The notes under the pieces are model-generated. The model saw only the letters and a program-made list of their open reading frames with translations, had not been told where the DNA came from and ran no database searches. A program made the translations under genes and the position numbers. Below, piece after piece: positions 1 to 64,000 of a DNA stretch of 64,000 nt. Location: positions 50,344,001 through 50,408,000 of the forward strand of contig OX597836.1 in NCBI GenBank assembly GCA_951406725.2, written 5' to 3'. Each line of letters begins with the position of its first letter. The stretch's first letter is position 1. The stretch is from Octopus vulgaris (lineage: Eukaryota).

Positions 1-245
1 GATTTTCACCTCTTCCCAGCCATGAAGTTGTTTTTGAAAGGAAAGCGTTTCCCAGATGATGCAGCCTTGATTTCTGAAGTCACGTCGTGGTTGGAGGACC
101 AAGCTGGGGTCTTCTACGAAAACGGTCTCCAGAGCTGCATCAAACAATGGGAGAAATGTGTAACTCTGGGTGGTTCCTATGTAGAAAAAGACTAATAACT
201 GTGCTAAGTTTCGTTGCTCTACTGCTATGGGAAGTGGGTCAGGGG
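1..245 (+). mobile_element. mariner-family transposase C-terminus, cut by the window edge; right TIR appears truncated
   Basis: Frame 1 reads DFHLFPAMKLFLKGKRFPDDAALISEVTSWLEDQAGVFYENGLQSCIKQWEKCVTLGGSYVEKD* (TAA 193-195), matching the (SPDLAPS)DFHLF...G++.L..RW.KC+...G.Y end of mariner transposases. Confidence 0.88.
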
Positions 246-247
246 CA

Positions 248-327
248 TTACATACATACATACACACATGCATACATACATACATACATACATACATACA
301 TACATACATACATACATGCATGTATAC

Positions 328-380
<53 letters not shown>

Positions 381-445
381 TATACATACACACACATATA
401 CATACATACACACACACATACACACATACATCTACACACATACAT
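248..445. repeat. compound (CATA)n/(TA)n/(CA)n microsatellite
   Basis: Directly visible; source of the HTYI/YIYI pseudo-ORFs. Confidence 0.95.
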
Positions 446-579
446 AAATGCCTTTGGTCACTCTGACTTATTTAACCTTTTTTTCATTTCGGTTTAATTT
501 ATGCAAAATCTCAAAAGGACATAAAGGTGTTCTACTCTTCCTGCATAAGTCTCAATCCTTTGGCCACTGGACATAAGGA

Positions 580-639
580 AGGACAATTTTTGTGCTGATG
601 ATGCCTATTGAGGCAGAAACAAATGTCCACAACTGTCCT
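580..639 (+). ncRNA. type I hammerhead ribozyme motif
   Basis: aggaca.att.ttgtg-CTGATGA(595-601)-tgcct attg aggca-GAAA(616-619)-c aaat g-TC^-cacaa.c.tgtcct. Stem I ttgtg/cacaa plus aggaca/tgtcct; stem II tgcct/aggca; short stem III; GUC triplet, predicted cleavage after 627. Confidence 0.75.
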
Positions 640-1151
640 CTCACCTCTACACAATAAGCCTGTTCTTTTCAGTTTTGGAGAAGTTTTCAATTTTGAGATT
701 TTCTCCTCTTCTCAAGTTGGTCTTTAATGTCATTTGCTAGTTATGACACTTTCTCTAGAGGTGGAGATTATTTTAATAAATCAGGAAAATATGTTCCATG
801 ATATTTGATATACCTGTATTTCTTTCTCTCTCTCTCTGTATATAATATATACACATATATATATATATATAAATATATGTATATATATAGTCACTATAAG
901 GATATTTAAACCTCTTATAGGAATTGTCTTATCCAAGTTACACTGGTTTAATGCATTTTGAAGAGATATTTCTTCAATAGATATATTATGAAAATATCAA
1001 ATATTATTATGAAGTAAGAAAATAGAGAGATTCAATGGATATGAATTAAGTTATTAATCAATTAACATTCCTTACAATTGTTTCAATTCACACCCAATAC
1101 AAATTGCAAAACATATAATGATGATGATGATGATAATAATAATAATAATAG

Positions 1152-1572
1152 TGCAACCATGAGATAGAGAATAGGAAGCCAAACATAGTCTTAATTGAGA
1201 AAGAAAACAAACTATGCAGGATCATAGACATAGCACGCCCAGCTGACAACAAGGTATGCGATAAGGAAGAAAGAAAAGTTGAGAGATATGACAGGTTAGC
1301 TTGGGAAGTTAAGGAGTTGTGGTCGATGAAAAAGGTAGCAGTAGCAACAATAATTGTTGGAGCCCTGGGAACAGTGAACAAAAATCTTGAGAAGTACGTG
1401 GAACAAATAGGGGCTGCAATAAGGGTGGAGCACTTGCAGAAAACAGCACTGCTTGGAACCACTCAAATACTCCAGAAGGTGCTCGAAAAATAAGGGGTGT
1501 TACCTTAGTTCACTGGTAGTGAACAGCTGACACTGTAGTACATCTCCAGCATTAGAAGCTGTGCAAAGGCAA
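1152..1572 (+). mobile_element. 5'-truncated R4/Dong-type non-LTR retrotransposon (restriction-like endonuclease C-terminus plus 3' UTR)
   Basis: Open frame 1152-1493: NRKPNIVLIEKENKLCRIIDIARPADNKVCDKEERKVERYDRLAWEVKELW...IIVGALGTV...LQKTALLGTTQIL. Flanked by (AAT)n on both sides, as expected for TAA-repeat-targeting Dong elements. Confidence 0.8.
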
Positions 1573-1573
1573 T

Positions 1574-1610
<37 letters not shown>

Positions 1611-1856
1611 CATCATATGTAAACAAAGGTAAGTTTGTTTTTGAAGTGTTGAAATGTATTGTAGAACAAATAGAAAGATATATTTTGTCTTCAACACATA
1701 AATACGGAACAGCATATATAAGGGATAAACTCCTTTTAAGAGTAGAAAAGTTTGTCAGAGAGCGGCCATGTGACGAACTTTTCTGCTCTGAAAAGGAATT
1801 TATCCTTTATACATACTGTTCAGTGTTGAAGAAGTATATCATTCTACTTGTTCTAC

Positions 1857-1875
1857 AATAATAATAATAATAATA

Positions 1876-1940
<65 letters not shown>
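1857..1940. repeat. (AAT)n-(TAT)n-(GAT)n microsatellite with a palindromic junction
   Basis: An (AAT) run abuts an (ATT) run directly, followed by (GAT)n. Confidence 0.9.
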
Positions 1941-1943
<3 letters not shown>

Positions 1944-2409
1944 GATGGGCTACAGCAAATATTCTGCTCAATACCACAGATTTGCTTGTCAGTTGTTTGA
2001 CCTTAACCAGTTGACCATGTCCCTTAGTGGCTGACGATATGTGCATCTCTGATCATGTGCAGAAGTAGTGGGAGAGCATCATAGCTCCCCCACTACTTGA
2101 AAGGAATTCTTAGAGATTTGGATAATTCACCTTTGGAAATGTGGGTGGTTTGTTCAACATTCTTAAACAACCCTTATTCAGGGACCTTTTGACTGGGATA
2201 GGCCGCTCAACCTGAAGAAAATTCTAACTGGGCCCCACCTGCAAGGTCATGCACTGTTTATCTTGATACGAGATCACCATGTCGCGCACATATGGTTGTG
2301 ATGCATGTGCCTGGTGTACCCTTATGAGACGGGTAGTCATGATGGGTATACTGAGCTTCGTACATTTTACCCCAGTGTCACTTTGATGGCATGCACTGCT
2401 CTCTCACTC
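1941..2409. mobile_element. interspersed repeat fragment inserted in a trinucleotide microsatellite (family not resolved)
   Basis: GC-richer block bounded by (GAT)n and (AAT)n; no ORF recognised. Confidence 0.45.
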
Positions 2410-2837
2410 AATAATAATGATAATAATAATACAAATTTGCATTTTGAAAATCTTGAGTGAAATATCTCAACCGATCAACATGTAAACTCCGTAAAGTCCT
2501 TTGCTCTGAAGATATTTCACTCACGATCTTCAAAGTGCAAACTTATATTATCATCATCATTATATGTTTTCCAATTTGTACTGGGTGTGAATGCAAACAA
2601 CTGTAGGCAATGTTAATTAATTAATAAATTAACTTATATCCATTAAATCTCCATTTTCTTACTTAATAATATATATCGGCCATGATTGGCTGCTGGCGAC
2701 CAAAGTTTTTTTTATCCTTTCTCTGTTTATTTTCTCATGTTCCTTTCTGTTCTTTCTCACCTTCCCAAGCATTCAACTAATACACGTTTGTTGTTTACAC
2801 ACCTGTCTTCGTCTTTTGTTTTTTTTGTAAATTCCAA

Positions 2838-2869
<32 letters not shown>

Positions 2870-3146
2870 ATATAAATATAGTTAAATGAAAAAAAGGAGA
2901 AAAAAGCAAGAAGTAAAAAATAACAACACGAGGACGTGGTACATGATGTAAAGTATTAATAAGATGCTGAGGGAAGGAAAGTAAGGGTGCTTTATGTTTT
3001 GAGCAAAGCTCTTCTTCTGAAACAGGAGACAGAGGAATGTCCAATAGAAAAGGAAGACAGAGGAAAAAATCACCAACAATCCACATGTAGTCACATTTTG
3101 GAATACACACACACACACACACACACATTATATATATATATATATG

Positions 3147-3185
<39 letters not shown>

Positions 3186-3369
3186 ATATATACACACATA
3201 TATGTAGGTAGCTAAGGTAAATGGCAGCTGTTTCCTCTTGTAGTATAAAAAAATTTTCTGTCTCGCAAATTTCTAATTGGAAATTCCTGACATGTCCATA
3301 TATGTAAATCTTAGCAATTCCAATGAGCAAATGGAACATGTGTAATGGAGAATAAATGATACCCTCTTT

Positions 3370-3410
<41 letters not shown>

Positions 3411-3716
3411 TATATGATGTTTTTTTGCAATATTTATTTTCACATATTTTCATGGTTTAGATTCAGAAGAAGGAAAAGGAAGAAAAAATTATAAACAAAA
3501 TACAGCAGGGGTATCACAGATTCACTCAGAATATTTCAGCAAAAGATCTTTTGGGGATAATAACATATTTTGTGAATATGTTATATCTTTGCAGACACAG
3601 TATTATCATTTTAATTTAAAACTTTTATAATTATCATCAAAACCATTCAGTGAAACAGTAAACAGAAATTATCAGAAAAACAGAAATTATCATTTTTGAC
3701 AGCTTGAATGACCTCA

Positions 3717-4440
3717 TTAACTCTGCAGGTTAACCACCAGCCCATATCCTACCTTACTGGATATTTTGAGCATCTCACCTGTGATTCCAGATGGATCAGG
3801 GGTTTTCCCTGTTTTCAGGCTTTTAATTGTCTTATCTACCATACTGCTGTCCACTAGAATAGCTGGTCCCTTCGCTGGGCGCACACGAGGGAGACTTCCT
3901 TTATCCCGTTCATTCTCTACATTCAACATTCTCCCATATTAACTTTCCCACGCCTCTTTCTTGTCCACTGGAACCTGGTGCAGCCGCTGGCTCTCCAGAC
4001 CTCAGTCAAACTGTCCAACTCATGCCAGCATGGAAAATGGACGTTAATTGATGATGATGATGATGATGATGATCACTAAGTGCAAGTATACCATTATCCA
4101 TCTGTGCACACTTCTCTCCAACAATATCCTGATTCTCACTATCTTGCAATCCGGAACACTTCAAGTCTCTGATCATCACACTGTAGGACTTTGGCAAACG
4201 TCTTCTTTTCTGCTTCTACCCTAGCTGGATAAACCTCATGTCTAGCCTCCCTTTTAGCTTTCTGATGATTCTTTGCTGCCACCCCACTTTTCCAGTCTTT
4301 CCAGACCAGTCTCTTTTCTTTCATGGCCGTATCAACATCACTGTTCCACTACCATGTCACCCTTGGTCTGGCTTTGTTCCAACCACAAATTTGGTCTGTT
4401 GCCCTCAATAGATTGTCTTGTAGGAACTTCCAGTTGTCAT
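3717..4440 (-). mobile_element. decayed RTE-clade LINE ORF fragment (linker/RT N-terminus), interrupted by a short LINE-tail copy at about 3960-4075
   Basis: Minus frames give KEKRLVWKDWKSG...KAKREARHEV, GEKCAQMDNGILALSD and VDKTIKSLKTGKTPDPSGITGEMLK (the K..KAPGP.GI..EMLK motif). Confidence 0.7.
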
Positions 4441-4444
4441 GTAT

Positions 4445-4945
4445 CATCATCATCATCATCATCCTCATCGTTTAATATCCGTTTTCCATGCTAGCATGGG
4501 TTGGACGGTTCCACCAGGGTCTGGAAAGCCAGGAGGCTGCACCAGGCTCCAGTCTGATCGGGCAGTGTTTCTACAGCTGGATGCCCTCCCTAATGCCAAC
4601 CACTCTGTGCCGGATGGTGCTTTTTACGTGCCACCGGCAAGGAAGCCAGTCAAGGCAGCGCTGGCATCGGCCACGTTTGGATGGTGCTTTTTACGTGCGA
4701 CCGGCAAGGAAGCCAGTCAAGGTGGCGCTGGCATCGGCCACGTTTGGATGGTGCCTTTTACGTGCGACCGGCAAGGAAGCCAGTCAAGGTGGCGCTGGCA
4801 TCGGCCACGTTTGGATGGTGCTTTTTACGTGCGACCGGCAAGGAAGCCAGTCAAGGTGGCGCTGGCATCGGCCACGTTTGGATGGTGCTTTTTACGTGCC
4901 ACTGGCACGGGTATAACAATTTCTATTTGATTTTTATTTCCATTT
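4445..4945 (-). mobile_element. 3' UTR/tail copy of an RTE-type LINE (or derived SINE) with an internal 67-bp tandem array
   Basis: Ends on - in gcatggaaaacggatattaaacg(atg)n. Four 67-bp units start at 4612, 4679, 4746 and 4813, with a partial unit at 4880. The same tail is attached to RTE coding sequence at 45608-46410. Confidence 0.8.
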
Positions 4946-5269
4946 GATTTATATATATATATTTGATTTATATTATATTATATATAATAGACAGACAGAC
5001 AGACAGATATGTATGTATATTCTTTTATTCTTTTAAAGTTGAAGGACTGTGACCATGCTGGAGCACCACCTTGATTTATTTTCATTCAGTTGTTTAATGG
5101 TGGGAAGTTGGTCTCTGATTAAGTTTGTAGCAGCTGACCCCTTCCCTGAGATTATCATTGAATGCTTAGCTTATCCAGTATCACCATTGGGAGTTTATCC
5201 AATGTTTGGCTGTTTTTGTTTGTTTCAGAAGAGGTCTTTCATATATTTCTGATTTCTTTAGGCAAGTTG

Positions 5270-5600
5270 TTGAGCAGTTGAAAACCTCCAAATATCACAC
5301 TGGTAAAAAAAAGAATTGTTTTCGCTCATAATTTCAAAGATGGTACATTTGGGAGCTGACAGAATCTACCAGTTTGTGCATTAAAATACTCTGATGCTGA
5401 AGTTAGGAATATGGATACATGTAGTGCTCAAGAGCTTTCAGACGTTTCCAGTAATTAAAACTTTTAATCAAAGTTATTCTACTGGTGAGCATTCTTTGTA
5501 ACCTTTCAATTTCCTCAATGAGGCTGGATGTGTTTGGAGACCAAATCTGCTCAGAACAAAGGTTTTTCCATTGAGTCAGCATAACTGCTGGTTCTCTTGT
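5270..5600 (-). mobile_element. CR1/L2-type LINE RT C-terminal fragment
   Basis: QIWSPNTSSLIEEIERLQRMLTSRITLIKSFNYWKRLKALE matches the WSP....I..IE.+QR..T+.I..+....Y..RL..L motif. Confidence 0.7.
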
Positions 5601-6572
5601 CACGAAGGTTCATAGGATCTGTCATATGAGATGTATGCATATATACACATGTATGGGTATCTATTCTTTTATATGCTTTTAGCCTTGAGGCTGTGGCTAT
5701 ATATATATGTGTGCGTGTGTGTGTGTATACATATATATATATACACACACATATATATATATCCATATACATGTGTGTCTATACACACACACACACATCA
5801 ATATATATCACTCATATACTTTGTCTGTCTGTCTCTCTCTCTCTCTTTCTCTCTCTGAGTCTCTGTCTGCCTGCCTCTCTCTCTCTCTGTCTCCCCCCAT
5901 CTCTCTCTCTCTCTGTCTCTCTCTTTCAGTCAGAATTTCCAACCATATGTATTTAGCTGTTTGATCAACTAAACGACATCCTCCTCATTGAATTAGCGTT
6001 TAAGTGGCTGAGTATTCCACAGACACGTGTACCCTTAATGGAATTCTGAAGTAGAATCAGCCCGTGTGAGCATTACTGGTACAATCCAGCCGACGAGCTT
6101 CAGTACAGTTTCCATCTACTCACTCACAAGATGTGGATCAAGTCGAAGTTATCGAAAATGACACTTGCCCATGATGCCACGTAACGGAATCGAAACCGAG
6201 ACTTTACGATCGCGAAGCGAACTTTACTACTCGGTCATCCCCCTCTCTCAATATAAATGTGACGAACTAAAATGGAACTTATATAAACACACTTTCTCTG
6301 ACACATCTGTAATAGTCTGTCACATTCACGCTCTCCCATTCAAATACTCAGTCACACACATTCTCACACACATTCTCTCTCTCTCTCTCTTACACACACA
6401 CACATATACGTTCACAGACACACTCTTTCTCTCACACACATTCCTCCCCCATACACACACACTCCTTCTCTCTCACCTACAGATATATTCACACACTCTC
6501 TCTATCTCGTTTCCTCTTATTTTATCTTCAGTTTTTTCTTCTGATTTCTTTCTCCTTCGTTCACTCGTCGTC

Positions 6573-6619
<47 letters not shown>

Positions 6620-6826
6620 TGCATACTCTTATCATTTCTATTTCTGTCACAACTTATCTATCTGTCGCACACACACTCTGAGGATTTTTTGCGACTCTCT
6701 CTCACTCTTTCTCTTTCTGATTTTTTCTTTTTCACTATTTCCCTTACTTGTTTTTTTCTTTTACTAACGCGCACGCAAACACACACACATATATATACAA
6801 ACACATACACAAATATATGTGTGTGT

Positions 6827-6827
6827 G

Positions 6828-6871
<44 letters not shown>

Positions 6872-6883
6872 AATAGATAGATC

Positions 6884-6942
<59 letters not shown>

Positions 6943-6960
6943 GGATGGATATATAGATAG
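6827..6960. repeat. (GATA)n microsatellite
   Basis: Directly visible. Confidence 0.95.
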
Positions 6961-7297
6961 TACTTCGCCGTTCATCTTACCCTCTCTAGTTTTACTTCTC
7001 TCTCTTTCCTTCTCTTACCATATCTATTTTTCTTTCTCCTTCTCTCTCTTTACTTTATCTCTCTCCTACTTCTCCCTCTCTCTCCCTTAACATCTTTCCT
7101 TTCCTTTCCCTCAGAATCGTATTCACTCTCTTTCTCCTTCGCTTATTTCATCTCTCTCTCTTTCTCTGACTCCTCCCACTTCCCTTCTAACAGAAGACAC
7201 TTGTACCCGTTTTCGTTTCTGTTATCTTCTCCCTCTCTCATTTTCTTTATTTATATTCCTCTTACCTTTTTCTCTAACTCCTCTTCCCACTCCTTCT

Positions 7298-7460
7298 TTC
7301 TGTCCTCATTTCTCTTTCCCTCACCTACCGTTTCCCCCTCCCTATATATATTCTCCCTTTCTCTCTCTCTCTCTCCTTCCTTCTGTCCTCATTTCTCTTT
7401 CCCTCACCTACCGTTTCCCCCTCCCTATATATATTCTCCCTTTCTCTCTCTCTCTCCTTT
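7298..7460. repeat. 83-bp tandem duplication inside a roughly 500-bp polypyrimidine tract
   Basis: ttctgtcctcatttctctttccctcacctaccgtttccccctccctatatatattctccc occurs at 7298 and at 7381. Confidence 0.85.
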
Positions 7461-7479
7461 CTTCTCTCTATCTCATCAC

Positions 7480-7712
7480 TTCGCTGCTCTTTCTGGCTCG
7501 TCAGCCAAAATAACCGCTAACTTCAACAGACTCCCGTCTTCAACCCTGATTCTATAAAAGTCGGTCTGGCCTTCTTCTGCTCCAATTCTCCTTCACTACA
7601 GCAGCGATGTCCACTTCTTTCAGCCTCAGTCGGTCCCCACCCATGGACTTTTAGCTTTTTCTACCTTTCTTTCCTATCCAACTCACAAGACAAGACTGGA
7701 CAAGCAAAGCGT
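7480..7712 (+). other. candidate non-coding first exon of the SSX2IP homologue (5' boundary approximate)
   Basis: CpG-retaining region ending in a donor GT|GTAAGT at 7713; no acceptor or ORF needed. Confidence 0.3.
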
Positions 7713-8622
7713 GTAAGTATGGTTCTGTTTCTTTTATATTCAACTAGTGGGAAATCCTTTATTTACAAAGAAAACAGACTTTTAATAGCGATTTATTTCG
7801 CTTCTCTACTGTTATGGTAACCTTGCACTTTTCCCCTCCTTTCGCTGTAATGTAAGTAAAACATTACTTTCGCCTTCCATCTCTGTCCATTTTCCTTCTC
7901 TGAAGATTAAGAAACTATATCAATAAATAAACACACACAGGCGCATTATGATAGCAAGTAGGAAGTCGGTAATATATTAGATTACTTAAAGGATGCTCCA
8001 ACATGGCCTGAATCGTGGCGGTTAAATCGAAATACGTTCCCTGATGTTATTTTCAGTTCACTGCAGACCAGTCTATCTATCTGTCTATTTTATATATATC
8101 TATCTTTTTTATTAATCGTCAAAACTTACTCAGTGACTCAACGACCGGGAGTTTCATGCGTTGGCATTTACCAAACACACACATGTAGACATGTTGCTAA
8201 ATATATATGCCATACCCACAAAATTGCCGAATATATCTCTATTTTCTTGGTGTATGTAGGACTCACGGCTCTGGGAAGGAAATGCTGCCCGTTTGGTTGA
8301 TTCTACTTCCCCTCGTGTATGAAAGGTACCCTTGTATCTCCCCACCCCCCGGGGGGACCAGGGAGATGATGTGAAATTGAATTGAGGACACAAAGTTAGG
8401 TTGGTATAATTCCGATGTCATTCGAACTCGGAACGTTTGTGATTCCAGGCCGAAACAACTACCGTGAAGCAACGCTTTAATTCAACCAACTCCTTAATAT
8501 GTTTTTAACTTTAAACAATCGAAAGTGGGGGAGCCTGGCGTTGAAATACTTTCCGAATTTGTACTTCAACAGTACATTTACAACAATTGGAACGATACCA
8601 ACACTGTGTATATGGTGTGTGG

Positions 8623-8664
<42 letters not shown>

Positions 8665-9499
8665 GACTGACCACTAAAAGTGGACAGCCTGTATGCTAGA
8701 TATAGACGTCAAAATCAGTCCTCTAAATTTTGTATGTAAAAAATGTTTAATCTTCGGATTTTTAAAAAATATGCTAATTGACTGGTTTTAATTGATTAAT
8801 ATCAATTTCTACCCTTATTTAATTTTATATATAAATATAATCTTTCTTACCAATTGCATAAATGCCTGGTAACTCGTCATTTTTTTACTCATCTTACGCA
8901 ATTCACCCTTGGCTTATGTGTTTGGTTCTCTTTTAGAAGTTGAACTGGTGTGTATAAATATATACACCCGCACGATATTCAGGACATGCTTCTTACCGTC
9001 TTACGAGTTGGTTTAAGCCGATAAAAACCCCATTTACGTTGTAATGGTTTCTACACTCCCTGCTGGTGCTAGTATTGTTCTTACCCCATCTCATTTCTCC
9101 TACAAATATATGGTAACTAACTATTATTATTATTCTAGCCATCTTCCACATGGACCAACAGATTCATTGTTCGGCAGTTTTGTAAATTAACCGGAATTTC
9201 AATTGCTTTTATTGGAGTTATCTCCCTTGTTCGTTTTAGATTTCTAAAAAAAAGTACCCGGGGAGTTTTTGTCTACCAATAACATTGATAATCTTAATTA
9301 ATCGATGTTTTTAAGTCGCTTTATATACTAGTGTCACTCAGTTTCATAATTGTCATGTAACAGTTGTCATGTTTGTTTTGGTTGTCAAATATATTTCATC
9401 TCGAACGAGGATTTGAAATCCATTTAACCCTAATAAAGACTCTACTTTCGATATTTTTATGTACTTTTAAAGCAACCTACGGTTGGTGTGTGTACACGC

Positions 9500-9629
9500 G
9501 GCCTGTATTGGCCCTTGTATTTGAACAACTTTGACCTCAGCCTACACATATCATAGAAGAAGGGAATATATCTTCGTACGAGGAAAGGCTGAGGTCAAAG
9601 TTGTTCAAATACAAGGGCCAATACAGGCC
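9500..9629. repeat. perfect 44-bp inverted repeat with a 42-nt spacer (MITE-like or hairpin)
   Basis: 9500-9543 ggcctgtattggcccttgtatttgaacaactttgacctcagcct is the exact reverse complement of 9586-9629. Confidence 0.95.
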
Positions 9630-10563
9630 ATTTCTGTTGTTGTTGGTTCTACAGGAACCGGTCAAAACCACCGTTCCTCAGGTTTATGCTCGAAGCTCGG
9701 ACAATTTTCATCCACCTGCAAGACATTCACCTTGTTTTATTTAACCAAAATGATAATGATACTGGTGGAGTTATGGTTGGGATATATTTGTTAGGAGACC
9801 ATGTTCCTAAACTGATTTCGAAACCCATCTGTTGCCCGTGTCCATGTCTACTTTGGCAGCATTGTCCCATTTGTCCAAAACCAGTTGCTGCAGATGAATT
9901 GGAAGGTCGCCTTACAAAAGCGAGAGAGCTCTGAATGTGCAAACCCCTGGATGGCGATGGTTATCTCGCCGCTCTCTTATGCGTAGGCCATCCAGGACAA
10001 ACATTATCCAGTGTGTCCTTTAAGGCGGCAGGGTGTGGATTTGATTGAGATTTGTTATTTCTGGCCAGTCGAGTCACATGCAGAGGGTCCCCAGTTGGTT
10101 CGCCGAAGATTAAGATTATAAATGAGAATATATTGATGTAAGATACCTGTTGAAGCATATCGGATATGCTTAGAAGATTTCGGACATGGAGACTCTGATA
10201 GAGATGTGTCGAACTATTTGTAAAGCAAGATCACGAGTCCGAACGTCAGGAAGGCCACGGAGTTTCAATTTCTGTTTGAAGTTGTTTCACATAACTTTTA
10301 CTAATTCTTTTGTAAGTTTCTCTTTTTCTCGATAACACTCGCAACTAAAATGTCTTTAGTTAATAAATCGTTGTTGTTGTTGCTTAGTCTCAGCTCGACC
10401 CTGCATGAGTAGTCCTGCATGATAAGAGATATTTCATATATATATATATATAAATTAGAGATAAAACCACTATTATGCAACTCAATATATTTATATATTT
10501 ATACTGTGAAATTTGATTTAATACTAAATTGAATTTTTCCCTGTAAGTTTGAAGTTATACTCC

Positions 10564-10605
<42 letters not shown>

Positions 10606-11704
10606 TTACTAAGTCTCTCTAAAAGAGATTACGACAGCGTTACTGGAAATTAATTGTTATCGCCATATTAATATGGCAATCTTATAGATATAAGACTAAA
10701 AGCTGTCGCTGATTAGCTCCATGAGGCCATCGCCTTAAGATAGCTATATGACACACAAACTGTGTCCATTAGGACTAGCCATTTATTAAAACGGCAGAGT
10801 GTTATCTGAGGAAATTTCGTTGCTCTTTTCTAGCAACCACAAAAACATGTTTGTTAGCCATTGGAATTAATTGTAACAGGTCAGCGTATTTTCTGTTACA
10901 GTCATGAAAGAACCGAAGATGGAGCCTCTTGTGGGCAGTAAAGAAATAGATATTAATTACTCTTGCTGTATTTTCTGAAATTTCAATTAATTGATGTTAA
11001 TTCATTCATCTCGTTTGCTAGTTTTCTAGATTTTAAACTGTGTAGAAGATGGGTGTCGACTTATCGAGAGAATCATTTCAGTTAATCAAAGTTTTTCAAC
11101 TTTATATTTGACACCATACAGCTTACTGTGATAATTTAACCTTCATGAACATTATTTTCTATAAAACAATATTGTATTGAGCTTAATATTTGACTAGAAC
11201 TTTATTTCATCTCCCCGGAAGGATGAAAGGCAAAGCTGACTTCGGCAAGGTTGGAATTGAGAACTCAAATGACTGTTGCGAAATACAGAATCTAACGATT
11301 CTGGTTGCATTGTAATTTCCACAGCAGATATTATATTTACCAAACTTTTTAGTTGAAACGTGTTTTAATTACAATGTCTTATTCTGATTTGAAAAAACGA
11401 AAATTCCTTTACTCTAGGGAACCGTCACGCAATGTTCTTATCGATTCTACAATTTCTTTTTTTTTTAAATAGCTTGTTGAATTATTTGTAAAAACGGAAT
11501 CTTATATTGATAAAATAATTTTTTTGGCGGAGGTAAAGAATATGCGCACCACCCGTTTTCGGACTAACTCTAAGTCTAATCGCCGAAAACGAGAAGTTGT
11601 GATGTTCATGCTTTCCTGTTTGATCTAATTATAGAAACCAAAAATTTATGGTATTTTTTGTTTTGTGTGTGTGTGTAGGGGATGTTATAGGGACGGGGTA
11701 GAGT

Positions 11705-11972
11705 AGCGGTCCCTAACGCTGGGTCGCGGTAAATTCTGAAAGAGTCGCGAAGACAAGTCTTTAAAAATCTACTTTTGGTTAAATGGTGGTTTACAAATAA
11801 GCCAAGAGTTACGACACCTTAAATACCAACAGATTTTAGGGAATCTTTCAAAAATATAAAATGTTTGAGGAAAATCGTTTTCCTATTTAAATATTTCCAA
11901 AAAAAAGAGAAAAAAGGCGGGGTCGCAGATGATTGATTTGTTAAAATGGATTACGAGGGTAAGAACCGGTTC
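11705..11972. mobile_element. degenerate hAT-type MITE
   Basis: 5' tagcggtccctaacgctgggtcgcg and 3' ggggtcgc...gggtaagaaccggt resemble CAGTGGTTCCCAACC.GGGGTCGCG-type hAT termini. Confidence 0.4.
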
Positions 11973-13279
11973 TGAAGGGGCCAAGGATAAGCAGTCCCGT
12001 TAATTACTGGTTGTATGAACTTGTCAGCTCTCATGATATGAAATAGATGTTTGTTTTGTATAGTTTTGATATATCGGCGTTTATTTCAACGGCAAAGGAA
12101 TTATTTGTTGTTTCAACTCCCATCTCAATCATCATCGAACGGGACACTGATCGACGGCGTTCTAACTATGGCCATCTTGTTTATTTGACTTTATTATAGG
12201 ATAATATGACCGCCTCTTTTGAAGACGGTAGGATAATATAAGAAAAATTTGGTTACTATTTATAGCGAAGCAAGCGTGGTTTAGTTAATCTCAGATTAAC
12301 TTGGTGGTCAGAGCGGCCCAGTAGCGGCCATCCGCATCTTTTTACTTTTTCAGATGATATATGCAGGATTACAATAACCAGCGTGTCCCCCCTTTTTCGA
12401 GATGATTGCGTGTAATCTGGTGGTATTTGGTCGCTATTTCTAGTAATTCGAGCGACCACATAGAAACCCGTTGTCTATTTTAGTTTCAATGCTTTCTCTG
12501 GTCCTCACCGTGTGTGTATGGATGTGTATTATGTATATGTGAAGGCGCCTGGCCTGGCGGTTAGGATGATGTACTCGCGATCGCTAGATCATGGGTTCCA
12601 TTCCCGGACCAGGCAGTGCGTTATGTTCTTGAGTAAGATCCTTCATTTCATGTTGCTCTGCAAGTTGGAGGGTGGCAGAATTGTTGGCGCGTCGGCAGAG
12701 ATGTTTTATGGCATATCTTTCGGCTCTCTACATTCTGAGTTCAAACTCCACCTGTCTGGAGTAGGCAGTGGAAAACCACCTCAGTATTCCATCTCAAGTC
12801 TAGTCACTAAACGGTAGGAAGGGAGGGTACGGCCCCCTTCCAGTTCGTGCTGGGAGAGAGAGCTGGACAAGGTTCACATGCGCAGGCCCTGGCCCAGAGC
12901 AGACCACTACTAGACTAGTAATTTGGTTGATAATTCTGTCATTGAAAGACACTAAGTTTTTAGAACTTGGCTTCTTTTCGGTAGTGATTGAGTTTTTGGT
13001 CCATTAGATTTATTTGTTAAACTAACGTGTGAGCTAGTAAAGTACCACGGCTTTTACTCTCTAGCTTTCATTGTGAGGGAGAATGCTGCCGGATTCTCTT
13101 TTTGAGAACCGAGGGATTATTTCAAACAGTGGCTATATTACTAATTACTCAGCTATGATTAAGTCATTGTAATATGTGTGTGTGAACATGTTCTGCACAT
13201 GCACATCATGTGTGTAGGGATGTATTTGTACACGTATTTCTCGGGGAGCATTCCTTTCTCTAAGTGAAGCGGTTACAAA

Positions 13280-13633
13280 AAGGTATCGCAAAACGCGCGC
13301 GCACACGCTCTCTTCACCCCCTGTTGGTGTTTGTTATTCTAAGCTTCTGAAATGGATATCTGTTCTGTATAAATGGGTGCTTCTTGTCTGTCATCTGGGA
13401 CCATCTCCTCTCACCTTTTCTATAATTACCACCACTGCACGATTTCTATATTACTATCATCATCTCCTCTCTAAATCCCTCCGATTCTCTCTTCTCCCTC
13501 TGAACATCTTTATCAACCACCACCAGAGAGATCCAGCCTCGTTTCCAAGTTGTTTGTAAACAAACTGTTGGAAGGATTCTGAACAGGTTAAGACAAGCGC
13601 GCGCGCGCACACACACTCACATCTCCTGTTCAG
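13280..13633 (+). promoter_or_regulatory. candidate CpG-rich promoter and non-coding first exon of the SSX2IP homologue
   Basis: Two (GC)n/CpG runs (near 13294 and 13597) and a consensus donor CAG|GTAAGA at 13634. The first coding exon has an acceptor 1 nt before the ATG, so an upstream UTR exon must exist. Confidence 0.45.
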
Positions 13634-15078
13634 GTAAGATATATTGTACAGGTATTGCCTATTAGTGTGTGTGTTTATATAATTTTTATTGCTTTGGCAA
13701 ATTCTACAATGCTGTTGTCATGTTGGGCTAGAGAGTTAATCTTTCTTGTGGCTTCTTACTTTCAAGTAATTCTTTGTTTATTAGTGGTGGTGGTGGTAGC
13801 AGCTTAATGCTTTGAAATACCGCATTGAGTGTAATAGCGGTAGTAGTAGTAGTAGCAGTGGTGGTGGTGGTGGTGGTGGTGGTGCTGTTGTTAGTAATTC
13901 TGTTGCCAGATACCAGAACTCTGCTGGCAGTTTATAGGTTTTGCTGTAACCTTAGTTAACTTTCCTCTGCGCACGATTTTGGATATTATAGGTAGGTAAC
14001 ATTGAATGTTTTGTATATAAATACCTGACTGTCTGAGAGTGGGACGAGGGAACGTGTAACTTGTTGAATATTATAACCGGCATATTTCTTCTCCGCTCGT
14101 AAAGTGTCTAAAACTTCTCCCAAAATGGAGCTCGATGGTATCTAATTGCGCCTCGTTACATTCCGAGTTCAAATCGCGTTGAGGTCGACTTTTTGTTCTT
14201 CCAGAGTCTAGAAATTAAATATCAATCTAGTACTTAGCTCATTGTAAGGCCTTGTTTCAGTTAGAAATTCTTGTTGCCGTTGTGAGGGTGGTGGATGGCA
14301 GTAGTGCACCGAACTAAAGGCTTTGCAGTATTTGGTTACGCTCCGAGTTCAAATTCCGCCAAGGTCAATTTCGGTTTTCGTCCTTCCAATAGTAATAAGT
14401 ACAGACGGTTGACAATATCACCTCTTCCTCTCCCTCCCCCATATTAGGCTTTCTACCTATTACTAATCCAATCAAGTCTTTGAGGCTGTTCATTTGAAGT
14501 TCGCTTTTTTTTTTCTTTCTTAGTCTTCTGGTGTCACTTAGTACTTATGGACTTGTGCTTTTTAAAAATTATTCATGAATTTTGTGACAAAATGCGAAGC
14601 GGCATTTCTTCCGGCTCTTTATGTTCTGAGTTCAAATCCTGCCTGATTTCAACTTTCCCTTTCATCTTTTCAGGATGGCTACCACTTGGGAACTTAGATC
14701 GGTGTAATCAACTTACTGCTTCCCTTAAAATTGCTGGCCTTGTGCCAAAATTAGAAATGATTATTCGTTAATATTTAGATTGTTGCTGTGATCAAAAACT
14801 ATGGTAAACGTCAGTTTCTCTTTTGCCATTTTCACCCCAAAATAGTTCTTTCCTTTGCAAGCTAATAGTTTTGCGTGATTGTAGGGAGGTGGTAGTCCAG
14901 CCATGGTTTCCATAAGTATGGATGTTATGGTTATATCCTTCTTTATGAGTAGAATTGGTATTGAGGGGACCCACAGACGATTTAAATGTAAGAGTAGGTT
15001 TGGGTGTCAGGAATATAAAGTTAGCAAGTTCCAAGAAACAACAGTACCCCTGCCTAGTTTCAGACCTCTATTGATTAA

Positions 15079-16114
15079 TCTCTCTCTCTCCATATATAAA
15101 ATTCTTTGTCTTTTCCCTATACATTCTCAAACAGTTCCATCAAATCAAATTTTACAGGGTAATAGTATTAGACCCCGCGAGTGTCAACAAGTAATTTTTA
15201 TTTTCATTTGGATTAAAACATAACATTTTATCTAAAATCTTTCTATAGTCAACTATTGTAAAGGACATTTTATATATGAGTGTGTATGTATCTGTGTGTT
15301 CATTATATGAATGTATGTTTGTGTCTTTCTTAGTATGTGAGTGTGTGTGTGTGTGTGATTGTCCAATAACACTGATGTAAACTGGCCGTGTTAAAGAGCT
15401 TGACTGGCTGCAACTAATGAAATGGCTGATAAACTCAGTCGGGAACTTCTAGATCAGGCTGTTCAATTCCCTGTTGAATGTCTGAACCCATTCAAACCCA
15501 CTGGGATGTCACTGCATAACTTGACACTAAAGCTGGATTCTCCCATTTTGTTGCTTTGGAATTTTGACCCACCTCGTCTGTGGAATGGAACTTGCTTGAT
15601 TGTTTCTTCCACAAGAAAGCTCCAGATCCTACAGGCAACACTCATAACAGGGAGTCACAAAGAGGAAAATGCCTTTATTCCAAAATTTCCTCTCATACCT
15701 ACAGATGTTCCATTTGGATTTAAGAGGCTTCAGTTTCCAGTCAAACTAAGTTTTGCTATTTCATTTAACAAATCTCAGGGTCAATCCCTCAAGGTGGTTG
15801 GTCATCATCTCTCGACTACATCCTTCTCCCACGGCCAACTCTATGTTGACTGCTCACGAGTTGGAAGCAGCAACAATTTATTCATTCAGACACCAACAAA
15901 AAATCACAATGAATATTGTTTACCCTGAGGTGCTTCAAGATTCACAGAGACTCAGTTCTAAATTCCATTATCATTACAATCTGGATATTGTTTTAATAAA
16001 ATATAGATGTTTTGAAATAATTATAAGAAGAAAAAAAACATATCTTTATATTCATTGTTTACTAATTTGAAAAAGAACAGCAGTAACCCGGGCAACACTG
16101 GGTCATTCAGTTAG
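15079..16114 (+). mobile_element. internally deleted Helitron carrying the PIF1-like helicase C-terminus
   Basis: ORF 15422-15928: LHNLTLKLDSPILLLWNFDPPRLWNGT...FKRLQFPVKLSFAISFNKSQGQSL...FSHGQLYVDCSRVG (RepHel helicase motifs). 3' hairpin acccgg-gcaaca-ctgggt (16086-16103), then TTAG|T (degenerate CTAG). Possible 5' A|TC at 15079 (less certain). Confidence 0.85.
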
Positions 16115-17446
16115 TGTTGTATAATTGCTAATATGATTATATTAAATGATGTTTCTAAAGCATGTCATGTTGTGAACAACACAAGACCAAAGAGGAGGTT
16201 TATGGACACCTTTCACCCTTCTCTATTATTGCTCAACACAGGGTAGGCTTTGCTGGACACCAGGCCACATCAGAGACTTCTGCACCCCAGAAGCAGACAA
16301 TGACCACTCGGATACGTTGATGTTATTCGTAGACAAATAAAATCGAGGATCTCCCAATGAGGGCAAAGATCCATGGTGCAACTTTGTGCAATGTATTTGT
16401 GTTGCAGCTTATTGAAGAAACAGTAACTCTGAGAATGTTGTTGTTGCTGCTGCACAGCTCCACGTCAGTCTTGATCCATCTTCATTTAACATGCATTTTC
16501 CCATACTTTCAGGGGTCAGACAGATTTTTCTACTGCTGGATGCCCTTCCTGTCACCAACCTTCACCTGTTCCCAGTTAATATTTCCTCCATGACCTGGTT
16601 TTCATGGAAGACTGGAAAGTGAACATCCTCACTTGTGAGTGACAATGATGCTCGTTTACAACCATCATGGGATGTCAAAACATGGGGACACACGTACACA
16701 CACATGTACATATGCACACACATGCACAAGCACACACACAAATGTCTGTGTACATATATGTATTTGTCACTCTCATTCCACTGTTTGACAACTGGTGTTG
16801 GTTTGTTTACATCCCCATAACTTAATGATTTGGCAAAAGATATCAATGTCATATGTACCACGCTAAGAAAAAGAAAATGCATCAGTACTGGCCGTGGGGG
16901 ACCAATTTGTTTGTAAACCATTCCGAGTGGTGCCCCAGCATGGCCACAGTCAATTGACTGCAACTAGTAAAAAATAACAGATACTTAAACGATCGTATGG
17001 AAAGTCATAACATTTCATAAATTTTTGTTAACCTTGTAAATGGGTGATAGGTTGCGCAAGCTGCAAACGACTGCACTTTTCTCTCCAACGCAATCGCATA
17101 CAGCAACGGAACACAGTTTCTTATGCAATCCTCTGTGTGTATGTGTGTGTGTGTGTGTGTGTGTTGCAGCTGTTAAGATGGAATTGTATAAAAATGTAAG
17201 AATTGCCGACCTACACAAATTTCCAACCTAAACAAAGAGCATCCTGCATGGTGTCAATGTGTGTTGTCTCACAGATGTGATATCATCATCACCACCACCT
17301 TTAGAGGAAGATAATAACAAGAAAAACAAACTTGGTTATCTTTGCAACTTAAAGATAAAAGCTATTTCTAGGGATGTTGCAGATATCGAAATGGAATGTA
17401 AAGGAGGTAACTCCATTATCAGCTGAATCCAAAGTTTTGGAAAAAT

Positions 17447-17478
<32 letters not shown>

Positions 17479-17913
17479 CCTCACTTCTTAGAACTGGTTG
17501 GATGGGACTGTGGTTGTATTCTGCAGCCAGATCCTCTTCCCGGTGCCAGCCTAACCTTTGGTTTCAAAGTAAAGTGCTTATGGTTGCACAGGGTTTTCCA
17601 TATCTAAAATGGAGTTTGAGGGAAGGATTATGACGAACACAGACTTCACACTTTACAGCTGACAAAATGATGTCAGTGTGGGCAGATGCACAGCAGGCTT
17701 CCATACAGTTTCTGCTTATCAAATTTCACTGGCAAGACATTGGTCGACTTGTGACTGTAGTAGAAAGCACTTGACCCCATGGCAGGACCGAACCTGAAAC
17801 GATATGGTTGTGAAGTGAGTTTCTTTGAACTTCTTAATCACACAGTTATGGCTGCCAATTTAACTTGAAAACTTTTGGTTGCAAAGTGAATTTCTTAATA
17901 TCCAGTTGTAGTG

Positions 17914-17944
<31 letters not shown>

Positions 17945-18036
17945 CATTGTGTGATATCAGTAATATGAAACCTTGTTACAACAAAAGACTCTTGTATGTA
18001 TTTTTACATTGAGTGTTTTACATTTGTATAAGCAGG

Positions 18037-18104
18037 TATATATATATATGTATGTGTGTATATGTGTGTATATGTATGTGTGTGTATATGTATGTGTGTG
18101 TATA

Positions 18105-18151
<47 letters not shown>

Positions 18152-18197
18152 GTGTGTATATGTATGTGTGTGTATGTATGTGTGTGTATGTATGTGT

Positions 18198-18239
<42 letters not shown>

Positions 18240-18315
18240 GTGTGTGTGTGTATATATATATATATGTGTGTGTGTGTGTATGTATATGTGTGTTTATATA
18301 TATATGTATATATAA
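18037..18315. repeat. compound (TG)n/(TA)n microsatellite
   Basis: Directly visible. Confidence 0.95.
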
Positions 18316-19904
18316 TCTCAGCTACAGAAGCGGTATTGTGAAACTAGAATCAAGTGTTCCACATTCCCAGCTAAAGCTAATTATCAGTGGTGGTGGTGGT
18401 GGTGGCATTAAATGGCAAACAAATGTCTGTAAAATGATTCCATGTTAACTGCAAACCCTGGCAAACATTCCCACATGGAGCTGGGCAAAACATTTATGGA
18501 ATTGTGTCTCCATTAGGTTCCAGTCTACAGTGATATAATTGGTGAAATATTATCATGTTCATTGTGGGGTGTTGGTTTTTCTTGCACTGGGGCCGGCCAG
18601 GGTCCAGTAGGGATATGGTCAAAGATATTCCTGCCATTTCCCCAGCTCCTTTCTAAGCATAGTTTCATCATCATCATTTTAATGTCTGTTCTTCTTCTGC
18701 TGGAATGGTTTGACAGAAGCTGGGAAGCCATAATGTTTAGAACTACAGTGTGATTAAAGGAAGATCTGGCTGTCATATCTAGCAATTTGAGTAACCATAT
18801 AACTGCTCCTTCATTAATTTATTTTGTAGTGTGTGTGAGGCCTCGACATGCTGTCTTGTTTTAATGTCACCATTTAGTTCCATTGTCTTCAGTGTTTACT
18901 CTGTTGCAAGACATTTGAACTAGAATCCTGCTTGAGCAACCACATAGTTTCACACCATCAACTGGTCCTTGGCTGTGCTTAGTCGCTTGCTCTCTCTCTC
19001 TCTCCCCCTCTTGTTCAGCACAAATGCCTCATTCATTCCCTGTGTAAGGTTCAGGTTCAACATGGGTTGAATAAACATGGTATGAAAGGGCTGCAAAGGT
19101 CATTGGTACTGACTGACCCTGCTCCCCTCGAATAACAAATTCGTCCACTGGACATAATGAATTGATGCTACTATAATTATTCATACTTATTTTGTTTTAG
19201 AGAAAAGTCAATCTGATGGGGGACATTTTTTTCGACTAATGTTTCACTTTAGTTTCATGGCCTGAAGCAGAGGAGTCAGCTCTTAGAATCAAATCTAGAG
19301 TCAAACGGGAGAGTTCTCCTGTCTGTAAACTGCTGTAGTTTAAGTAATTCTGTTGAAATCAATGATGGTGATTTGGAGGTAATATTGCTGGGCTGTAAAG
19401 TGACCGAGGTCTTTTACTTGTTTCAGTCATTGGACCGTGGCCATGCTGGAGCACTATCTTCAAGTTTTAGTTGAACAAATCAACCCCAGGACTTATTTTA
19501 AAGTTTGGTTTTATTGTCTCTCTTTTTGCTGAACCATTAAGGGATGTAAACAAACCAACACTGGCTGTCAAGCACTGGTGGGGGTCAGGTGAAACACAGA
19601 CATATAAACACACACATACACGTGCTCAACAATCTTCCACACAGTTTCCCCCCTACCAATTCTGGGAAAATACCTCTTCTGTTGACTTAATACTACAGAA
19701 TACTAGGAATGATCACTTGGTCACTCGACCGGCGGCATGAAATAGCAGCCAAATTTTTCTTAAATCATGTCTTTGTAAAAATGTATTTAAAAAAAAAAAA
19801 CTTTCATTTTTTTTTTTCCACATACTGTACCCAAATGACTCAAAATTAAGACACAAACTCCTTGTTCCCCCCCCCCTTGTTTAGTTAAGTTTTTATTGCA
19901 TTTT

Positions 19905-20275
19905 TGCTGACGTGGCTATGAAGTTAAGAAGCTGGCTTCCCAGCCACATGGTTCTGGGTTCAGTCCCACTGCATGGCACCTTGGGCAAGTGTCATCGACT
20001 GCATTCCCAAGCTGACCAAAGCCTTAAGAGTGAATTGGTTAATGGAAACTGAAAGAAGCCTGTTATGAATATGGGTGTCTGTTTGTATCTCTTGACATTG
20101 TGCATTGGTTGTAAAACAAGCGCGACCATTATTCAAGTTATGTCCTTCATTGCCAATGGTCTGTGGGGAAACAAGTGAGGATTGGTGACAGCAAGGGTTC
20201 CTCGCTGTAGAAAATCTACATCACCAAATTCCATCTGATAGATGCAAGTATGGAAAAGTTGACATTAAAATGTTA
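19905..20275 (+). mobile_element. tRNA-derived SINE (same family as 57700-58108)
   Basis: gtggctatgaagttaagaagctggcttcccagccacatggttctgggttcagtcccactgcatggcaccttgggcaagtgtc head; ends gtatggaaaagttgacattaaaatg. Further copies near 16560-16970, 21040-21275, 22417-22730, 30190-30500, 36200-36570, 38140-38360, 43445-43570, 48680-48990, 50530-50905 and 53490-53700. Confidence 0.75.
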
Positions 20276-20712
20276 TGGAACCTCATCCATTTAGAAACCT
20301 CTGCTTTACTCACTTAAAGGAAGAATACGTTGTGAAGATCAATCCTGATTAAGCTGACTTATGATTAAAGATATTCCATCTTTTCTCAAGACAGTACTTT
20401 GAGGATCATATTTATTCAGTGTCTATCTTTTAAGATAGTATGTTTCACAAAAATTGGCTGCTATTTCTAGCCGCTGGAGTGGCCACATACAGGCATCTAT
20501 TTTTGGTTCCTGTATATGTCCACATGTCTGTCCATGTGTCTTGGACTGACAAACATTCATTTAAAGTTCCTCTCTTTATTTCCTCATCTATTTCCCTAAA
20601 TAATTTACCTCGTTATTGCCACCACCACCACTTATCACCTCCTCCTTCTCTCTCTTCTCATTCAACCCTAATTTACTACAGTAATATTATTCTCTTTTCC
20701 TCATTGCTCTTT

Positions 20713-20743
<31 letters not shown>

Positions 20744-22187
20744 ACCAGTTTTTGGGTGGCTTTTTTCTTTTTTGCTACACTATGGAAAGGTCAAAGCATT
20801 TACAGCAACTCCCCCCCTTTCTACATCAATAGCCTGCTTTTCAAAAGGTTGTTTCTTAAAAGCCACCAAAAAAACAAAACCAAGCAAGTTGTTGTTGTTG
20901 GTGCTGTTGTTGGCCTAAAAGACTGCTTCTTTAGAATTGCTTGTCCCACATTACTAGCAAAGGACAACCTGTAACTATGCCAGGCACAGTCATCAGGCTT
21001 TGAGGTATTTTCAAAATACCCACATAGCCAGGGGTTGTTTGACTGAACTTTTAGGTTATAGGGATGTAAATAAACCAACACTGGTTGTCAAGCAGTTGGA
21101 TGGAGGGGGGACACACGCACGCACACACACGAGCTTCCACACAGTTTCTGTTTACCAAATCCACTTGGTTGATGTGGGGGCTGTAATAGAAGACACTCGT
21201 GCAAGGTGATGTGTAGTGGGATTGAACCCCAAACCACATGGTTGCAAAGTTAGCTTCTTAACCACACAGCTATGCCTCCTTTCTCTAACTATAGCCCTAG
21301 GTCTGTCCTGTTTGAGTAGATCTTATGACCAAACATATTCCACTCTTGACTCTTGTAGATCTCAGACGTAAAGTTGTGTCCATCCTGTCTGTCTGTCTGT
21401 CCAATGTCCAAATCTATAGCCATTGCCTGTTGTTATCTTTAAGATTGGAATCTGAGGCCAATTTGGCAGCTGTTTCTTGCAGGTCGCATAACTACGTGGC
21501 TGGAAAACATTTATCCGAGGCACCATGCAGTGGGAGGGAACCCAAGACCTCCTGATTGCAAAGTAAGTTTCATAACAGGACAACCTGGCTTGTGACTCTG
21601 TTATGATTTCGTATGTCATCGTGAGAAGAGGCCCCATTTGTGTTGCTGTGAGGAATGTTTAATCTCTGAAATGTCACAATTTGGCCTCAGATGAAAAACA
21701 GGAAAAAGTTATTTTATTCTTTGCCAAACTTGGATGACATTTCAAGTGAAATATGTCAATCATCTTTCGACTGAACTGACACGTCTATTTATATTTTATT
21801 GATCACCCCCAAATTATACAAAAAGTTGTTTTGGCAGCCAATGGTGCATGGCTTAGTGGTTAGGGTGTTGGATTCATCATGATCATAAGATTGTGGTTTC
21901 GGTTCTTGTACCGGGTGGTGCATTGGTTTTCTTGAGCAATAACACTTCATGTTGCTCCAGTTCACTCAGCTGGTGAAGATGAGTAATTCTGTGATGGACC
22001 GGTGTCCCTTGCAGGGAGGAATATATGGATCAGGAAACTGGTCCAATGCTCCTCACAGACTAATCTGGATTGACCATTATTTTGGCAACATTTGAACTAC
22101 AAACTCAGTGTTTCTAGTAAAAGGTGTTAGAGCAATGAACCTAGTTGGATGGTGCTATACCATTTACCCTAGAGTCATATTATTATC

Positions 22188-22380
22188 AAAGGTAGTGAGC
22201 TGGCAGACAAAATGGTTAATATTGTGGCTCATGATGTTCTGAGATCAAATTCTGCCAAGGTTGGCTTTGTCTTTCATCCTTTCGGGGTCGATAAAATAAG
22301 TACCAGTTATGCACTGATGTTGATGTAATTGACTTACCGCCTCCCCGGAACTTACTGGTCTTGTGCCCAAAATTTGTAAC
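22188..22380 (+). mobile_element. second SINE family (aaggcggtgagctggcag... head, gagttcaaattccgccgagg B-box region, (ATT)n tail)
   Basis: Shared core ctttgcctttcatcctttcggggtcgataaaataagtaccag. Other copies near 14130-14760, 32180-32700, 47080-47570 (-) and 63726-63940. Confidence 0.75.
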
Positions 22381-24414
22381 CATTATTATTATTATTATTA
22401 TTATTATTAAGGCGGTGACCATGCTGGGGCATCACCTTGAAGGGTTTAGTCAAATCGATGCTGGTACTTATTTTATTAGTCATTTTTGCTGAACTGCTAA
22501 GTCACAGGGATGTGAACAAACCAACACTGGTTGTCAAGTAGTGGGTAGGACTTACAGACACACACACACACACACACACAATAGGCTTCTCTACAGTTTC
22601 ATCTACCAAATTCATCCACAAGGCATTAGCCAGCCCAGGGCTTTAGTACATGACCAGACAGTTGCTCAAGGTGCTGTGCAATGGAACTGAACCCAAAACC
22701 TCATGTTTGCAAAACAAGCTTCTTAATTCCACTGCCAGATGTTTTCTTTTCTTTTTCCTTCTCTTCATTTCTGTTCTTTTTGGCATTGGAATGTGTTTCT
22801 GGATAATTCTGGTTGATGCTGTTTATTTTCCCATTTGTTTCCTCTCCATATTAGTCATTCATATTGCATCTATCACCTGTATCTGCAGGTAATTATTTCA
22901 CCTGTTTACCAACATTATTATTCCACTGAATCATTCATCATGTCATTGTTTCTGATAACGGTGTTTGTCCAATTAAATATTTTAAACTTTTAATCACCCG
23001 AGTGGTGGTGGGGGATTCGTTACTAAGTGATTAATGACTAAAACTCCATGGAAGCTGGAGTGCTGAGCTGTACTTACCCCCATGGTACCTGTGTACGGCT
23101 TGATGGACTGAACTAGAGCCAATACTTAATGTTTTATTGGTTACCCTCCAGTCACATCAGCTCAACAGACTGATTCTAGCTACTCCAGAAATTCCAGCCA
23201 TGGCCCTCTTCAGACTGAATCACTAGAACTATATTGTCTGTTGCATGCTTCCTTAAACAAAGGTATGTGTTGAGAGATTTGTTGCTATTTCTAGCATTTG
23301 GAGCAACCCTGTAGAAGCTCTCTCATTGGCTACTGATCACAAAGTTGAAAGGAATTGGTGTTATCTGATCATTTATGATAGATTGGTATTTTATCCAGGT
23401 GAGTGGATTGATTAGATGGCTATATCTCTGAGCTGCTTAGCATTGTGAAAGCAGAACCAATCTCAAGATATTTTCCACAGACACCACTCGACTCTCATAT
23501 TGGTGAAGAGATGTCCACAATGGATGCTTAGGCTTGCAGGTCTAACACCCTTTCCACCCACCAAAGCGTGGCCACCCTACAGTAATTTTCTTTTTTCTGC
23601 TTCTGTATCACAATTTATGAAGCATAATCTCATTGTTTATGGGTTTCCCATTGTTCAGTCCCTGGGTCCTTGTGTCTTTGATGGCAAGAATGAGAAACGA
23701 TGATTGTCTCTTACTCAACACAGAAACAAGTATCAGAAACAAAGTATATTTGATGAAATATCCGTTTTCTTGCTAATGTTTCCAATGTTTTTAATCAACA
23801 GACATTGCTGAAAAGAGTTCATTATTTAATGTCCATATTCCATGCTGGTATGGGTTTGACGGTTCAACAGGATATGGTGGGCCCACATCACACTCTACTC
23901 TCTGCATTGGCAGGATTTCTATGCTTCAATGCCCTTCCAAATGCCAACCACTTTACAATATGTACTAAGTGCTCTTTTTTTTTTTTTAATGCTACCAATA
24001 ATAGTGAGGTTGCCATGCGATTGGCAAGACTATGAACCCCCAAGAGGAAGGGTCTTTATGTTGGGAGAGGGGTTACAGTATGAGAAACGGTGCCAAGTAG
24101 GTTTGTTGCTGTAGAGGAGCTAAATGGCTACAAACATTTAGAAGATTGAATGAGAATAGTGAGGACAAGAATAGTGACCACACATGGGTATCCATGTGTA
24201 TGTACGGAACATATGTATGATGTGGTTGTGCACACTGTCTAGCAAATTCCACCGTGGTGGTCTTAGTCAACCCAAGGCTGTGGTAGAAGACACTTGCTTG
24301 AAGGTGTTGCACAAAGGAATTGAACTCAATCTTGTTACCCCACACAACCACACCTGTGCCCAGGTGAATGCAGTTAATGCTTAACTGCTGTTTTTTTCTG
24401 TTTTTGTTTGTAGG

Positions 24415-24588
24415 ATGGATTCCTTGTATGGGAACAATGTCTGCTCTAAGGTTCTCTATGATAAACCCTTTTCGAATTGCAGCATGTTGTCGGACAGCTA
24501 CCTTGATATGTACCCTTACAGCTATCCCTACAGCAGCAGCGTCTGTAACAAGGAGAACCTGGAAGACTGTATTATACATTTAAACAAG
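24415..24588 (+). CDS. SSX2IP: SSX2IP/ADIP homologue, coding exon 1
   Basis: tttgtag|gATG ... MDSLYGNN...VCNKENLEDCIIHLNK|gtaact; phase 0. Confidence 0.85.
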
Positions 24589-24864
24589 GTAACTATTTCA
24601 CTTTGGTTTCATTGTGTGTGTCTGTCTGTCTGTCTGTTTGTGTAAGTTGAGAAATAAAATGGCCATGTCTATGCAATATCTTAGAAACGACTGAAATGGT
24701 TGGAAAGCTCTGGTCTGTTTAGTGGTGAAGATGATGGTCAAGCCCCTGGTCAGACTTGATCATGCAGGCTTATGATCAAAGCATTTCATCCATGACCATC
24801 CCTTTTTATATATCTAGGGCAGATATATTGTCTTATGTGTGTCCTTTCCTTTAAGACATTTAGG

Positions 24865-25094
24865 CTGTGGTTCTCAATGGGGGCCCAAAGAAGGTTTTGT
24901 TAAAACTCATGAGCAATGAATTGGTTACACTTGTACAATGCACAAAATATTTCATTTTTTTGTCTACAATTTCTAATAATATTTAATTATAAAAATATAA
25001 TAGGATTTTTTAGACATCATCTGGCAATGAGGGTCTGCTTGAGTAGAATTAGAACCAAAGAGGTTCATAAATGAAAAATGGTTGAGAAATGCTG
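24865..25094. mobile_element. hAT-type MITE with 8-bp target-site duplication
   Basis: TIRs ctgtggttctcaat / gttgagaaatgctg; TSD catttagg (24857-24864) / cattaagg (25095-25102). Confidence 0.75.
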
Positions 25095-26024
25095 CATTAA
25101 GGTATGATTTGAAGGACATTTGACTGTGGTTTCTAGCAGGTCAGGTGCGTACCACCTCCTTCCCTCTCATTGGTTCATTTGGTGAGTGTTGTGTAATAAT
25201 ACAGGGTGGTACCTAAATGGAATGGCCTCGTGACGATGTTCTGACTGTAGCACAGTGTCAGTAGCAGGGTTTTTATAAAAGATTTGATGTTTCAACCCAG
25301 GGTTGCTATCAACCCTGCCCCTAATGCCATGCCTGACACCCACCCCATCTGCAGTGGGTTCAGAATAAGTCTTTCATATATATGTCCATAAGTTGTCTGT
25401 GCTATGGCTGCTGGGGAAATGGAAACAATATCAGGCATTGATGGATATTATTAGAGGTGATGGGCCAGGAGGGGCACGGGTTGTGGAGCTATTTCAAGTT
25501 AATGTTGTCTTTAATATATTTTAATCACAAAGTTACAGTTGTAAAAGAGATTGTTTTGGTTATGAATGGGGCTGAGGAATAGTGGCTCATGTCAATGCTG
25601 ACTGCGTGTGTATAAAGTGATTTTAGTGTGTGTGTGTGTGTGTATAAAGATGCGTTTATATGTATGGAAGCAAATTTTTCAACACCTAATTAGTGTGGTT
25701 AGTCTCTGGTCAATCTTGACTGACCAGAATCCATTATCTGAGGAATTCTAGTTATGAGCACCTCTATTCTTCTCTTGGGCATTGCATACCTAGGGCTATG
25801 TTGTTCAATGTATCCCTTAAGGGTCCAGGTTGAATGATTATGAAGGGACTAATCCTCCACACACACACAAACACCCTCTTGTCTCAAGGTCTGTATTTAA
25901 GGACCAGATCTGCCCTAATCTGGATTAGTTTAACCAAAGAATTTCATTGATCTCCTGAGTTATGTCCCTTGTGAGACCCCATCCTACATGCCTTGGTGGA
26001 CGTGTGTGGACATGTTTAAAGTTG

Positions 26025-26400
26025 TACACTTCTATATTTAAGAGATGAGGAATTATGTACATTATTTTCATTATTTACAATTGACGGATATTTGTCCTAA
26101 GCAGGCCGAGTGCAGATATGAGCAGCATATGGGAACCGGTATTAAGGAAGGATAGGAGAATATTAGATTTATAAGCCCTAAAATTCATTCCATAATTGCC
26201 CATGGGCATATGGCGTAGTGGTTAAGAGTGTGGGCTACTAACCCCAAGATTCCGAGTTCGATTCGAAAAATACCTTAGGAATGAGAACCCAGGTTCGAAA
26301 TTTCTCCAAGACACCTGATGAAGGCTGGAGGGTATATATCAGCCGAAACGTTGTGTTAACAACAAACAAGATGAGGACAAATATCCGTCAAATGTAAATA

Positions 26401-26403
<3 letters not shown>
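26025..26403 (+). mobile_element. non-autonomous Penelope-like/SINE-like element: tRNA-derived head, hammerhead and inverted terminal copy
   Basis: A box TGGCGTAGTGG (26211) and B box GAGTTCGATTC (26254); hammerhead at 26310-26357; 30-bp inverted repeat 26069-26098 / 26374-26403. Confidence 0.65.
26310..26357 (+). ncRNA. minimal type I hammerhead ribozyme motif (PLE type)
   Basis: gacac-CTGATGA-a-ggctg(gagggtatatat)cagcc-GAAA-CG-TT^-gtgtt; palindromic AACGTT stem III; extra A after A9. Confidence 0.65.
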
Positions 26404-26446
<43 letters not shown>

Positions 26447-26737
26447 ACCTCTTAGCTGTAATGTAATTGATGTGACATTGTTTCTCGTTAAATAATACCA
26501 TATTTGGTGGCATATAAGATGCATCTCCCCCCCCACCCCCGATTTCAAAACAATCCCCTTGGGCCCAATATGCCAAGCTGGTCTCTCCTCCCCCCACCTC
26601 TACCCAATGAGTTTTAATGCTTTACAAGCTGTTCTTCCTGACTCTCTGATAGGCGTGTGCGTCTTTGATGGCCATCAAATATGGTAATCAGTGAAATCTT
26701 GCTGATCATGTTGTCCTCTTTTCCCTGTTTTTGTCAG

Positions 26738-26868
26738 CTGCTGCAGAATATGTGTCTACCAACAATAAGCAATATGTCCAACATCACGGTCCCTCTCGTG
26801 AACATCACTTTTGATTTACTTAAACGCATTCAACAGGACACAAAGTTTCGAGAGGAACTGGAATCAAA
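26738..26868 (+). CDS. SSX2IP: SSX2IP homologue, coding exon 2
   Basis: ttgtcag|LLQNMCLPTISNMSNITVPLVNITFDLLKRIQQDTKFREELES(K)|gtaagt; phase 0 to 2. Confidence 0.88.
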
Positions 26869-27394
26869 GTAAGTAAACAATTGCTTTGGGCTGTTATTTA
26901 ACCCAAGGTCAGTGTTTCTCAAATGACCAGTGCAGATATCCACAGCTCCTCTCTTCCAGATATAATCATCCCTCTTCTAGCTGAGGATTACATTGTTTAT
27001 CATTTTGGGGGGCACTTCAGTAGCTTAGACGTTTTGTACATCACCCCCACCCCCCTGTAAGTTCTGGTGGTGACTAAGTGGGGTTGGGCATGGTTGGCTC
27101 ACACAGAACAAGAGTTGTTGTTCCTTTGTACTTGGCATTAGTGTTCTGTATGTCCCTAGCGCAGTCTTTGATCTTTGTCAGGTTACCTGATATCATTGCT
27201 GTGGCGCTCAGTTTTGTTCTTTATTATTTTTTGCCTAAACTTTTCTAACAGAATGTTGTTATCAGTCTGAATATGTTTGAGGCCTTATTCGAATTGGGCA
27301 ACGAGCTGCGTTTTATGATGGAGAATATACCTCACTTGTTGACAGTGTGTATACGCCTGGGTCAGCTCACAGCGCCACCTACCTAGACTGTGAG

Positions 27395-27660
27395 ATGTTA
27401 ACGTTTTGAAGTTATCGTCTCCTCATCAGTCACCATAAAGTGGCCGGCAGCGCTATGCGGTGGCTCACCATAAGTGAAATTGCAAATTGTCAAGAAGTGA
27501 GATATATTTTCTGTGACAAAACCCAGGGAGTCGCTTGTCACCCAGTTCGAATGAACATCAAGCATATTCAGGCTGATATCACTGCTTAGTGCTCCCTCCC
27601 TCTCCATAATTTTCTAATAGAGTTGTAATAGTGTTTGGGTGGAGAGACGGTTATTGCATT
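27395..27660 (-). mobile_element. decayed Penelope-like element 3' end with degenerate hammerhead
   Basis: Minus strand reads (R)KIMEREGALSSDISLNMLDVHSNW, resembling a GIY-YIG C-terminal R.+.E......LN......W, followed by CTGATGA-ggag acgataa cttc-AAAA-CGTT. Confidence 0.4.
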
Positions 27661-28622
27661 CTACAGTCAAGGAGTGTTTAGTTCCACCTATTTTGGTTCC
27701 ATAACCTCCTGTAATGACACTGTTTATAATCATCTATAGGGCACTGACAAGGATGGCACATATCTGCGTGTATGGGGTGGGGACACAATGCTGACCACTG
27801 ACCCCCCCCCAAAACATGAAGATGAAAGCCTTCTGAGTCCCTGTCTTCATCACTTTTATGGCTGTGAATCCTGGATATTGCAATGCATAGGAGGGCTGCC
27901 CTCAACGTTTTTCATTGTCACTGCTTGGGAGAGATCTTGACTGACCAGTGCTATAAACTCCTGGCTGTCTTGAGATAGAGGACGGAGAAAATGTGGGTGG
28001 TGGGGGTTGATGGTTGAAACTGGCAACAGACAGCATCCGCAATCTGTTCAGTTAGGATTCCAGTTTGTGTCTTTTTACTTTTCGGACAACTTTTGATGTA
28101 AAGCTGGTAAGCAAGCATTTCTTTTCCATGGACACAGAATAATTCTTTCTTTTATGGACGGCTTATTCATCACAGCTGTTTTGATAAGCAGAATTGTACT
28201 ACTTTGTTGTACCTGTTTGCAGCTTGGCTGACTGAGCTATTCAATGTCAAGTATCAAAGCTGTGAACTTACGAACCATTAACCTCTCTTCCTCTCTTCTC
28301 AGCCATGAAGGACATTCTGTAAGCAACTAAACATCTGTTAAGTTCAAGCTTAGCTTTACAAATGTATGATTAAAGGCATTCCAGCACTGACCATCACATC
28401 TTAGTTTAACACATTGAATATCTAGAACTATATTATTCGATGTCTTTTTTTTTTTAAAAAGACAGTATGATTTGAGAAAAATTTGACTGCTATTTCTAGC
28501 ATGTTGAGAGATCACATAAAGGCTCTTGCATCAATTTTCTTTTCATTTTTATTATTTAATTTTGTTTTCAGTTGTTACTGATTTGATTTTGTCCCAAATC
28601 ACCTTCTGCCCTTGATTTTCAG

Positions 28623-28791
28623 AACATCTCGTATAATCACCGACTACGAACGCTTACAAACCTCACAGATGCGACTCAAAGATGATATTGAAAAGCTAGA
28701 ACGGGAAATTGCAGTTCGACAAGGAAAAGAAAAAGAACTTTCTACCAAAAACCGTTCTCTCTGTTCTTCCATTAAAGCTGAGAAAGATGAA
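28623..28791 (+). CDS. SSX2IP: SSX2IP homologue, coding exon 3 (coiled coil)
   Basis: ttttcag|TSRIITDYERLQTSQMRLKDDIEKLEREI...KNRSLCSSIKAEKDE|gtaagc; resembles vertebrate SSX2IP KNRNLHQLLKNEKDE. Confidence 0.92.
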
Positions 28792-28929
28792 GTAAGCAAA
28801 ATGATGTGTTTTTAACAATATTTCACATCCATCACCTCTTTATCCAAATTGTTGACTGGATTGCATCCATCACCTGTTAGAAAAAAAAAGACTTTTTTTA
28901 TATAGATTCCATCTCTCTGTTTTCTTTAC

Positions 28930-29160
28930 CAATTATTCCTTGTAGAGTCTTGCTAGTAGAATCCTCAGGCACCTCCTCCATGGCATCCTATCAGAAGCAA
29001 CTATCATTAGACTTTCCATCTGGATTCCCAAGTGTGACCGAATAAAACTACGGATACTATCAACCCATTTCATTCTTGGTTGGTCCCTGAGTCTTCTGGT
29101 GGTTGGCTCAGTTTGAAGAATTTGTCTTGTAATTCTTTCTTGTAATATTCTCATCACATG
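28930..29160 (-). mobile_element. RTE LINE ORF C-terminal fragment
   Basis: RILQERITRQILQTEPTTRRLRDQPRMKWVDSI...ASDRMPWR matches R.RGRPR.RW.D.+ ... A.DR..WR. Confidence 0.7.
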
Positions 29161-29986
29161 CTAAGAAGTAGTGGCTCAACTAAGAAACTCAAGAATGTGA
29201 ATTTGTTGGTGAGGGCCATAATCAACCCAGAGAATAAAACCTGGTTTGGTTCCTACTGGTGTTTTGTCTTCAATTACTTTGACCTCCTTTTGCAACATTG
29301 GTCTGGTCTGAGCAGACTATCCAGCCATGACCGCAACTCTTATTCAAATTGTGTAACCAGGACAACATTTATGCCCTTCCTTTAGAGAGATTTGAGGGAG
29401 AAATTGCTGCCATTTCTTTTCTTGCAGGTTGAGCAATCCTTCCTGAGTTGATAAAATTATACCAACTGCAACATCATCATTTAACGTTCACTTTCCATGC
29501 TGGTATGGGTTGGACGATTTGACTGAGGACTGGCGAATGCGATGGCTGCACCAGGCTCCAGTCTTGATCTGGCAGAGTTTCTACAGCTGGATGCCCTTCC
29601 TAACGCCAACCACTCCGAAAGTGTAGTGGGTACTTTTATGTGTCACCGGCAGAAGGACCAGTCAGGCGGTACTGGCAATGGCCATGCTCAAATGTTTTTT
29701 ACGTACCCCCTAACAGGAGCCAGTCCAGCAGCACTGGCAATGACCTAATCCCAGATCCTCAGTCAGTCATATTATCTCTCTGAAATAATCCCACAAGGTA
29801 TTAACATTTCCCTGTCATGTCTCCAGTCCTCTTTTAAAGGACGTTGCTCCCATTCCTGCAATAATCTCAGTTATCCAGTGTTTGGTATTATCTCCAACCA
29901 ATAAATCCCCTTACAATGATCCCCGTTTATCTTCTGCTAATTGGTGCCTTCATACCTATTATCTGTTCTGTTCTTTTGCTCCCTAG

Positions 29987-30122
29987 GTGAAACGACTGAA
30001 CTCTACAATTAACCACAGGGAACTCCAGTACCGACATGACTCTAAGAAGAATGAACGAGAGATGAATCGGTTGAAGGAGAAGTTGAGTCAGGTTCTCATG
30101 GAGAAATCTCATAAAATACTTG
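29987..30122 (+). CDS. SSX2IP: SSX2IP homologue, coding exon 4
   Basis: ccctag|VKRLNSTINHRELQYRHDSKKNEREMNRLKEKLSQVLMEKSHKIL(G)|gtgagt; matches the ADIP QY.HD.K..ERE.N.LKE.L motif. Confidence 0.92.
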
Positions 30123-30804
30123 GTGAGTTTCCTTAAGTGACGTGTTGTTGTTGTTGTTGCTGTTGTTGTTTTAGTCCAGGTCAGCTGGGTGCTCTTCCTG
30201 CCACCAATCCTTTCCTGTTTCCAAGCAATGGACTATCTTCCCTATGCCTGAACATGTTTATACAGAAGATTGCAAACAAACACCTCCCCTCGTACATTAG
30301 GGGTGCTTGTTTACAATTAGTGCATAATGGCAAGACAAGGACACACATAATGGGCTTCTTTTCAGTTTCTATTAAACAGATTTACTCAAAGCTTTGGTTG
30401 ACCTGGGGCTATTGTAGAAAACACTTGCCTAAGGTACCAGACATTGTGATTGAACCCAAAACCATGTAGTTTTAAGACAAACTTCTAAACCACATAACCA
30501 CACTTAGACCTTTTAAAAATAATAATTTCTAATTTGAATGCAAGAAAGAATTTTTGCATAATTATCTTTTTAGTAATTAATGTTAAAATGTTTATTAATG
30601 ATGCAATGTCTTCACCACCTACAACGTTGAGTCATCACTCTCTCTCTCTCTCTTTCTCCCCCCCCTCTCTGTCTTTGGTGCTTAGTCAGTCCCTTGTCTG
30701 AAAGAATGGTTGGAACTGCTAAAATTTTGAAGGAAAGACCAAGCTGATTGACATTTGGTTTGAATATTTTTTTTCAAACTTTTTGAAGCTTGTTTCTGTT
30801 GTAG

Positions 30805-30871
30805 GTCCTGAGATTCTGAATGCCTTACCAAAAACTGACGGCAAAAGGGCCACATGGAAAACCAATTCCAA
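30805..30871 (+). CDS. SSX2IP: SSX2IP homologue, coding exon 5
   Basis: gttgtag|PEILNALPKTDGKRATWKTNS|gtaaga; matches ILN...DGKR..W.T; phase 1 to 2. Confidence 0.92.
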
Positions 30872-30994
30872 GTAAGATGAACCCTTTGTACATTTTTATT
30901 TTCTCACATTTTGTATTGGACCATTTTATAATCTCTGCTTGTTGTCTTTATTAAATATTTCTTTAACCATAATTTTTGTCTTTTATTCTTCCAG

Positions 30995-31151
30995 TCAAGT
31001 TGAAGAATTCTACAGCATGATGCTGAGAGATTATGAAAAGAAGCTGAAGAGCCTTCATGCAGAGAACCACGACTTGGAGAACTTCATAGAAAAGATTGTC
31101 CACACTTTAGAGTCTCTGGTTGATCAATTTAAATTCAAACTCAACTCTGTG
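30995..31151 (+). CDS. SSX2IP: SSX2IP homologue, coding exon 6
   Basis: ttccag|QVEEFYSMMLRDYEKKLKSLHAENHDLENFIEKIVHTLESLVDQFKFKLNSV|gttagt; phase 2 to 0. Confidence 0.9.
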
Positions 31152-32005
31152 GTTAGTTTCTTCATCTCACATTTTCATTAAATTTCACAATCGCCTCTCC
31201 AATATTCCAATGTTATGTCCTCTTTTATCTTTCACTGGTCTATGGCCATGCTGGAGCTCTCCTTTGAAGGGTTTTAGTTGAACAGATCAGCCCTGGTATT
31301 TATTCTGTTGGTTTCATTTGCTAAACTACTAAGTTATAGAGATGTAAACAAACCAACACTTGTTTAGTGGTGGAGGTGGGAACAAAGAACACACACCTAC
31401 TTAAGCAAAAGGCTTCCACACAGTTTAAAGTACATAAATTTAAACTGGTTTCACTCAAAGACTATATTCATTGTAATGTAATTGTGTAATGGCTTGCTAC
31501 TAGTCATCATTTAAGATATACACACACACGTTGTAAGGAATATCTTCTGTAAGAAGTGAAACCGGTTTGAAATTATGTACTTTGATGTATTATTGCAGTT
31601 ATGGACTTTGATGAGTTTAATGCATTTTGAAGTAATTTAACTGTAATACTGTACTTTTGGAATTAAATTACAGCAATATAAAAGGGAAAAACTCATTTAT
31701 TTATATAACAATAATCTTGAGCCACCAGTGTTGCCAGCTTCATATCTCCCCCTCCCCCATCTACCTCCTACTTTCAATGTTACCATAGTAACCATAACTT
31801 GAGTCAATGAGGAAGCCTCCATATGTTTATTTGACTTGCTAAAAATAGTAGCCAAGTTCCATCAAATCATATCCTACAGGATTAAAAAAAGGACACTGGG
31901 TTCTCTGCATGTAGAAAAGAAAATGGGATGGTCATGGCTGGAATGCCTCACTGCAACCACCACCACCAGCTGTATATTTGTATCACTGTTTTGTGTTCCT
32001 TTCAG

Positions 32006-32102
32006 ATGCATGTTGTAAATGAAGTGGATTATGAGAGTGATGCAGAAGAGGAGATGGAAGTGGCCGAAGGCAAGAGTTCTTACGACGCAAGTGAAAGTGG
32101 AT
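32006..32102 (+). CDS. SSX2IP: SSX2IP homologue, coding exon 7 (acidic linker)
   Basis: tttcag|MHVVNEVDYESDAEEEMEVAEGKSSYDASESG|gtaagt; phase 0 to 1. Confidence 0.82.
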
Positions 32103-33374
32103 GTAAGTAAAGAGATTGTCATTCAATTCCCAAAAGAACAAACAACTGGCACCAACGCCGTTAATGGTATTTTCATCTGTCGCTTCGCTCTCAGGTTGAC
32201 TTTGCCTTTCATCCTTTTGGGGGTCAATAAAATAGTACCAGCCAAATACTGGGGTTGATGTGGTCAATTGTCCCCACAAAAAGTCTGGCCTTGTGCCATC
32301 AGTAGAAATCATTTGGTAATCAGTGTGTGTGTGTGTGTGCATGTGTTCATTATTTATGCATGTGTGTGTTTGTGTGTGCCTTGGATATGTCTTTTTATCC
32401 TCTGTTTCAGTCATTGAACTTTGGCCATGCTGGGGCACCACTTTGAGTGGGTTTTAGTTGGGACACACAGCAGGGTTATTATTCCTGCAACGTTGACTTG
32501 GCCTATCCTCCTTTCTGGATCAATAAGATGTGTGCTGAGGTCAATCTAATCAACTGGCCCCCTCCCCTCAGATTTCGGGCCTTGTTCCAATATAGAAAGA
32601 ATTACTGTTATTAGAGCAGCCAACAAAATGCTTTGCCATATTTCTTCAGGCTTTTTTAATCTTTTGAGTTCAAATCTCACTGAGGTCAACTGTGCCTTTT
32701 ATCCCATCCAGGGTTTAAAGCAACAGTCAAAGAGTAACGTTGATTTAATCCACTGACCCTTTGCCCCCAACTAATGTCAAAAGCAGTTAAGATGGTGGTT
32801 GACAGAATCTTTGCCAAGGTTTACTTCCTACTTGAACCCTTCACTTCCTCTCAACCCTTGACCATCAAACACTTTTCCCCACACTATGCTGCCTTTTTTT
32901 TTTCTTCCTTCTCCCCAGTTTGATCCCTGCTGCTCTCCAGCTCTGCCTCAGTATCTCACCTCATATATTTCCTTGTGGAAAGACCTTCTTCTCTCATGTT
33001 TCGTTGGTTTTGAATTCGATGCTTCTGTAATTTTGAATTTTTTTAGGTCCAATGCAAACCCATTATTACCCTTAGGAAGAGGTGGTCCTTATTAGTCTAG
33101 CCTTTGACCTGTCCAGCATGAGAGGCCCAACCAGGATCTTGCACTCTGCTGGCATAGCTGTCAGGGTTATTGAGGCATACAAGCCACCACATCACAACAA
33201 GCATTGGACCATGTGATGGTATTTGTTCTGGTTCTTTACAAGTGTTGCTGAGATCAACTTTGTTCTTTATCCTTTCAGGATCAATAAAATAAGGTCCTAA
33301 TTGACCCAATTGGATCAGTTGACTTCCAACCATGCCTCCCTCCTTATGAGTATATGTTGTTATTTTTTTTACAG

Positions 33375-33473
33375 ATGAAACTTGTGCATCATTTACAAAG
33401 TGCCAAAAATTACTACAAAAGCTTAATCGATACTGTACGACCCTTCACAATTATCTGGAGAACAACATTCAAG
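33375..33473 (+). CDS. SSX2IP: SSX2IP homologue, coding exon 8
   Basis: ttttacag|(Y)ETCASFTKCQKLLQKLNRYCTTLHNYLENNIQ|gtaatt; symmetric phase 1, 99 nt. Confidence 0.78.
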
Positions 33474-34072
33474 GTAATTATTGTGTTGTGTTAATTAACT
33501 ATGGAAGACACAAAGGGTAACCACTTCCTGCCAATCTATGATAGAATTTCACCCCAACCCCAACAGCCAGCAGAACATTCAACATGAGTTAGTGGAACAT
33601 TGGTCAGTTAGGGGTTAATGTTGTGTAAAACAAGGTAGCAAATTATTAATTTTCGGTCCAGAAGAGTGGATTCGAAGAATTGTTAGAACATCAAGCAGGA
33701 TATTTGCAGCATGTCTTCTGTTTGTGTCCCAAGTTCAGTTCTACCTGGGTACAAATGACCAGAACTAATCCCCCAAACACTAGAGAGAATCCTGTCAAAT
33801 GTGCAATTGACTCAGATGAATGGGAGGACTCTGCAAATCACAGACAAGAGTCTGCGATGACATGCTGAAGCTTCATCTTGATCCAAAACAACTGAATGGA
33901 ATCTCACAGCTGGAAAGGAAAATGATTATAACAAAATGTGGAAGGTGGAAGTAAATTTTCTTCACAACCACCTAGTCTTGGTTTCAATCTTACTGCACAG
34001 CTCTTCTACTACAACTTTGTGCTGGCCAATTCCTTCAGTAAAATTTGGCAATCTCTCTCTCTCTCTTTCTCC

Positions 34073-34163
<91 letters not shown>

Positions 34164-34618
34164 CCCAATGGCTTATCTTTATAATGTGAAGGTGTGTGGC
34201 CTCGTGGTTAGGTGTGTTAGATTCTGTTTTTGGATTCCCAGACTGGTTGCATGTTATGTTCTTGAGCAAAACACTTCATTTTGTGCTGCTCCAGTCCACT
34301 CACCTGTGAATGGGTAACCCTGTGGTGGACTAGCATCCCATCCAGGGGCAATGTTGGCCTGCTCACCCAGCCAGTGCAAAGCCTATTGTGATGAGTCTGG
34401 TTGGTGGCAGGATTTATAATCTTTTGCCAATGACTGCTGCAGCTCTGTTGTTTTCCACGTCTCACAGTGATATCAGGGAACCTTTGTGTTTCAACAGATA
34501 TTTTATGGTATTTGTGACAAAGGAACTCCCATGCCGTTACCCACCTGCTACTGGAAAATCACTCAATGATTGACCTCTATGAAGCTTTTAATAACCTTAT
34601 TTTTCAATATTTGATCAG

Positions 34619-34737
34619 ATCCTGAGAAAGCAAGTGCTAAGAATTTAGATGTTGGACAGGAATCAGAAGTGGATTTACTCAAGACAAAACTTCAACAGTT
34701 TAAAGAATTGGTTGCTTTCCAAGAGGAAACCTTGCAG
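34619..34737 (+). CDS. SSX2IP: SSX2IP homologue, coding exon 9
   Basis: gatcag|(D)PEKASAKNLDVGQESEVDLLKTKLQQFKELVAFQEETLQ|gtgaga; phase 1 to 0. Confidence 0.85.
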
Positions 34738-35999
34738 GTGAGAATCTTCTGTGCTGCTGCAATTATTTGATGGTGAAAAAGATAAACAGGCATATTGGAG
34801 CATAGAATATTGAAGGCATTTCTGCATAAACCCCGCTTCCACCATTCCTTGTTCTTTGTCTTCTATCAAATATGGTTGGTTTATTTAAGATTGACAGAGA
34901 TAGAAACAATACAAGATTGGCAATGTTTTCTTTGCTCAGAAATCTTCATAACCATTTCATCAGATATCTGCTAAGACCTTAATCTTTGCCCCAGTTCAAT
35001 GAGAACTTAAAATGGTCTTAAAGTTAAGGGATGCTACAAAAAGATTTAACAGAAACCTTTTGACTATGATTTGAATTGCTTCTTCCTTCGTTTCTAGTTT
35101 TTGTTTTGGTTCACTTTTTTTTTATAAGAAATGCTGCAATCTGCATGGAGACTTTAGTGCTGCTGGCATGCAAAGAAAAAAAAACTCACCAAGTACACAC
35201 AACCCAGTAAAGTGGTTTGCATTAGGAAAGGCATCAAACCACAGAAACCATGCCAAAGCAGTGGAGCATGATGTCACCTTAAGAATGATTGGATCCTGCC
35301 AAATAATAATGAAGGATTATCTTCTGTCTTCCTCAGTCTGGCTGACCAACATTATACATGGACTTTTAAATTGTTTAAATATATAAAAACATGCTTTTAA
35401 TCAGGAGGGAGAGACTCATTAACTTTGACTAAATTCTGCTCAAAACTCCATTTTATCAAGTACAGTGTTCTTAATATTGTTGCCATCTTCATTTAAACTT
35501 TCAAGAGTTTGGATGAAGATGATGGCAGAGGATTCATCTTTGACCTTCTGCAAGAAAGAAGATGGTTCATTCTTCCAGATGCTAATGGCTATGAATCTGT
35601 CACCCATAGTAACAGAAATCCCACCTGACAAACGTCTTCATCCCCCTATTTTTGTTGATGGTGTCTTAAAATGATGCAGAAATTACATGTGATGTTTCTT
35701 AGCTCCATTTCGGTCAAACAAGGAAGCTATGACAAAGGCATTCTAGCCATGACCATCCCGTTCAATATTGTATATCAAAGTCTCTATTTTCCATTGTATC
35801 ATTTATTTTTGAGGTGATAGTTTGAGAGATATAGCTCCTATTTCTAGCGTGGTAAATGACAGTATAAAGGCCCCTTCATTAACTTGTTTTGTTTGTTGTT
35901 GAGTTAAAACATTTCTAAATGAGTCACTAAGTTTTTTTTTCTTGTTTTTTTTTCTTGTTTTTTTTTTTTTGTTCTCTTCTTTCTGATTTCCATTTATAG

Positions 36000-36176
36000 A
36001 AGTTTGCCAACAAAGCTCCATCTGAGAATTCTAGCAACTCGTTTCTTCATGAAACGCAATTAATCCAAGAATACGAGCAACTGGAAATCAAAAAGAAGCT
36101 CTTCTTGGAGGCAAAAGGAAACTTTGAGAAGGAAAGGTTGCAGCACATGAATGAAGCCATGCAATTAGCGGAAGAG
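36000..36176 (+). CDS. SSX2IP: SSX2IP homologue, coding exon 10
   Basis: tttatag|KFANKAPSENSSNSFLHETQLIQEYEQLEIKKKLFLEAKGNFEKERLQHMNEAMQLAEE|gtaggt; resembles SSX2IP LF.EQK.NFE.ER..F.EAA..L..E. Confidence 0.9.
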
Positions 36177-36748
36177 GTAGGTGGTGCCCAGGCTCTGAAG
36201 ATTTTGTGTTTAACGTCCACTTTTCCGTGCTTGCATGGGTCAGGAGGAATTAGTTGAGGAAAATTTGATGTCAGCCCTCTCCTATTTCCATGCAAAGTAA
36301 TATTTTCCCGTGGAAGACTGGAAACACAACAATATTTCTATGATGACACTCATTTACACCTAACACAATGTTAAGATGAGGAGACACCTGTGTGTGTGTG
36401 TGTGTGTGTGTGTACACAATGGGCTTTTAGTTTCCATCTCCCAAATCCACTCGCAAGGCTTTGATCATCCTGGGGCTCAAACAGAAGACACTTGGCCAAG
36501 GTGCTGTGTAATGGGATTGAACCTGAAACCACACAGTTGGGAAGCAAACTTTTCAAACCCACAGCCATGCTTGCCTCTTTCCCACTTCAAATGTGCGACA
36601 ATAGTTTTGCAGCATCCGTGGTGGTTACTGTGCTCCTCCCCTGACTGCAAGGGCAATATCAGGTTCCCTTTCTCTTCCACTTCACAACCTCTGTTGCCTT
36701 TTCTTTTCCATTTTCCTTGATTGTTTTTTCAAATTTATTTGTCAACAG

Positions 36749-36839
36749 AAAAAGCTTTTTAACCTGGAGAAATGTAACAAGATGAAACAACAGTTCCTGG
36801 AATTGGCTCCCAAGAAAAACCCTGCAGAATTACTCCCTG
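36749..36839 (+). CDS. SSX2IP: SSX2IP homologue, coding exon 11
   Basis: caacag|KKLFNLEKCNKMKQQFLELAPKKNPAELLP|gtgaga; contains the conserved KQQFL. Confidence 0.88.
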
Positions 36840-36887
36840 GTGAGAAATGAATTTCACTTGTTTTTAGTTCCAAAGTCTTCAGTTTAA

Positions 36888-37102
36888 CCCTTTTAGCATT
36901 TTAGATTTCTCTGCCAAATGTGATGTGACTGATTATTCCCATTGTTTTCAATTAATCCTGGATTATCTGATAGCTTTGAGATCTCAATGATGTGACTGTT
37001 TATTTTTAGAAGGACCTTGTAGGGTAGGCAAGAGAAGAAGCCAAGCCCAGACAATTTGAACATAAAATAGGGAAAGTATTTTGGCTTTTAAATGTTAAAG
37101 GG
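36888..37102. mobile_element. piggyBac-type MITE
   Basis: TTAA|CCCTTTTAGCATTT ... AAATGTTAAAGGG|TCAA: TTAA-type TSD (one copy mutated) and CCC/GGG termini. Confidence 0.65.
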
Positions 37103-37883
37103 TCAATGAAACTGGGAATTGCCCTGAATCTGCTGCTGATCCCTTTCTTTCCATAATCTGATATTTTACACAAAACAATCTTCAGATCAAATCACTTGCT
37201 ATGCAAGTACATCTCCATAAATCTTCAGTACATTTTATTAGTTAACAACAGCAGCAAGAACAAGAAGTGTTAAACTTCTTATATTTGCATTCATTATTTT
37301 GTCTCTTGTTTTTTTTTCCTGTTATACTGAAAATATGTTCACAGTTTATAAAAACATCTGGTATTTGGACAAGGTCCGCTAGAAACTGCAACCAAATCTC
37401 CTTCAAAACCATACTATACCCTGTTGAAAAAGGATACATAATGTAATTCTAGTAGACTGTTCTTATTGTTGTTTTAACATCTGTTATTCTATGCCGACAT
37501 GAATCGGATGGAATTTCTTGGCTGCCCTTCCTGGGGCCAACCTTCACCCATTTCCAGGCAGCATGAGATTTTTCCATGACCAGTCAGAGATTTTCACAGA
37601 AGACTGGAAACACCATTTGTATGGTGGTGACACAAGTCTTCCTTCAGTTTCCCTCTCCCAAAACTTTGATCTGGCACTATAGTAGAAGATACTTACCCAA
37701 GATATCACACAGGGATTGAACCCAAAATCATCTGATTGACAAGCAAACTTGTTAACCACCAAGACCTGTCTGTCTTTAAACTGAACAAAAAAGATGCTGA
37801 AATGCTTCCTTGATCATAGGTCTGCTCATTAGGTAGGCCTAGGGTTAAACAACAACTTTTTTGGTATTTTGTGTAAATTTCAG

Positions 37884-38004
37884 CCTTAAGTGATTTTCTT
37901 TCTGCTACAACCTCGAGTGAAGCCATGTCGGACTCTTACTCCACTCCGGATACGAAAACCGTCTTCAAGAATTCAACGTCTTGTAATGAACACCTGAAAT
38001 GCAA
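37884..38004 (+). CDS. SSX2IP: SSX2IP homologue, coding exon 12
   Basis: tttcag|(A)LSDFLSATTSSEAMSDSYSTPDTKTVFKNSTSCNEHLKC(K)|gtgagt; phase 1 to 2, which links exons 11 and 13 in frame. Confidence 0.78.
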
Positions 38005-39440
38005 GTGAGTTGAACCACTTTCATTCCTTTCAATTTCCTACGAAGGTTCCAACCGAAAATCTTAGAATTCGTTTGTTCCATCTCTTGCCAGTATTGAGTG
38101 CTACTGACTTTTTAAATTCTAGTGTTTAACAAATTTCTTTTACTTGTTTCAGTCATGAGACTGTGGCCAGGCTGGAACACTGCCTTAAGAAATTTTGTTA
38201 AACGAATCTACCCCACTACTTAATTATTTTAATGTCTGCTACTTATTCTATCAGTCTCTTTTGCCAAACCACTAAGTTACAGGACATAAACACACACACA
38301 ACAGGCTTCTTTCAGTTTCTGTATACCAAGTCCACTTACAAGGCTTTGATTGACCCAGGTGCCCCCCAAAATTTGGTTTTCAAATGTTTTACCATTAAGA
38401 TTATATAAACACCAATTTGCAACGAGTTTATTCTCTTCAAGTTGATGTTTGTCAGGTTTTATAGAATTTACATAAAAATCTCAGAAATGAAATTCTTTAT
38501 GCAATTAACCAATGTTTGTAATTCCTGGTCTTGTGGACCTTCTGTTTCTGTCTCAAACTGGTCCTTAAAATGTTTGACACCATCTACATCAGGATCAGCT
38601 ACTTTTTGTGATGGTCCTTTGGGTGTGTGTGTGTGGGGGGGGTTTAAATATTAGTCCCATGGTCCAAATGTAGATTACAGCCCACTCACACCTTAAAATC
38701 CTCCCCCACCATTTCCTACATGGCCAGCTGCAGCAACAGTTTCGCAGCCAGTCTGACTTGGTTCCATGTTTTTCTTAATTGTTTTGGGTGTCTCTTATGT
38801 AGCTAAAGGTCGACGCTGATGCCCTCTTGCCCTCCGTAGCCCCTCATTCGTGATCCAGTGGTACATCCAGGATCTGACTGCTGGTGAGCTAAGAGCTGCC
38901 CCAGCACTTGGCTGTTCCATATTTATAGCTGTGTAGATTGAAGCAATGTGGAATGGAGTGCCTTGCTCAAGGACTCAATGCACTGCTTTGTCCAGGGATT
39001 GAACTTATGAACCTTTCCATTCATGAGCCGAACACCCCAACCACTACATCTCACCCTTTTCAATGTGTAGGGAAAGAATGAAGCTTATGTCTATGCAAAA
39101 ACCACCAACTGCCCAGTGGCCAACAAATGCATGAAATTTTTCACACCTGTAATGACCCTCACCTTACAACACCTCAGTGACCCACCTCATTGCTCACCTC
39201 TGACCAACAACAACAAATGTTTCTTCTTAAATTTATTGGTTTTGACTTGTTTCTTCCTTATTTATTTATTTATTTATTTACTTCAGTTTTGTAGTTTTGG
39301 CTTTTGTTTGTTTTGTTTTCTTTTTCATAGAATTGTGTAATTTTATGAAAAGAAATATTTTTTTTCTTTTTTTGTAAATTCACGAAGTTGAGTTGTTTGT
39401 ATTTTCTTCTTTCATTGCATTTTTTTTTTTATTTCAACAG

Positions 39441-40011
39441 AAATTTGGCATCTGGAGATGCAGCTCAAGTGAGAAACCATCAACGGAATTCTTTACTGGA
39501 TTATTCAGACTTCATTTTAGACAAGTTGCCATACAGCCTGGATGATTCTCAATCTATCTCCAACCATAATTTAAGCAGTTCCAATCCAGTGAATGTCACA
39601 CCAAAATGCCAGTCGTACAGTTCTTTGGGTGCATCGAACCGTTCTCCATGCAGTTCTGCCTCAGCACCATCAGGGCTCAACTCTGAAGAATCCAGTAAAG
39701 TCTGTCCCTCTTCAAGTCTTTTCCAAAGACTAGATTCTAGTAAAATTTTGGACTCTGGTAAGATCTTCTCCTCCAAAGCTTTGCGCCATCATTTTTCTCA
39801 GCGGAGACGGTCGGATCCAGTTTGCTCAATGAATGACCTCTGCAATCTTGCCGCTTCGTCCTTACACAGCTGTGGTGAACTCTGCCATAAAACACACTTT
39901 GTCAGCCTCAACTCTTTGAATCGGTCGCTTTGTTTGCAGGACCCGCTGGAACCTCAATTCCAGTCACAGACTAACTCTTTACATGATTTCATTGATCCTT
40001 TTGACCTTTAA
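39441..40011 (+). CDS. SSX2IP: SSX2IP homologue, terminal coding exon 13 (Ser-rich tail)
   Basis: ttcaacag|a NLASGDAAQVRNHQ...HDFIDPFDL TAA. Total CDS 2109 nt = 702 aa; AATAAA at 40650 and 40662. Confidence 0.8.
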
Positions 40012-43000
40012 AGGTCATCTGCAGTCATCACTATCATCATCATCATCATCAAATGTTTTGTTTGTTTGTGTTTAAAAATCTATTTTTGTTCCTTCTTGTT
40101 TAAAATTGAAATTTCTGCTGTGATCATTACAATTTGTAAATACTTATTTATCAAGAACTTTTGAATTTTTTCTTTTTTTTTTTCTAGTTTTCCAAATTTT
40201 TCAGAAAAAATTATTTTAAGAATTTTCTTAAATTTCCATTTAACTTTGTTCCTGTTATTAAAAAAAAAAAAAAAAATTTCTCTCTCTCCCGTCCGAAACA
40301 AAAACCTTTTTGAAATTCTCTGTAAATAGTCCTCCATTTTGTAAATCAAAGCTGTTGGCTGTCTTACTCCCCTCTAACTGCATAATATGAATTTAAAAAA
40401 ACCATATTCTTTGCTTCTTTTAAGTTTCTGTTCCCCTTCCAATTCTGATGGATTTCTTTATTTCTTCTCTCCTTGGTCATCTTTCATTTCCCCTCCTACT
40501 TTCTTCCTTCACTCCCACTACTTCCCTCTTCACTTCATTACCCCCCCACACACACACACACACAGAGTCTCTGTGTCCAAGAGACTCTCTCTCTCTCTCA
40601 TCAACTGGTTGTCCTTTTAATTTCCCCTAACAATCATTTCATTCCAAGCAATAAACACAGGAATAAAAGTTTTGTTACTGAAAAAAATCTTTCTTGTTTT
40701 CTCTCTCTCTCTCTCTCTCTCTCTCCCTCCATGTCCCACAGACATCTCAAACAATTTTACTCTTTCATATTGTACAACATATGAGGATCCCACAGGGAAT
40801 CCCTCTCTGCCAAAAGCATCCCTAACACTCTCTTACAATTTAGAGATGAGAACCTTTTTTTTATGTCCAGTTTAACAAAGGGAACTAAAAATTCATTTTG
40901 ATAATTTTATTTACTTAGAAAGGTTTTCGTCTTTAAGTCATCAGCTGAGGGGACAGCTGTCTTCTACCAACAAAACTTTCTTCTATTTTGCTCTGAAAGA
41001 ATCTTCATACCACAAATTGTCCTTTATTTTTTTTAGAAAGGAACCATTTTCTTTGTATCTTTAGTGCTTTTGAATAAGAGGCTAACATCGGGAGCCTCAA
41101 AGAGACCAAGTCTCCATAACTGGCAGGTAATTCTTCATCTTTGATATGGTCACCATTGGATTGGAATATTTGAATTGCATAATTGTTAATTACATTCAAT
41201 TAACATTTTTAATTTCCTTAATGGATTCAGAAATTATTTTTTAGTTTTGGTGGAAATGAGTTGGAGGTTTTGGTGGAAATGAGTTGGAGGTTTGATAAAT
41301 TTTCTTTCACCATATTGATCTCTCCTTTAAGTTTTGCTTAAATCAAATAACCAAACTTAGTCATTAACCATTTCAGGATCCCTAAAATAACAGCTCAGTT
41401 TGCTTTTCAGACATTATTCTCTCCTCTAAAATATATCAAGGAGCATTTCTCTTTTTGCTTGATCAACATTAACTTTTCTCTGTTTTATGTCCTAAAAAGG
41501 AACAGGTCTAATACTAAAATATTTAGCAGAAATGTAACCAGATTAAAAATTTCACATTTCCATTGGAACTTGAGTTTTTAAAAAATGTGAATTATGGATC
41601 TGTTTTGTAATATTTCTTTCACACATAACAGGAATCCACCAACTTTAGAAGTTTATCTGGAAGAATGCTTTTTGAGATGTCTAGCTATTCCTGTCGATTT
41701 GTAATGATATAGGGGGCTATTCCAGGCCCTTAACCATGCAAGTTATGAGGTGATCATTGCTATTGCTGACACCATAAGAAAAGCACCCAGTCCCTTCTGT
41801 AAAGTGGCTGCCATACCAAAGAAGACCCTAGTACACAATGCATTGAATGGTTTGGAGAGAGAGAGAGAATTTAGCCAAGACGGTTCTATTTATGGAGTTA
41901 CTAAAGAATTGGTACCTACCAGATTACCATACCATTTAAGGCTGGGGTTTTGCTGGCAATGTTTGTTTCCTGACTTTTCTTTAATTGCAGATTTTGTGAG
42001 GTCTCAACCAAAGAAGGCTCCAGCAGGGCTCTTTAATCCTTTTGTCATCAACTTGTCTGAAGTGATCCAAACTGAAACCCTGCCATCAAAATTCCAGGTT
42101 CCAAATAACCTGTTTAATAATTACATTTCTTTTACTCTTTCTTTTTTTCAAACTCAGCTGAAATGGAGGCTGTGGATTTCCACAGAAATATGGCAAGAAT
42201 AAGGGCGTACAAAGTCTTGAAAGAGGTGTGGTCAAGCTGGTTTGATCCATGGACTGAGCAGTATGTGGTGCCCTTGGCCAAAGCACTACATTTGGCTCCA
42301 ATCCATTCACCTAAAGACCCTTCGCAGTCTATTAACCCCAAACCTTCCATACCACAATGTGTCGGCCACTTTGCTTACAGTAATACATTCTATGAGCATA
42401 TTGAATCTGATGGTATTATCTCATTGTTTATTCTGTTAATCAAATTCAGCTCTGATTAAGCAGGCATCAAAAGATCTTCCAAGTATGACCCCCCCCCTCC
42501 TTTATCTACACCTACATCCAATAAGTTTTCTCTTTTTCTTATTAAACAGGATACGATTTGTGAGCAAGATTTGGCTGCTATCTCTGACATTACCCTCCTT
42601 TGCTGCTGTGAGAGAATGGTCAGCAATTGTTGGAGTTGGTCTCAATTCTTTTATTGTAGGAGTTTTTTTTTTTACATTCCTGTTTATGAAATATGTGTAT
42701 TCATCATTTAACATCCATTTTCCATGCTGGCATGGGATGGCTGGTTTGACCACAGTTGGTAAGGCCAGGGGCTGCACCAGACTCCATGGTTTCTATGGCT
42801 GGATGCCCTTCCTAGCACCAACTACTCCACAGGGTGTACAGGATGCTTTTTATGTGACACCAGCACCTGTATCAATTCTGCTGTGGTGGTCTTTCAGAGT
42901 ACAACAAAGCCCCAGATATCTCAGCCCTTTGTCATCTCCTTCATAAGGCTCAATGTCTTGAGATTGGCCTTCAATACTCCGTCCCATGTCTTTCTCTGTT

Positions 43001-45607
43001 GATATAAAATGAAGCTATTTATGAATATCAGGATTCAGTTTTCACATCTGCTTTTTCTATGCTGGTATGGGTTGACTGAGACTTGGGTAGTGTATGGTCA
43101 GGTGGTTAGGGTTCCACTTATGATCATAAGCCTGTGGTTTTGATTTCTGAGTCAGGTGGTGGTGTTTTGTTGAGCAAAATACTTCATTTCACATTGCTCC
43201 AGTCCACTGAGCAGTAAATGCATTTCACCAATAACTGGGAAGTTAATTTTGCAATGGAATGGTGTCCTATCCATGGGGCTATAGTAATCTCGTTCACTTT
43301 TACACAATGGAAACCAGGTTAAACTCCAGTCTTTTGAGTCCTTGTTAGATGCCAACCCTCACTTGATTTCAAGTTGGGTACTGAATTCCAGAGGCCTACA
43401 AATGACAAACCACTCGATTGGATGTTTGTAGGAGACATTACAAAGACAAACGTGGTTTTAGGTTCAATTCCATTGCAACACCTTGGACAAATGTGTTCTG
43501 CAGTAGCCTCAGGGCTGATAAAAAGGCTTGTGTCAATATGGTAAACAGGAAACTGAAAGAAGCTTTGTGTGTGTGTGTGTGTGTGCGCGCCTATATATAT
43601 ATATATATATATATACATATACACATACAAATCTCATTTAACATCCACCTTTCCGTGCTTGCATGGGTTGGATGCAGTTTGAGGCACATTTATTTTCTAT
43701 AACTAGATGTCTTTCCTGCTGTATCCCTGGTCAGCCCAAAGCTATAGAAGACACTTGTTCAAAATGCTATACATGGGACTGAACCTGGAACCACCTGGTT
43801 ACAAAGTGGGCTTTTTTTTTTCCTTACATAGCAGCTTTTCCTCATCAGTGACCTTTAAGAAGATACCTTTTCATCTTGCTAAAGACTGTGTTATAAAGAT
43901 GGAGGTGATAGTTTTGTTTTCATGAAAGATTTGAGGGAGATTTGGCTATTTTTTTTAGCAAGTTGTTGCTTAATCTTATGGTCCAAAATGCTGTTACTGG
44001 GACTCCAATCATAGTAGGCTGTGATTTGAGGGTGATTTGGCTACTATTAATAACAGGTCAAACTGCATCAGGATTACTCTGTTGATAATTGAGTAAAGGC
44101 TGTTTAATTAGTTAATTGAAGGTTTAAGAATTGCTACAAAATGTGGGGACTTCATTTTCCCCAGACATTTCAAGGTGGACTTCAATCTTTTGTTTTTTGT
44201 CTGTTATTCCAAAGGGTTAGACAAATATACTGATGAGGCAGTGTTCTACAGCTGGGAGCCTTTCCTGTCACTCATCTTTCAAGAGATCTTATTTCACATG
44301 TCTTGCAAAACCCACAAAACATTTGTCAGTAGGGAAATGACCTCCACTGCTTTTATCTCACAATTCAGAGAAGTGCAAACATTTATTATAAGGGTTTTTT
44401 TCCCTTCCTCTACTAAATCCACTCAAGGTTGTAATAGAAGACCCATGCCCCAGTGAGACTGAGCCTGTAATCCTGTGGTTGGGAAGCAACTGTCTTAACC
44501 ACAAAACCATGTCTCCATCCACAAAAACAAGCTGATGGATGGAAAAATTAAAACAAGCAAAAATTAGGATTTTTTTTTTTTCTTTTTTACTCCAAAACAA
44601 CCCTAGACATTAATAATGTAACCTTTTTTGGTAGAGAGGAGCAATTTTTCACATCCTTTTAAAAATAAGATGACATTTTGTGGCAGAGGGACTGGTCCTG
44701 CCAACAAATAGCATTTATATTTTCTGATCTGTTAGCAATGTCTATGAGCAGAAGAATTGGTTTGAAAACAGAAATGCGATGCCCCATCACAGTGACAAAC
44801 ATTAACAGATTAATGTCTTCAGATTCCAATCACTGAGAAAATGGCAAAGGTGGAATGAGACATTGGAACATGGCCTTTTGAACATTGTGTTTTGATAACA
44901 ATAGGCACTACAGGCAAACGTGTACACTCCGGTGCCCAAGTGCAAAGAGGGGGGGTTACAGATACGGTCTTGGACACACACCAACTTGATTCAGCAACAC
45001 CAAAACATCTCTTATGCTGGTTAAAGAAATGGGAAGACGATTAGATTTCAAGACTGACACAATCTCCTTTGCCAATTATTTTGCTTTCCCCCCCACCCCT
45101 TCAGCTTTAATTTCATCTTATTTCTGGGAGTTTTTAGTTTAACAAATTGTAAAACAGAATGATTTACGTGCTATGACAGCTGTCATGTGACATCATTCAT
45201 GGAGAAAACAGACAATTCAGAATGTTCTGCAGAAAATTGGTCAAATGAAGGAGACGCCTATCAATTGAGAAATGGCTAAATTTAACATATGTCTTCGTCC
45301 CCCTCCCATGCTTTCATGGGTCAGATGGAATTGAGGCAGTTTTTCTCCAAGCTGATGCCCTTCTGGCTGCCAAACTGCATCTATTTTTTTTTTTACAGGA
45401 TTAGAATAATGGTGATACTTGCTCACAATTATCACATAATGTCAACCCTAACCCAAAACATGCACTAGCTTTGACACCTGAATAAACCCACTTAAACTAC
45501 AAGTTCAGAGTAGCAATTAAGCTGAAGCATCAGCTCTGAGCAGGTGTGTGTGTTTATTATATCAAAAGCTGACAGTTTGAACCCAGGTTTGGCTGTTCAG
45601 AACTTAC

Positions 45608-46410
45608 ATCATCATCGTTTAGCATCCGCTTTCCATGCTAGCATGGGTTGGACGGTTCAACTGGGGTCTGGGAAGCCAGAAGGCTGCACCAGGCCCAGTC
45701 TGATCTGGCAATGTTTCTACGGCTGGATGCCCTTCCTAACGCCAACCACTCTGTAAGTGTAGTGGGTGCTTTTTACATGCCACCGGCACAGGTGCCAGAT
45801 GAGGCTGGCAAACGGCCACGATCGGATGGTGCTTTTTACGTGCCACCGGCATGGGGGCCAGGCGAGGCTGGCAACGGCCACATTCGGATGGTTCTCTTAC
45901 GTGCCACCGGCACTGGTATCACAGCTATAATTTCCATTGATGTTGATCGATTTCGATTCTCACTTTCCTCAACAGGTTTTCACAAGTAGAGTTTTGTGTC
46001 CCCAGAAGCAAAGGTATGCATAAGTGGACTGGCTACATCCCAGGTAGAGGCCACGGGTTATGGTCTCACTTGTCCTGCCGGGTCTTCTCATGCACAGCAT
46101 ACTTCCAAAGGTCTCGGTCTCTAGTCATTTCCTCAGTGAGACCTAAAGTTCGAAGGTCGTGCTTCACCACAACTGATGCTTCTTAGGTTCAACTTTTCTC
46201 TCAAGGTACTTACTGTCAAGTATGAACACTGACATTACACATCCATCGGAGCATACTGGCTTCATTTCTTGCGAGCTTACCCATGTCCTCAGCAGTCATG
46301 GCCCATGTTTCACTGCCATGTAGCATGGCTGTACGTACACATGCATCATACAGTCTGCCTTTTACTCTGAGTGAGAGGCCTTTTGTCACCAGCAGGGGTA
46401 AGAGCTCTCT
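45608..46410 (-). mobile_element. RTE-clade LINE 3' end (ORF end, 3' UTR and (ATG)n tail), internally deleted
   Basis: RELLPLLVTKGLSLRVKGRLYDACVRTAMLHGSETW...MLRWMC and VVKHDLRTLGLTEEMTRDRDLWKYAVHEKTRQDK*, followed by the same tail as 4445-4945. Confidence 0.85.
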
Positions 46411-48319
46411 GAACTTTCATTATCATTATTTAGCACCAGTTTTTCCATGCTGTTTGAATGGAACTGGTAAGCCAGTGACCTGCACCTGGTTCCAGTGTTG
46501 ATTTTGACTTGGTTTCTATGGCTAAATGGCCTTCTTCATGCCAACCACTTTATAAAGTGCATGGGATGCCTCTTACATGGCACTGGCCCTGGTACCTTTG
46601 GCACAATCACCACAACTCCACTAAACTTGACATGTCTTCTCAGACACAGCAAACGGCCAAGGCTTGGTCACTTAATGCCATGAAACTCTACATCCAAAGT
46701 GGTGAAAAAGATCTTCGAATGTCAAATCCCATGGAAGCAACGACAAGTGACGTCTGTTGGTGATTTGCTGTGCTTCAGAAGACATATCAGACCATATGAA
46801 GTATTACCTCAGGCAAATTTACTGCTGCATTCATTCTATCACGATGTATTTACATTAAGTATGGTATACAAATGCCTGTTTTAATCTAATATTACTTCTG
46901 TTGCATACAACATGATATAAAGACTACTAATTATACATTATTATAAAGCATAGACAATTTTATTCCTTATGTTTTTATTTCATATTTGGTCAGCAATGTT
47001 GTCGTAATTTTTCAGTAAAAATAAATCAACTAAAACTGGAACAAATAGGATTGGAATAATTCTAATTTACACATCAAGGCCAGCAATTTGAGGAGAGGGG
47101 GGGACAAGTTGATTATTTCAACCCCACTACTTGACTGGTGCCTTGTTTTATCTGACTCCAAAAGGATGAAAGGCAAAGTGGGCCTTCATAGGATTTGAAC
47201 TCAGAACAAATACCACAAGGTATTTTATTTGACTTAACGATTCAGCCAATCTGCTGCCTTAACTGGGAGGATAATTATTTCTACTTTTGGGAAAAGGCCA
47301 CAAATTTGGGGACAGAGACCCAGCAAAGGAATTAACTCCAGTACTTGATTGATACTTTATAATCCTCTGAAGGAAGAAAACCACATTTGACCCGAGTGGG
47401 ATTTTGAACTCAGAATGTAAAGGGATGTGATTAAATATCACAATACTCTACCAACCCACAGTTGTTAATAATCCTTGCTACTAAAGGCACAAGGCCTATT
47501 TGACTGGTCCTTTATTTTATCAAGGATGAAAGGCAAAGTTAACCTCACTGAGATTTGAACTCGGAATATAAAGAGCCAGAAATAATGGTTTCAAACAAGC
47601 ATTCAGCCAGGTATTGCAGGGAGGCAGGAATGATTACATCAAATTTCCAAAATGGGACAAGTTTTTCATTTGATTAAGGAGAGGGGGTGAGTAATATTTT
47701 TGTCTTTTTGCCAGGAATCAAAACCAACTTATTTTGGTGACGTGAGAACCCACCTCTTCCTTTACAACACACATCTCTAAAAAATAAAATCTGCTTCTAT
47801 ACCCCCCCCCACTCGCCCAAGCAAAAAGAAACATACTGAAACAATAAATCTGCATTGAATAGATTTTTTTGTTTGTTTTCCCTGCTTTAAACAGCAATGA
47901 GTTGCATTGAAAATGTTTAAATTGTAGTCAAACAATGGCTTAATCTCACTAGAGCAAGGAATGGAACCCATTCGTCAACCAGGCATACTGAGGCTGATAG
48001 CATCAGGACATGATAAATTCTTTTTAGTAACAAATCAAAGAGAAAAATAATCAGTTTGTCAGCCAGGCACACTAAAGCCAACAATATTACTGACTATATT
48101 TATACAAAGCATGGAGGATTACTTCACAGGTGATTTAAATGACTAGGTAAGCGCTGTAACAGATTGTTAGGGCTCCAAGGTTATAGCCGAAGCGGTAGTT
48201 CTGGAGCCATTGCAGATTTCCTATATGGCGGATATATAATTGTTTAAGAGGACAACAAATGTTAAGGCAAGGCAAACATCTCCAGTCCTATACATTATTA
48301 TTACTGGAAAGAATTCAAA

Positions 48320-48575
48320 GTCTTACAGCTGTTTCTAGGATATTCCATCACTGGAGATGAGAAAGACATAGATTAATGAAATGATGACGTAGAGGAATAA
48401 GGAGAAGAAAAAAGACGCATAAAAGTTCACAGTTCAACTTTCTGATCTTATAGGATTTACGCAGGATTGCACCTAAGTCCAGGTGCAATCCTTTGTTGTC
48501 ATTTCATTAATCTATATCCTTCTCTATTTCCCTATTTGTCTCTGATGATGGGATATCCCAGAAACAGATGTTTGC
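48320..48575. mobile_element. fold-back Penelope-like remnant with two opposite-strand hammerhead motifs
   Basis: On +: gtct-CTGATGA(48542)-tggg atat ccca-GAAA-cagatg. On -: ctccagtga-tgga atat ccta-GAAA-cagctg-TA-agac. Shared arm tcatttcattaatctat; central 12-bp hairpin 48463-48492. Confidence 0.6.
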
Positions 48576-49835
48576 TTTGCCTTAACGTTTGACCTCTTTC
48601 ACAATTATAGATATATAAAATAATAGTTAAATAGCTGTTGTAGGAGTTGAACACATATAAACATGTGGACATCATATCTTTTCCTTGTTTCAGTCGTTGT
48701 ATAGAGGCCATGCTGGGGCACAACTTTGAACGGTTTAGTTGAACAAATCACCACCACCCCCCGTACTAATTCTAGCAGCCCCTTTTGCTGAACCACAAAA
48801 TTACAGGGATGTAAATAAACCAACCCCAGTTGTCTAGCACTGTAGAGTGAGGGGAACAAATACACACATATGGGCTTCCACGCAGTTTCCATCCATCAAA
48901 TTAACTCACAAAGTACTGATTAGTCCAGGCGATAGTAAAAGACACTTGTTCGAGATGTTACAGAGTGGGACTGAACCTGAGACCACAGTGCCACAAAGTT
49001 ACATTTATACAGACATTCATGTATAAAATGTTGAGAAGAGAAAATATTTCAAATGGCATCAGTTTTGCTTGAAGAGAGAGAGAGAGAGAGAAAAAGAAAA
49101 CAAAGCAGTGATTATTGCTAACTTCGTGTTTAAATATATATCTTGCATGTGATGATCATCATTTTAATGAGGCAGAATTTCTTTGACCAGATTCTGTTTC
49201 TCTTTCCCAGTCTCACCTGTTGGGGTTACAGGTAATAGTTTCCGGATTCCTTCAAACACAATTTTTTTCACAATGTTTGCAAACAAACGACACCATTCGT
49301 GCAACAGTTATGTTTGCCCACAATCAGTTTCAGTTAACAGACTACGGCCATGCTGGAGCACTGCCTTGAATGAATCGACTGAAGAACTTAGATACGAGAG
49401 GAAAGAAGAAAAAAAACAAGCATTAGTTGATTTGACATTTTAAATAACTTTCAGATGGTTTTAATGAATACATATGAATGAAAGAAGGAAGGAAGGATGG
49501 AAGGAAAAAAAGAAAACTGTGGCATGGAGGAGACTTAAGCAGCCAGGTGTTTTGTTTGGGGGAGAATGATAAAAATGATGAAGGGATGATAAGAAAAAGG
49601 GACACCCAGAGAAAAGATTAAAAAAAAAAAAAGAATTAAAGGTGGAGATGGTTAAAATGCCAAAGTAAAAAAGAAAATGACATCTGATTTGCAAATATTG
49701 TTGAGAGGGTGGGAGTGGGGCTGGTATTATTTCACAGGTTAAAAAAATTTTTTTTTTTTAAACCCACCCCCACCCCATTCCTAAGCAGCAGCTGAATGTT
49801 TTTAAATGGACCTTAACGAGAAGTGTTGGAAGATT

Positions 49836-49900
49836 TCACTGGTTAGCTGATTCACAAGCATCAATCCAGTCGCTGTAGACATCGACTGGTTCTGACAAAT
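49836..49900 (-). CDS. ELOF1: ELOF1 coding exon 3
   Basis: ttctcag|(Y)LSEPVDVYSDWIDACESANQ TGA. Confidence 0.96.
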
Positions 49901-51299
49901 CTGAGAACAGAAAAGAAAAATAATATTAATTTGGGATGAACAGAATTGTTGGAATAAGCAGAGGCAAATAACAAAGACCAGAGCTTAAATGATACACAAC
50001 CATCCTCATTTGTTAACACTGGTCTTCCATGGTGAGAAGCCAGAGAACTGCACCAGACTCCAATTGTCTATGTTGGCATGGCTTCTACAGATGGATGCCC
50101 TTCCAGATGCCAACCACTTTACACTTTTCATGTAGGACTAATACTGAATGTTGGAGGAATGGCTGCGCTCAATGCGTGACAATGTTACGATTCAACTCAT
50201 TGTTTGTTAATCACATTAAACGTCCACCGTTGCATGATGACACGCAACAGTGGGAGAGTCTGAGGCGGGCACATCAATAAGGAGAGATTGAACATGGTAC
50301 TCGTTGATTTCAGCATGTTTTAGCATTTGGCAATAGATGATGTGACAAGCATTCAGCTTCATTATGCATACTGCACTGATGAGATACATCTTAGATAGTG
50401 TGACACCGTGTGTTACTGAAACATGTGTAACAGATGAAATAAAGGGGTACCAACTTGAAGCCCATGCTCTTTTCTCTTTCTCTCTCTCATCTATACACAT
50501 GCATACCATCATCATCATCATCACTATGACCCCCTTTCCATGGTTGCACGGCTCAGGAGTTTATCAAAGCAGGTTTTTCTATGGCTGGATGCTCTTCCTG
50601 TTGCCAACCCTCACCTGTTTCCAAATAAGGTTGTATTTTCTCATTGCCGGACAGGTTTCCACAGAATATTGGAAATGAATGACAGGGACACTCGCGTACG
50701 ACTGTCACATGATGTCAAGGCAAGATGACATGAACACAAACATATATAGTCAAATATATAAGGAAAGGCTTCTTCTGATTTCCATCCAGCAAATTCACTA
50801 AAGGCTTTAATCGGCCTAGAGCCGTAGTTGAAGACACTTACCCTGAATGCCACAGAGTGGAATTGAACCTAAACCCATAGGGTTAGAAAGCAAACCACAC
50901 AGCCACGTTTGTATCTACACACACACACACACACACACACTCACACACACACTCGTGTGTGTATCACTGAAACAGTTATTTAAGAGAAATAACTGAGTGT
51001 TGTCAGTGGTATTTGAACATCAAAGACGAGGAATAATGATGTATTAAATACTATAGAAGATAAATTCTTGATAGAATAAATCCACTTTTAGAGAAAGTTA
51101 ATTATTTGGTGGCAATGGAGGCAAAATCCTCAGAACCAGGAACTCTTCAAATTTAACATGGCATTAAGGAAAAGATTGTCTGGAGACAAGAGGACGTCAG
51201 GAGACATGTTTCTGCCTCAATAAATGTCATCAACACAGCAGTTGTCTTAACCTTGTTTCCAGCCGAATGAAATGTTTAGTGTAGATGATTGGTTTGGTG

Positions 51300-51600
51300 G
51301 TTTGTGAGGAGTGTACAAGGCCCTGTGAGGGAATGATGTCAGCAAGGAGTCCAGTTTGAGAAAGGAGCTACAGCATATATCGAGGGGCCCAATTATTATA
51401 TACTCACACAGAGTTATACAGATTGGTGTCCTTCAGGGTTCAGTTTCCAATTCCCCATTGTTTATAACAGTTCCTCAAACCATAACAGAAGAGTTGGATA
51501 ATGGCTGTCTACAGCAGACCCCAATGTACTGGCAATGTAGTTCTTGTAACTAAATTAATCAAAGTATTAGAAGGATGTTCCAAACCTGGAAGGACGGTCA
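51300..51600 (+). mobile_element. decayed RTE RT fragment
   Basis: IGVLQGSVSNSPLFITVPQTITEELDNGC resembles GV.QGSVLSPLLFI.V...ITEE. Confidence 0.55.
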
Positions 51601-52079
51601 AGAAGCGATACTCGAATCTCCCCCTGCCTCACACCTCATTTTCATGCTTTGTTCTGTTGTCACATCATTCATGAGGTTCAGTTCTTCATGAGTATTTCTT
51701 CAGGTTCTTCCTTCCTCATGGTTTTCACCTCACAAGTCAACATAAACACAGCCTCCTCTCTTACACATTAAACCTGATTTTCTCTCATAACCAGTTTTCC
51801 TTTCAGTTCATTCGCTTTTCATTTTGCCTTGGCACTAACATCGGACATCTGCTGCAGCATGGTCACCTCATTTCTTTCTAGCCCTTGTCTCTCCTCCTCA
51901 CTCAAAACCCATTTATCCTTACCCTGCAATATTCACCAGTAATTAATATAGACTGATCTACTTCTTTGAGTGGGCTTCTTGGAATTTATGTTTTTCTTAA
52001 AAAATGATAAATATATATATACACACACACACACATGCTTGCTCGCTTAAGACAGCCCATCTTGACAGCTGACGATGTT

Positions 52080-53185
52080 GTCTTTGATCTTTAGGGGTTG
52101 TCTTAATGGCGTTGACAGGCCCTCTTGTGGCTGAAAAGGTAGATTCTATAGACACATGTCCGATTACACTGAAAGCAGTGAAGAGGACTCTGACGAAGAT
52201 GAGCTTGTCTAGGATTTTGCAGATGTTCCTTGAGCTGTCTCCACTTTTCTTCGAAGTCTAGTCTGCTCACCCTCAAAATGCTGCGTACCAGTTTGGACCC
52301 TAACTCCTCCGGGTAGTACGGTCAGTGGCCAGTGTTTCAAGTTCAACAGGGGGGATGTCGCAGAGCGTCAGGGATTTCTTGAGATGATCTTTATATTACT
52401 TCTTTGGACCTCCGTGTGGTCCCCAACCCTCTGCTAACTCCCCAAAAAGGACAATCTTGGGTATACGGTTTTCCAGCATCCTGATAACATGCCCCACCAA
52501 GCACATTTGACGTTTGAGGATCATACATTCGATGCTGGTCAATTTCGCTCATCCCAGGATCTCTGTATGTGGGATCTTGTCTTTCCAGGTCAGATGAAGA
52601 ATGCACTGGAGACAGCGAATATGAAAGGATTCGAGGAGTTTGACATGTCCAGGTTTCTGAGGCAAACAGAAGCATGGAAAGCACAACCGCACGATAAACC
52701 TCGATTTGGGTGGAGAGATTCAGAACACGATTAAGCAAGACCCCATCCTTGAGACGTCCAAAAGCGGAGGAGGCAAGGTGGATGCGATTCTGAATTTCAT
52801 GGCCAATGACCCCATTGCTTGAGATAATGCTACCCAAATAGGTGAATTTCTCAGTGTTCCTTAGCTGGTTGTCTTGAATCGAACCATTTTTGAGGTCGTA
52901 GCGAGATAGTAAGGTCACAGCCACAAGGAACACATTGAAGAGGACAGGGCCCAAGATGCAGCCTTGTTTAACACTGACTTCAACGTTGAAGTAGTCAGAC
53001 TGGCCACCACCCAATGCAACACGTGCTTGCATGCCATCATGGAACTGGCAGAGCATGGCAAGAAGCTTAGGAGGGCATCCAGACCTCTGCAGGACATTCC
53101 GGCTAATATTATGAAAAACCTTTGGTCAATAAAGGCAAACAAGGCATCACGCTGTTGTTCTTTGCACTTTTCTAACAGGAGGCAG
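52080..53185 (-). mobile_element. RTE (BovB-like) LINE RT fragment in an ELOF1 intron
   Basis: LLEKCKEQQRDALFAFID; FHDGMQARV...VKQGCILGPVLFNVF; FTYLGSIIS...EIQNRIHLASSAFGRL; YRAVVLSMLLFASETWT. Confidence 0.88.
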
Positions 53186-53253
53186 GAGACAAAGACTAAC
53201 CATAAACACTCTCCACACACACACATACACAAAGGCACTAGTGAGAAACTTAC

Positions 53254-53324
53254 AATTTATGCTTGTTTGAAAATCTTCCAGACATACACTGCAGCTAATA
53301 ATTCCAGTGTTGCGGTTCCGATCC
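53254..53324 (-). CDS. ELOF1: ELOF1 coding exon 2
   Basis: tttcag|(M)DRNRNTGIISCSVCLEDFQTSIN|gtaagt; second CxxC of the zinc ribbon. Confidence 0.96.
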
Positions 53325-53443
53325 CTGAAAAATACAAAGCAATTTACAGAAATATCAAACAAGATTATATACCTGTAAAAATTATCATCATCATATAACT
53401 TATATTATATCATATTTTATATATATAGATATATAAAACTTAC

Positions 53444-53484
<41 letters not shown>

Positions 53485-54617
53485 TATCTTTTAGTTGTTT
53501 CAGTTATTAGACTGAAACAACTGAACCTGAAGATGGCAGCACCATCTTGAAGGGTTTTAGTCAAAAGAATTGAGCTCAGTGCTTATTTTGCTTTAAAGCC
53601 TGGTGCTTATTCTGTCAGTATCTTTTTTGCCAAACCCCTAAATTACAGAGAGATAAACAAACCAACACTGGTTGCTAAGAAGTGGTGGTGGGGAATAAAC
53701 ACACACAAACTGATTTATACACGTGCACTAAAACTCTAACCCCTCTGCCTTTTACATGATGATGACCCGTGTTCACAACACAGTGGAACCTCACTTTACA
53801 AATAAATTGGTTTGCAAACAATTATTTGACATAAAATATCTCGAGAGGACAAACAGTATCTCAAGTGACAAACACACAAGCTAGCACCAACAGTTGGTGG
53901 CAAGCTGGCAGCATCAGTTGCTGTCTAACTTTCTCTCAGAGCACAACCCTGCTTGAAATTCTGCTTTCTCTTGAGTTTCTTACGAGAAAAACAGATTCTG
54001 GTGATAGTATTCAGGAACAAATTAAATTTGTCAATCAAGGTTCCACCGTACATGCGTTTCACTAATGTAAGGCAACTTTGAAACGGTGGTGTTCCAACCT
54101 TTTGTGTTTCATCAGTCAAAGCTGCCTCACTGAACTGATAATGAAACAAGAGTTCAGCCTCTTCTTTATACAAATCAGTAAATAAATTATTTGCTGATGT
54201 CTATGTGACATAATTCATAAGAAATGGATACATTGTTTGGATTCATGCTGGGACTGAACCTGAAACGACAAGTTGGAAAGCAAACTTTTTAGCAACACAG
54301 CTGTGCCAAGTGGATTAAATTTCAACCAGAGTTAAAAAGACAGTTTGATACAAACAGCTGGAAGGCAGGTTGCCAGTCCATATCTTACCCTCAATGGCTG
54401 ACCTACAAACATCTTGACAGCAGCTTTGGATTTCCATCAAAACTTCAATCATAAACAATGTCACATGACCATCTCATTAGCATACATTGGCACTTCCTTT
54501 GTGCACCTGACCAATGCCATTACACTGTTAACAGACAAACCAAACTGCCAGGTTTCAAAGGAAAACAATGGGTAAAGAAGAAGGAAAAAAAAGTCTGTAG
54601 AGAATAAAACAACTTAC

Positions 54618-54733
54618 ATTTTTACTTCACAGGACTTTTCGTGATTACAAAATGGACAATTAAAAATAAGGTCCAGTGGTTCTATTGCCTTCCTTTTGGG
54701 TGGTGGTTTACGTGCCTTCTTTCTCCGACCCAT
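54618..54733 (-). CDS. ELOF1: ELOF1 (transcription elongation factor 1 homologue) coding exon 1
   Basis: [38 protein letters not shown](M)|gtaagt; spliced product 83 aa, very close to human ELOF1. Confidence 0.97.
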
Positions 54734-57248
54734 CCTGGAATGTGACTAAACTGCTGCAATGGAAGATGTCATAGAAAGTTTCAATATCAGAAGAGCAAGT
54801 CTTGTGATGAGAGATGAGAATGAGATATTTTCCTTCACAGTTTCAACATATACAAGGCACAGCCACACAAAAAAGGACAAAAGTTAAACACTGTTATTTA
54901 GTTGCAGGGTTGGTTCTGATAACCACAACCCCAGCCCTTTTTTGTTTTTCTTTACAAAATCAAAACCCATGGAAAATGGACGTAAAACGATGATGATGAT
55001 GATAAGACAGTGATGAAGTGGATTGTGTCCTTTCACAGTTGAAGACTGAATCAAGACACATGAGTGGAGCTAATTTAAGTAAATATATTTGTAGACTGGC
55101 AGTAAACCAGATAACTGTAGACTGTGGTTGAGCTATGAGTCCAGGGGGTGGGATTAATGTGAAAGGGGGTACAAGTGTTGAAGTTTCAGTTAGGTATGTA
55201 AATGTGAGGGTGAGATAAGTCTACAAATATTAACTGCTGACAAACATGTAAGTCATGCAATTATAGCCTGTACTATCCCCTATTTAGTCCCTTTGTGGAG
55301 AATAAAGAATCAGCAACAGTAGCCTCATTATGCTTGGCATGGGTCATATTGGGGTACAACAGTGAAGTAAAGATTATTTGCCAACATAACATGGCAGTCC
55401 TGGTTTAGGATGAATGTTACTGTAATTTAGCCCCAGGAGACATCGTCTCTAGCTGCCTATACAACATGATCTGTGTCCTTATATTTTCGAACAAGGGAAT
55501 TCACAAATAGTCATTTTCTAATTATTCTTTTGCTTTGTTTTACCTGATGCACCCTGTCTTATAAATGCAAATACCCATGGAAGCCTAATACAACAAGCAC
55601 CTGCTCTGCATTTCTCTCATCACCTGGTAAGCCCAAACCAAGCAGATTTAGAACAAAGATGATCCATCCACTCGTGACATTCTCTCCTCATGCATACTGT
55701 ATATGGGACATTATCCTGTGTGACAATGTTGTTTGTTAAGGCGGTAGGATGTTGAGGGATATTTCGCTTCTCTTTCTTGAGTATCAGGCAATCATGTCGA
55801 GGTTCCCTCATTAGCAACAAACTGTGTTTATAAACGCGATGCATTAATGTAGCAGTTGATGAATTTGTCTTCGTTTAAAGGCTATTAATAATAATAAAGC
55901 AAGTGAAATATAATTACTAGCAATCGAAACTCGGTCAGCTATTTCATTAAATTTATGCCGAATGAAAATTAACCATTAACAGGCGAAAACAAATAAATGT
56001 TGTTAGGTTATTATCCCTTAAAGCATCGTTTACTTAATAACTTCGAAGAGTTTAATAAAATTCTGACGGAGACAAATTATAACGATACATATACTAGTGT
56101 TTCGAACATAACTTCGTAAACATTTCTGATCTAGAATCAAGATTGAAGGCTACAATTTCAAAATGAACAAAATGAATACGAGTTTATATAAATAATCAAG
56201 GTGATTGTTCGCAATTTAGACCCGATAGGCAAGCAGGGTGTTAGAATGCATATATAATTATATAAATATAATTATTACAAGAGCAGAGGCGATCTCGGTC
56301 GAGTTTGGTATAAGAAGGGATACAACGAAATGCAGCCGCGACTACGGTTGGATTCTGACTCCAAATCTTTTTAAAATAATATTCTGTCTGGAAAAGATTT
56401 TAGTTACACCCTACAAATATAAATAGATATCTAACAGATATTTTCAATATATATAAAGTGAGTGTATATGTAAATACATTTCTTGTACACAGACGTGAAC
56501 ACACACACACACGTGTGTGTGTAATAACATTTTAGTTGCAAAAATATTGGGGGCTAGTTCAGTTTTGCACCACACAAACCCAAAAGCAAAACTGTATTAA
56601 CACCAGAAATTGGAAGGTGCTTAAAAAAGAAAATCCTGGATAGGATTAAATCTTCGAGCTCCGTCACAAATTCTTCAAACGTTTAACATCACCATTATCG
56701 GTTTCTAATACAGAAAATTGAAATCAGAAATGCCAAGATGAGGACGGCATAAATGATTATAATGACGCCGCAAAATATTAGGCGAATATTTTTTATTAAT
56801 TCATTAATAATCCCGAGGAAGTTAGAAAGACAAAGTTGGCCTCGTTAACACAGGTAAATAGCAGATTCGGTAGAGCACCAGACGAACAAAATAAACACAC
56901 GCACTGTAGTAGGTACTTAGGGTTTCTTTGCTACTTTCATAATTCCGAATTCATAAAAAAGCCGGGGAGAGACGAGGAACTGATGGGTCCTTGTATCGCA
57001 GAGTGGTCCCGGTTAGAACCGAACTCATCAACCTTAGTTCCCCCCGCCCGCCAATATGTGGCCTTATTTACATTAGGAATTATCATCGTTTTCATAATTA
57101 ATGTATTTTCCTAATGAATCTGGGGTCGTGTCAAACAGTGGCCCCTGGGACGAATAAAGGTCTATCATTATCGTTTCTATTCATCTCAGAGGAGACTTCT
57201 TTGCTCCTCTCTGCACAAAACGAAAACAAACATTGAGAAATGCTTTAC

Positions 57249-57445
57249 CTTATTAATAACTTTAGTTTTCTTTTCTTTCACTGATAGTGTGAAGATGTGA
57301 ACGGGAATAGACACCCGGACTGCATGGGAAAATAAACGGCCGACGCGCGATTCGACAAAAGAAGGTTTTCAAGTAATTTTTTGTCTGTTGAAGAAATTTG
57401 AATGGATTTTAATACTGACAGGAAGTAGATGTACACCACTTCCGG
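57249..57445 (-). promoter_or_regulatory. ELOF1 candidate non-coding first exon and promoter with ETS/GABP motifs
   Basis: Donor AAG|GTAAAG at 57249/57248 on -; CCGGAAGT at 57438-57445 (-) and CAGGAAGT at 57419-57426 (+); CpG-rich. Confidence 0.6.
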
Positions 57446-57699
57446 TTTTTTTTTTTTTCATTTTTAAACGACATGGCCGACATTGTGGTCTGGCAGCCAA
57501 AGTTGAGGGCCTTTATACAGACACACACAGATATATATGTGTGTGTCTGTGTATATATATATATATATGAAAGAAAAAAAGGTGTTCAGAATGCTGGATG
57601 GTTGTAAAAATATATATTTATTTACATATCATATATTATTTCTTCATATTAGCGCTTTCAATTACTCCTGTAGTTTCTGAGTGATTGAAAGCTAATTCT

Positions 57700-58108
57700 T
57701 CTTTCTTTTCTTTCTTTCACTTGTTTCAGTCATTTTGACTGCGGCCATGCTGGAGCACCGCCTTTAGTCGAGCAACTCGACCCCGGGACTTATTCTTTGT
57801 AAGCCCAGTACTTAATCTATCGGTCTCTTTTGCCGAACCGCTAAGTTACGGGGACGTAAACACACCAGCATAGGTTGTCAAGCAATGCTAGGGGGACAAA
57901 CACAGACACACACACGCACATACATATATATATATACATATATACGACAGGCTTCTTTCAGTTTCCGTCTACCAAATCCACTCACAAGGCATTGGTCGGC
58001 CAGGGGCTATAGTAGAAGACACTTGCCCAAGATGCCACGCAGTGGGACTGAACCCGGGACCATGTGGTTGGTTAGCAAGCTACTTACCACACAGCCACTC
58101 CTACGCCT
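57700..58108 (-). mobile_element. full-length, CpG-intact tRNA-derived SINE
   Basis: aggcgtaggagtggctgtgtggtaagtagc...ggttcagtcccactgcgtggc (A/B boxes) ... gactgaaacaag plus A-rich tail. Confidence 0.85.
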
Positions 58109-58132
58109 ATAAAAAGCAGACCAGCCACCGGA

Positions 58133-58205
58133 TGCCGAAACCCGGGATTGAACCAGGGACCTTTAGATCTTCAGTCTAACGCTCTCCCAACTGAGCTATT
58201 TCGGC
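58133..58205 (-). tRNA. tRNA-Phe (GAA)
   Basis: GCCGAAATAGCTCAGTTGGGAGAGCGTTAGACTGAAGATCTAAAGGTCCCTGGTTCAATCCCGGGTTTCGGCA, 73 nt, full cloverleaf; T5 terminator at 58111-58115. Confidence 0.98.
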
Positions 58206-59079
58206 TGGTTAGGCTAATATGAAGAAATAATATATATGTAAATAAATATATATTTTTACAACCATCCAGCATTCTGAACACCTTTTTTTCTTTCATGTGT
58301 ATTAAATCTGTACATCACCCCCAATACTTCTAACATATATATATATATAATACAAAGTAAGGTAGAGGTTATGGGCGTAACCCGCTGTGGGATAGCATTT
58401 ATCCAATATACTGTTGGTACAGTACCCAAATTTTTAAGACATAAATGTTTTTAATTGCAATGCAATTAACCCATTTATTGTATTAAACGGGTGAAGGTAA
58501 AGAAATATTTTTACCGTAAATTTATAATACAAATATGAAAATGGAGAAACAAATTTATTTTGGTCAAAATTTGTTTCTCCATTTTCTTATTTGTATCATA
58601 TGTATATGTACATTTAGTACATAAGTTTGCATATATGTACATTTAGTACATAAGTTTGCACTTATGGATATACAAGATGTCGGGTCTTAGTCTTTAATCG
58701 GTCACCTGCTCTAAACACCCCTGCCGAGTCCTAGCTTACCTTGATCGGAGTTCACTCTGCTACATACCTTCGAGTCGGAACTCGGGTGTAGAAATGCGTT
58801 CTTTTCTCCTTCCGATCTGTTTCAGAGATTCTATAGATGGACTCTGCCCTTCAGACCTGATTAACCGAAAAAAAATATAATAATAAGTAAATTATTACTC
58901 TTATACCCGTGTTGTGAGGCGGATCTAATAGCGTAAATTTACTGAAAACGGGTACAGCATTGGAAGAGAAAGTTTTAAAAAATTAACTTCTTGGACAAAA
59001 AATTATTTCACAAAAGAAAATAATAATCCATTCCTTTGCAATTTTTCTTTTCTACAAGTCCGCTGATTGGAATTTGGAG

Positions 59080-59082
<3 letters not shown>

Positions 59083-59152
<70 letters not shown>
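59083..59152. repeat. (TC)n microsatellite
   Basis: Directly visible. Confidence 0.95.
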
Positions 59153-59155
<3 letters not shown>

Positions 59156-60934
59156 AATTAATGGCAAGCTAGGGTAATTGATATAAATGATGAATGTATG
59201 CTACTTATTAGACTTTGTCCTTGTTGTTAAAACTCGGCCACGCTGTGTTATTTGCCTTTAACCATTTTTTGTCGTGCATAACTAAAAATAATAGTGTATG
59301 TCTGTACGCTATTGTTTTTAGTTATGTAAAACGTAAAAGAGTCGTTTAATAAAGCGTTCGGTACGTTGAATAGAGTGAACGGTTTGAAAAGTTAACTGTG
59401 ACTTCGAAGTTTATCTTACGGTGGTGTGATAAGTCATCAACTTGGAACAAATGTGTGTGTGTAAAACAACCCGTTACAGTGTAAGGTCGTCGACAACTGA
59501 ATTGATATGTCCACCAGACTAGCCTAGTGACGAAGGTTGCTGGGAATCCAGCAATACAAAAGCAAAAGCTGCCGAAAGAACCAATGAATCCGACCAACAG
59601 GCATCCTAACATAAGGGAATGGAACCACAGACAATCGAGTGGATGACTGAGGATGTAGTAAAACCATTGGGAGTGATACACTACCCCACGAGTTCTAGTC
59701 AGAAAATCTCTCAAATAAAACTTCACTACGTTGGTTGGGTGACACTGACAGAAGGAAACCAATATGAAAGCTGTAGTTGATAATTCCACTAATTTTCTTG
59801 ACTATTTTCTTGTCAGGTGATCACAAGGTAGTTGATACTTAGAGACACGAACGCCTGTTGCCTGGGAGTCTTTCGCCTTAATCTCTATGACGGACACAGG
59901 AGCGTAAGCAGGGAAGAGGTCGACGGGAGCAGCGCAGCCTCGGCAACGCTTTGGCTCTTTTCTTGCATCGCAGAATTTTGTACTTCTCATAACCAGAACT
60001 TTCTAACATTATACAACTTTACACCAATATTGTTAAAACCAATCATAAAAATCAATATGGCTCATTTTGTGTTCAGATTTGAGAAACTGGAAGCATACAT
60101 TGACAAACCTGCTTAGGGAGCGGCTTTGGAGCAGCTACATGGAATGGATTGCAGCTGGAGTTTCTTTTGGAAAAGGGCTGTGTTGGGTTTGCGATAAGGG
60201 AGAATGTAACTCCAACCGGGGGCAATTGGCTTTCCGCATAGCATAGCATCGACCGAATGGAAAGGGACAATGTAACCCTTACCCTTTTTTCCTCTCTGTC
60301 AGCAGAACGTACAGTTTGCACGTTTTTACATCCTGTGAGAGACTAGCACGTCAACACTATCGTCAATTACTACTTCGTGTCGTTAACCGCTGGCAAATAA
60401 ATTGGTGAATATTATTCCTTTCCTCTTCGGTGTTGCTCTTACGTTGTTTCGTCCTGCTTTCGACTCTCTTCGTATCGCGATCCGACGCGGAACAAGAACC
60501 GCTGTTTCTACGTCAAATGACTTTTCATCTGTTCGATATGATTGGTACCCCCGACGTGAGAACCTTACATTGGTACGCTACATATGCTGACCATTTAGAT
60601 CTTAGCACTACACTTAGTAACTTCGATGTTCAGACACATCTGTCGGTTACATTTGGTGAGTCTAAAAAATTTTCGCCTTCGCTTCATCAGTCGGTTACAC
60701 ATGCATTTTGGTCCTAATCAATCATTGCTCTTCTGCACGGATCTACTTTGATCAATGATCCTGGTGACATTCTGAAGCGTAAGACAGTGTTTTACAGATC
60801 TTTTTTACAACCCAACCACAAAAGATAAATGTTTTTAGAAGACTGTCCTCAGTTCCATGCTGTTGATCAAATTCGCAATAAAGAGAAAATTGTAATGTTT
60901 CTCTTTCCCACTTCTTATCAGTATATATATATAT

Positions 60935-61073
<139 letters not shown>

Positions 61074-61919
61074 TCTGCATGCACGTACACGTGTGTTTCT
61101 CTGCTCCCCCACCCCCGTGTCAAAACCTACTGTCACTAAGACAAACTCAGTGTCCACTCAGCTGGGCCCAATCGTCAGCGTCCAAACAGCAACGCCCACT
61201 CGTTTCATTCTGTGGTATTTTTACACTTGCCACAGGCGGTGGGTTTACTTGAACCGTTAGAACACCAGACAAAATAACTCCGACATTTAAATACAGTGGT
61301 TTACATTCTCAGTTTAAATCTTACCAGGTTCATAAAATATATTACCAGCACCGCATCGATTTTATTATTTCCTGTGCTCGATTCTCTAAGATGGATCCTG
61401 TATATCGTGTTATCTTCTCTGGCTGGGGTGATGCCTCAGGTTGGTCGGCCATGTTCACGGCGGATGAGGATTGTCTTGCAGAGATGGGGACTGGGTGGGA
61501 AACTCCTCGGAAGATTGGCCCCAAGCAGATACCGTCAAATGGTGAATGCAGCACCGCGCGGCAACGGTGTATGACCCCCAATATTTTCCCTGACCTAAGA
61601 CCTGTATAGCCACATAACAGAAAATGAAAGCAATGAAATTAAGTCAAATCTGAATAATTTCATCCTTTCAGGGTTGATGAAATAAGAACTGGTGAAATGG
61701 TGCTGGGAAAAAAGACCGCTTCATGGAAGACACCCATTCTATCAGAAGAAAATGCATCAGAGGCTGCGTAGTTCAAGGTCCAAATACCGAATGAAAAATA
61801 ATCAAAACGAATGGAAATTATACTCTCAGCTGGAAGAAACAATAAACTATTTCGTTGTCTAGTTCTTACACAAATGTATAAGCAGGACAGATGCAAATCA
61901 AACTCGGCGAGAGCGTAAC

Positions 61920-62780
61920 AGCAGGTGATCCTCATAGGATAAACCTTCTTGAGGCAAGGGGGTCGGCCCTTAATTCCTGACACTCTAGTGGGGTCGGGAC
62001 ACACTCGAGTCTGTTTTAGTAAGCTTTCGGTGGGATTGGTTTCTCTGGTTTCTCGCACTGCTCTGACGTGTGCCGCAGCCCCGAGAAGGGCTAAGTACAC
62101 TGGATACACTGGCGAGCACTCGGACAACCCAGGTGTGAGGGTTCTTTTTTTCTTACGGTCCCAGCGGGATTCGAACCCGGATCGCCAGCTCCTACACTAC
62201 TACACCAATCTGGCACTCGCTTGAATTGGGGCAAATTAAGCCTTATGAAGTTGACCTTTGTTCCTCTTCGACCAGATCCAACTTGAGGCTTTCTCCGCCG
62301 CTTCTCCCATGACCCTCAAGGTTCTGCTTCTTTCAGAGATGGACAGCTGTTTCGTGAGGGTGTAGGCAGATGAGCCTACAAATCCCCTGACACCAACCTC
62401 GACTGCGGAGACTTTGGTTTTGAATCCAGCGTCCCCCAGGTCTCTGACCAAGTCGGCGTACTTTTCTGTCTTGTTGACATGGGCATCTTCACTCCTGGTT
62501 TCGTAAGGCACAGTGAGTTCGATCAGGAGGGTCTCCTTGGCATTCTGGGAGTGGAGCACTATGTCGGGTCTCGAGCCGGTTTTCTTGATGACCTCTGGGT
62601 AGTCGTTCCACTCTGGGAGATCTGCAGCACACTCTCAATCATCTGCTTCACTCAGCAGGCCTTGTCTGCAGGATAGTTGGCCAAGTTTTCTTGCCTCCTG
62701 CCGCATGAAACCTTGTCTCGGGTTCTGTGCGTCATCCTTGGTCCTATTGAATTCGACCGCTTCAGATATTTCATTCAAGG
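61920..62780 (-). mobile_element. 5'-truncated HERO-like (RLE-type) non-LTR retrotransposon: endonuclease domain plus 3' UTR (outer boundaries approximate)
   Basis: ADLPEWNDYPEVIKKTGSRPDIVLHSQNAKETLLIELTVPYETRSEDAHVNKTEKYADLV...VEVGVRGF...EAAEKASSWIWSKR (RPD..IELTVP..K..KY..EVG.RGF); stop at 62236. Confidence 0.85.
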
Positions 62781-62930
62781 GAGAGGACTTTTTATAAATA
62801 CCATTGACTAAAATTAGTTCCCTCCCTTGATACTATTTTCTATTTCTACGAAAAATAACAGATTAAATTGAAAAGGATAAATTCATAAAACGAGAGTTCC
62901 TTATCCAACTCCGAGCCTAGGGTAGGAAGT

Positions 62931-63270
62931 GAAGGCGCGTGGCTCAGTGGTTACGGTGTTGGGCTGTCGTGAGTCTGATTTCCGGCTGTGCGTTGTGTCC
63001 TTGAGCAAGACACTTTATTTCACATTGCTCCATCTCACTCAGCTGGTGAAAATAAGTTGTACCTGTCATTCACAAAGGCCGGCCCTGTCACACTGAATCT
63101 CCCTGAGAACGACGTTAAGGGTACACATGTCTGCGGAATGCAGTAAAGAAATTGGTACACATGTCTGTGGAGTGCTCAGCCACTTGCACGTTTATTATAC
63201 GAGCGGGCTGTTCTGTTGATCAGATCAACTGGAAGCCTCGTCGCCGTCGTAACCGACGCAGAACCAGTAA
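62931..63270 (+). mobile_element. tRNA-derived SINE, third family
   Basis: gaaggcgcgtggctcagtggtta head; ccttgagcaagacactttatttcacattgctcca core. Related pieces at 5950-6080 (-), 12540, 21843, 34187 and 43090. Confidence 0.7.
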
Positions 63271-63725
63271 GAATGTTTATTCCTTTCCAAATAACAATAG
63301 GTTACAAGTATGATTCAGTTTTTATTAACGAAGAAACTATAATCTCCCTCTATTCTTTCAAAGATTCGGCAGAGACGGCGAGACCGTAACTAATGAGAGT
63401 TAATACAACCGAAACATGTCCTACATGGTCGCTAACATTGCTTAAGATAAGATTTGATGTTTTGCTGCGTTCAATATTTAATTCGTTGATTAATAATTCT
63501 TAGTTTACCATATGCTAGCTCCCATTTTATACTTAAGTTGTCTTAAAGATAAATGTGCTTATTCTCAGATAAATTATTAAACTCAGAAATCCAATATATA
63601 CCAAAATAAGCTGGTCAATAAAATAACTGTTTTGTTGGTTTTGTTCTGTTGGGACGGTCATTGTACCAATAATAAACACATACTGGTTCTATTTCACTTC
63701 TTTTATTATTATTATTAGTGTCAGT

Positions 63726-63940
63726 AAGGCAATGACCTGGCAGAATCATTAGCATCCAGGATAAAATGTTTGGCGGCATTTTGTTCATGTTTACATTCTG
63801 AGTTCAAATTCCACCGAGGTTGAGTTTGCCTTTCATCCTTTCAGGGTTGATGAAATAAGAACTGGTGAAATATTGGGATCAATGTAAACAACTTACCCCC
63901 CTCCCCCAAATATTTCAGGCCTTGTGCTTATAATAGAAAG

Positions 63941-63977
<37 letters not shown>
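63726..63977 (+). mobile_element. SINE (second family) with (AGT)n tail
   Basis: aaggcaatgacctggcagaatcattagc...gagttcaaattccaccgagg...ggccttgtgc followed by (AGT)n. Confidence 0.75.
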
Positions 63978-64000
63978 TTAACCATTCGACCAAATTACTA

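Follow-up and report, generated by a model that had tools for sequence, protein, structure and literature searches.

The pseudo-LTRs (pLTRs) of a Penelope/Poseidon-type retroelement family of Octopus vulgaris carry a tRNA-derived module as their first part, and this module, which resembles tRNA-Arg(ACG), is followed by a minimal hammerhead ribozyme. The family is real and unusual, and its arrangement is apparently undescribed. Taken as a whole, the data are best explained if the tRNA-Arg-derived module of the terminal repeat is the Pol III promoter of the element, a reading that we favor with moderate confidence on sequence grounds. It should be noted that transcription of Penelope-like elements (PLEs) and the formation of their pLTRs are poorly known. 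If a tRNA promoter marks the 5' end of the RNA, thousands of copies map the sites at which reverse transcription starts and stops, and such a family supports internal priming as the origin of solo repeats.

The window copy

We analyzed a window of 64,000 nucleotides and searched the genome of the same species (2.8 Gb, 227 contigs). The earlier note on this window had described the locus as a candidate non-autonomous SINE-retrozyme, in which a tRNA-Arg-derived head is fused to a hammerhead ribozyme with a Penelope-style inverted end. The parts listed in Table 1 bear out this anatomy. The inverted arms (26069-26098 and 26374-26403) share 97% identity over 30 nt, and the upstream arm continues to the family "tail". 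The link to Penelope is also correct, and is reinforced by a segment that the note had overlooked, which encodes the last 25 residues of a Penelope ORF; this C-terminus matches that of another copy, L216. The classification as a non-autonomous unit does not hold for the window copy: because ORF sequence lies upstream of the head, it is almost certainly a 5'-truncated copy of an autonomous Penelope/Poseidon-type element, an ordinary, dead intronic insertion.

Table 1. Features of the window copy and of the adjacent host exon (positions of the window)
Feature	Position	Strand	Remarks
Inverted 5' arm	26025..26098	-	3' end of the element, including the ~30-nt Penelope "tail"; tail absent from the direct arm
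End of the RT/GIY-YIG ORF	26097..26174	+	Last 25 codons (LSRPSADMSSIWEPVLRKDRRILDL) and stop
Short 3' UTR	26175..26203	+	
Palindrome TGCCCATGGGCA	26197-26208		Spans the border of 3' UTR and head
tRNA-Arg(ACG)-like head	26204..26264	+	A box 26211-26221; B box 26254-26264
Linker	26265..26309	+	ATG at 26281, candidate start codon
Minimal type I hammerhead	26310..26357	+	Predicted cut after U26352
3' part of the pLTR, to the short 3' end (..TGTAAATAATG)	26358..26403	+	Adjoins a (GT)n tract
Downstream host exon (ADIP/SSX2IP-like, weak)	26738..26869	+	Intron before this exon holds the insert, in sense

The window copy has lost the 3' end of its head and the (AAT)n tract; the deletion is private to this copy and accounts for the short spacing between head and hammerhead. 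In copies that run on into the N-terminal domain, the ATG of the linker is in frame with the ORF. No target site duplication (TSD) was found for the window copy. The assignment of the host gene as SSX2IP, with the insert in sense in an intron, survived in part: the downstream exon has a weak Pfam ADIP match (E 0.0017, below the curated cut-off), whereas the upstream host exon gave no Pfam ADIP match.

The tRNA-like head

A gap-free alignment can be made between the head and tRNA-Arg(ACG) of the same genome, with 40/62 identical positions in the window copy and 45/73 in a fuller head copy. The control scores are lower: shuffled sequences give a mean of 18.5/73 (maximum 33), and the tRNA-Phe(GAA) gene of the window (58133-58205, minus strand, an ARAGORN call) gives 30/62. 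The head was compared with these two tRNA types only, Arg and Phe, and derivation from tRNA-Arg is likely by this comparison. Conservation at the A and B box positions exceeds that of the other head positions only moderately (18/23 vs 27/50). Neither ARAGORN nor Rfam called the head a tRNA, and ARAGORN called none in 60 loci; the head is too decayed for either. The genome also holds a tandem array of tRNA-Arg(ACG) genes (G000:C2:211.89-211.91 Mb, L231-L251), many of them at a spacing of ~206 nt, with a few TCG anticodon variants.

The autonomous element

The layout of the family is head-(AAT)n-linker-hammerhead-tail-ORF (~840 aa)-UTR-head-hammerhead-tail. We selected 30 loci on RT-thumb DNA alone, of which L038 and L041 look like mutual duplicates. 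Endonuclease, UTR and head are continuous in 24/30 loci, or in 24/25 having the endonuclease end; five of the remaining loci break before this end, and one has the end without the head. The head is thus a constant component of the terminal repeat. The bridge from endonuclease to head is also present in contigs of sequencing runs from four other organism labels. The earlier note had considered that head and hammerhead might be independent nested insertions; the recurrence of the ORF-UTR-head junction in the 24 loci shows that this is not the case, and, as the note had expected, head and ribozyme travel together, with linker, ribozyme or tail downstream in 72/90 heads.

Near-full-length copy L212 (~2.8 kb) has a partial head, linker and hammerhead 5' of the ORF and a head 3' of it. 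The column-majority sequence of 29 copies contains a single stop-free frame of 841 codons, which runs through the hammerhead. Its RVT_1 match has an E of 3e-6, below the cut-off, and the related sequences are RT proteins, 566-1,994 aa in length. One of these (P0003, 53% identical) also reads through the residues that correspond to the hammerhead region, and gave a Pfam GIY-YIG match that is only weak (E 0.23). In the translation of L216, the endonuclease has CSC between MYSI and YKG, then two His downstream, in line with the CCHH expected of a Penelope/Poseidon GIY-YIG endonuclease, and no CX2-5CxxC zinc finger is seen in the RT-endonuclease linker. According to PMC8557442, this linker zinc finger is present in Neptune and reduced in Nematis; by the criterion given there, an endonuclease with CxC and His and a linker without the zinc finger point to Penelope/Poseidon.

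Several further features of the ORF region can be mentioned. We considered an intron in the tail region but discarded it, as the frame is open without one. A 9-nt unit of the tail (TGTAAATAA) is present in 1-3 copies in many loci, always with the reading frame kept. In five loci (L064, L069, L070, L073 and L074), internal deletions join the N-terminal part of the ORF straight to head or linker.

Ends of the copies

A 29-mer of the head has 1,155 exact matches in the genome; the first 90 by position (contigs C1-C2) were examined, L119 and L120 among them being the two arms of one unit. Endonuclease sequence lies upstream of 11 heads, and an inverted arm is present in 59. The 5' ends of 53/90 fall at -8..+3 of the first base of the tRNA, the mode being -7 (18/90), which is the most frequent 5' end among short copies and corresponds to 26197 in the window copy. 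As for the others, 21 have their start within the head (+4..+17), and 12 were assigned to a UTR-carrying class.

Genome-wide counts of exact, CpG-free 20-mers change at the same place: 723 for the endonuclease, 1,013 for the UTR, 5,148 for the head and 7,980 for the linker, i.e., a fivefold step within ~70 nt just upstream of the head, vs 1.4- to 1.6-fold on either side. From these counts, at ~5.5% divergence, we estimate ~16,000 heads in the genome. Of 30 hammerhead-anchored loci (three pairs being twin arms), none extends as far as the endonuclease, and the head lies upstream in 17. Very many short head-to-tail copies exist, with Penelope insertion scars, a point in favor of the earlier note; repeat annotation may list them as SINEs.

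There are two 3' ends ~32 nt apart, ~50 and 82 nt downstream of the ribozyme cut, and 38/41 two-armed units combine a long end with a short one. The ribozyme cut itself was considered as the boundary and rejected for 3' ends because of these distances; starts within a few bases of the cut were seen only in L066 and L067 among 30 loci. TSD-like direct repeats of at least 8 nt flank 29/41 two-armed units, whereas mismatched pairs give 0.83. Such unequal ends together with target duplications are described as a PLE signature (PMC3846280, PMC8557442).

Proposed mechanism and transcription

We propose the following model. A tRNA retrocopy, or a simple SINE with an (AAT)n tail, would have landed ~30 nt past the stop codon and become fixed there. 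The RNA would start ~6-7 nt upstream of the first base of the tRNA, and internal priming by the RT would take place at the tail, in the manner of the anole element in vitro; the anole enzyme is reported to prime at two sites bounding its tail and to need ORF sequence beyond them (PMC11167929). Two outcomes are expected: (i) when primed at the upstream repeat, cDNA synthesis would run off at the RNA 5' end after ~250 nt, giving abundant short (solo head-to-tail) copies; (ii) when primed at the downstream repeat, it would yield truncated copies with ORF sequence, that of the window included. The inverted arm would result from head-to-head joining of a second cDNA. For the hammerhead, which overlaps the first codons, cutting is predicted to require a dimer or the help of protein; the hammerhead does not define the insert ends. 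If short copies arise by run-off from the upstream repeat, they should have the same sequence and age as long copies, and the pile-up of 5' ends should map the transcription start.

Exact matches to the tail-ORF junction, 60 in all, provide a view of the repeat upstream of the ORF: 7 begin in the head, 51 further downstream, and 2/60 (2/9 of the ORF-upstream repeats reaching the head) extend into UTR or endonuclease. Some template RNA therefore starts upstream of the head. Several inverted arms contain N-terminal ORF sequence, which indicates that templates run past the tail.

We consider it probable that the RNA starts at the head. A start 6-7 nt ahead of a tRNA body in which both the A and the B box are intact is consistent with Pol III. 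Use of Pol III by the element is somewhat less assured, although we lean toward it. TTTT runs are absent from the sense strand of the 2,635 majority columns, where 2.9 are expected on average by codon permutation (P 0.026) and 5.1 by a composition-weighted calculation (P 0.003). Individual copies contain 24 such runs in 48,674 nt, none of them common to more than two copies. This argument is only suggestive, since GGGG is also absent from the majority sequence. In two unrelated metagenome relatives TTTT occurs at the expected frequency, but these are T-richer (32-33% vs 22%). A second Penelope family of the same genome was sought as a control for T runs and abandoned: the fetched loci belong to the same family, and L254 gave no alignment on the strand examined.

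A bolder version, in which Pol III makes the entire RNA of 2.6-2.8 kb from a captured tRNA promoter, the ORF being purged of terminators, the element thus being a LINE and its own SINE in one, is doubtful in our view. If true, it would contradict the usual split between autonomous elements read by Pol II and short parasites read by Pol III. Pol III RNA has neither cap nor poly(A), and its translation is therefore doubtful.

RNA-seq of a related organism showed both orientations about equally and no common start, as expected if host transcripts dominate. In a search of sequencing runs for the element, none of the listed holders is recorded as RNA. RNA reads over L057:2100-2630 contain many opposite-strand joints and differences rich in A>G/T>C. 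Editing was rejected as the reason for this excess, because many of the same changes occur in contig runs, the thresholds being different in the two data sets. Head-to-head units in transcripts could be substrates of dsRNA editing, an effect not separable from differences between copies.

The pile-up might be explained in another way, which we regard as rather unlikely: the head would have no function of its own and merely be carried along, as an old SINE or a retrocopy of a tRNA within the 3' UTR of an element transcribed by Pol II, and fold-back or annealing at the palindrome TGCCCACGGGCA would bring about the accumulation of 5' ends. The palindrome does coincide with the pile-up, snap-back junctions at ATATGCCC are common, and in L066 fold-back occurred at a different palindrome, GTTAAC. 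In addition, pLTR 5' ends of rotifer Penelope are described as carrying palindromes, with TATA/Inr-like motifs (PMC3846280), and D. virilis Penelope as having an internal, TATA-less, LINE-like promoter (PMC2377424). However, the pile-up at -8..+3 is equally strong without visible fold-back: it comprises 14/19 copies with no detectable inverted arm and 24/40 with a different arm, compared to 15/19 with fold-back, although some of the former keep a few snap-back bases. Moreover, the boundary coincides with the first base of the tRNA, both boxes are intact, and there is no T4 run.

Short and ORF-linked copies

Under a further alternative, the short copies constitute an independent non-autonomous SINE or retrozyme, made of the head and a Penelope end, with its own masters and mobilized in trans. 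Short copies are indeed about fivefold more numerous than ORF-linked copies and bear Penelope scars, and transcription of a short RNA could begin at any 3' repeat that is intact. Moreover, ~6/90 heads have no Penelope sequence downstream and no inverted arm or UTR upstream, and a minor, free head-(AAT)n SINE may exist. Conversely, comparison of 37 ORF-linked with 55 short copies revealed common variants and similar mismatch (5.8% vs 5.4%), i.e., neither diagnostic variants nor an age difference; the significant differences are confined to the 29-mer used for selection or to two CpG sites. Within this small sample, short and ORF-linked copies appear as one family, and no separate master lineage is seen. 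The head lies within an autonomous element, and the window copy has the ORF upstream of it. The tandem organization for which the earlier note recommended a check was not found: in 120 sampled loci the copies are dispersed, single or head-to-head, with head-to-tail repeats only occasional (L094, L118), and there are no retrozyme-like tandem arrays. The minimal template described for the anole enzyme extends past the priming sites into the ORF (PMC11167929), a part that the short copies lack. We thus find the independent SINE or retrozyme quite improbable.

Chance nesting of an unrelated SINE beside a Penelope fragment at this locus only can practically be dismissed: other SINE-like ends do join the (AAT)n-linker in L010, L030, L076 and L085, but the junction recurs among the RT-thumb loci and under the four other organism labels. 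The repeat joined in these four loci is a different, abundant one that ends in (AAT)n, which suggests microhomology joins or a shared type of tail.

Relation to known elements

Octopus tRNA-derived SINEs were reportedly described by Ohshima and Okada in 1994; PMC3531059 and PMC4758252 refer to the octopus SINE paper as a citation only. The family shares most of its organization with Penelope/Poseidon PLEs, namely Poseidon_Ac of anole (PMC11167929), Pen2a of Adineta (PMC3846280) and Penelope of D. virilis (PMC2377424). As described in these sources, common features are (i) a single ORF of ~840 aa with RT and GIY-YIG; (ii) a pLTR over the ORF start, with a minimal hammerhead in it; (iii) an inverted 5' arm, a one-sided tail of 30-40 nt and target duplications. 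In the anole element, the ORF starts inside the ribozyme (PMC11167929), like the frame through the hammerhead in the octopus family. The distinction is in the beginning of the octopus pLTR, with its tRNA-derived A/B-box module and (AAT)n tract, whereas the promoters described for those PLEs are LINE-like and TATA-less, or TATA/Inr-like.

The Schistosoma repeats Sm-alpha and Sj-alpha (PMC2770079) are similarly tRNA-related, SINE-like, hammerhead-carrying and present in high copy number. However, they resemble tRNA-Gln-derived repeats and are described there as SINE-like, not as part of an RT element; the octopus unit is the terminal repeat of an autonomous element, and its ribozyme is of the minimal PLE type. 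A Pol III promoter derived from a small RNA is also found in the terminal repeats of the TRIMp3 retroelements Helenus, Ajax and Cassandra, for which an analogous origin, by insertion of a SINE into the repeat, has been proposed (PMC10886601). TRIMp3 are short, non-autonomous LTR elements, whereas the octopus module resides in an autonomous PLE; according to the argument in PMC10886601, autonomous partners of TRIMp3 must use Pol II.

Animal non-LTR retrozymes (PMC7761336; bioRxiv 10.64898/2026.07.22.740005) are likewise short, hammerhead-bearing, pLTR-related units, presumably mobilized by PLEs. By definition they are tandemly repeated, each unit having its ribozyme, in contrast to the dispersed, head-to-head copies of the octopus family. 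Neither a tRNA nor a promoter is mentioned in the accessible text of bioRxiv 10.64898/2026.07.22.740005. Octopus Penelope families are annotated in PMC13282606, ribozymes not being mentioned in its accessible part. Among the titles and abstracts returned by literature searches, none describes a PLE with a tRNA promoter; family lists in supplements may already include the element.

The hammerhead ribozyme

The minimal hammerhead proposed in the earlier note was confirmed in the window copy as GACAC/CUGAUGA-A/GGCUG..CAGCC/GAAACGUU/GUGUU. Its core has an extra base after A9, the pair G10.1-C11.1 and palindromic 15.2/16.2, and self-complementary ACGU replaces stem III. These features agree with the descriptor of minimal hammerheads in PMC4209133, where cleavage by this type is described as weak and restricted to multimers. 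The core is conserved across copies, N7 being the sole core site with two common bases, CpG decay aside. The Rfam hammerhead models gave no match to the window hammerhead, and the hammerhead shape was not obtained by folding of the monomer (z -1.17). RNA reads contain one minor back-joint (2629 to 2568), which lies wholly downstream of the cut site.

The motif CTGATGA..GAAAC occurs 4 times in the window vs 0.5 expected. The three additional hammerhead-like motifs (595-620, 48542-48565 and 50376-50422), that at 48542 having a clean stem, may come from other PLE families. In L283, a distant metagenome relative of Penelope in which no tRNA-like head is evident by eye, a very similar minimal hammerhead follows the ORF (L283:2387-2420).
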